DNA from: the human T2T-CHM13v2.0 reference genome, Homo sapiens
Length of the DNA: 64,000 bases
Assembly: GCF_009914755.1 (NCBI RefSeq)
Contig: NC_060930.1
Direction: 5' to 3' (one strand)
The translations under genes were made by a program, and so were the position numbers. The notes under the pieces were generated by a model that saw only the letters and a list, made by a program, of their open reading frames with translations, was not told where the DNA came from and ran no database searches. Shown here one piece after another: positions 1 through 64,000 of the stretch. Numbering within the stretch: the stretch's first letter is position 1; each line of letters opens with the position of its first letter.

Positions 1-119
1 CAGCACACTGATGGGTCTTGACTCTTTATCCAATTTGCCAGTCTGTGTCTTTTAATTGGAGCATTTAGTCCATTTACATTTAAAGTTAATATTGTTATGT
101 GTGAATTTGATCCTGTCAT
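1..119 (-). pseudogene. L1 ORF2 N-terminus (endonuclease), truncated by the window edge
   Basis: Reads MTGSNSHITILTLNVNGLNAPIKRHRLANWIKSQDPSVC from ATG at 119. Confidence 0.92.
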
Positions 120-179
120 GATGTTAGCTCGTTATTTTGCTCGTTAGTTGATGCAGTTTCTTCCTAGTCTCAATGGTCT

Positions 180-1177
180 TTACATTTTGGCAATGGCTGG
201 TACAGGTTGTTCCTTTCCATGTTTAGTGCTTCCTTCAGGAGCTCTTTTAGGGCAGGCCTGCTGGTCACAAAATCTCTCAGCATTTGCTTGTCTGTAAAGT
301 ATTTTATTTCTCCTTCACTTATGAAGCTTAGTTTGGCTGGATATGAAATTCTGGGTTGAAAATTCTTTTCTTTAAGAATGTTGAATATTGGCCCCCACTC
401 TCTTCTGGCTTGTAGAGTTTCTGCCAAGAGATCCGCTGTTAGTCTGATGGGCTTCCCTTTGTGGGTAACCCGACCTTTCTCTCTGGCTGCCCTTAACATT
501 TTTTCCTTCATTTCAACTGGTGAATCTGACAATTATGTGTCTTGGAGTTGCTCTTCTCGAGGAGTATCTTTGTGGCGTTCTCTGTATTTCCTGAATCTGA
601 ATGTTGGCCTGCCTTGCTAGATTGGGGAAGTTCTCCTGGATAATATCCTGCAGAGTGTTTTCCAACTTGGTTCCATTCTCCCCGTCACTTTCAGGTACAC
701 CAATCAGAAGTAGATTTGGTCTTTTCACATAGTCCCATATTTCTTGGAGGCTTTGCTTGTTTCTTTTTATTCTTTTTTCTCTAAACTTCCCTTCTCGCTT
801 CATTTCATTCACTTCATCTTCCATCACTGATACCCTTTCTTCCAGTTGATCGCATCAGCTCCTGAGGCTTCTGCATTCTTCACGTAGTTCTTGAGCCTTG
901 GTTTTCAGCTCCATCAGCTCCTTTAAGCACTTCTCAGTATTGGTTATTCTAGTTATACATTCTTCTAAACTTTTTTCAAAGTTTTCAACTTCTTTGCCTT
1001 TGGTTTGAATTTCCTCCCGTAGCTCGGAATAATTTGATCGTGTGAAGCCTTCTCTCAGCTCGTCAAAGTCATTCTCCGTCCAACTTTGTTGGCTCGTGAG
1101 GAACTGCGTTCCTTTGGAGGAGGAGAGGCGCTCTGCTTTTTAGAGTTTCCAGTTTTTCTGCTCTGTTTTTTCCCCAT
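180..1177 (-). pseudogene. L1 ORF1, frameshifted
   Basis: ORF track pieces 513-827 and 170-532 are ORF1p (RNKQSLQEIWDYVKRPNL, ARREWGPIFNILKEKNFQPRISYPAKLSF) in different frames. About a 2-nt deletion near 518 and a 10-nt deletion near 192 relative to the recalled consensus. Confidence 0.92.
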
Positions 1178-1479
1178 CTTTGTGGTTTTATCTACTTTTT
1201 GTCTTTGTTGATGGTGATGTACAGATGGGTTTTTGGTGTGGATGTCCTTTCTGTTTGTTAGTTTTCCTTCTAACAGACAGGACCGTAAGCTGCAGGTCTG
1301 TTGGAGTACCCGGCCGTGTGAGGTATCAGTCTGCCCCTGCTGGAGGCTGCCTCCCAGTTAGGCTGCTCGGGGGTCAGGGGTCAGGGACCCACTTGAGGAG
1401 GCAGTCTGCCTGTTCTCAGATCTCCAGCTGCGTGCTGGGAGAACCACTGCTCTCTTCAAAGCTGTCAGACAGGGACATT

Positions 1480-2410
<931 letters not shown>

Positions 2411-3496
2411 TAGAAAGTATGTTTTACCTTAAAAACAACATATATATAATCAATTTTTAAAACTTAAGTGATTATAATTTTTTTTCTTAAATATTGTAAT
2501 ATACATGCAAAGGCCTTTTATCAATTCAAGAGTAAGATGGGGTGAGGTGGTGAAATATTGGTGGGCTGGTAATTGGGAGACCTAGGTGATCGCACCCTCC
2601 TGGTAAGGACATCTCCTTGGGTCTGGGTTTCTCAGAAAGGGGTTTAGAAGGGGGAGTTAGACTAAATGGTGAGTATGAAAGTAGCTACCATTCATTGAAC
2701 ATCTGCATCTTTTAAAATGTGTCATCTTAATTAATGCACACATTTAGTACCTATCTATGCAATAGATAGTATTGCTCCTTTTATAAAGGTAGAAACTGAG
2801 AATCAGAGTTGTCACTTAAAGACACACAGCTTATAAGTAGCAAAGTGAGAATCTGAGGTTATGCTCTGTTTCCCCTCAAGCCATGAAGTCCTCTGATTCT
2901 ATCCCAAACTTGTTTAAACTAATTTAAATTATTTTTAAGGTTTTCTGCCCCAAACTTCAAGTTAGTTTCTTAAGTATTAAGATAATGTGGCATGTGAAAC
3001 TATAAAAAAGTGTATTATACTTTCATTAAAATATTTTGCCCATTTTATAATTCTCTGTCTTTTAAAGGAAATGCTTTCATTATTAATAAGGTTCCTGCTC
3101 GTTAACATTTTATGATTCTGGTCATTTTGTTTTGTCTTCTATTGAGGTGCTTATTTCTAAAATGTATGTTTGAAGATTAAGTGTTTCCCTCAAAGTAATT
3201 CTTATATTCTTTATATCTTAGTCTAATTTGCATGTACAATATATTAATAGGTAGTCAAGTATTCTGGAATAACTCCCTGAGCAAGAATTTTGCTAAAGAA
3301 GGGAAAATCATTCAAAAATGACTAGTCCTGACTCTCGGTGTAGGACCATCTGTACAGCCTCTCACATTGTGTGTTATTAATTTCAGGGGCTTACTATTCT
3401 TACACTTTGAGATGTAAATGACTCTCATGGAGTTGGGTAAACAGGCAGTCCTTTATCTTTGCTTCTTCCTTTTTCCATTGCACGCTTCCGTCACAG

Positions 3497-3517
3497 GAGG
3501 ATGGACAGAAGAAAAAG
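3497..3517 (+). other. SMIM8: SMIM8 21-nt 5'UTR micro-exon
   Basis: Long pyrimidine tract ...cttcttccttttttccattgcacgcttccgtcacag|GAGGATGGACAGAAGAAAAAG|gtaaag with strong acceptor and donor. Confidence 0.8.
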
Positions 3518-5195
3518 GTAAAGAACATTTTACCAGAGAGAAACAAATGAAGCAAATACCCCTTAGTTTAGACCTTTTTTACAGGCACCTGTGAAATGTT
3601 CTACTCTCCTCTATTTTTTTTTTTAAGAAAAGATAAATAACAGTTTCTTAATCATGCATGGAAAAGGGAACAAGAAGTGGGTGATGGAAAAATGAAGAAG
3701 AAATAAGAGTGGGGCAGATTGCACAGCCAGGGGTGCCTGATTAATTATTTTGCAGGTAGGCCCGCACACAAATTAATCACAAAATTACTTAGCCAAGAGC
3801 AGTGTAATGCCAGGTTCCCAGCATCCTTGCTAATCTATGTGTATGTATGTTTTATGTCATTACTGTTTTAACACAGTAAATGAGGTTTTTAAATGCAGCT
3901 TAAAAATAAATAGATCCTCAAAGTGATAATAACTAGAGATTGGTCAATATCATATGTAAGTAAATGAGTGACAGCTGCAGTGGAAACAAAAAGTAAGAGA
4001 AGAAGGTGGAGAAACTAGTGGGAAGACTAAGAAAGTTCTGATGGAAGTGTGCTGGACATTAACTGGTTTTGTCTTAGGTGAGTGGTAATGTCAGAGTAAG
4101 TTATTGCCATGCCTTGACTTTATGATTAGTTCTGCAGCTTTTAAAATTGAAACTTGTATTAGTTTTGTACTTGAAAACAGCTAGTCAACTTAAACTTCAG
4201 GATTAAAAGTTTACTTGTTAAAATACAGATTTGTTTTCCCCAAAACAATTTATACATGTGTGAAGAAATGACTAAGGTTTTGCATTCTACCTGTTTTATT
4301 TATTCCTGGCACATCTTGAATTTATTCGTCAGCCATACTTGTACAGCTCTGTGGGCTGGCATGTGAACAAATACAGAAGAATTTTCTCGTATGTAGAAAA
4401 GATTTTGTTTTTGTTTTTGTTGTTGTTTTTAAAATAGTTATATATAACAAATTCTTGGCTGCTAAGACCCTTTCTGGTCTCAGTAATCTGAATTTTTTTT
4501 AACAAAGTATAGATGGTTGTTAAAAAGTCTTAGTTTGATAGATGGTGTAAATAAGTTCATGGAATTTTGGGAGAATTGTTGTATCATCAGTGACTGTGGC
4601 TCATAAAGGAGAAGCAGCAATAAAACTGAGCTGTTTTATCCCACTTCTAATAAAAGAATGATAAATAATAGAAAATGTTACTCTCATACTTTCCAGAAAG
4701 TGTCAGTAACAGTGGAAATTGTGGTATATTAAATCTTTTAAAAATATACATGTGAGTTTCCAGTCAAAATATTCTGTCATTTCTAACAGAGTTTAACATA
4801 AACAGTGAATTATTAAGGTAAATGTGAGTGTCTGGGAGTTGCAATATAACAAATACTACCCTGATTATTTTATTGATTCATTATAAAGGAAATATAGGTT
4901 CTGCTAAGGAAAAAAGGAGATCAAGCAATCTTACAAATAAAATTAAGTCATCACAATTAGTGTTAGAATGCTATATAACTATATAGTTTTTTACAGACAT
5001 ATTTCATATAGGTTGAATTTCATAACACTCAGCATCACTGCATCCATTTAATTTTAAAATACTGACATTTTTGTTAGTTGTAACTAGTCTCTCTCTTTCT
5101 CTTTCTCCTCCTCTCCTCCCCCCCCATATATATATATATATAAATGACAGCAGATCCCTTCTGAATAGATTAATGCCCTCCCTGAGGGGATGATT

Positions 5196-5404
5196 AACTC
5201 ACTCCACACCTGAAGTCCAAAATTATATACAGTATATAATTTTATATACCCCAGGAGTGGAGTAATAATAATATATAATGTAAATTGTATATTACATTAT
5301 TGTTTAATATATAATTTATTATGTTAATAAATTACATATAATTAATATATAATTATATGTAACATAATTTTATATAATTTTGGACATCAGGTGTGGAGTG
5401 AGTT
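5196..5404. repeat. Inverted repeat, 34-bp arms (33/34 complementary) around an AT-rich spacer
   Basis: 5196-5229 AACTCACTCCACACCTGAAGTCCAAAATTATATA versus 5371-5404 TATATAATTTTGGACATCAGGTGTGGAGTGAGTT. Confidence 0.9.
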
Positions 5405-5860
5405 CATCCTCCTCAATTCCTGGCACATTATCATCCACACAAAGTATATGTAATAAACTATGCTCTGAGGACCCTTCTGTGCTCTGCAATATGAACTTCT
5501 ATACCCATCTTTTCCATCACCTTGTTTTTCTTCCCAATGAACAACTTTAATCTGTTTTCTATAGGCTATCTTTGTTTTAAATACACACAGCTGTTTTCCA
5601 ATAATAAATGGAAAAATGCTGTTTATGTCAGTTTCTGGTTACAATGACTTTTACCTTTGTATATTTGCTTTTTCAGGCCTTTGTAGTATTTTTATCTAAT
5701 GCCTCAGTTTCATGTAGTGGCACACTCTGAGGCTGAGATTCAGCCCTAATAACATGGCCATGGGCTATTTTCTTCCTAATGTTCCTTATAGGTTTGGCTG
5801 TTGACAGACTATAATACTGCTTCCACTTTAATGACTGCTTCATTTTGCATTTTCTTTTCC

Positions 5861-6291
5861 TATCTTAGCCCATTTGTGTTGCTATAAAGGAATACTGAGG
5901 CTGGGCAATTTATGAAGAAAAGAAGTTTATTTGGTTCATGGTTCTGCAGGCTGTACAGGAAGCATGGTGTCAGCCTCTGTTTCTGGTGAAGGGCTCAGGT
6001 TGCCTCCACTCATGGTGGAAGGTGATGGTGATCTGGCATGTGCAGAGATCACATGGTAAGAGAGGAAGCAAGAAAGAGAGGGGAGGTGCTAGGCTCTTTT
6101 TAACAACCAGCTCTCCAGGGGACTAATAGAGTGAGAACTCACTTGCTCCCCACGCTCCCCGAGGAAGGGTATTAATCTATTCATGAGGGATCCACCCCCA
6201 TGACCCAAACACCTCCCACTAGGCCTCACCTCCGACATTGGAGGTCAGATTTCAACGTGAGGTTTGGGAGACAAATACCCAAACTATAGCA
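5861..6291 (-). mobile_element. MaLR solo LTR (MST family)
   Basis: tatcttagcccatttgtgttgctataaaggaatactgaggctggg ... ccaaactatagca; typical MST reverse complement. Confidence 0.88.
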
Positions 6292-6724
6292 CCCACGTTT
6301 ATAGTCAAACAAGTTTTTAGCACAGGGAGAAACATCACTGACACCTGTTATAGGCACCTGGTGGCCAACATTTGTTACTTAAATTCTAAATACCTTTATA
6401 AACACCATCGTGGCTAAGAGAAGAAAAATGAAACACCAGCAGTTCTCATTAGAAGAAAAAAATGGTAGTAGCGGAAGCAGTAGATTGCTGCCACAACAAA
6501 GGAGAAATAGCAAAGGAATTTAACACCACTACCCCAACATTGTTCACATTTTTGAAAGATTGAGCCAAGATTGAAGAGAAAGTTTAAAAAGGGATTCTGG
6601 GACTAAAGCAAAAGTGAATGTGAGGTCCCTTTTATCACTGTTTTTGCATGATATCAGGTTCATGCAAGAAATGGGCATGTAACTGTGCTGTAGAAAGCAT
6701 TGGATTTTTGCCAACCTTAGGAAT

Positions 6725-7141
6725 TGCGTTAGTCTCTTCTTGCGTCATTATAAAGAAGTACCTGATGCTAGGTAATTTATAAAGCAAAGAGGTTTAATTG
6801 GCTCACGGTTCAGCAGGCTGTACAGGAAGCATGGTGCCAGCATCTGCCCCTGGTGAGGGCTTCAGGAAGCTTTCAGTTGTGGTGGAAGATTAAGTGGAAG
6901 CAGGCATGTCACATGGTGAGACAGGAAGCAAGAGGGAGGGGAAGAAGTGTCACACTTAAACAACCAGATCTCACATGAACTCATAGAGTAAGAACTCGCT
7001 CATTACTACAAGGATGGCACCAAGCCATTCATGAGGGATCTGCTCCCATGATCCAAATGCCTCCCACCAGGCTCCACCTTCAACACTGGGGATTACAATT
7101 CAGCTTGAGATTTAGAGGGGACAAACATCCAGAGCTTATCA
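6725..7141 (-). mobile_element. MaLR solo LTR (MSTB-like) inserted in the TIGD6-like ORF
   Basis: TG...CA ends; flanks GGAAT (6720-6724) and GGCAT (7142-7146) form a degenerate 5-bp TSD. Confidence 0.9.
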
Positions 7142-7319
7142 GGCATGGTGAGTTTCAAGCAAGTGCGGGCTGCCCGAACAAACTTTGGGCATATTCTGGA
7201 ATTGTTTCACAAGTTGCCTGTAGTGAAGAAAACACTGTTTCAGTAGAGAAAATTATTAACTTACATGCAGGAGAAATTTAAAAACAAGAACAAAAATTGC
7301 TGGTTACAGCTTCAGTGGC

Positions 7320-7484
7320 TTGTTTGTTTGTTTGTTTGTTTGTTTTTGGATACAGGGTCCAGCTGTATCCAAACAGGATACAGCCTGTTGCCCAGGCTGG
7401 TCTCAGACTCCTGGGTTCAAGCAGTCCTTCTACCTCTTCCTCCCAAAATAGTGGGATTACAGGTGTGAGCCACCCCGCCCAGCC
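7320..7484 (-). mobile_element. Alu monomer (FLAM-like) inserted in the TIGD6-like ORF
   Basis: (TTTG)n tail followed by a reverse left-monomer sequence. Confidence 0.85.
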
Positions 7485-8591
7485 TGAATGGTGTTTTAAG
7501 TGCTGATGAAACAGGTGTTCTTGTTACCTTATCATATGCTTCATGCCAAAGGTAGACTTTGCAAAGGAAATAAACAGATTGATGATTGGTGTTTCTACTG
7601 TAATGCATTTTGGAACAATTGTCTTTGGCAAGTCAGCTAACTCTCAGTGCTTCAGAAATGTTCCTCCGTGATTACCAAGCCAATACACATGCCTGAATAA
7701 TGAGAGATGTGTTACTGAATGGCTGATAAAGATTGACAAGGGAATGCAAGGAGCAATACACAGTATGCTCTTGCCAGTAGACAGTTGGTCTGCCCACAAC
7801 ATACTCCCACACTTGGATCATGTAGGGGTTGAGTTTTTCCCATTGAACTACACAGCCATTCTGCAGCCATTGGATCAGGGTACAGTTGGCACAGTGACAG
7901 CTCACTTCTGAAAGCAGTTGGAACAACTCTTTCTAAATGTAGAGCATGAAGAGAAAAATGGAGAAAAGCAACATGAGTAAGCCATTGACATGATTGCAGA
8001 GACTTGGTGATCTATAAAGTTATCTGTAATCATGAAATGTTAGCAAAACACAGGCATGATTCCTGTGGAATCCCCTGAGGTCCTCCTGTAAGAAGACTGC
8101 AACTAAATGTGGTATTTGAACCAATCTAGCACTCAACTGCTGCTGTCATTGATGTCTCAAACCAGTTTAATTTTGAAGACTGTGTGGCTACAGATAGCAA
8201 TTTAACTATTTCCCAAGTTACCAAATCCTGAAGTTGCTACAGGAGTGCTAACTGATGTAAAAATTGAACCAGAAAGCCGTGGTGATAGCGATGAAGAAGG
8301 CAACAATGATAATCATGATATGCATGAGGAATAAGTGATGGAACCAGCAACAGTGAACATTTCTGAAGCCTTTGCAAGTATAGAAAGTGCTTAGAACGTT
8401 CCTTTTTCTTCAAGCAGATGTTCCTCTTGAGGTGCATACCCAATTAAATGATATAGATGAACATTCAGCGACTACTGCAACACAAAGTATTTTGAAAAGC
8501 CAAGTTCCTAGTTTTCTCCTTAACTACGAAGTTGTGAAAATATTGATTTTATAAAGTCTATAAAATAGTAAGCTTAATGAATACTTATACT

Positions 8592-8910
8592 GGCCAGGTG
8601 TGGTATAAGTATACAGGCATGGGATCATGCCTGTAATCCCAGCACTTTGGGAGGCAGAAGCAGGTTTGCTTTGTTGCCAGGAGTTTGAGACCAGCCTGGG
8701 CAACATGGCGAGACCCCGTCCCTACCAAAAAAAAAAAAAAAAAGCCAGGTGTGGTGCATGCCTGTAGTCCTAGCTACCTGGGAGGTTGAGGTGGGAGGAT
8801 CACTTGAGCCCAGGTGTTTGAGGCTGCAGGCTGCAGTGAGCTATGATCACGCCACTGCACGTGCATTCCAGTCTAGGCAATCGAGTAAGAAGACTGTCTC
8901 AAAAAAAAAA
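8592..8910 (+). mobile_element. AluJ-like
   Basis: Dimeric Alu with A-rich linker and tail. Confidence 0.9.
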
Positions 8911-9904
8911 TACTTGTGCAAACAAAGCCCCAATGTGTGTTTAAGTATGAATGTTTGGCTCTTAACTTTTATTTTATAACATTTACTGTACAGTGATTGC
9001 AGCATTTCCCCCAAATAATTTTACTATATTGTCATTTATGTCCATCTTTGGAAGCTTTCTTTCTCTACCTCCCCTCTTTCAACCCTCACCTCCCATCCCA
9101 GCATTAGATGGCAGAGATGATAAAATAAGCTTTTGCCTAATAATACCTAGAAGAGAAAAATACTCCCAAAGTGCTGACATTTCAGCTAGGAAAACAAGAA
9201 GACAAAAGACACACTTGGATTTAATAGGATAGATTTACAGTAGCTAAGATAAAAAAGGATATTCAGATTAAGGAGATAGCAGGGCATAACCTACCCAGAA
9301 AGTTGCTGATTGGCAATGGAAGAGTAAGTACAAACAGCTCCTTATCCTTACTGCTTGGGAAAATGAGTTCGTGTGTGGGCTAGTGGAGGAAGACAGAGGA
9401 GCAGTGGGGGAAACTGGCCAGGAGTGAATCTGTAGGAGAAGATAATGAGCAAAGGAATGCTGGTCATTCTCTCAGGTTGGTGTTATGGAGGGGCTGTTGA
9501 AAGGTGAGGAGGAGTGAAAGCAAGGAACTAAAGAAAGGAACGGATAACCTACTGGCCTCACCTACTCATAGTCTTGGTTGCATATGATACGACGTGACTC
9601 AGACCAACAAACAATTCTCCAGTCTTCTATAAAAGCAGGAAAACAACCTTTGCCCACCACTTTTATTTTGAGATGAAAATTAAAATAATGAACAAAATTA
9701 ACAAATTAAAGTTAAAGCACCATTTACAAAGTACATTATACAAAGTAATAAGATAACTGACAATCACATTTGGTATGTATCTGGGTTGGAATTCAAAGAA
9801 GGAATTTAAGAATTACTTTTTAAAGAAATTTATCAGAGAAGCACAATTATGAAGGGAAAAAATATATTATTTTGTTTTTAGATAATAAATCATCATTGAT
9901 CAAG

Positions 9905-10039
9905 ATGTCTTCAGCACCTGAGCCTCCAACATTCAAAAAGGAACCACCCAAAGAAAAAGAGTTTCAAAGCCCAGGGCTCAGAGGGGTGCGCACAACAACC
10001 TTATTTCGTGCTGTGAATCCAGAGCTCTTCATTAAACCT
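9905..10039 (+). CDS. SMIM8: SMIM8 first coding exon (exon 9882-10039; aa 1-45)
   Basis: tttgtttttag|ATAATAAATC...AAGATGTCT; [45 protein letters not shown]; donor CCT|gtaaga, phase 0. Confidence 0.97.
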
Positions 10040-10517
10040 GTAAGAAATACATCCAGGATAAGACTTTGTGTTTAATCCAACCAGACTGTCAGAAAGTTCT
10101 AATTTTCTTGTATTTGATTTTATCATGGAAATTTTATGTTGACAAGTAAGACCTCTCTGTGAATAAAAGCAGGTGGAAGGACGATTGTAAATGCTGTTTC
10201 ACATATAAATACACATATAAAAGTAAATATTTTAAGGGCATTTGAGAGTTATAATGAAAAATGGTTGCCCTTTATTGGATTGGCTTCTCAAACTATCTAA
10301 AGTACTATTTTAATAGTTGCATTAATTTGAAGACAACTTTTGTTGTTTGATCAGGTACTATTAGGTAAATAAGACCTTCCATTTAAGCAAGGAAACCAAA
10401 ATGAAAATCTGACCATTCTTAACATACTGCAATTCTACCCTGTAGGTAATATTTTTATCTAAGCAATATTACAGATACTTTGTGAAAAATTCCAAAACAT
10501 TTGATTTGATGATATTC

Positions 10518-10800
10518 ATTTATTTATTAGAGGTTCTGTCACCTAGGCTGTAGTGCAGTGGTACAGTCAGCTCACTGCAGCTTCAAACCCCTGGGCTCAA
10601 GGGATCCTTGTACCTCAGCCTCCTGAGTGGCTGGGACTACAGGTGCACGCCTTTATGCCTGGCTCATTTTTAAAATTTTTTGTAGAGATGGTGTGTCAGT
10701 ATATTGCCCAAACTGGTTTTGAACTCCTGGCCTTAAGCGATTCTCCCACCTCAGCCTCCCAAATTGTTGTGATTACAGGCATGAGCCACCACGCCTGGCT
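10518..10800 (-). mobile_element. AluJ-like
   Basis: Reverse, diverged Alu sequence. Confidence 0.88.
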
Positions 10801-11122
10801 GAGTTTATTTTTAAATAAATGTAGATTCTATTTTAAAATAAATGTAAAATCAAATTAAAATAAAATATGATAAATATTTAAGTGTGTTGAATCTGATTAG
10901 AATTTTAGTAACATAGTTATCAATGTAAACTTTTAAAGTTAAATAGATCAACTTAATCAGATCATTAAATCAAGGTAAAATATTTTAAAAGCTTTGAACT
11001 AATGTGTTCTTTTAATTGCTAAAAGCATTTCAAGAATTGTAAATTTAAACTGCTCTGAGTCTGTGTCCTTTCTTAGGTGTTCATCTAAGTGAAAAAGTTT
11101 GACCCTTATTTTGAAATAGAAG

Positions 11123-11578
11123 TGTCACCTAAAGGAAGAAACTGAGGCAAATTAATATAGGTAGGGAGTTTATTTGGGCCAAGGTTGAGGACTGCAGCCT
11201 GGGAAACACTTCAGAGTAACCTTGGGAAGCACTCTGGAGAGCAAAAGAGAGGCTGGAGTTTTTAAGAAAAAAGATGAATCAGGAGAGGGGGCAAGTACAA
11301 AAGTTGCTTTTCAGTAATTTTCATTGGTTTGCAGAAATGACATTGATTAGTAATTATACATTGTTGAACTACAGAGTATGAGTTATAATGTCTAGTGGAG
11401 GGCATTGTAAGGTTAATATATAGCTATTGGTTGTGTCAGTCCAGAGCCCACATAACAAGGGCTTCAAAATTATTACTTAGCTCAAGACATGACTACTGTC
11501 TCATTCCAATGCCTCTCTGGGCCTGATAATTTAAAGGGGGCTCACATTCCACAGTTAAAGAGTTTCTTTTATTTCTCA
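11123..11578 (-). mobile_element. ERV1 (MER4-group) solo LTR
   Basis: TG...CA ends; ggaagaaactgaggcaaattaatataggtagggagtttatttgggccaaggttgaggactgcagcc is typical of MER4-group LTRs. Subfamily uncertain. Confidence 0.7.
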
Positions 11579-11802
11579 GTAGTGGTACAGCAGGTATGGT
11601 GACAGAAGCAGAAACTGTTATTTATATCACTACTGTGCATTTACATTGACCTAAGAAAGACCAACTCGTTGAGTGTGAACATGCAAAGAAAAGGGTCTGA
11701 GGTACAGTTTCAGGAGTAACAAAGTTAATAGACAAAATACTTTTCTGGAGTTGTGAACATCTTTCCTGTATTTAATAGCTTTTTTTTTTTTTTTTTTTTT
11801 TT

Positions 11803-12327
<525 letters not shown>

Positions 12328-12979
12328 TTTAACCTGAAAGCATCACTTTGCCTCTTAGGGTCTTGGATTGTCCAAGAGTAAATCAAGGTTAACAGCATAA
12401 TAGCTGTTCCCATCACTAAATTTCTTGAGGTAATGGAGTAGTTTCCCAGAGAAGAGTGTATACATCATCATCATTTCTGTGCCTATTATATAAAAGGTTT
12501 TTTGCCAGTTATTCATGACTTGGGCAAGAAGAATAGCATGTCTAGTTCATTCCTCACTTCCTAATAAAATGAACTAATTTGAAGTTTGCAAATGGAGAGA
12601 CTTGGGCCCAGGACCCAGGAAGTTAAGCAGCTCCTCCACTTCACCCAGATAACATTGAAAACTCCGGGTGCTGACCAGTTTTCCTGCCCCACTCCTTTCC
12701 CAGCTGTCACCTTCCTGAGAGTAGAGGTCTGAGATGTCCAGGGTGTAGATGGGAGAAAGCCTGGAGAGGAGAAGCAAGAGTCTTCTATAATCTCTAGATA
12801 ATCAGTAGCTTAGCTAATTGAATAAAGAACTGAATAAATGATTTTAATTGAAATATTGCCATGGTAATGCTAGTGTTGTAATAAAGATGTGGCATGTCAG
12901 GAGGAAAGTGCAACCGATATTTGGGTCTCCTCAAATTGTTAGTCTTACTAAAGCTTTATAATTTTTTTTTCTTTGACAG

Positions 12980-13138
12980 AACAAACCTGTAATGGCTTTC
13001 GGATTGGTAACTCTTTCACTTTGCGTGGCATATATTGGTTATCTACATGCAATACAAGAGAATAAAAAGGACCTCTATGAAGCTATTGATAGTGAGGGGC
13101 ACAGTTATATGAGGCGGAAAACATCCAAATGGGATTAG
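12980..13138 (+). CDS. SMIM8: SMIM8 last coding exon (aa 46-97 + stop); small single-pass membrane protein
   Basis: ttttttctttgacag|AAC; [52 protein letters not shown] then TAG 13136-13138. Joined CDS is 294 nt. Confidence 0.97.
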
Positions 13139-13422
13139 TAGTGCTGGTTAGTGCAGATGGACCTTTATTAAAGGTTCTGAAATCTTCAAATGAAAGACCT
13201 TGTGAGTGTACAGTATCATGTTTCTTGTTCTAGAACATGCTAATGAAGAGAGAAGATAGCAGTTGCAACCAGACAACTGTCGTAAATTTTGTCCTTTCAC
13301 AGCTGCAGCCATTATCTCATTCTTTTTCCACAGAGTGAGCGTCATAATATTTTTCTTTCCTTACCTCTTATAAAAGTGCCATGAGAATGGAAGTTGTTTT
13401 TGTTAATTATTAAATTCTGTAT

Positions 13423-13428
13423 AATAAA
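13423..13428 (+). terminator. SMIM8: Candidate proximal poly(A) signal of SMIM8 (more distal AATAAA at 14594 and 15165)
   Basis: AATAAA 285 nt after the stop codon; usage cannot be shown from sequence. Confidence 0.55.
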
Positions 13429-15479
13429 AGTACCCATGCTGTTAAATTTGCATGATGTTTTAAATATTTTAAGATGAATTATGCCGGTGCAGCTGTCGTG
13501 AAAGTTTACTTGTGTTTTGCTACTTGCAAAGGAAATGTTCATGTTCTCCCTGGCATAGAACCTATATTTTTAAAGAAAGATAAATAGAAATTTTAAGGCC
13601 TGAAGTCAATATTAAAAATATGAGATATGAGAAACTGAGTTGGCTCTGACAAGTAGTTTTTATAGTGTCACAAATGGTTCATATATTTCAGTTTCCATTT
13701 TAGCTATTTTTGGGACAGAATTTTATTTTAATGGAAAAGATCCTTCCACTCAGCTACTAAAATAAGGATTAAGAATATCCCAGAGTAATTGGAGTTTTTC
13801 TTTAAAAAAAAAAAAAGTATGTTTTACTGAGGTATGATGATTTTGACTACAACTAAATGTTATCTATTTTAGTGTTTATGTTAATTGATGTTAATTAATT
13901 TTGTTTATGTTAATTTGTGTTAATTAATGTTACTGTAATGTTATAAACATAAGACCAAGTGTTCTTATAGTTATTTAAAAACTACAACTACTCAATGGAT
14001 AAGGAATAGATAAGGTCTCCTTATTGTACCTTTTTTTTCTTTTGAAGTTTATATGCCAGCAGGCCTTTTTGTTTTTTTCCTTTTCAGAATGTTTCTTATT
14101 CTCTGAAGCATCAGCATTTTGAAGTGTCTTTTATGGAAGTGGGGACAGAAATGGGGGTAAAAATGAGTGTAAACAAAGCCTAGCCCTACGGTCAGCACCC
14201 ACTGGAGGTGAGAAGCAGAATGGCCTTGGTTGTCCTGGCACCTGGCCCAGGGGCCTAGGACAGAGGTCAAGGCTAGGCCCCTGTGTCTGGCCAGATTCTG
14301 CCTTATAGAATTCAAATCTTTCTTACAAGGGTTCTGGACCCGTTTCATTTCTAGATATATACCTAATTCTCCAAATCATTGTCATTGGGCCTCAGTAGTA
14401 AATCTCACCTCTGAAGTCTTGCTTCAGTCGCTATTAATATTACCAAGTAATAATAACAGCACAGGCAGAGTTTATCATAATGTTATTTTTAATTTGTCAT
14501 ACTTTATTATGGTTTTGTAAGGTACATGAAAATGTAATTATGTGTGATTTGTAGGTATTAAAGAACTTAGCTAATTGAATTTACATGGAACTAAATAAAA
14601 TCTTTACTACTGAGCCCCAAATATGTATTTGCTATGCCTGTCTGTATAATGTACTTCATATAGTTTAAAATGCACTTCAGTGATACAAAATCCCTTTTAA
14701 AGACTCTTTTGTTTTTGTTTTCCCTGTGTATTTTGGCTATCACAAAACTAGGGTTCTTCTGTTTTTAACTTATGCATTTAATGACACATTGCCATCTTTT
14801 AGAATTTTTTACTATTCAACAGAATAAGCTGATGTTTGGTGGCAGAGGAGTTATTAGTTGCGTGAACTGTCAAGAGATTGCAGTGCAGGAGGGCAACAGA
14901 AACTGTACAAGGTGCAGACTTGAGTCATGTAAGATCTATGTGAATGAACCAAAGTAACTAGAGTCAGTCAAGCACAAAGCTGTGAAAAGTAGCGTGTGGA
15001 AAGAATCATACTGAATTTTAGGAACAAGTACCTGACTATGATACTTTTTACAGAGTGGCTACAAGTTGTAGGACAGTCTTTGTGTGTGCTGAGTGTCAAC
15101 AGCTGCCTGCCTATGTGTTGATGTTTTCATCCTTTCTTTGTTGAATGAGGGTATAACCATCAAAAATAAAATACCTTTCAAATAGTCCAAAGATTCTGAA
15201 CATTGAACTTCACCTGATCCAATCCTGTCAGTTTATGGTTAAGACAATAGGCTGAGAATGGCTAAGAGATTTACCAAAGATCATGGAGATTCTCAGTCAG
15301 GAGTAGAACCTGTATCTTCTTGCTCTAAAGTCTAGGGATCTTTTCACCATACTATACCACCTTCTATGTGTAAATGTGCACATAATAATAAAGCAGCCAC
15401 ATTAGCCCTTAAAAATAAGAAGTTTAGATCTTAAGTAGAGAAACACTCCTGTACTTTAAAACAGAATTATGTAAAGGAC

Positions 15480-16240
15480 TGTTAACTGCCAGCTCCCTCA
15501 CAAGACCATCAGAACAACCTGATGATCAAACAAAACTAAGCTTATTAAATCTACTGCACTAAAGGGAAATACCACTTTTGCAAAGTTAGCTGTATTTAAG
15601 AATGGGATGGTCAGGGGAAGATATTAAAGTGTTTTGGAAGTCTGAGTTCAAGTGATTAAAGAAGGGTCTTTCAATGCAGGAATCTGGTTGAGAATGGGCA
15701 AGGTACCTGACAGAACAGATTAGATCTTGAAGCAAGTCTTGATTAGTAAACTATTGTTCAATAAATGTTAAGTGAACTCTTTGCCCAGGGGAGTAGTCTA
15801 ATCTTCTGATGGAAGAGCTGTTTGCCTAGATCAGCAAGCTGTCCAATTGATAAATTGTTTTTCAAGGATTTCCTAAGGCAAACACTGAAAGTATTTATTG
15901 GTTTTACAGCCTTATCTTCCATAGGAGGCCCAACTCTTCCAATTTGCCAGACACTAAGGAAGTTCAGGACTTTCAGTTTTAAAACAGGGACAGTCCCAGG
16001 CAAATCAAGGCCAGTTAGTTATCCTTCCATCTGGGCAAGAATTTCTAGTAACAGATAGGAAAGTTATTGGCACAAGTAGCCTCAGTTCTCAATCCAGATA
16101 ATTAACTGTGTGGATGCAGTAATCCTCATTCTTCATACTAATTCATCTCTTTGTTTTTAATTCCTCTCCAAGTCCCAGTTAACCCTTTTCTTGAAGTCAA
16201 ATCTGGCACAATTTGATAGTTACTTAAGGTCTTCAGCCAG
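15480..16240. mobile_element. Old LTR-like element with nested hAT-Blackjack MITE (MER81/MER94-like, about 15923-16025)
   Basis: MITE core ggactttcagttttaaaacagggacagtcccaggcaaa; flanks look LTR-like but are degenerate. Confidence 0.5.
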
Positions 16241-16708
16241 TTATCAGGCCATATGTGTTAATATAAATTATAGAGTAACTTGTGGTACACTTAGCTCAGG
16301 GCCCTATGGGAGTCCTGTTGTTGAAATTAATTTCACTGATGGCACTCACTTATTATAAAATAGTCCTGCCAAGTAGATGCAGCATATGACATTGTCAGGC
16401 AATTTTATAAATTCAGTTACTTGGTACAATCAGTTGCACAGATTTTTGCGATAGGTGGAATTTCTATGGCTGTTTATCTAAAATTATAGGAACAAATTAG
16501 TTAACCATGTGATTTTTAAAACCAGGCTTAGTAATTTTGAATGCTGCCTTAATGAAAGTAATTTCTTCTTCAAGATACCATGATATTTCCCAGTTTTATT
16601 ACCATGGCACCAACACATCACGTTTATTAAAAACCTAAAAGAAATTAAGCTACCTCCATTGCTGGCCTTAAAAGAAATTAATTCTTTAAAAACTAATTTA
16701 AAACAAAG

Positions 16709-17572
16709 TGTGGTAGGCTGACTAATGCTCTCCTTCCCTGCAAAAATGTCCAGATCCTAATCTCTGGAACCTGTAAATATGGGACTTTACGGATATGGGT
16801 AAGTTTAGGATTTTGAGATGGGGAGATTATCCTGGATTATCTAGATGGGGCTGGTATAATCACCAAGGTCTTTAAAGCACGGCAGAAGATCAGAGGAAGA
16901 GACAATGTCACTATGGAAGCACTGGGGGAAAAGGCTATATGATGCAAGGCCATGACCCCAAGGAATATGGATGGCCTTTAGAAGCTGGAAAAAGCAAGCA
17001 AACACATTCTCCTCTGAAGCCTGCAGAAGGAACCAGCCCTTCTAACAACTTGATTTTAGCCCCTAAGACTCATTTTAGACTTCTGATCTCCAGAAATGCA
17101 AGAGGATAAATTTGTGTTACATTTAAACTATGAAGTTTGTGTAGTTTGTCACAGTGGTGCTATGGTTTGAATATTTGTCCCCTGCAAAACTCATGTTGAA
17201 CTTTAATCCCCAACGTGGTAGTATTGAGAAGTGGGGCCTTTAAGGGGTGAGTGAATTCATTCATGGGTTAAGGGATTGATGGATTATCATGGGAGGAGAA
17301 CTGGTGGTTTTATAAGAAGAGGAAGAGAGGCCTGAGCTAGCATGTGAGCTCAGCCCCTGGCCATGTCATACCCTATACCACCTCAGGAATCTTCAGTGAG
17401 TTCCCACCACCAAGAAGATTCTTACCTGATGCAACTCCTCCACCTTGGACTTCTCAGCCTCCATAAACTGTAAGAAATAATTTCATTTTCTTTATAAGCT
17501 ATCCAGTTTCAGGTATTCTATTATAAGCAACAGAAAACAGAGTAAGACAGCAGCAATAGGAAACTAATATAG
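16709..17572 (+). mobile_element. MLT1 LTR with nested MST/MLT1A LTR (about 17157-17550)
   Basis: tgtggtaggctgactaatg...gagattatcctggattatct...gcagcaataggaaactaata, split by tgctatggtttgaatatttgtcccc...gagtaagaca. Confidence 0.8.
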
Positions 17573-17650
17573 AAAGTATCAGGAAAATGAATGGCTGTAT
17601 CATGCTCCCTTTTGTCATTATTTGAAGTTGCTTTTATGAGCAAAGCTTGT

Positions 17651-17677
17651 CTTACCTAGCAACAGTTGCCAAGTAAG
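17651..17677. promoter_or_regulatory. Inverted pair of RFX X-box-like motifs upstream of C6orf163
   Basis: CTTACCTAGCAAC-A-GTTGCCAAGTAAG, about 290 bp upstream of the ATG. Confidence 0.55.
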
Positions 17678-17952
17678 TTAACAACTTAATGCTAGAGTCT
17701 GGGAAGGAGCAACTACTTAAATCTTCCCAAATCTGGTGCCCATACCTTCTATGGCAGGGGCTTTTAGCACCATTCTTTAACGTTAGACACATAACCACAG
17801 CCTAATCACTTGAACCATTTAATCCTTACCAGCCTCTAGCATTATCCTAAAACCCTGAACCTCTTCCAGCTTTCTTAAACTTTCAGCTTTTCTTGAAACG
17901 ACTTTTTCTGATTCTAAGATTATTTTAACTGTAAGTAGGAGAAGACATCTGA

Positions 17953-18114
<162 letters not shown>

Positions 18115-18501
18115 TGACTTTATCGTTTTCCTTTGTTCTAATGCTTCATAGCCTTATGTGTCATTCTTTCTGTTACATAGACTTTTATCAGCTTTTTTCT
18201 CTTCAGAGTTGCTTGTCCCTACAGGGATATTTGAGGAGAATATGGGTTGGAATACAGCTTCTCCACTTACAGTTGTATGTATTGGGCAGGGTATTTAGCC
18301 TCTCAATCTGTTTCCTTATGTGGAAATAAATATACTAATACCTATCTTACAGGTTGTTATGAGACTTTAATGAAGTATTTGTATCTATTATAAATCCTGG
18401 CACATAATAGTAAATGTGAGTTCATTTTGCCCTTGGCCATACTTGAGCACCTTTCAGTATGTGTAGGAGAGGAAATATTATCTCTAAATAATACCCTAAT
18501 T

Positions 18502-18802
<301 letters not shown>

Positions 18803-19679
18803 TTTAAAGTACCCTAATAAATGGGTAAAAGAAACTATATAACCTTTAAATAGTAGCTGGTGGCATAAAAGTAGATACATATAGATAACATGAGGACGTT
18901 TACTGTACATACGTATGTATATATAATAAGCAAATCAAATTGTACTATAGGTTTCCATCTCTCTTTTATCCCCATAAGAGTTTTCAGTCTGACCTTGAGC
19001 CTTGTAGGTATTTTCCTAAGAACTCTCACAATACTTCTCTGATCCTCTCTTCCTTTAAAATGGTAAACTAAGGGTGATTTCATTTCACTCCTGATATTTG
19101 AAAATATAAGAAGCTGGAGAGCAGAGGTGTTTGGAAAAAAAAACTAAAATGTAGGGGGAGATCAAATTGGAATCATCTTCTAAAAACATCAATTCCAAAA
19201 TTGTTTCTTAGCATTTAGTAAGTGCTTAGTATGAATGATTCATTATGATCTCTAAAGTGACTTTTCATACCCAGGACAGTGTATCTCCATTCTTAGATAT
19301 ACCTTAATGATTGATTCCTTATGCCTTATGGAATATCTAACCCAAACCTTAAGTGGATAAGTTAAATCTATTGTTAGAAATTAATCTTTTCTATTCAGTG
19401 ACGTTTGTCATTGAACTGTTTTAAGTTAAAAAAGAAAGAAAGTCGAAATTGTCTGTTCTTTATAAGCATTTTGAAATGTCCGTAGAAGAGCTAGTGAGTA
19501 TTTCATAGGACGATAGTTCTCAATCCTGGCAGTGCACTATATAGAACTTTGAAAAAAAATATTAATACAGATATCCAAACACAGACCCACTGGATTTAAT
19601 ACTAATCTAACACAGAGCCACTAAATTAGGACCTCTACGGTCAGGACTAAGCATGTGTATTTTTTCCTTCACGTTTAAA

Positions 19680-20170
19680 TAACCTTTTTTATTTCAAGAT
19701 AGTTTAAGACTCACAAGTTGCAAAATAGATCAGAGTTCCCCTGTACCCTTCATCCAGCTTCCATTGATATCTTACATAATCCTGGCACTTTGTCAAAGCT
19801 GGAACACTGGCATTGAAACAATACTATTAACTCAGGTACAGACCTTATGTACACTTTTTTCCCCCGGCATAGAGTTTTATGAAATTTATCATGTGTGTAT
19901 ATTAATGTGCCATCACCACAATCACAACATGGAGCTGTTCCATCACCACAAAGGAACTCCCTCGTGTTACCCCTTAGCTGTCACTCTCTTCTCCCCAAAC
20001 TTGAACCCCTGACAACCACTAATCTGTTCTCTATCACTATAATTTTATCACTGAGAATGCTATCTAAAGAATCATAGATTATGTAACCCATTGAGATTGG
20101 CTTTCTTCACTCAGCACAATGCCCTTGAGATTCATCCAAGTTGTTTATCAATAGTTTGTTCCTTTTACAG
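19680..20170 (-). mobile_element. Old L1M 3' fragment
   Basis: accactaatctgttctctatc...ttgagattcatccaagttg, typical L1M 3'UTR in reverse. Confidence 0.65.
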
Positions 20171-20734
20171 TATGTGCATTTTTAAAAAAAGCTTTGCAGG
20201 GATCCTGTTGTACAATCAGGGTTGAGAACAACTAATAAAACCAATGGGATTTAAACATAAAAGAGGATAGTGGTAGCCTACACTTGTATCACATTTTTAT
20301 GAAGTTCAATACGTTGATGGTCCATGCTTAGTCACATTTTGTCCTAGAAAATCTTTTCTAATTATTTCTACACAATGTTGGGCTTTTGCAGTATGTGTCC
20401 ATCTCCACCGTAATATATGCTGCCCTGTGTTTTTAAGATTCGCTGATGAACTAGTAGGAGACTCTGTGCCGCCAAACATATACTTTTAATTGCTAGTGAC
20501 AGAAACATAACTCAGAATAGACTGCATGAAATGGAATTTCTTGACTCTTTTAACAGAGAAACCCAAGGGAAATCTGGCATCAAGGCTTTCAATCTGTCCA
20601 TGCTTACCCTTTTAGTGAGTTGGCTTAATGGTTTACTGCTGCAGCTAGACTTACTCCGGCAGCTGGGAAAGGAGGAATGTGGATCCAGATAGCTCTAAGA
20701 ATCTATTACCTTCAGCTTAGAAATCCCAGAGGAA

Positions 20735-21024
20735 GACCAGGCATGGTGGCTCACGCCTGTAATCCTAGCACTTTGGGAGGCCGAAGTGGGCAGATCACTT
20801 GAGGTCAAGAGTTCGAGACCAGCCTGACCAACATGGTGAAAGCCCGTTTCTACTAAAAATACAAAAATTAGTCAGGCATGGTGGTGGGCGCCTGTAATTC
20901 CAGCTACTCGGGAGGCTGAGGCAGGAGAATCACTTGAAACGGGAGGCGGAGGTTGCAGTGAGCCGAAATGGCGACACTGCACTGCAGGCTGGGCTACAAA
21001 GCAAGACTCCCTCTCAAAAAAAAA
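20735..21024 (+). mobile_element. AluS with TSD
   Basis: Flanked by AGAAATCCCAGAGGAA and AGAAATCCCAGTGGAA. Confidence 0.94.
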
Positions 21025-21650
21025 GAGAAATCCCAGTGGAAAAAGACCTGGCTGTCTGATATTGCATGGTCCTCTAGCCTCTCTAGACTTTTATTACCTT
21101 GTCTGGGTAGAGAGGATATTATTATGGGAATGTTATTATTTGGAAATCAAATTAGATCATTGACAGAAAAATAGTAAACTTCTACCCCTTAGCTCACTCC
21201 ATACTGAAGCAGTTAAACCCACAAAGAACCACATGCTAAAGAAAGGCATGTAATGTGAAGGCATTCCACTTCCCTTCTCCTGATGCTAGCCCTAGCACCC
21301 AAATAGGAACAGGGAGAGAGAGAGCTGTATAATGTGCTAAGACCTCTTGAATATTCACTCATCATTCTACTTTGGGTGTACAAAATATGTCCCTTTCTTC
21401 GGGCATTTATTTCACCTCCCCAGTTGTCTGCTGTGTGGACTGGGTGTGATGAGGGGAATGACCAACTCTATCCAGGCCTGACAGTGCTGTGAATTCCCTC
21501 CTAATCAGAGAAAATCTTACTCTTTCAATGGGTATCTTTGAAATATATATACTGGCATCTCCTAAAAGGACGTGTCTCCTAAATAGCCCTCATAAATAAC
21601 TAGATAATGGTGGAAAGGAAAGCCAGGAAGCAGTCGGTGGAGGTTTGTGA

Positions 21651-22030
<380 letters not shown>

Positions 22031-23230
22031 ATCATCAGGAGCTTCCTTCCTTCTCAGCTGCCCTCTCTGTAGGGAGGACTCCTGCTCCCTTTATTTTGAT
22101 TTGATTGAAACCAAAACTAAAAAGAAAAAAAAATGTCTAAGAAAACTCCTTGTTGATAGTTGTTTCTTATGGCCTAACATTTAATATATAGACCATCCAT
22201 TTGTGGAGCATGTAACACTCCTGTTTCCTCAAATGCTTCATTGTGGCCTACTCCCCTTTTCCTCCCCTCTCTCCCAAATCCTTGATACCTCGTCGATATG
22301 ACTGCTGAGCACTATAAGGGCAATTTGAATATTGGGGCTCACAGTGGGATCCAAGGCATCAAACTGAAGCAAAGCCTCAGTCCTGTAGCCCTACTTCTTC
22401 CAATCATAGAATGACATCAATAACTTCCCGTAAAAGAATTACAGCTCCTTGAGAGCAGAACCACAGTGCTTAGAAAAATGTTTGTCAGTTTCTTTATAAA
22501 ATAGACATTATAGCAAATAGTATTAGCATTGCTCAGTATTCATGCCAGCAAAAGCTTGCTATGAAAATATTTTGAACATACATAATGCTCCAGTTCTTTA
22601 TGAATACTCCAGTTCTGTATACCCCAGATTTTGATTTATCTCAAAATCTTTGTAGTCATCTATTTTTATTAGTGGTAAAATTCAAACTGATTGTGAACCA
22701 TCAATTATACACCCTAATACAAGGTGATGCGTTTGTAAATAGTCTACAATTTGAATGTAAGTTGGTCTAATGTTCTGTGTATTCTTTTCAAATAGAGTTA
22801 AAGTTCTTTCTGAAGACTGAATGTGGGGGACCTGGATGGTACTCTGCCTCTTTACTCAGCTCCTTCTAGCTTTGTGCGTCTTTTCATTTCACTGTGTTTT
22901 CCAGATTTTCCACAATGCACATATGTTACTTTGAGAGTCAATCAAGCAAGAAATAAAGTGCCAAAGAGAAAAGGCAACCCAGCAGCCTACATACAGTAAA
23001 GCTGCCTTGCCTTTAGCGATTCCAAAAACAGCAAGGCTAGCTCTGGATTGGGATGCATTAGAGCATCTCTGGCTAAGGCAGACAGTTTGCTATGGGAGGT
23101 TTGAGATGGGAATGGGGCAAGAAATTAGGGACTCCATGGTTGTTGCTAATTTTCAGTAAACTTGAAAACCTGATTTACCAACATCCTAAATAAGCCAAGT
23201 TTGCTTGTGCTTATTCTGATACATTAATAG

Positions 23231-23479
<249 letters not shown>

Positions 23480-26400
23480 TAGCTGGGATCCCCTGGGAGG
23501 TTCTCAGAAGAGATGCTGAGCTCTCTGGAGCAGTGATGAATAAGTGAAGAAGAACCCCATAGCTTACTTCCCAAGGGAAGCTTTGCCTGACCAACCTTGC
23601 CTTGCCACCCACACACTGTCCATGACACCCTGATCTTTTTCATAGCAGTCTTCACCATTGTAATTAAATAAATGATTGTGTGGTTAGTTGTTGAGTGTCT
23701 GACTCCCCCACATGACTGCAGCTTTCAGCAGGGGTGTCTGTCTCATCACTGGACTAGCCCTGGTGCCCAGCACAATTCCCTGACTTAGTAGGTGCTCAAA
23801 TAGTTGAACAAGTGAAGCAGGCTGTTCTCCTCCCTCTCTGATTGCATCCTTTTTTCTAAATTTTGCATTTACTGTACTGCCAAGAGGGACATCTGAGCTG
23901 TCCCTCAATAATTTAATGCAGGGCCAGATGTCACAGATGAAGGTTACTAACCTGTAGCCTGTTCAAGTACATGACTCTAGGTAACTTACAAACTTTCAGG
24001 TGGAGACCCTAGGATTCATTGTTAGTTCAGTACCTCGATTACAAAATCTGCTCAAAGGAAAATGTTACAGAACTATTTTCACATTTTGGTCAAGGGAGGG
24101 ACAGGACAGGATAAGGTACAGGTATGACAATACACGGGCAGAAGCTGGAGGAAAGTGACAGAGGTCCGGACCCAGGTTTGGCCTAACTTAGGAACAGTAA
24201 TGAGCAGTTCAGGGACTGCAGGCCAATTTATTCGTTGTTGCAACAATGAGCACCTACCGTATATTAGATCTGTACCGGGTGAGATAAAATCAACTGTCTT
24301 TACCCAGAGAGGACTTGCTGTCAGGAAGGGGAGCTCCTCCCCATGAGTCCTGAAGGCTAGTGGGATGCTCCCTGCTTCGCTCCAGTGGCCTACCTCAGCC
24401 AGGGTTGGTATGGTGTCTGAGGGGTTGGCTGTGGTGGCCCATTGCCCATTCCCCATTTCAGTTCAAAATGTGAAGAGCATTTATAGCATGTCTTAGGCAG
24501 GCCTGCTCTTCAGCTGCTATGTACAAGTATGGCCATACTGGCAATTAAAGTATTAAAATACTTCTCTATCAGTTGATAAATAGTTACCCGCTAAGCCCTC
24601 TATCACCTTGGTCACCCTGGTTGCTTCCCCAGCAGACTCCTGGACCTCTCCCAATCCAGCAATTTAAAAGGATAACTCATGGCTTGGCAAGGGGCTCTAG
24701 TTCCCTGCTATAATGCTGCAGCCAGAGGCCATTCAGATAGGTGGGCCCTACTGTGCTGGTTGATACACATTTTGAATGTCCTTCCTGGCATTAGGTTGTA
24801 AAGACATAAGGAAGATGTGATTCCTGTTTCAAGGTTCACATGCTAGTCTTTCTTTAAATAATGTTATTGTACCCCACGCAGCCTTTGAGTGGAGTTGAGG
24901 TACTTAGTGCATCAGTAGAAAGAAGCCCTATTTAAAGGTAAATAGTTAAAGGGGGATCGACCTTCCTGAAATATTTGTCCGGGGGTTGAGAATTTACATT
25001 TATACCACCATTTCAGATATTTTTTATTTATGAAGGAATGATTTGTCTAAGAGTAGTGTGGGGTTATTTCAACCTGTTATATCTGTAGGATACCAAGATA
25101 CAGACATCAGTACTACTTCTCAGGGCTTGTCTGTGAACCACTTGCATCAGAATCTATTCACTTGGGGTCCTGACATACAGATTCCTGGGCCTCATTCTGA
25201 CCTACAGACTCCATCAGCATCCCAAGTGATTCTCACACATATTAAAGTTTGAGATTACCAATGTATAGCAGAAAACCAAGTTCCTCTAGAACCAAATATT
25301 AAATTTTGATGTGTCAAGACCACCAGGTATTACTCTTACGTGATGTTAAGAGTTTGGTGTGTCTCAAATGCATGCTGTTAGATAAAATTTCTAGATCTTG
25401 TTTGATGGATAGGTAATCTTTTGAAAAGGTGTTTATATTATTGAAAGACAATAATATCAAAAAGTAAATGAGAAGATGAAAGCTAAAGGAAAAATAAATG
25501 AAAAACTACAGTAGAAAATATAGTAAAGTCATAGGTAAATTTAAAACTTAAAAATGTATATATGCCATGATGTCCTGTGCAATTATCACTGATTGGGCCT
25601 TGAGCTTTCTGGCAGCCAATGCAAAGAGAGAAATGTTGTGACTCACCATGCCCATAAGGTACAGGCAAATTAGGCACTTGAGAGGCTCAGATATTCCTAG
25701 TTATGAAACCTCAGAGCAATATCTCCTGAGGGGGACATTATGTAAAAATGCCTGTCAAACATCTGTACAGTTAACATGATGGAGTCCATGAATCTATTTC
25801 TTACAATATCTCAAAACGTGGGGTGACTCACTCAAGATGCATTTCAGTAAAAGCAATTTATTTCAATGTAAGGTCTCCTTACATTAAATAAGAACATTGA
25901 CAAACAGCAGGTTACTTAATAATTTTTGGAGCTTTAAATATGTATTCCACATGCTATGTGAGGCAGTAAATGAATTTTGGTTTTATTAAATCATTACATA
26001 AAAGAGGGACTGAGTTCAATTATCTGAATTCCTAGTTACTAATTAGGAATCAGATAATTTCTAATTATCTGAATACCTACTTCACAACCCAGCCAAAATA
26101 AAGGGCTGGAATGTCATTTTTAAATTCTATGATTCAATAATTTATTGTACATTTAAAAATGACTGAAAGAGTGTAATTGGATTGTTTGTTACACAAAGAA
26201 AGGATAAATTCTTGAGGTGAGGGATATTCCATTTACCCTTGTGTGATTATTACACATTGTATGCCTATATCAAAATACCTCATGCACCACAAAAATTGAA
26301 AATTAAAAAAAAAAAACAAACACAATCACTTTGTGCCAAAAAAATTCAGGCATACAACAGTCTTACACCACCCTATTGACACTGGCTTTTTTTCCTTCTT

Positions 26401-26706
26401 CAATAGATGTTTGCAAGAGTTCCATTAAATACATTTCATTCTGAAAAAAAATATTGATTCATATAGGAATATATTATGGTAGTACTTCACCTGTCTTAAA
26501 CTCAACCACCACCCAGCAGTCTGAATTACTGAGAATGTACTTGAAAACCCAGAAGTAAGTTAAAATATCCCCCTAAGGAGTTAAATAAAGGCCTCTGACT
26601 ACAAGAGAATAACTCAGGCTTATTACACACAGCAGAACCTCTTCACCCCCACTCAGATGTCATTATGCTTATTTGGCAACCTAAACCCAACAGACTTAGA
26701 TGCTTG

Positions 26707-27017
<311 letters not shown>

Positions 27018-28139
27018 CAGGGTTGCTTGATTTTTCAATTTGGAAATAGATTAAATATTGGAAAGTAAAAATAACAAAAAGGGGCTCACTGATAGAAGCT
27101 ACAGCAGCATCCTCAGCCTGATGGCAAGTAATTTTCTTGTTCTTTGAAGAAAAGAAAAAATTTGATTTGATACCTACAAAGAGCAAAGATTAAATTTCAA
27201 AAAGCAAAGTAATCTGGAGTCATTTATGACAGATACAAGGGGCTCTATGAACTTCAACAATTATTAAATGCCACATGAAGTTTTTGGCCCAGTACAATCA
27301 TTCATCTTTGTCTACCAAGCCTGGATCATTAAGAAAGTGTTAGATTGTTTCAAAATGTTCTTTTTATGGTGTTAAAGACATTTAGAAACATTTCCATTCA
27401 AAATATTCTTTTGTCAAAAAAATTTTAGTGATTTAAGAGACAAAGCCTTCTGCAGTGTAGGAAACCCAGCTAGCATTTCTAAATGGCCAATGTTTTCCTA
27501 AAAAGATTTTCTAAATACATGAACTGAGGCCACTTGGAGAGATTCTTAAAGTTGATTTCTAGTGTCTGTTTCATTTTTTAACTTTTCACCCTTGAAGTAG
27601 CCAAAGTGAGAAGTTGAGAACTTTTTCTCATGAAAAAGCTGAAAGGTTTGTCTTAACAAATATTTTAATTGTTGAAATAATCTTCTAAGAAGCTGAAGCA
27701 ATTTCAGTTTCCCTTATAATTTAGAGTTCTCTTGACTTTCTCTCAGCTTCAGCTGAGGATTCTCTCTGGACGCTGTAAACAGAGCTGGCTCTCTCAGGGG
27801 CTCCCATAGAAATGGTGCTAAAGGGAGTTGAGCAATCTTCAGCCAGGAGAACTCTTACTGGTTTTATTCCTTTCTATTCTGGGTAAGATTTCATTTAAAG
27901 AAGGGATTCTGCAGCTATTGAAAAAGAAAGAAAACCCAGTGTACTATATCTTACAAGACTGTACAATTGATGAATCTCTTGAAAGACTCCAGCATCACAG
28001 CCAGGAATGAAGTGAGAAACTGGCAGTCAGCAATCCTGGCTTCTATCCCTAGTTCTTCCATTGATGTGCTATATGAAATAACTTAATTTCTCTATGTTCT
28101 TTTGATGTCTTCCCAAATAGAGATAAACATTTACCTTTG

Positions 28140-28433
<294 letters not shown>

Positions 28434-29134
28434 TTACCTTTAAATGAAAGTTTTAAAATACCTGGACAGAATGAATTGCTCCTCCTCTTTATAATGTTAT
28501 ATTTCTACATATTGTTATATTTCTGTAACTGTATTGCACAGTTACGTTGTTGGCCTCCTTCACTAGACAGTGAATCCCTTGAGGACTAAGATCCCCACCT
28601 TCTTGTATATGTAGCTTCTGGGCCTCGGACTGCCAGGCACACTGTGGATTTCCAAAATGGTGACAGGGTTTTCCTTGAGCACAATTTGTGGCTCTGTTTT
28701 CCACAGGTCTTGGTTTGACTAGTGGTTCCTCTCCTTAGTTCCCGCCTACCCAGGAGACACGAGGCATAGTAATTATTTCTGCCATTTTCCAGGACTGGCT
28801 TACTAAAGCAGAATTGCATTATGTAATTATGTATAATGATAATATGATACTAGAATATTTAGACAATCAAGAAAAAAGACCTTTAACCCTACCCCTCTAA
28901 CCCAACTATTTTCTTTTTTCCATATTCCCTTTCAATATTATCTACGTAGATATTTATGCTACATAGTTTGTACATTTTTGGTTCACCTAACATCATATAA
29001 ATAAAAGTTTTCCATATCATACACACTCTTCTTTTAAATCATCAGTGTTAACAGGTACACTTGCTAGCAGATAGATAAAACTATGGTTTAAATAGCCTCC
29101 TAATGTGCAGTTTTAAACATTAAGTCTGTAATAG

Positions 29135-29503
<369 letters not shown>

Positions 29504-31187
29504 TAGGGAACAATTTATATTGTAGAGTATGTGTGTGGTTTAAAGAAAAATAATAACATAAATACTCAAAAACCTACCACCCAGCTTAAGGGATTGAAAA
29601 TTGCTGTTTTCTAAAGCTCTCGTGTGTTCTTCCTCAATCATATCTTCTTCTTGTCCCTGCTTGAAAGATAGCTACTCTCTAAATATGGTATTTTTCATTC
29701 TGTATCACCAGTTTTAAGAAGCCAAGGACAGGAATCAAGAAACAGTTTCCCATAAACACATCATTAAAATCAATCTTCACATTCTCTAGCCTAGATCATA
29801 CACTATTGTGTTTGTGTTACTTTTTGGTCTTTTTCTTATTATGCAAGTAATATATGTTGCAAAAGAAGTTGACATTATGGAAATATATAGAGCAAAAATT
29901 GCAAGTCCTGATGCATTGCTTCCCCTACACCCTCCCTGCCTCCCAGAGACAGTTATTTTAAACAATAGAGTCTATATCCTTCCATGCCCTTTTGATGTGT
30001 TTACAGCCATATGTATGTGCATAATCACAGATCAGATCATACATATATATATTTTAAGAAAACCACGGTAACTATTTCTATATATGTAATGATTCTTTGC
30101 TGGAACAGGACAGCAGTTAGGAGCTCAGGGATTGTCAGGTGCAAGAGAAAAACCATAATTTCCAGATTTTTTTACCAGGTCATTTACCTGCCCATGATCA
30201 CTGATTTGTAGCAGCAGAGCTGAGACTGAGACCTCCCTATTTGGCCTCCTAGTCTGTGACTGGTCCCTTTTGCTTTGCTGCTTGAGTTAACAAACAGATC
30301 CATTTCTATATAATTAATGGGTAAAATCTTTTTCATTAGAACTCTTTAGAACAGGGACACAGGTAAGATCCTGGAGGAGGTACAGATAAATGAGAATGAG
30401 AGCTGCAGCTGTGACAGTTTAACTGGTACCTCTCTTCCTGCATAGACTGCAGGTCATCGTGGAGGTAGAAGAGGAAGATGAGAGGGGATACCAGGAGGGG
30501 GTTAGGGAATGAGTCATGGCCCAATGCACTGGAAGGTGGATCCTCTTTTCTTTTCTCTCCTGCCAGCCATCTGCAGGAGCTCTGTCTCACCTGTGGGAGC
30601 CTCTGGGTCCCCTCCTCACACACACTTGCGGTCTCCTCCCTCTCTTGCTAGATTGTTTTTGCGCCCCCTCCAGCCCTTTCCTCTGTGAGGTTTGATGGAA
30701 GGTTTTCAATGTCTGCCTTTTATTGAATCTGTAGACTAGGATTAAGGAACTGCCATGTGTACTGTTAAAATATATCCAGCTAGAATGCCCATTTTGTTTA
30801 TTGATGTTTCCCAAGTGCCTGGAAGAAAGTCTGGCACATGGTAGGCATTCTTGAAATATTTATTGAACAAATGGTTTAAATTTCTTCCAATTAGTCGAAG
30901 CCACTCTTCAGCACACCAGATCTTATTTCTAGAAAGTACTAGATTCCTCTGTTCTTTAGAGAATTTGCAGAAACTAATATATGGAGAGAGACCACTGTTG
31001 AGAATTCTATGCAGATTTTTTATTTTACTATAAACTTTCATCAAGACTTAAGGATTCAGAACATTTATATATCATGAGAAATTTGTTAACTATACAGAAA
31101 ACCGTTTTGTGGATTGAGGTGATTAGATTCTAAACAGATTGCCCAGGAGACACTGGACTCTTTCTCTTAAAGTTAAAAAAAAAAAAA

Positions 31188-31509
<322 letters not shown>

Positions 31510-33261
31510 CTAGCCCAAGGCAAGGCATGAATGAAGTGACCACTCAGGATTTTTTGTGGTCATGGCTGTAATTCCTACTGACAGCTTCCCTTATTCAATT
31601 CCCAGCACATGCAAGGCCTTTTGTATACTCCCTGCATCTGGGTGTCCCTTCCTAGGAGATTGTATCATCCTACATATCTTCAGGCAAAGACCCTGGAGGG
31701 TTAAGGCCTTAAAGGGAAACTAAGCAAACTGCCAAAGGTCACAGAGGAAAGAGGTGACAGAGCCTGATTTGAACCCTGGCCTTTATGATGCCAAAGCTTA
31801 TGACCTTCCATTATGCTACCTGCTTTACAGGTAGAGAAGCTATGTGAGTTTTCTAGAGGGTTTGTTCACTTCACCAGAGCTCATCAAGTACCTTCTGTGG
31901 ATGTGGCACAAATTAAGAGCCCTTCCTCAACATTGTGTAAAATCACTAGAGCATGGCTGCCCCCAACAAGCAAGGCTGGATGGACTGGTACAAATAGCAC
32001 ATAGGTGCTGCAAGAGTTCAAAGTCCTGGAAAGATCAAGCAGTATGGGTGGGGTATGTAGTGAGGTAGGTTTTTTGGAGGAAGTTAGTCATGGGTTGGGC
32101 CTTAGAGACAAGGTAAGAGGTCCCACTTGTGAGAGAGGCAAACGAATGAGAACCGAATGCGCAAAGCCATGGAAGGAGAAAGTATGATGTATAATGAGGC
32201 AGAGCCAAGGGGAGGTTCAAGAGTGTTAACAACCCGGGGATAGAAATGCACTGCTGAATGCTGGCATCTGGAGATGTCCCTCACCTGCGTAACTTCTGAA
32301 ATGCCTGCAGTCTCCTGCCAGACCAGAGAGCCAGGGGTTCCCCATGTCCCAGGTGGAAAATCAGAACATAGGTTACTGGTAAACACAGTGGTTGTACCTG
32401 ATTGAAATAGTATTAACAGTCCTATAGTTCTAATGAAAAGTAGATTAATAGCTTATTTACAGACTAACCAGGCAAAGGATCAATTGCTACTATGGACTTT
32501 CCGTAGTTTATTTTTTCCCTATTAGTTAAGATTGAGTTGTTAGATATCAGATTATGTTTTTATTTAGTAAGTTGTTTTCATTCTCCAAGAGTCTGTTTTA
32601 TAAAATATCAGACTGAATCCTATAAATTTGGACACACACTACAACTATTTTGAAAATAGTTACTTTTCTGGCCAGTGCCACCCTGAAATACGGTGTGTAT
32701 TTCAAAATTACAAGTGTACAGCCTCATAAAGATAGAGATGCCAGAAGAACCTCACTGCTCACAGAAAGCATAGACATTCACTTCACATCAGAATGGGCAT
32801 TGGGGGTTATGGAGCTGGACGTGCCATTCCTTCTGCCAGATGCCAGCCAGTCATCGGTGAGCCTCCTTGATGTCACTGGTTGAGGTGGTTGGTCCAAATG
32901 CTGAACAACCTCTACTTGTCATGTTCTTCCTAATGTGGATCCAAAAACTCTGGGCCTTACCTTTACCCTTGGCTTCTGGCCCTGCTCCTCCTCTGTGCGT
33001 GGTGATCCTTCAAATGTTTGAGGAGAGAGATTATGTCCAAGATTTAATTTGAAGAAGGGAAGGAAAAACCAAAAAGTACTAATACCTAGTTCTTTCACAG
33101 TTCTTTCTCATATGATAAGCTTTCTAGGCCCTCTTTCGATAAAAAAAATACAGGTAGACTAATTTATGTACATTGAAAAACATTTTACACATATCCCAAG
33201 AATTGGCTATTTTCCTATGGCAAATATTTCGCTTATGTTAAGAATCCTTTTTAAGCATGAA

Positions 33262-33560
<299 letters not shown>

Positions 33561-33876
33561 TCATTAATTCTTTTAAGCTTTTGTAATGTTCCAATATAGC
33601 TGCTTTAAACTTGTAGTGTTATTCAGCACAACATGTATTAGAGAGAGTTTCGTCTGTATTACCCACTTATTCATTCATACATTTATTGATTGCCTGTTGT
33701 ATACACAACGGGCACCACACTAGGCAGGGGAGATACAAAGATAAATGGGCATTGCAGGTCACACCCTCGACGCACTGCACCCCACCCCACTCCTGGCTTC
33801 AATTCCACAACTTCAGGGAACTCATCAGAATGAAAGGATCAAATATTCAAGCACTAAGGCAGGCTGGGAAAAGTGG

Positions 33877-34165
33877 GGCTAGGCGCAGTGGCTCATGCTT
33901 GTAATCCCAGCACTTTGGGAGGCTGAGGTAGGAGGATCACTTGAGTCCAGCCTGGCCAACATGGCAAAACCCTGTCTCTACAAAAAATACAAAAATTAGC
34001 TGGGCATGGTCGCACATGCCTGTAGTCTCAGCTATTCCGGAGGCTGAGGTGGGAGGATTGCTTGAGCCCAGGAGGCAGAGTTTGCATGAGCCAAGATGGT
34101 GCTGCTGCACTCCAGCCTGGGCAACAGAGTGGGACCCTGTTTAAAACCAAAAAAAAAAGAAGAAA
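33877..34165 (+). mobile_element. AluJ-like
   Basis: Forward Alu with a small internal deletion. Confidence 0.9.
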
Positions 34166-35053
34166 GAAAAGTTGGAAAGATTTTTTAAAGTACCAGATTC
34201 TGTTAGCAGTAAGAGATTTTGATATCAGGGAGTCTGAAAGGGACTGTCATTGAGGGTGGGAGCTGGCGTCATCCAAGATATACATTATTGGATCACTTTT
34301 GCCTGACTCAATTCTGGTAGAGCCTTCCAGTTAGCCCATAAATGAAACCTCCCATTTGGGTGAGAGGAAAGTCAGCCCCACCTGGCAGGAAACTCATGCC
34401 TGCTTATGTCAGAGGACACAGGGAGCACAGCTTCCTCCTTGGAGATTGGTCCCTGGTCATCACCCTGACAATCTCATCAACAGCCTGAGGATGTTATCAG
34501 ACATCAGACTAAATCCTTAGAATGTGTGTCGATGCACACTGCCCACTCTATACACAGCATCACTTCTATTAATGGAACCTCCATTCTCCTGTGACCCGGG
34601 TTGAAAATCAGCAAGTTGGTTTTGATTCCTCTTTTTCCCACTTCTCCCATATGCTTGCAGTCACAGATTCTGGCAGCTATGACTTTTTAATATTTCCTAG
34701 GCTTAACCCATTCTCTCCCTCTTCCCAACCCTCTCTTTTGTCATTAGTTCAGACCCTCATCATTGCACCTCAAGGATATTATGAAATGATACAATTGGTC
34801 TCTCTAGCTCACCCCACTAAGATTCAGTTCACTCACTGTTACCTGAATAACAAGTCTAAAATGTTATTTTTACTGTGCTACCCTCCTGACGAAAAATGTA
34901 TAGTGCCCACTCACGAGCTTGAAGCAGGTAATGATTAAGGGCAGGAACTCCCCAGCGTGCTCAGTTGTGTGACATTGAACAACAACTCACTCTTCTCTAA
35001 GCCTCCATTTCTCACCTGTTACAAGGGAATAGTCACAGGTTATAAGTAAAAAT

Positions 35054-35368
<315 letters not shown>

Positions 35369-36098
35369 TTATTGTGAAAATTAAATGAGATATCGTGCAT
35401 GTAAAATGCTCACCACAGTTCCTGCAATACAGTAAGTACTCAATAATCATTACCCCTGTTATTAATATTGGAAATAGCTTAGTTGGTGGGAAAAGGAAGA
35501 AGAGAAATAGTATAGTGGCTACGGAGGCTAAAGAAAGATGTGATTTACTTCAAGACTAGGGAAGTCTGTCAGGTTTGAAAGTCAAGTGGAAAGACTCAGA
35601 GAAGATGAGAGAATTGCATCTTGGAGGATGGAATTTAGGAGATAGGGCCAGTGGTAAATCTTGGAAAGCCTGTATTAGACTGGGAGGCAGAGGGGGAGGA
35701 TTTTTATTAACAGCCATACATTTGAGATCTTAAAACCTCAAATCTTTGAGGTTCTGCTCAAACTATGTTAACTGCAGAAATCCACTGGAAATGTATCACA
35801 GTGGCTAAGAGCTTTTGCCCTGGTCTCAGACTGCCTGAGTTGTGTTGCAGATTTTGCCTCTTTAACTTATTAAACAAACTTAGTCCAATTACTTAACCTC
35901 CCTGAGCTCAATGTCTTCTTCATAAAAAGAGCACAGTAATGGAACCACACTACAGAATTGTTTTTGAGGATTCATTGAATTAATGTATGCATAGAATGCT
36001 CATTAACCTGCTTGGACATGGTAAGAGGTCAACATGGTTGGCTGCTATGAATTTTATATAATACCCTACATTATAGCCAGAAGTATATTAATCATTTA

Positions 36099-37365
<1,267 letters not shown>

Positions 37366-37801
37366 ATAGAGTATTGCTCAGATAAAATCAAGATTAAAGC
37401 TAAATCTATCCTGTGAGTATAAGGATTTTTCATCTCTGGCTAAAGGTCAGCAGCTGGATTAATATAAAGAAATACTTTCTCTACAGAGTTTGGAACTCTG
37501 ACCCTTATCTCCTCATTTTTAAGCACAATGCATGTATATTTTCCTGAAAAAGGTGATCTCAGGTTCCTAAAGTTGCCGTTAGAAGTTAGACTAGTGGCCT
37601 CACCCTAGCCCACAGCAGGGAAGTACATAGGAAGCCTCCCTGCTCTGAAAATGTGTTTTGTTTGATAACAGCTAATGCAATCCAAAAGCTCATCCGTATC
37701 AGCCTGTCTCAGGCTGGTGGCTCATCTCAACAATTGCTCATTCATCTGCGTTTAAAGATGAAATTATTTTGTTTTTAGTGGCCAATCCATCTAAATTATA
37801 A

Positions 37802-38257
<456 letters not shown>

Positions 38258-38303
38258 AAGTCTTTAGTTGAAATTCCACTACAAAAGACATCATTCCAGA
38301 CTA

Positions 38304-38309
38304 AATAAA
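38304..38309 (+). terminator. C6orf163: Candidate poly(A) signal of C6orf163
   Basis: AATAAA 46 nt after the stop; ATTAAA also at 38392. Confidence 0.65.
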
Positions 38310-38726
38310 TTTACTCAAAAACCATGTATTGATTCCCCAGCCTTGTGCAGGGTACTATTGGGCTATAAGAATTTTCATGGAAAACCAAAATATTAAAAAG
38401 CACATTCCAGATTATATTGAGCCAAGTCTGAGAAGAAAAAATAGTGAGAGGTAGCAAACTGATTAAGAGGGGAAAGGTTTCTTGGATGAAGCCTAAACAC
38501 ACTTCTGTATCTGTCTTTATTCATTTCTACATCAGACATATAATTAATTATTTCAGCATTTATTGCCATAGAAAACAAGTAAAGGAAAGTGTTCTTAGGT
38601 TGTTCCTGTTTTGGGCAGGTGTGCTAAGTTCCAGTAGACAGTTTATCATTTGGTGAATGCAGTAGCATTGTGAATTTAAAAAAGCAATTTCTCTCAAATT
38701 CAGTAGGATAAAATTTAAATTCTGGG

Positions 38727-39238
38727 ACTCCCATATAAAGTAATTCAGGAAGGACTTGCTACCCACACAACAAGCAGGTTCAGTCACTTGGTGGGTGTCA
38801 ACTCAATGACCACAACCAAAGAAGATTTAGCAAGGGGATTTTATTACTTATAAGGAGTAAGGAGAACACCAGGGATAGTCCCCAAAGCAGTGTCTGCCTG
38901 AGCTGGGGGCTGGGTCAGGTTTTATAAACATAGGGTAATGAGGCATGATCTGACTGGGTCTTGCAATGAGGGGATGTCAGGAGGCATGATCTAACTGGAT
39001 CCTGCCATGGGGTGATGCCAAAGCTCAATCCAGTTGGATTCTGGATCCTGCCATGCAGTGTCCACTTCTTAATTCAGTTCCCACTCCTGAGTCAGAGCAA
39101 TCAGGTTCCCTCTGTGGTTGAACACTTGGTCCATCTGGGCATGCTCAGATTACATGACCTGAGGGTCCATGGCAACTGAAAAACACTGTACTACTTTGTT
39201 ACGTGAAAGTTGGGCCACATGGGTCTGGTATGGCTACA
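38727..39238. mobile_element. Old solo LTR, family uncertain
   Basis: LTR-like composition (ggattttattactt...ggagtaaggagaacacc...), ends atggctaca. Confidence 0.5.
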
Positions 39239-39274
39239 GACTCATCTATATTTGCCAGTTGTAAAAGAAAAAAA

Positions 39275-39954
39275 GATGGGAGATATTTCTCAAATCCACC
39301 TCTCTGAGAACTCAGAGGGTAGGGTTTTTAAAGGATAATTTGACAGGCAGGGGGCTGGGGAATGGGTGCTACTGATTGGTTGGAGATGAAATCACAGGAG
39401 TGTTGGAACTGTCTTCGCATGCCGAGTCAGCTTCTGGGTGGGAGTTACAGGACCAGTTGATTTATTTCCTTGGTATGAGTCATGGGTCCAAGTGGTGTCA
39501 GTTCATCAGGATGCAAACATCTGAAAAATATCTCAAAGAACAATCTTAGGTTTTACAATAGTGATGTTATCTGTAGGAACAATTGGGAAAGTTACAACTC
39601 TTGTGACCTCTGGCGACATGACTCCTGAGTAGTAAGCAAGCTAGGGAACATGGCTGGTTATCACTGAACTATGCATAGGTCTTAGCAGAATTCAAGCTCC
39701 TCCCATAATTCTAACCTTTTGGCCTTTCATTCATTTTACAAAGGTGGTTTTAGTCCCTGAACTAGGAGGAGGGTAGTTTTGGGAAGGGGCTGTTATCTTC
39801 TTCGCTTTAATGTTAAACAATAAATTCCTCCCATGGTTAGCTTGGCCTGCACTCAGGAATGAGCAAGGGCAATAAGCTTGTGAGGTTAGAAGCAAGATGG
39901 AGTCTGCTATGTTAGATTTCTCTCACTGTCATAAGTTTTGCAAAAGTGGTTTCA
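39275..39954 (-). mobile_element. LTR8-family (ERV1) LTR
   Basis: Minus strand begins TGAAACCACTTTTGCAAAACTTATGACAGTGAGAGAAATCTAAC. Confidence 0.8.
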
Positions 39955-40871
39955 GAACCCTAATCCTTCCAGCAAACATGGGCAGGGAGCCAAGAATGAT
40001 GGGGAGCAGAACTGGACGCCCTTCTCTGAACATACTGGATGTACTCTCCTGATGTCAAGCCCCACGGGTGAATGTGTGGAGGGGTACACTCTGTAGCTCC
40101 CTCCCACCATCCTAATGTCAGGAAGGACAGATTTGCCCTCAGGGTTCTGGAGAGAGACTAATTGCCTGTGGCAAGATGAGAATAGCAAAGTCAAGTGAAA
40201 ATTGAAAGTGAGTTATGTTTCTGAATTCTCATTGGGACCCTCACGCCTGGTTTTCTACTGAAACTTGACTGAGACAGAGATTAAGTCAGACTATTTTTTA
40301 AAAGATTCCCTGAGTGAACCAATTTTTAGCATAATTTGAGAAGAGAACAGTAACTCTCCGGATACTGTTTCCTTTGAGTACAATACCTAGAGAGGCCTTT
40401 ATAGATCTTAGATACTATGCCCCATATAAATTATTAAAGTTGTAAGCATTTTAGAGAGTTACTTTAAAGAGAACTTAAAGAAGTCCATTTTTCTTAGTTG
40501 TCTTAGATGCTACCTGTACAGTAAGAGTGCATGCAGTTCACATGGTTTCTGGTAATTAGGAAGCTGTGTTAACTCCTGGAGGCCAACTGGGAAGGCCTCT
40601 AAGACTGAGGACTCTAAGAAATCATTGCAGTTTAATTTTCTGGAATTTATGCTACCAAGACATGAACTTTTTGGAGTAAAGGAACTTGCGCACTACGAAA
40701 CAGATGTATAGCATCACTCGGACAGATGGAGAAGCCTCCATCCTAGTCACAAAGCACAAGGAGTTGGGCAGTTTAGTAATCACTGGACTTTTATGTTACC
40801 AAGAAGTCACTCTGATGGTTTCTTTCTCCAACTCTGATTTCATCTGATTTATTTAAAGCTTGTGTGTTTTA

Positions 40872-43452
<2,581 letters not shown>

Positions 43453-44910
43453 GCTTGCATATTTTAGCTTTAGGGGCCTTATTTCCACTGACATCATGTA
43501 GACACTATTTGGCAAAAATTAGGTTCATTTACAGATTGAGGATTTAGACACTCTGCTACTTCTAATAAAATTTTATTTGTGCTTGGCTGGGATCACTTAG
43601 AAAAGGAAGGAAAAAAAAGCACTGCCATTTGTTGTCTGCTAATAGTAAGCCAGACAGCATGTGAATGCTCCACCTGCATTATTCAACCTCTGCATCACAG
43701 CCACCAGATAAAGGCATTCAGGCACTTGAGGGTAGTATTCTGCCTGGTTCCATTTTCTGCCACTCTGTTTGAAAATTGCAGAACCAACTATTTCCAACTG
43801 AGTTTAAATTGCAGGATTGAAAATTATTCTTTTTTCTCTAGTTAGTTCTAAATAGAAACACTTTTATATTGAGTTGAATAAAGTTAAAAGTATCCCTTAA
43901 TATAGAGCAACTGCATGTTAGGTCTTAAATTTTACATTCTTAGGGATAAAAAAGGGGACAATATAGCTCCTATTTGTTGAATGCTTCACATCAGGCACTG
44001 GCTTTATACACATTGTCTGCAATTCTGTCAACAATCCTCAGAGGTAAGAATTAATTATTCTCACTTTATACAGGAGGAAATTAAAGTTTATCAAGATTAA
44101 CTTACCTAGGGTCACACAGCTGGAAAATGATGGATACCATCCCCAAATATCCTACTGTACTTCTAGCTCTATATTATTCTGTATATATTGTAAAAGCTAA
44201 CATGTATTCTGTACTTACATGGACAAAGCACTCTAGGTATTTATCATATACTATATTAACTCATTTAATCCTTGCAACAACTGTATGACATGAGTACAAT
44301 TATAACCCCCGTTGAACAGATAAAGAAACTAAGGAACAAAGAGGCTAAATGTTTTTCCCTAAGCTCAGTAAGCTGGGAAGTAGCAAAGTCAGAATTCAAG
44401 CCCATCTGTCTGCCTTACTCTTAACCATATGTGGTATTTCTTATTTACCTTAGGAACTTTCCATCTTACCTACTTTTTGGACTTTAAGACCATAAAGGAC
44501 TTCCTCTGCTGAGGACCCAAACTGAACCCCAAGGCCAGACAGTATTCTTGATATACCACTGTATGCTGCACAGGTATACCTCATCCCCTCACCCCAACTC
44601 AGTGTCCCCAAGTGGTGCTATTTGTATCATTTGTCTATTTTAAAGACTATTATTTAGTTACATAATAGAATTAGGTAATTCTATACATGTCATTCTTAAT
44701 TAAATTATAGTTTTTAATTTTATGTTGCAGCTTTTAATTAGATGTATGAGATATTAATTATTGATTTTGTTTATTCAACATGCATCAAGAAGCAAACTAC
44801 CATATGTCAGGTGAAGATGCTTGTGTTCATGGTACATAAAATAAGGAGTAGCCCTTACAGTTAGAGAACTCAGTGAAGTGGATAGAAAGACAGTGAACAC
44901 ACTTGTTATG

Positions 44911-45272
44911 AGTATTAGTCTGTTCTCACACTGCTAATAAAGACATACCTGAGACTGGGTAATTTATAAAGGAAAGAGGTTTACTGGACTCACAGTTCCA
45001 CATGGCTGAGGAGGCCTCACAATCATAGTGGAAGGCAAAGGAGAAGCAAAGGCATGTCTTTACATGATGGCAGAAAAAAGGGCATGTGCAGGGGAACTCT
45101 CCTTCATAAAACTATCAGATCTTATGAGACTTATTCACTATCATAAGAACAGCATGGGAAAAATCTGCCCCTATGATTCAGTTACCTACCACTGGGTCCC
45201 TCCTACGACCATGTGGGGATTTTTACAGTTCAAGGTGATATTTGGGTGGGAACACAGAGCCAAACCATATCA
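44911..45272 (-). mobile_element. THE1 solo LTR
   Basis: gtattagtctgttctcacactgctaataaagacatacctgagactggg...ccaaaccatatca. Confidence 0.9.
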
Positions 45273-45746
45273 TTATGTTTGAGGGCTGGAGAAAAAACAA
45301 TAATGGGCATGTAGCACCACTTAATAATTGATATTATACTATACTGGTGGGTGTCAACACTTAGAATCAGTGGCCTTCTAGCCTAACTGATATTCTTCCT
45401 TAGTGCTAAGTCCTCTCCACATTAGTGAAGGAATGGCTTGATTGAAAATTTGATTTCAGCATACAAAGTGTATTCTACAGTGTCAAAGACAAATTTTCCT
45501 AGTTCTCACATGTTTGTTCTTCTCAAGATTTCAGATGGTCAGGATAATGGTTGTTTCCTCTATTGGTTCAGGACAATAGGTTTGTACCTGACAAAATACT
45601 GTCTCTGGGTTCTTTGGAGTGTAAAGACAACTCCAGACTCTTTGGGAAGGGCCTTGGGAGATATAAATAAAAAAATCCTAAAGTTGTGGTCACCAGTTCC
45701 AGGGATCTCAAGAGGGTCAAGGTCTACCCAGAAATTTGACATTTTG

Positions 45747-46110
<364 letters not shown>

Positions 46111-46279
46111 TTAATTACAAATAAATGAAAGAAATAAAAAAGGTGATCATTGAAATAATTAACTGAAATAAAAGATATCCTTTTATATTAATATGGTTTT
46201 GTAGGCCCATGGGATCAGTTAACAAAAGGCAATTATTTGCATACCATCCTCATTTTCACCTACAAAGTCATTTTCTATT

Positions 46280-47403
<1,124 letters not shown>

Positions 47404-47664
47404 TCATAATTGCACCATACAGGAAGAAATCCTTCATACACTCCCATTTTAGCTCTTCATTTCTGCATAGTAGCAGTATAGTGGCCTGGGATTGGGCTGC
47501 TTACATGTGAATCTTGGTCTACCAGTTGGTAAGTGGCTGGCTTTCAACAAATTGCTTATTAAGCCTCAGGTTTCTTCACTTACAAAATGAGGATAATAAT
47601 TGCACCTGGTCCACAGGGTCATGACATGGATTCAGTAGAAAGCTCAGCAGTGTACCTGACTTAA

Positions 47665-48003
47665 CAGTTGTTCACACTAAGATCTTTAAACTTTACAATG
47701 GTGAAAAGGCAATATGCATTCCATAGAACTCATACAACCATTTTGTTCTTAACTTTCAGTAAAATATTCAATAAATATTCAATAAACTAATTCAAAAAAT
47801 TACTTTATTACAAAATAGGCTTTGTGTTAGAGGATTTTGCCCAACTGCAGGCTAATGGAAGTGTTCTGAGCACATTCAAGGTAGGCTAGGCTGAGCTGTG
47901 ATGTTCAGTGGATTAGGTATTAAATGCATTTTTAACTTACAATAATTTCAACTTATAATGAATTTATCAGGACTTGATCCCGCCATAAGTCAAGGAGCAT
48001 CTG
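47665..48003 (-). mobile_element. MER47-like Tigger MITE
   Basis: aaaataggctttgtgttagaggattttgcccaactg...ataagtcaaggagcatctg followed by TA. Confidence 0.8.
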
Positions 48004-48767
48004 TACACCAACTGTTGGTTATTATTTTTCATCCCCACAAGACAGATATAGTTCTGCATTTCTCATGCAGATTCTACAGGCCTTTATTCTAATTTTTTAA
48101 TGTGCCAATTTTATCATATTTGGTTTCTTCAGTCTTTAATATATTCATGTAGATGTCTGTGAATTATAGTCTATCTATGCTTGTAGGCTTTAAAATATAT
48201 TTAGTCAATGGTGGGTAGAAATTTTATTTTAGCTTAAAAAATTAATCTTATAAAATGCCTGCTGACATTTCATGTAAGAATTCTTTTACTCAATTCATGT
48301 TTTTCTCTTCTTCCCTGTGGAGTATATTTATTGACTGCAGATGGAAGCACATTGCTAAGGAATGGAAAGCTGCAAGATAGAACATGCCCTTCACCTGCGT
48401 GGTTGCATAGAAACCAGTCGTTTGTCCAAATCTTAAAGAACTCAAGTGGAAAGCATACTTAAAAATGTAAAGGTTAGAATCACAAACTACAGTTTGAATT
48501 GAAATGACTGAAAGATTGTTTCAAGAATATAAGAATTCTATCTAAAAGAAGTGAATGAAAGGTATATTCTGGTAAGTCCTTTATAATTATGATTTTGAAC
48601 AAACTGCTTTAAATTATGCTATAGCATGAACTGAGAAGGAAAAAAGTGAATAGAAGGATATCAGGATTGCTGAAGCACAGAACCCAGAACAACAGTCCAA
48701 ACCAATGATGGAGGTGAAACTAAGATAGCAGCCACAACCAGAAGTTGATTCAGAAAGAATTAATTCG

Positions 48768-49370
<603 letters not shown>

Positions 49371-49559
49371 TCAGGAAGGAAGGAAGGAAGGGATTGATTC
49401 AGAGACAAAACAGAAATAGACCTTGTTTTTCGTGATTAAAATATGCTAAAAGCAATAGCTAAGATTGCAGCTGAAGAGTATGAATATAATAGTAGCCCAC
49501 AAAATACCACAGCATTGTGGTTGTTGCTGTCGTTGGTCTTAGTCTTTGTCTCTATCTTG

Positions 49560-52420
<2,861 letters not shown>

Positions 52421-52686
52421 CATATCCAACAAATACTTTTGAGCATCTGCTATGTGTCAAGCATCACACTAGACACTTGGGATAAATCTATAAGTAAAGT
52501 AGTCAAAGGTCTCAACCATAGTGGAGCTTACACTTTGTTAAGGGAGATGGTCAATAAACAACAAACATGCACAATATATAGTATATTGGAAACTGGTAAG
52601 TTCTATGATTAAAAGAAAAAGTAGAGCAGGCCATGGGAGATCCAGGGGCTGCCTGTGGGGAAAAGACACTATTAAATATTGTGGTC

Positions 52687-53217
<531 letters not shown>

Positions 53218-53302
53218 TCAATGCAGGGCCTACATGCAGGACTTCATCAGTGCAGGACTTTGAAGTGTATTCTGAGTAAAAGCAAACAATTATAGGGTTT
53301 TG

Positions 53303-53897
<595 letters not shown>

Positions 53898-54733
53898 TAT
53901 TGTAGGGTTTTGAGAGGAGTGGCATTTATGACTTACAATTTAAAAGGATCTCTCTGCTTGGTGGAGAACAGACTGTGAGAGACAAGGTGGAAGTAGAGAG
54001 TGTGGTGAGGCAGTGGTCCCTGTGAGAGATGCTGGTGGCCAGGACTAGGTGACAAGAGAGGAGGTGGTGAGCAGTGGTCAGATTCTGGAAATGTTTCAAA
54101 GTCATCAACAGACTTTCCTGACAGACTAGATGTTAGCGTGAAAGAAAGACAGGAGTCAAGGGCGCCTGAACAACCCGAAGGCCGGGGTTGCTATCAACTG
54201 AATGCGCAAGCTACAGGTGGAGCTTATTTGAAATATTTATTAGACATCCAAATGATTGTCTAATCAACGTCATCCGTAGACGGTATTTAGAGCCGTGAAT
54301 ATGACATGTATTTACTATTTGAAAAACAAATTTGTATATTTGTTTATGTATATATATTAATGTGCATATATATAATATATATAAAATATATGTATAGGTA
54401 TATGTATATATAATGCCTCTTTTCTAAACATAGGCACAAAAACTGGTCACTTTGGTTACCTCTCAGAGAACTGAGTGGCTGGAGATTGAGGGTTAAATGG
54501 AGTCTTATTTTTCATGGCATATCAATTTAAACCTTTTAATTTTGAACCATATGAATATATGATAGTTTAAAATTAAAATAACATTTAAAAAATAATAAAA
54601 ATTACAAGCCACATTATAAAGCTGCCACAAAGCTGTGGCTTAATGGTTTTTTATTGTTAATTTTTCAGAAAATGCTAAGATAAATTAATTTTACTAATTC
54701 CAAAGGTATTCATTGAATACCTACCACATATAA

Positions 54734-55037
<304 letters not shown>

Positions 55038-56058
55038 TGAAATTTTTAAAAAACCTACACGATGTGGTCTCTTCTTCAACATGATAATGTGTTGAATCTG
55101 AATGTAAATCTAAATCGGCCTTTTAGAACTAATTAGTTGCAAAAGTTACACCTTATTAGGATTAGCAAGCAGCTGGTTTTGTAAAACACAGCAGCTGGGG
55201 TTTTTGAACACATAGTGTGTAGTTCATTATCTGGCTATTTCTGACCCCAGAAAAAAATTCAGAATTATTTTATGACCCCAAACTAAATTAAATATCTATA
55301 AGGGTTGATCATATGTAGAAAAGAAAACCAATACTTGATCTACCATTTTAGCTCTTGCTCAATACTTTCTGGGTTAAAAAAATTTTTTAATATAGGAAAG
55401 TCCAAAGACTAGTATGAGAAACACCTATGGCTCACCACCCAGAATTAACAAATATCAACATTTGTTCATGTTTGCCTTGCATATTTTAATAACACATCTA
55501 AAATGGTGCAGATAAAATGTAGGTCTTCTTTATTCTTCCAGTCCCATTCTTTCTCCTCCATAGAAATAACCACTCTCCTAGAGAGAGTGTGCAACCTTCC
55601 AGCATAAATAAGATATAAATTTTAAATAAAAGCTATTCTTTTCTACACGTTATTCTGCAACTTGCCTTTTTTTTACCTAACATTGCATTTTGATCTATCC
55701 ATGTTGACATATGTCACCGTTTTATTTTCTAGAGAGACGTGAAATCATAGCAATTTTTATTTTTCATAAGGACATCATATATGAATTAGAATAGGAATGT
55801 TTGCTAACTGCCCTAAAACATAAAGATGGTGCTCCTGAACGCTACACCAGTTGCCCCAGGGCACTGTAGTGAACTCACAGGGAGGCAGCCGGACATTTTT
55901 AAATTTCAAGGGAAACACAGTGACATTTGCCAGCTACCATGCAAACTGCCGTTATTAAATTGTTTAGACCCATTAGGCACTTGCTTTGGCCTAGGTCCAG
56001 AACAATTAGGTACTTCTTTTGGCCTAGAGTTTCCATGAAAAAAACTACTGAAACACTA

Positions 56059-56420
<362 letters not shown>

Positions 56421-56976
56421 ACTATACAAACTGCTGTTCTCTGTCAGGCTCCACTACTCTGGTGTGCAACTGCAAGAATTACAGACAGAGTGCCTCAGAG
56501 AAACTGACTGGCCTTGAAAACCTAAAACTATTCATTGATAAAAACAGTGAGTGATGATATGGAGCACCTGGAAGGAACAGTTTGGTGTTACAGCTCTAAA
56601 AATCTCCAGCAAACTCTATTAGGTGAGCTTCTAAATTATTTCAAACATATGATTTTCATCAAAAATGCCCCTCATGCTGTGATAAAACTTAAATGTGCAT
56701 CTGGCTATTTACCTATGCAAAGGGAGGGCAAGAGTTGAGAGGGATCAGGTAGAGCAATGGGTGTTGAAAGGCTGCAACTGAAGAAAAGGAAGACCTCAGG
56801 CATGGTTTTTAATGAATAGTCAATCAACCTATTTTACTCACAGGTGGTACTTCTGAGATTTAACCTATGCTTCATCCCTCCTGAAAAACCGGAACTCAGC
56901 TTGAGGAATATTTATTGAAAACTTACCCTCATTTTTACTTAAAAGGATAGCATCAGGGACCCTATTTTAGGAATAC

Positions 56977-57422
56977 TGTGTCAGCCTAAATAATAACCAG
57001 AGACAGACTCTCTAAAAGAAAGGATATTTATTTAAAGATAGAGCATTGCAATGTCAGTATGCATGCCATAGTAAACTATGTGTGTGTTCAGGGAGGTAAA
57101 GACAAAGGTTTTTAAAGGGAAAAAATGAGGAAGATTACATCATTGTTTTGAAATAATTATCCGTGGCTACAAAGATCAACAATAGGGGTGATGCCAGCCT
57201 GAGGTTGGACAGGCAGTAGTGGGACAGGTGTCCTTGCAGAGGTACTTTTTATATAAGGTGGCAATGGCCTTTGTGCAAGGTTGTGGGTTTTGCAGTTTTT
57301 TGTGACAGTTTTTGTTACCAGACATACACGGATGAGAACCCTCTCTTTGTGGCCTTCCCGGCTCTATTTGTCATGGTTTTCTTAACTTTAGCAATTCCAT
57401 TTTGATTCTAACAACTATCACA
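56977..57422 (-). mobile_element. ERV1-type solo LTR
   Basis: TG...CA bounded ~445-bp segment with LTR-like motifs; subfamily uncertain. Confidence 0.6.
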
Positions 57423-58655
57423 CTTGCATTTGTGCTTATATAGCACCAGGAGTACTATCAGGACACTTTGAGTTTCCCTGCAGAGGGAAAGGTGATTGAG
57501 TAGATAGGAAAGATGACAAAGCTATTCTCCTCAACCATGGACACATCTGCACATGTAATCCCAGGGCCAAGGCCACACTTGGCTTGCTTCGCTGATCTCT
57601 CTTTTACATAAATTCCATTTAGCATTTTGGCTACCAGATAAATTTCTTTCCATTTAAATATAAAAAGTCCTATCAGAGGAATGAAGGATTGCAATTTTAT
57701 AAAAGGTCATAAGGAGAGGTTATAACAATCTTTAACAGGAATATGAAAAAGCCTGAGTTTGGGGGAAATTTTCTGAACCTGAAAAAGGAAGAAACAGTAG
57801 CCATAAGGGGAAATGGCTTTTGAATTTTAACAAAATGAACTTCGTATGTTGCTAAAAAATATGAGCTGAAAATATACTGCTTTTTTTCCCTGAGTTATAC
57901 CTATCTCCTGAAGGACCAAGAGTGGCCCGTGTGATGTCACTTGGCAACACTAATCGATGAGATGTCTCGATCTAAGGCATCTTAGCACCAATAACAAAAA
58001 CATTTTAAAATCAATGATTATATAACCTATTCCTATTTTCTTTGAGAGAAGAGCTCTTCCTAAAAATACCACCAACCATATTCTCTTTCAGCTACAAATG
58101 AATTCAAATGTAATTTTTTTCTATAACATTAATGTCAGGTTTTATGACCCACTGCAGAGAAATAAATAGTTTAAAGTGTTTTTGGACTACTGGCATTTAA
58201 ATGGAAAGCCAGCCTTAAGGTCGTGTGTTAGGTCATGTAAAGCCTGAAGCTGTCCTAGGTCAGCGTCAGATTCCGAGTCATGTTTGCCTAGTCCGCACAT
58301 GACTGCAGTACTTGAATAAGTGCCTACAGCAGACATTTCTCATTTTCCCAGAACTATGATTTGTAGGTAAAGAAATGGAACTGTGGTGTATCCAACATCA
58401 TGTCATATATGCTAAGGTAAAATCTGGCACTAAATAAGAAAAATGGTTTAACTCTTAAATGGAATGAAACTTTTAAAAAATCTGATTTTTTCAGCTCTTA
58501 AATAGGGAAGTTAGGCTGGAGACAGTAGGCTCAGTCATCTCTTAAGCATTCATGGAAAAACCTACTATGTGTAGTCATTTTGCTAGGGTCATGGGGCCTA
58601 CAGAGACATATCAGACAGTAGTAGGAGATGATAGGTTCATAAACAATAACAATAA

Positions 58656-58770
58656 CAGCACCATGGCACATGTATACCTCTGTAACAAACCTGCACGTTC
58701 TGCACATGTATCCCAGAACTTAAAGCAAAGTAAAAAAAAAAAAAAAAAGAAAGAACAGAGAAAAAAAAAA
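58656..58770 (+). mobile_element. Short L1PA 3' end with poly-A
   Basis: catggcacatgtatacctctgtaacaaacctgcacgttctgcacatgtatcccagaacttaaag plus A tail. Confidence 0.9.
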
Positions 58771-59839
58771 TCTTAACCTGTCTCTTGACTTAACAATTCC
58801 ACATCTAGGAATCTGTTTTGTACAATACTAGCAAGGATACATAAAAGTATGCATACAGGATGCCCACTGTAGCATTATGTGTGGTGGCAAATAAAAGCAC
58901 TTACTAGAAAATTAAAAAATAATAATAATAACAGCACAATGCCAAATTGGGGAATGCCCCAATAAAGGTATTAACAAAGGACTGTGTGAGTTCAGAGAAA
59001 CATAATGGCTAGTTTTGACCTGGGACTTGAAGGACCAGTCCAGTTTCAACGGACAGATTTGGTGAGAAGATGGGGGTAATCTAAGCAGAGAGAAATATAT
59101 GAGGAAGTGTACAGTTAGGAAAATGTAATTTAGAATGATACATAAAAGGGGGCCATGAGAAATAAAACTGGAAAGAGAGGTCAGGGGTTAATCATGGAGG
59201 CTCTCCAATACCATGCTAGAGAATTAGGAAACAGGCCTAGCACTGTGGTTCATGCCTGTAATCCCAGCAACTTGGGAAGCCAAAGTGGAAAGATCGCTTG
59301 AGCCCAGGAGCTCAAGGCTGCAGTGAGCCATGGTCTAGCCACTGCACTCCAGCCTGGAGGACAGAGCCAGACCCTATCTCTTAAAAACAAACAAACAAAC
59401 AAACAAACAAACAAAGAATTAGGAATTTATTTGCCAGGCAACATGATCACGAACACCTTCAAAATGGACCAGAGAGATGTCCACAGTAAAATCAGAAATA
59501 GAGAACTAAATCAACCAAGTGATACTGCATATCCACAATGCAGGAAGCTCTTTGTTCAGTGAAGAGATACTTGCCTATTAAGAAAAAAAAGCAGGGGGCG
59601 GGGAGAATGAAAGCTTTTTGTTATTTTGTCCATTATTGTAATTTGGAACTGTTTTCAAATGTTTGAGAGAACTGAAAGATTAATGAAATAATATATGAAA
59701 AAGCTTTGCAAATAATAGTCCTTTTTATTTAATTATTTCTTCTCAAGTAACATGAAACAATTTACATGAGTAGAAGAATAATATGACATTAAGGACATGG
59801 AACAGAAATGTTTTATCCATATAGAAACTATAATAAATT

Positions 59840-60540
59840 CAGGTTGAATATACCTTATCCAAAGAAGTGTTTCAGATTTCAGATTTTTTTGGCTTTTGGA
59901 ATATTTGCATATAATAATGAGATATCTTGGGGATGGGACCCAAGTCTAAACACAAAATTTATTTATGTTTCATATATACCTTATACACATATGCTGAAGG
60001 TAATTTTGTCAATATTTTAAATAATTTTGTGCATGAAACAAAGTTTGTATACATTGAGCCATCAGAAAGGAAAAGCATCACTATCTCAGCCAACCATTGG
60101 ACAACCTGTGGTTGTTTGGCATCACCATCATTTCTGACTCTGAAATTATATGCTCAGGCCGGGCACGGTGGCTCATGCCTATAATCCAGCACTTTGGGAG
60201 GCCAAGGCAGGTGGATTGCTTGAGACCAGGAGTTTGAAGCCAACATAGCGAAACCCCATCTCTACTAAAATTATAAAAATTAGCTGGGTCCGGTGGTGCA
60301 CACCTGTAATCCCAGCTACGATGAGAGGCTGAGGCAGGGGAGTTGCTTGAACACAGGAGGCAGAGGTTGCAGTGAGTGGAGATCACACCATTGCACTCCA
60401 GCCTGGGCGACAGAGTGAGATTCTGTCTCAAAAAAAAAAAAAAAAAAAAAAATTATACGCTGCTGATAGTCATTTTCATATACTTATTTATACATAACTA
60501 CTTATTAAAAATATGACATACATATCTGGTATGCGCAGAA
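59840..60540. mobile_element. MER46/Tigger4-like relic with nested Alu (60157-60452, +)
   Basis: caggttgaatataccttatcc...gagatatcttggggatgggacccaagtctaaacac. Confidence 0.75.
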
Positions 60541-61000
60541 AAGATATATTGCAGCTGAAGGTGGCTGGGAAGGTCTTTTTTCCTTTGGGGATGCTGAATA
60601 AACTATGTAGTGGGCCTTTGCTTTGACTTTTGGCATAAGGATGCTCAACTTGTAATATTCTTCAGGCCAAAGTGAGGGAGGAAAAGAAGGGTGCAGTGGG
60701 GGCAGGAAGATGGAAGAAGGAAATAGGAAAGACAAAAGGAAAAAGGGAAATGGGCAAGAAAGGAAGGCAGCTGGAGGGCCGCAGAGAGGCCTCATAGGAG
60801 AGAGACATGGGGGTGGCAATGCTCAGGCATACAGCTAGCAGGAAGCTTCCCAAGGTTTCTCATTTGTTCACTTCCCTCTCTGACAGCTTTCTCCCATATT
60901 CCATCACTGGCACATTCTCTACCGTTTTGAGCTGAATACTGCTTGCTCCTCTACAAAGCAAGGATTCGTAGAATAAAGAGAACCTAAAGGTTTTATTTAG

Positions 61001-61439
<439 letters not shown>

Positions 61440-62167
61440 TCACTTCACTTTTAAAGAGCCTTCATATCTGTCATCTTATTTGAGCTTTCAGTTACACAGG
61501 ATGAACATTCTTATCTTCATTTTACAGAGCAGAAGAGATAAAATGGCTATAAGGCCTTCCTAAGTAAGGGATATCCATCTCCAAAAGGATCATCTGTGGC
61601 CATTTTGATGTCATCTTGGTAGAAACTTGAGGATCTGAGTGGATCAGATGTCTGGGGAGTGAGTGAAAACCACGTTTAGTCTTGTTAAAACACCAATAAT
61701 ATTTTAAAATCAGTGATTCTATAACCTGTTCCTGTTTTTTTACTTCAGTGTGGGAAAGAGGTGTGCTATTTAGTGTAGTGAAAAGGGTACTGGGCTGAAA
61801 CAGAAGATCTGAGTTTTAATAGTAATAATATTATTAGTTAATAAAAATAGCTATGTTTAGTGAGCACTTATGGCATGCCATACACAGCACTAAGCCCCTT
61901 AGTCTTATTTCTTTTCATCTCTACCACAACTGTATGAGGTCAACACTATTTTTTTTTTTTTTTTTTTGATAAGTGATGTAGCTAAAGCTAAGTGAGCTGA
62001 AGTAATCTGGCCAAGGGCTTCAGTTCAGGCTCTGTATCATTCAGACTATTTATACCCTTTTTGAGCTTTTCATTTCTACATCTGTAAAATAAGACCACTG
62101 AGATCATTTGAGAAAAGGATAAAGACATGGAATATGCATCAACATAAGAGAGTCTGTTACACTATGT

Positions 62168-62475
62168 CAGGGGTCGGCAAACTTTTTCTGTAAAGGACAA
62201 ATAGGAAGTATTTTAGGGTTTGTGGGCCACACAGTCTTTGTCAAAACTACTCAATTCTGCCATTATAGAGCAAAGGCAGCCTGAGATGATACATACAGGA
62301 AGGAGCATGACTGTGTTCCAATAAAACTTTATTATAGATTTTGAAATTTGGATTTCATGTAACTTTCACATTTCATAAAATATTATTGTTCTTTCAATTT
62401 TGTTTAACTATTTAATAATTTTAAAAAATCATCCTTAGCTTGCAAGCCATACAGAAACAGGCAGGGGCTGGTTTA
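62168..62475. mobile_element. MER58-like hAT MITE
   Basis: caggggtcggcaaactttttctgtaaagg...gttccaataaaactttatt. Confidence 0.8.
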
Positions 62476-63309
62476 TGGAATGTTACTCTATTTGGAGATA
62501 TCACTGATATCCATGTTTATGATTGGCACATTTAAGTGATCAGAAAGGAAATATTTTTCAAGTGGAACAAACTGTTTCATCTCTTCTCACCAATGACCAC
62601 TGACCCTACAATGTCTTCTACTTTTGGTGTGTGCCATATCAGAAGAAATTGCTGGAGCATGTAAGAATCTTTATATTTTAAGGCTAGCTGAGCTGAGGGT
62701 TCAGTAGAGGGCAAAGACCAAACTGATACCCAAGGCAAGCTCCAGAAAAGAAATTTCTAGGTAAAGCATTGTTGCCTGATAAAGAAATAGTTTATTTTTT
62801 AAAATAAAAATAAAAACATCAATCAAGCACTTAATATACATCAGTGAATAGCCTTTGAGCTCCTACAAGCATGGGTCTGGGTCTCCGCAAGGTAGTCAGG
62901 CTCTTGGCACCAGTAGGCAGACAGGTTTGGAGGCAGCACCAGCAGAAGTGATCCCGAAGGCACTGTCCTCCACTTTGTCTCCACATGCAGTCTTCCCAGT
63001 GATCTCCCAGTCACTAGCACCCCAAAAGGCAGTATCTTGAAACAAAAATGCGTGTACCACCTTTCTCATCCACACTCACAGGCCCATGTGCACATGCATA
63101 TGGCATTGTCAGGATGAGCGCCTAGTGAGAGCCCCTTCATCTTATTGGCTTCTTTTGAACTCTTAGACATCTGGGTGCAGTGATTCCTTTCATCTCTCGA
63201 TACCCTGACCAAAGGAGTTGGTTTGCGGACAGCTATTACTTGTACCTATTATTGTACATGTAAATATGTTATATGGACTAGTTAGACATTATGGTGTCCA
63301 TTTGAGGTA

Positions 63310-63971
<662 letters not shown>

Positions 63972-64000
63972 AGGAGCAAGGCTTAGGAGCAGGTCTCATT

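What the first reader, a model, noticed from the sequence alone, without database searches (positions are those of the whole stretch)
6410..8554. Hidden full-length TIGD6-like pogo transposase gene fossil in SMIM8 intron 2 (candidate lost domesticated gene)
Seen: after removing the MST LTR (6725-7141) and Alu monomer (7320-7484), about 1.55 kb (roughly 515-520 codons) translates with stops and frameshifts as (V)AKRRKMKHQQFSLEEK/MVVAEAVDCCHNKGEIAKEFNTTTPTLFTFLKD*AKIEEKV ... VFA*YQVHARN ... HGEFQASAGCPNK ... LHAGEI ... SADETGV ... TEWLIKIDKGMQGAIHSMLLPVDSWSAHNILPHLDHVGVEFFPLNYTAILQPLDQG ... AIDMIAETW*SIK ... FNFEDCVATDSNLTISQ ... QLNDIDEH ... KSQVPSFL. From memory this is collinear end to end with human TIGD6 (QFSLEEKM, KGDVAKEF, FQASVG, WHAGEI, NADETGV, IDNCSAHNMLPHL, AIDMIAAAW, QLNGIDE). 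Several stops are TGA at Arg positions, consistent with CpG decay. It is sense to SMIM8 and I see no TIRs or poly-A tail. Only one fragment shows in the ORF track (end of 7048-7281). Inference: either a domesticated TIGD6 paralogue lost in the primate lineage, a relic of the transposon family behind TIGD6, or a very old retrocopy.
Basis: partly seen in the sequence, partly recalled or inferred. Interest (0 to 1): 0.85.

Follow-up and report, generated by a model that had tools for sequence, protein, structure and literature searches.

The report
Dead TIGD6-like transposase fossil in SMIM8
An intron of the human SMIM8 gene holds the badly decayed, full-length remains of a jumping-gene enzyme whose closest living relative is the human gene TIGD6; it is a non-working fossil, partly annotated already, that still shows what TIGD6's ancestor looked like.

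Summary
Window 6410-8527 (+) matches TIGD6 end to end (aa 1-521) once a MaLR-type LTR (6725-7141) and an antisense Alu monomer (7319-7484) are removed; both excisions restore the reading. 207 of 483 aligned codons are identical (42.9%), with 10 in-frame stops and about 14 frameshifts. It is dead.

TIGD6 is by far its closest human relative (281 summed bits against 39 or less for four paralogues). The DNA is single-copy, and 0 of 20 other Tigger-like loci examined are TIGD6-like.

In the tree it is sister to therian TIGD6 (100/99), outside the marsupial-plus-placental crown (98/94). An AU test does not reject a placement with the eutherian genes (p 0.198).

It keeps the ancestral DD30D triad (LQPLDQG). 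All seven TIGD6 orthologues in which the pattern scored all three motifs read LQPLNLG.

Best reading: an undomesticated sister copy of the element behind TIGD6, or a very early duplicate, decaying neutrally since.

Novelty is low. RefSeq already annotates 7493-8470 as a TIGD6 pseudogene. New here are the 5' third, the last codons and the phylogenetic placement. No support was found for a lost functional gene.

The parts
6410..6724 (+). Fossil segment 1. It matches TIGD6 residues 1 to about 111 (the CENP-B_N-type helix-turn-helix and the start of the Tc5-type DNA-binding region). The first codon is GTG where TIGD6 has ATG. It holds stops at 6561, 6585, 6649 and 6691.
   Evidence: alignment. (blastn 6411-6691, E 5e-20). 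(CENP-B_N at 13.7 bits, below the 21.2 cut-off). (N-terminal third scores 191 against -38..20 in shuffles).
6725..7141 (+). MaLR-type LTR inserted into the fossil. The 5-bp target duplication is GGAAT (6720-6724) / GGCAT (7142-7146).
   Evidence: 40 of 40 scored genomic copies match, 78-83% identity apart from the copy itself at 100%; 10,693 first-look candidates. (excision restores ...FANLRNGEFQASAGCPN). (homologous to the LTR at about 5861-6290).
7147..7318 (+). Fossil segment 2. It matches TIGD6 residues about 112-177 (the rest of the Tc5-type DNA-binding region and the linker).
   Evidence: (blastn 7153-7285, E 4e-10).
7319..7491 (-). Antisense Alu monomer (7319-7484, with its (TTTG)n tail complement at the left) plus one copy of its target duplication.
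   Evidence: arms 7386-7414 and 8677-8705 are 97% complementary; 7430-7471 and 8622-8663 are 79%. (excision restores [17 protein letters not shown] against TIGD6 LIADYSPDDIFNADETG).
7492..8527 (+). Fossil segment 3. It matches TIGD6 residues about 178-521: the DDE_1 catalytic core and the TIGD6-specific C-terminal region. RefSeq pseudogene LOC100421022 (7493-8470) lies inside it. The last frame stays open to the TAA at 8552-8554.
   Evidence: DDE_1 at 41.8 bits, cut-off 22.. (blastn 7615-8560, E 8e-46). Hub annotation.
7505..7507 (+). First catalytic Asp codon (GAT, in SADETG).
7780..7782 (+). Second catalytic Asp codon (GAC, in LLPVDSWSAH).
7873..7875 (+). Third catalytic position, 30 residues after the second. 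The fossil has GAT = Asp (LQPLDQG), where all scored therian TIGD6 have Asn (LQPLNLG).

Best explanation
This is a dead, non-functional fossil of a pogo-superfamily (pogoR/Tigger-type) DDE transposase gene from the same lineage as the human domesticated gene TIGD6.

Most likely it is a second genomic copy of the mobile element from which TIGD6 was recruited, placed in what is now SMIM8 intron 2 by cut-and-paste transposition and never domesticated.

Its line separated from the TIGD6 line before the marsupial-placental split, and before TIGD6 replaced its third catalytic Asp by Asn. Since then it has decayed neutrally: start codon lost, 10 stops, about 14 frameshifts. Later a MaLR LTR and then an Alu monomer inserted into it.

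Shown: the end-to-end homology, the decay, the two insertions, the specific kinship to TIGD6, and the retained DD30D/DQG motif. Inferred: origin by transposition rather than by gene duplication, the timing, and the absence of any present function.
For: Homology and decay:
- Full-length collinearity with 42.9% identity, 10 stops and 14 frameshifts, far above shuffles.

Specific kinship to TIGD6:
- Summed tblastn bits are 281 for TIGD6, against 39 or less for the TIGD4, TIGD7, JRKL and TIGD1 loci.
- The fossil's own fragments hit only themselves and TIGD6 in the genome.
- Alignment identity is 42-44% to TIGD6, 33-37% to the nearest transposases, and 26-31% to TIGD4, TIGD7 and TIGD2.

Tree (34 rows, careful search):
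- Fossil plus TIGD6 has support 100/99.
- The four TIGD6 orthologues, including a marsupial, form a clade without the fossil at 98/94.
- The topology is the same when the fossil's frames are chosen with a transposase guide instead of TIGD6 (95/97).

Catalytic motif:
- The fossil reads D...D-30-D with LQPLDQG.
- All 7 TIGD6 orthologues in which the pattern scored all three motifs, including marsupial P0154, read LQPLNLG. One further partial orthologue reads MQPLNLG, and one degraded muntjac entry gave no match.
- Among 15 related transposases the pattern found Asp at that position in all 14 where the motif was matched, and DQG in 9.
- A copy from another mammal (P0003, 77-79% identical) also has DQG, so it is not a recent human back-mutation.

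Character states: at 22 columns where TIGD6 is fixed for a state unlike the transposase majority, the fossil has the TIGD6 state at 8, the transposase state at 5, and another residue at 9. It therefore branches part-way along the TIGD6 stem, as in the tree (0.33 before the split, 0.20 after).

No eutherian affinity: at 40 columns where eutherian and marsupial TIGD6 differ, the fossil matches the eutherian state at 8 and the marsupial state at 10.

Age:
- Fourfold sites differ at 41 of 81 (JC 0.84), with more transversions than transitions.
- Copies of the interrupting LTR family differ pairwise by only about 20%. The fossil is therefore several-fold older than that LTR.

Literature: TIGD6 is pogoR-derived, therian, DD30N (PMC7386202, passages read) and 'mostly DD30N' (PMC7325037, passages).
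Against: - No terminal inverted repeats or TA target duplication were found. The best flank pair (6364-6383 / 8940-8959, 75% over 20 nt) is no better than the other 67 chance-level pairs.
- No other copy or MITE of the family was detected in the genome. DNA search is single-copy, and 0 of 20 other Tigger-like loci are TIGD6-best. That is unusual for a transposon. Sensitivity is low, however: a search with the TIGD6 C-terminal part missed even this fossil.
- The AU test does not reject a tree that joins the fossil to the three eutherian TIGD6 genes (lnL difference 11.09, p 0.198).
- Pairwise dN/dS against human TIGD6 is 0.29-0.36, or about 0.5 using the fourfold-site distance. That is somewhat below the roughly 0.6 expected if the fossil had been neutral since the split. 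It hints at a period of constraint, which fits an active transposon lineage but also a once-functional gene.
- Sequence alone cannot separate transposition from duplication. Homology to the TIGD6 locus stops at the coding sequence.
Confidence: 0.55

Rival explanations
1. It is an early duplicate of the proto-TIGD6 gene (DNA-level or retroposed), made before the marsupial-placental split while the gene still had its DDD triad. The copy either died at once or served as a second domesticated gene for some time and was then lost. The second case is the reader's 'lost domesticated paralogue'.
For: - It has the same tree position and the same DQG retention as the best explanation.
- It is single-copy, with no TIRs and no sister copies. 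That suits a gene duplicate better than a transposon family.
- Pairwise dN/dS of 0.29-0.36, or about 0.5 from fourfold sites, is lower than the roughly 0.6 expected for one fully neutral branch.
Against: - No intact relative closer than TIGD6 appeared in the exhaustive search of 1.84 billion representatives. After three read-through translations of this same locus, the best hits are 42% or less.
- None appeared among 71 TIGD6 homologues at 90% clustering either. Re-scored against the fossil together with the rest of the 215 proteins held, TIGD6 orthologues rank first and the only higher identity is P0001, a read-through of this same locus.
- The other-mammal copy P0003 carries W at two places where the human copy has TGA, and it changes frame, so it is also broken.
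- dS is near saturation, so the ratio is soft.
- The published distribution gives one TIGD6 gene in therians and mentions no paralogue (PMC7386202, passages read).
Confidence: 0.22
2. It is a processed retrocopy, or other duplicate, of the already domesticated TIGD6 gene, made in the eutherian lineage after the split from marsupials and decayed since.
For: - The AU test does not reject fossil plus eutherian TIGD6 as a clade (p 0.198).
- It is single-copy, lies in an intron, and has no TIRs.
- The parent coding sequence is intronless (contiguous in L003), so lack of introns says nothing either way.
Against: - The crown TIGD6 clade excludes the fossil at 98/94 and at 97 with an independent guide.
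- It would need two reversals, Asn to Asp and Leu to Gln, at adjacent motif positions, both already present in the ancestor shared with P0003.
- It shows no excess of eutherian-derived states (8 eutherian against 10 marsupial of 40), and it is slightly closer to the marsupial orthologue (215/484 against 207/483 and 205/487).
- There is no poly-A tail and no UTR homology, including 9.9 kb upstream and 8.3 kb downstream of the TIGD6 coding sequence. That test has low power at this age.
Confidence: 0.1
3. The stretch still has a function today, as a coding exon, a small ORF or an exapted regulatory element within SMIM8.
For: It lies sense to SMIM8 within intron 2 (hub annotation). The longest open piece is the 79-aa ORF at 7672-7911.
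Against: - There are 10 stops and about 14 frameshifts over 507 codons, and the start codon is lost.
- Third-position GC (0.35) has relaxed to the intron's level (0.34), and CpG has halved.
- It is interrupted by two later repeat insertions.
- No RefSeq exon or functional element lies here (hub annotation).
Confidence: 0.03

Closest known systems
TIGD6 (tigger transposable element derived 6), human chr5 and its therian orthologues
   Same: - The architecture is the same over the full length: CENP-B_N-type HTH, Tc5-type HTH, DDE_1 core and the lineage-specific C-terminal tail.
- TIGD6 is the closest relative by every measure, and its sister in the tree.
   Different: - The locus differs: an SMIM8 intron on chr6, against chr5 between SLC26A2 and HMGXB3 (PMC7325037, passages).
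- The fossil is broken by 10 stops and about 14 frameshifts.
- Its triad is DD30D with DQG instead of DD30N with NLG.
- It lies outside the marsupial-plus-placental TIGD6 clade.
LOC100421022, RefSeq 'tigger transposable element derived 6 pseudogene'
   Same: It is the same object. The RefSeq span 7493-8470 lies inside fossil segment 3 (hub annotation).
   Different: RefSeq covers only about TIGD6 residues 178-500. The 5' third lies beyond the Alu and LTR insertions (6410-6724 and 7147-7318), and with the last 57 bases it is not in that span. No paper in the searched library mentions the locus.
Active pogoR-type pogo transposases. Unnamed database entries P0158-P0163 are 51-57% identical to TIGD6. 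Named relatives include a TIGD6-like protein of the mite Galendromus occidentalis (P0005, 54%).
   Same: They share length (about 510-520 aa), domain order, DD30D spacing, the LQPLDQG motif (LQPSDLG in P0005) and, in the full-length entries, the C-terminal ...KITDF... tail.
   Different: The fossil is only 33-37% identical to them, against 42-44% to TIGD6. It has no intact frame and no detectable TIRs.
Tigger1/Tigger2-type fossils, the common human pogo relics
   Same: They belong to the same superfamily, share the DDE_1 domain, and are decayed copies scattered in introns.
   Different: Those are multi-copy and closest to TIGD1 (14 of 20 loci examined), JRK (5) or TIGD2 (1). None is TIGD6-like. 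This fossil is single-copy.

Membership tests
pogo/Tigger-type DDE transposase (Pfam DDE_1 with N-terminal CENP-B-type DNA-binding domains) | DDE_1 catalytic domain above Pfam's gathering score | tested here: met
   41.8 bits, E 1.1e-10, cut-off 22, on the single-frame read-through 7618-8079. 38.5 bits on the whole frame.
pogo/Tigger-type DDE transposase (Pfam DDE_1 with N-terminal CENP-B-type DNA-binding domains) | Catalytic triad D, D, D/E with family-typical spacing | tested here: met
   Asp codons lie at 7505-7507, 7780-7782 and 7873-7875, with 30 residues between the second and third. This matches the related transposases. It holds for the conceptual translation only, since the gene is broken.
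pogo/Tigger-type DDE transposase (Pfam DDE_1 with N-terminal CENP-B-type DNA-binding domains) | [quoted passage not shown] | tested here: inconclusive
   - CENP-B_N scores 13.7 bits, E 0.049, below the 21.2 cut-off.
- HTH_Tnp_Tc5 was not detected on the single-frame piece 7147-7281.
- Both regions align collinearly to TIGD6 residues 7-54 and 75-136, where Pfam does find them in P0151.
pogo/Tigger-type DDE transposase (Pfam DDE_1 with N-terminal CENP-B-type DNA-binding domains) | Terminal inverted repeats and a TA target-site duplication flanking the element | tested here: not met
   No convincing inverted pair flanks the fossil. The best, 6364-6383 / 8940-8959, is 15 of 20 and is not bounded by TA. 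At the estimated decay, two arms would be near 55% alike, so the test has little power.
pogo/Tigger-type DDE transposase (Pfam DDE_1 with N-terminal CENP-B-type DNA-binding domains) | Intact transposase reading frame | tested here: not met
   10 in-frame stops, about 14 frameshifts, and GTG at the start position.
TIGD6 orthologue group (domesticated host gene) | Conserved genomic position (between SLC26A2 and HMGXB3) | tested here: not met
   The fossil is on chr6 in SMIM8 intron 2 (hub annotation). The TIGD6 gene is at chr5:150.53 Mb of the same assembly. The synteny statement comes from PMC7325037 (passages read).
TIGD6 orthologue group (domesticated host gene) | DD30N signature (LQPLNLG) | tested here: not met
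   The fossil has DD30D, LQPLDQG. DD30N for TIGD6 is also stated in PMC7386202 and PMC7325037 (passages).
TIGD6 orthologue group (domesticated host gene) | Falls inside the clade of TIGD6 orthologues | tested here: inconclusive
   The tree places it outside the crown, as sister, at 98/94 and 97. The AU test does not reject a position with the eutherian genes (p 0.198).
TIGD6 orthologue group (domesticated host gene) | Open frame kept by purifying selection | tested here: not met
   The frame is broken. Composition has relaxed to that of the intron.
Processed pseudogene (retrocopy) | 3' poly-A tract and flanking target duplications | tested here: not met
   There is no A-rich tract after 8527 once the later Alu (8594-8908) is set aside. 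No flanking direct repeat was sought beyond inspection.
Processed pseudogene (retrocopy) | Carries the parent's spliced UTRs | tested here: not met
   The flanks gave no significant match to 9.9 kb upstream or 8.3 kb downstream of the TIGD6 coding sequence. All hits have E of 0.02 or more, are short and are not collinear. Power is low at this age.
Processed pseudogene (retrocopy) | Loss of the parent's introns | not testable with these tools
   The TIGD6 coding sequence is contiguous in the genome, so the criterion carries no information.

The most novel reading that the evidence does not exclude
The chr6 copy was once a second domesticated TIGD6-like host gene that kept an intact DDD catalytic triad. 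It was held under purifying selection for tens of millions of years after it split from TIGD6, and then lost in the lineage leading to primates. Intact orthologues might then survive in some mammals. Only two things speak for this: pairwise dN/dS lower than expected (0.29-0.36, about 0.5 from fourfold sites, against roughly 0.6 expected for one neutral branch), and the single-copy state without TIRs.
Probability: 0.1. Interest if true: 0.55.

Novelty: already known. Interest (0 to 1): 0.22.

Why it matters
For genome annotation it matters little. It is a dead pseudogene that RefSeq already lists in part, and the practical gain is a corrected extent: 6410-8527, in three pieces split by an LTR and an Alu monomer.

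For students of transposon domestication it has modest value as an outgroup inside the genome.
- It is the only TIGD6-clade sequence found in the human genome besides TIGD6.
- It branches before the marsupial-placental split and still carries the ancestral DD30D triad and the DQG motif.
- That polarises the changes on the TIGD6 stem. About 8 of 13 informative states were already TIGD6-like at the split, and 5, including the loss of the catalytic Asp, came later.
- It also shows that the progenitor was very probably catalytically competent when the two lines parted.

Tried and rejected
- Word-index protein search with the fossil's 154-aa read-through found nothing among longer proteins. Among near-length proteins it found only three read-through translations of the same locus.
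- A search for TIRs by inverted repeats gave 68 chance-level pairs in 5 kb and none convincing.
- A search for TIGD6 UTR or flank homology found none.
- A search of the genome with the TIGD6 C-terminal 179 aa found only TIGD6 and TIGD4. It missed this fossil, so it cannot show that other fossils are absent.
- My first excision of the Alu was one base off because I misread the ruler. Searches exposed the error, and one search is the corrected run. The alignment is superseded.
- The first alignment, with free jumps, picked spurious matches inside the LTR and the Alu and was replaced.
- I considered whether the LTRs at about 5861-6290 and 6725-7141 are the two ends of one provirus. I rejected this. 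They share only 285 of 449 alignment columns, and the DNA between them is the collinear N-terminus of the fossil.
- Age estimates disagree. Retention at conserved columns (93 of 148) suggests roughly 0.2 substitutions per site by my own conversion, and the tally of 10 stops and about 14 frameshifts is compatible with that order. dN and fourfold sites suggest 0.28-0.42. I give only a broad range.
- Literature searches for LOC100421022 (0 papers) and for TIGD6 with pseudogene or SMIM8 (16 papers, 14 listed, none on this locus by title or abstract) found nothing on this fossil.
Full report
**What is there**

The window is human T2T chr6:88,536,001-88,600,000 (hub note; confirmed). I aligned an intact 521-aa TIGD6 orthologue (P0151, named by its source as gelada TIGD6) to the DNA with a frameshift-tolerant dynamic programme.

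- The alignment runs from window 6410 to 8527 and from residue 1 to residue 521.
- It has 483 aligned codons, of which 207 are identical (42.9%) and 303 are positives.
- It contains 10 in-frame stops and about 14 frameshifts.
- The score of 605 compares with -103 to -55 for six shuffles and the reversed DNA.
- The N-terminal third alone, which is the part not in RefSeq's pseudogene, scores 191 against -38 to +20 in ten shuffles.
- At the DNA level, blastn to the TIGD6 locus gives collinear matches at 59-65% identity. These start at codon 1 and end about 26 bases past the stop.
- Pfam finds DDE_1 at 41.8 bits (cut-off 22). CENP-B_N reaches only 13.7 bits (cut-off 21.2). HTH_Tnp_Tc5 is not found on a single-frame piece.

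**The insertions**

The stretch 6725-7141 is a copy of a very abundant LTR.

- The first look gave 10,693 candidates. All 40 scored ones match, at 78-83% apart from the copy itself, and mostly over its whole length.
- It is flanked by GGAAT / GGCAT. Removing it with one duplication copy gives ...FANLRNGEFQASAGCPN..., against TIGD6 ...LANMLGYDNFQASVGWLN....

The stretch 7319-7484 is an antisense Alu piece.

- It is 97% complementary over 29 nt to the full Alu at 8594-8908.
- Removing 7319-7491 gives [17 protein letters not shown] against LIADYSPDDIFNADETG.

Both elements therefore landed in an already continuous TIGD6-like sequence. The net length is 1523 nt, about 507 codons. The family names 'MST' and 'MaLR' are recalled labels and were not tested here.

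**It is dead**

- The first codon is GTG.
- The stops are TGA, TAA, TAG and TGA at four Arg positions, five TGA/TAG at Trp positions, and one TAA in an inserted codon.
- Human TIGD6 has CGC or CGG at those Arg codons.
- Third-position GC is 0.35, against 0.47 in TIGD6 and 0.34 in the surrounding intron. CpG count is 10 against 19.

**Whose relative is it**

- In the same genome the fossil's 79-aa and 36-aa open pieces hit only themselves and the TIGD6 gene at chr5:150.53 Mb.
- Summed tblastn bits are 281 for TIGD6, against 39, 31, 31 and 39 for the loci I take to be TIGD4, TIGD7, JRKL and TIGD1. Those names are assigned from chromosomal position and recall.
- Full-length alignment identity is 42-44% to four TIGD6 orthologues, the marsupial Dromiciops being best at 215/484. 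It is 33-37% to the nearest transposases and 26-31% to TIGD4, TIGD7 and TIGD2.
- The DNA is single-copy.
- Of the 30 loci kept from 117 TIGD6-query matches, I classified the 20 that are not host genes. 14 are closest to TIGD1, 5 to JRK, 1 to TIGD2 and none to TIGD6. The other 87 matches were not examined.

**Where it branches**

I built a careful maximum-likelihood tree of 34 rows: the fossil with X at every break, 4 TIGD6 orthologues, 24 related transposases, and 5 human paralogues.

- The fossil joins TIGD6 with support 100/99.
- The four orthologues, marsupial included, form a clade that excludes the fossil at 98/94.
- Branch lengths are 0.33 below the split, 0.20 between the split and the TIGD6 crown, and 1.35 on the fossil.
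- The result does not depend on having used TIGD6 to choose frames. With a transposase guide (P0159) the same two branches get SH-aLRT 95 and 97.

Against this, an AU test does not reject the best tree in which the fossil is held with the three eutherian genes (lnL 11.09 lower, p 0.198).

**Independent characters**

- The catalytic signature of the fossil is D (SADETG), D (LLPVDSWSAH), then 30 residues, then D (LQPLDQG).
- All 7 TIGD6 orthologues in which my pattern scored all three motifs read LQPLNLG with the same spacing. One further partial orthologue reads MQPLNLG, and one degraded muntjac entry did not match.
- In 15 related transposases the motif was found in 14. All 14 have Asp, and 9 have DQG (alignment).
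- The literature gives DD30N for TIGD6 (PMC7386202 and PMC7325037, passages read).
- At 22 columns where the four orthologues share a state that the transposase majority lacks, the fossil has the TIGD6 state at 8, the transposase state at 5 (including this Asp) and something else at 9. At 148 columns where all agree, it keeps 93.
- At 40 columns where eutherian and marsupial TIGD6 differ, it matches the eutherian state at 8, the marsupial at 10, neither at 19, and is a gap or break at 3.

Together these say that the fossil left the TIGD6 line part-way along its stem, before the Asp-to-Asn change and before the therian crown.

**Other copies in databases**

The exhaustive search of 1.84 billion representatives gave three close hits.

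- P0001 (98%) and P0002 (96%) include the Alu-derived part or nearby sequence and read W where the human DNA has TGA.
- P0003 (79%, 77%) also has W at two human TGA positions and follows a different frame after the DDE core, so it is broken too.
- P0003 has ILLLIDDCSAH, closer to TIGD6 than the human copy is, and it has LQPLDQG.
- After these three, the best hits are a TIGD6 fragment (42%) and transposases (39% or less).
- No intact protein closer to the fossil than TIGD6 was found among the 215 proteins collected.
- One caveat applies. At 50% clustering a hypothetical intact paralogue could hide in the TIGD6 cluster. The 90%-clustered search with TIGD6 (71 hits) showed no named vertebrate candidate either.

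I did not try to find out which samples the unnamed entries came from.

**Age**

- Nucleotide identity to human TIGD6 is 65.6%, 69.0% and 46.3% at codon positions 1, 2 and 3.
- Pairwise dN is 0.41-0.45 and dS is 1.1-1.6.
- At 81 fourfold sites in codons with the same first two bases, 41 differ (16 transitions, 25 transversions; JC 0.84).
- Copies of the interrupting LTR family are about 20% apart pairwise, which is about 0.12 per copy by my own correction.
- By my rough conversions the fossil's own neutral decay is 0.2-0.4 substitutions per site, two to three and a half times that of the LTR. This is inference with wide error. It fits an origin around or before the therian ancestor and does not fit a recent copy.
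- The dN/dS ratio (0.29-0.36, or about 0.5 with the fourfold distance) is somewhat below the roughly 0.6 expected if one branch were neutral throughout. I take this as a weak hint of a constrained phase, as an active element or as a gene, and no more than that.

**Transposon copy, gene duplicate or retrocopy**

Nothing in the flanks decides this.

- No TIRs or TA duplication were found.
- There is no poly-A.
- There is no homology to 9.9 kb upstream or 8.3 kb downstream of the TIGD6 coding sequence.
- All three tests have little power at this age.

I favour a transposed sister copy (0.55), because the line still had an intact catalytic triad when it split and transposition is the ordinary way such a gene makes a second copy. 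An early gene duplicate, possibly functional for a while, stays open (0.22). A eutherian retrocopy is less likely (0.10). Present function is very unlikely (0.03).

**Known or new**

- RefSeq already annotates 7493-8470 as LOC100421022, a TIGD6 pseudogene (hub note).
- No paper in the searched library mentions that identifier.
- None of the 14 listed papers for TIGD6, pseudogene or SMIM8 concerns this locus, by title or abstract.
- The passages I read in Gao et al. 2020 report pseudogenes for other TIGD genes but none for TIGD6. Their supplements were not opened.
- What is added here is the full extent, the two insertion junctions, the sister position and the retained DD30D/DQG.

I file it as already known, with modest interest for the history of TIGD6.

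Noticed in passing
L003/L006 (G000 chr5:150,531,332-150,532,893, minus strand), the TIGD6 gene itself: In this assembly the TIGD6 reading frame is split. A 354-aa ORF ends 10 codons after ...LNSSEDQ, and the rest (179 aa stop-to-stop...EEVDIKQAIDMIAAAW... to the normal end) lies in another frame, as from a 1-bp difference near codon 345. The orthologues have one 521-525-aa frame. A paper lists TIGD6 among genes with homozygous loss-of-function variants in people (PMC3868571, one passage read). I did not establish whether this is that variant.
   Followed up: partly
window 5861-6290: There is a second MaLR-type LTR in the same orientation, 120 bp upstream of the fossil's first codon. It shares 285 of 449 alignment columns with the LTR at 6725-7141, so it is a separate insertion of a different subfamily or age, not the other end of one provirus. 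If the fossil once had a 5' UTR or TIR, this LTR may sit in it.
   Followed up: partly
window 8594-8908: A full-length sense Alu sits 66 bp after the fossil's last aligned codon. It has an apparent target duplication (AATACTT...; read). It splits whatever 3' flank the fossil had.
   Followed up: no
proteins P0001, P0002, P0003: Public protein collections hold 'proteins' that are read-through translations of this human or mammalian pseudogene, with W where the DNA has TGA. One even begins inside the Alu-derived stretch. They look like host DNA in metagenome assemblies called under a TGA=Trp code.
   Followed up: partly
proteins P0005, P0029, P0179, P0186-P0188, P0195, P0209; tree: The nearest named relatives of TIGD6 outside mammals in this search are 'TIGD6-like' proteins of arachnids (a predatory mite at 54%, ticks, a spider) and hemipterans (aphids, whitefly) at 42-54% identity. 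The fossil-plus-TIGD6 pair is sister (89/75) to a clade holding the mite protein and the unnamed entries P0158-P0163. This would fit horizontal arrival of the progenitor in early mammals, which I did not test.
   Followed up: no
proteins P0166, P0193, P0181, P0212: Several database entries look like translations of degraded TIGD6 copies in other species, for example two muntjac 'hypothetical proteins' and two unnamed entries with W at Arg positions. TIGD6 or its copies may be decaying in some lineages.
   Followed up: no
window 5188-5412: A 42-nt inverted repeat, 93% complementary, with arms 141 nt apart around a very AT-rich stretch, lies in the same intron (pair I1). It may be a small palindromic or MITE-like element.
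   Followed up: no
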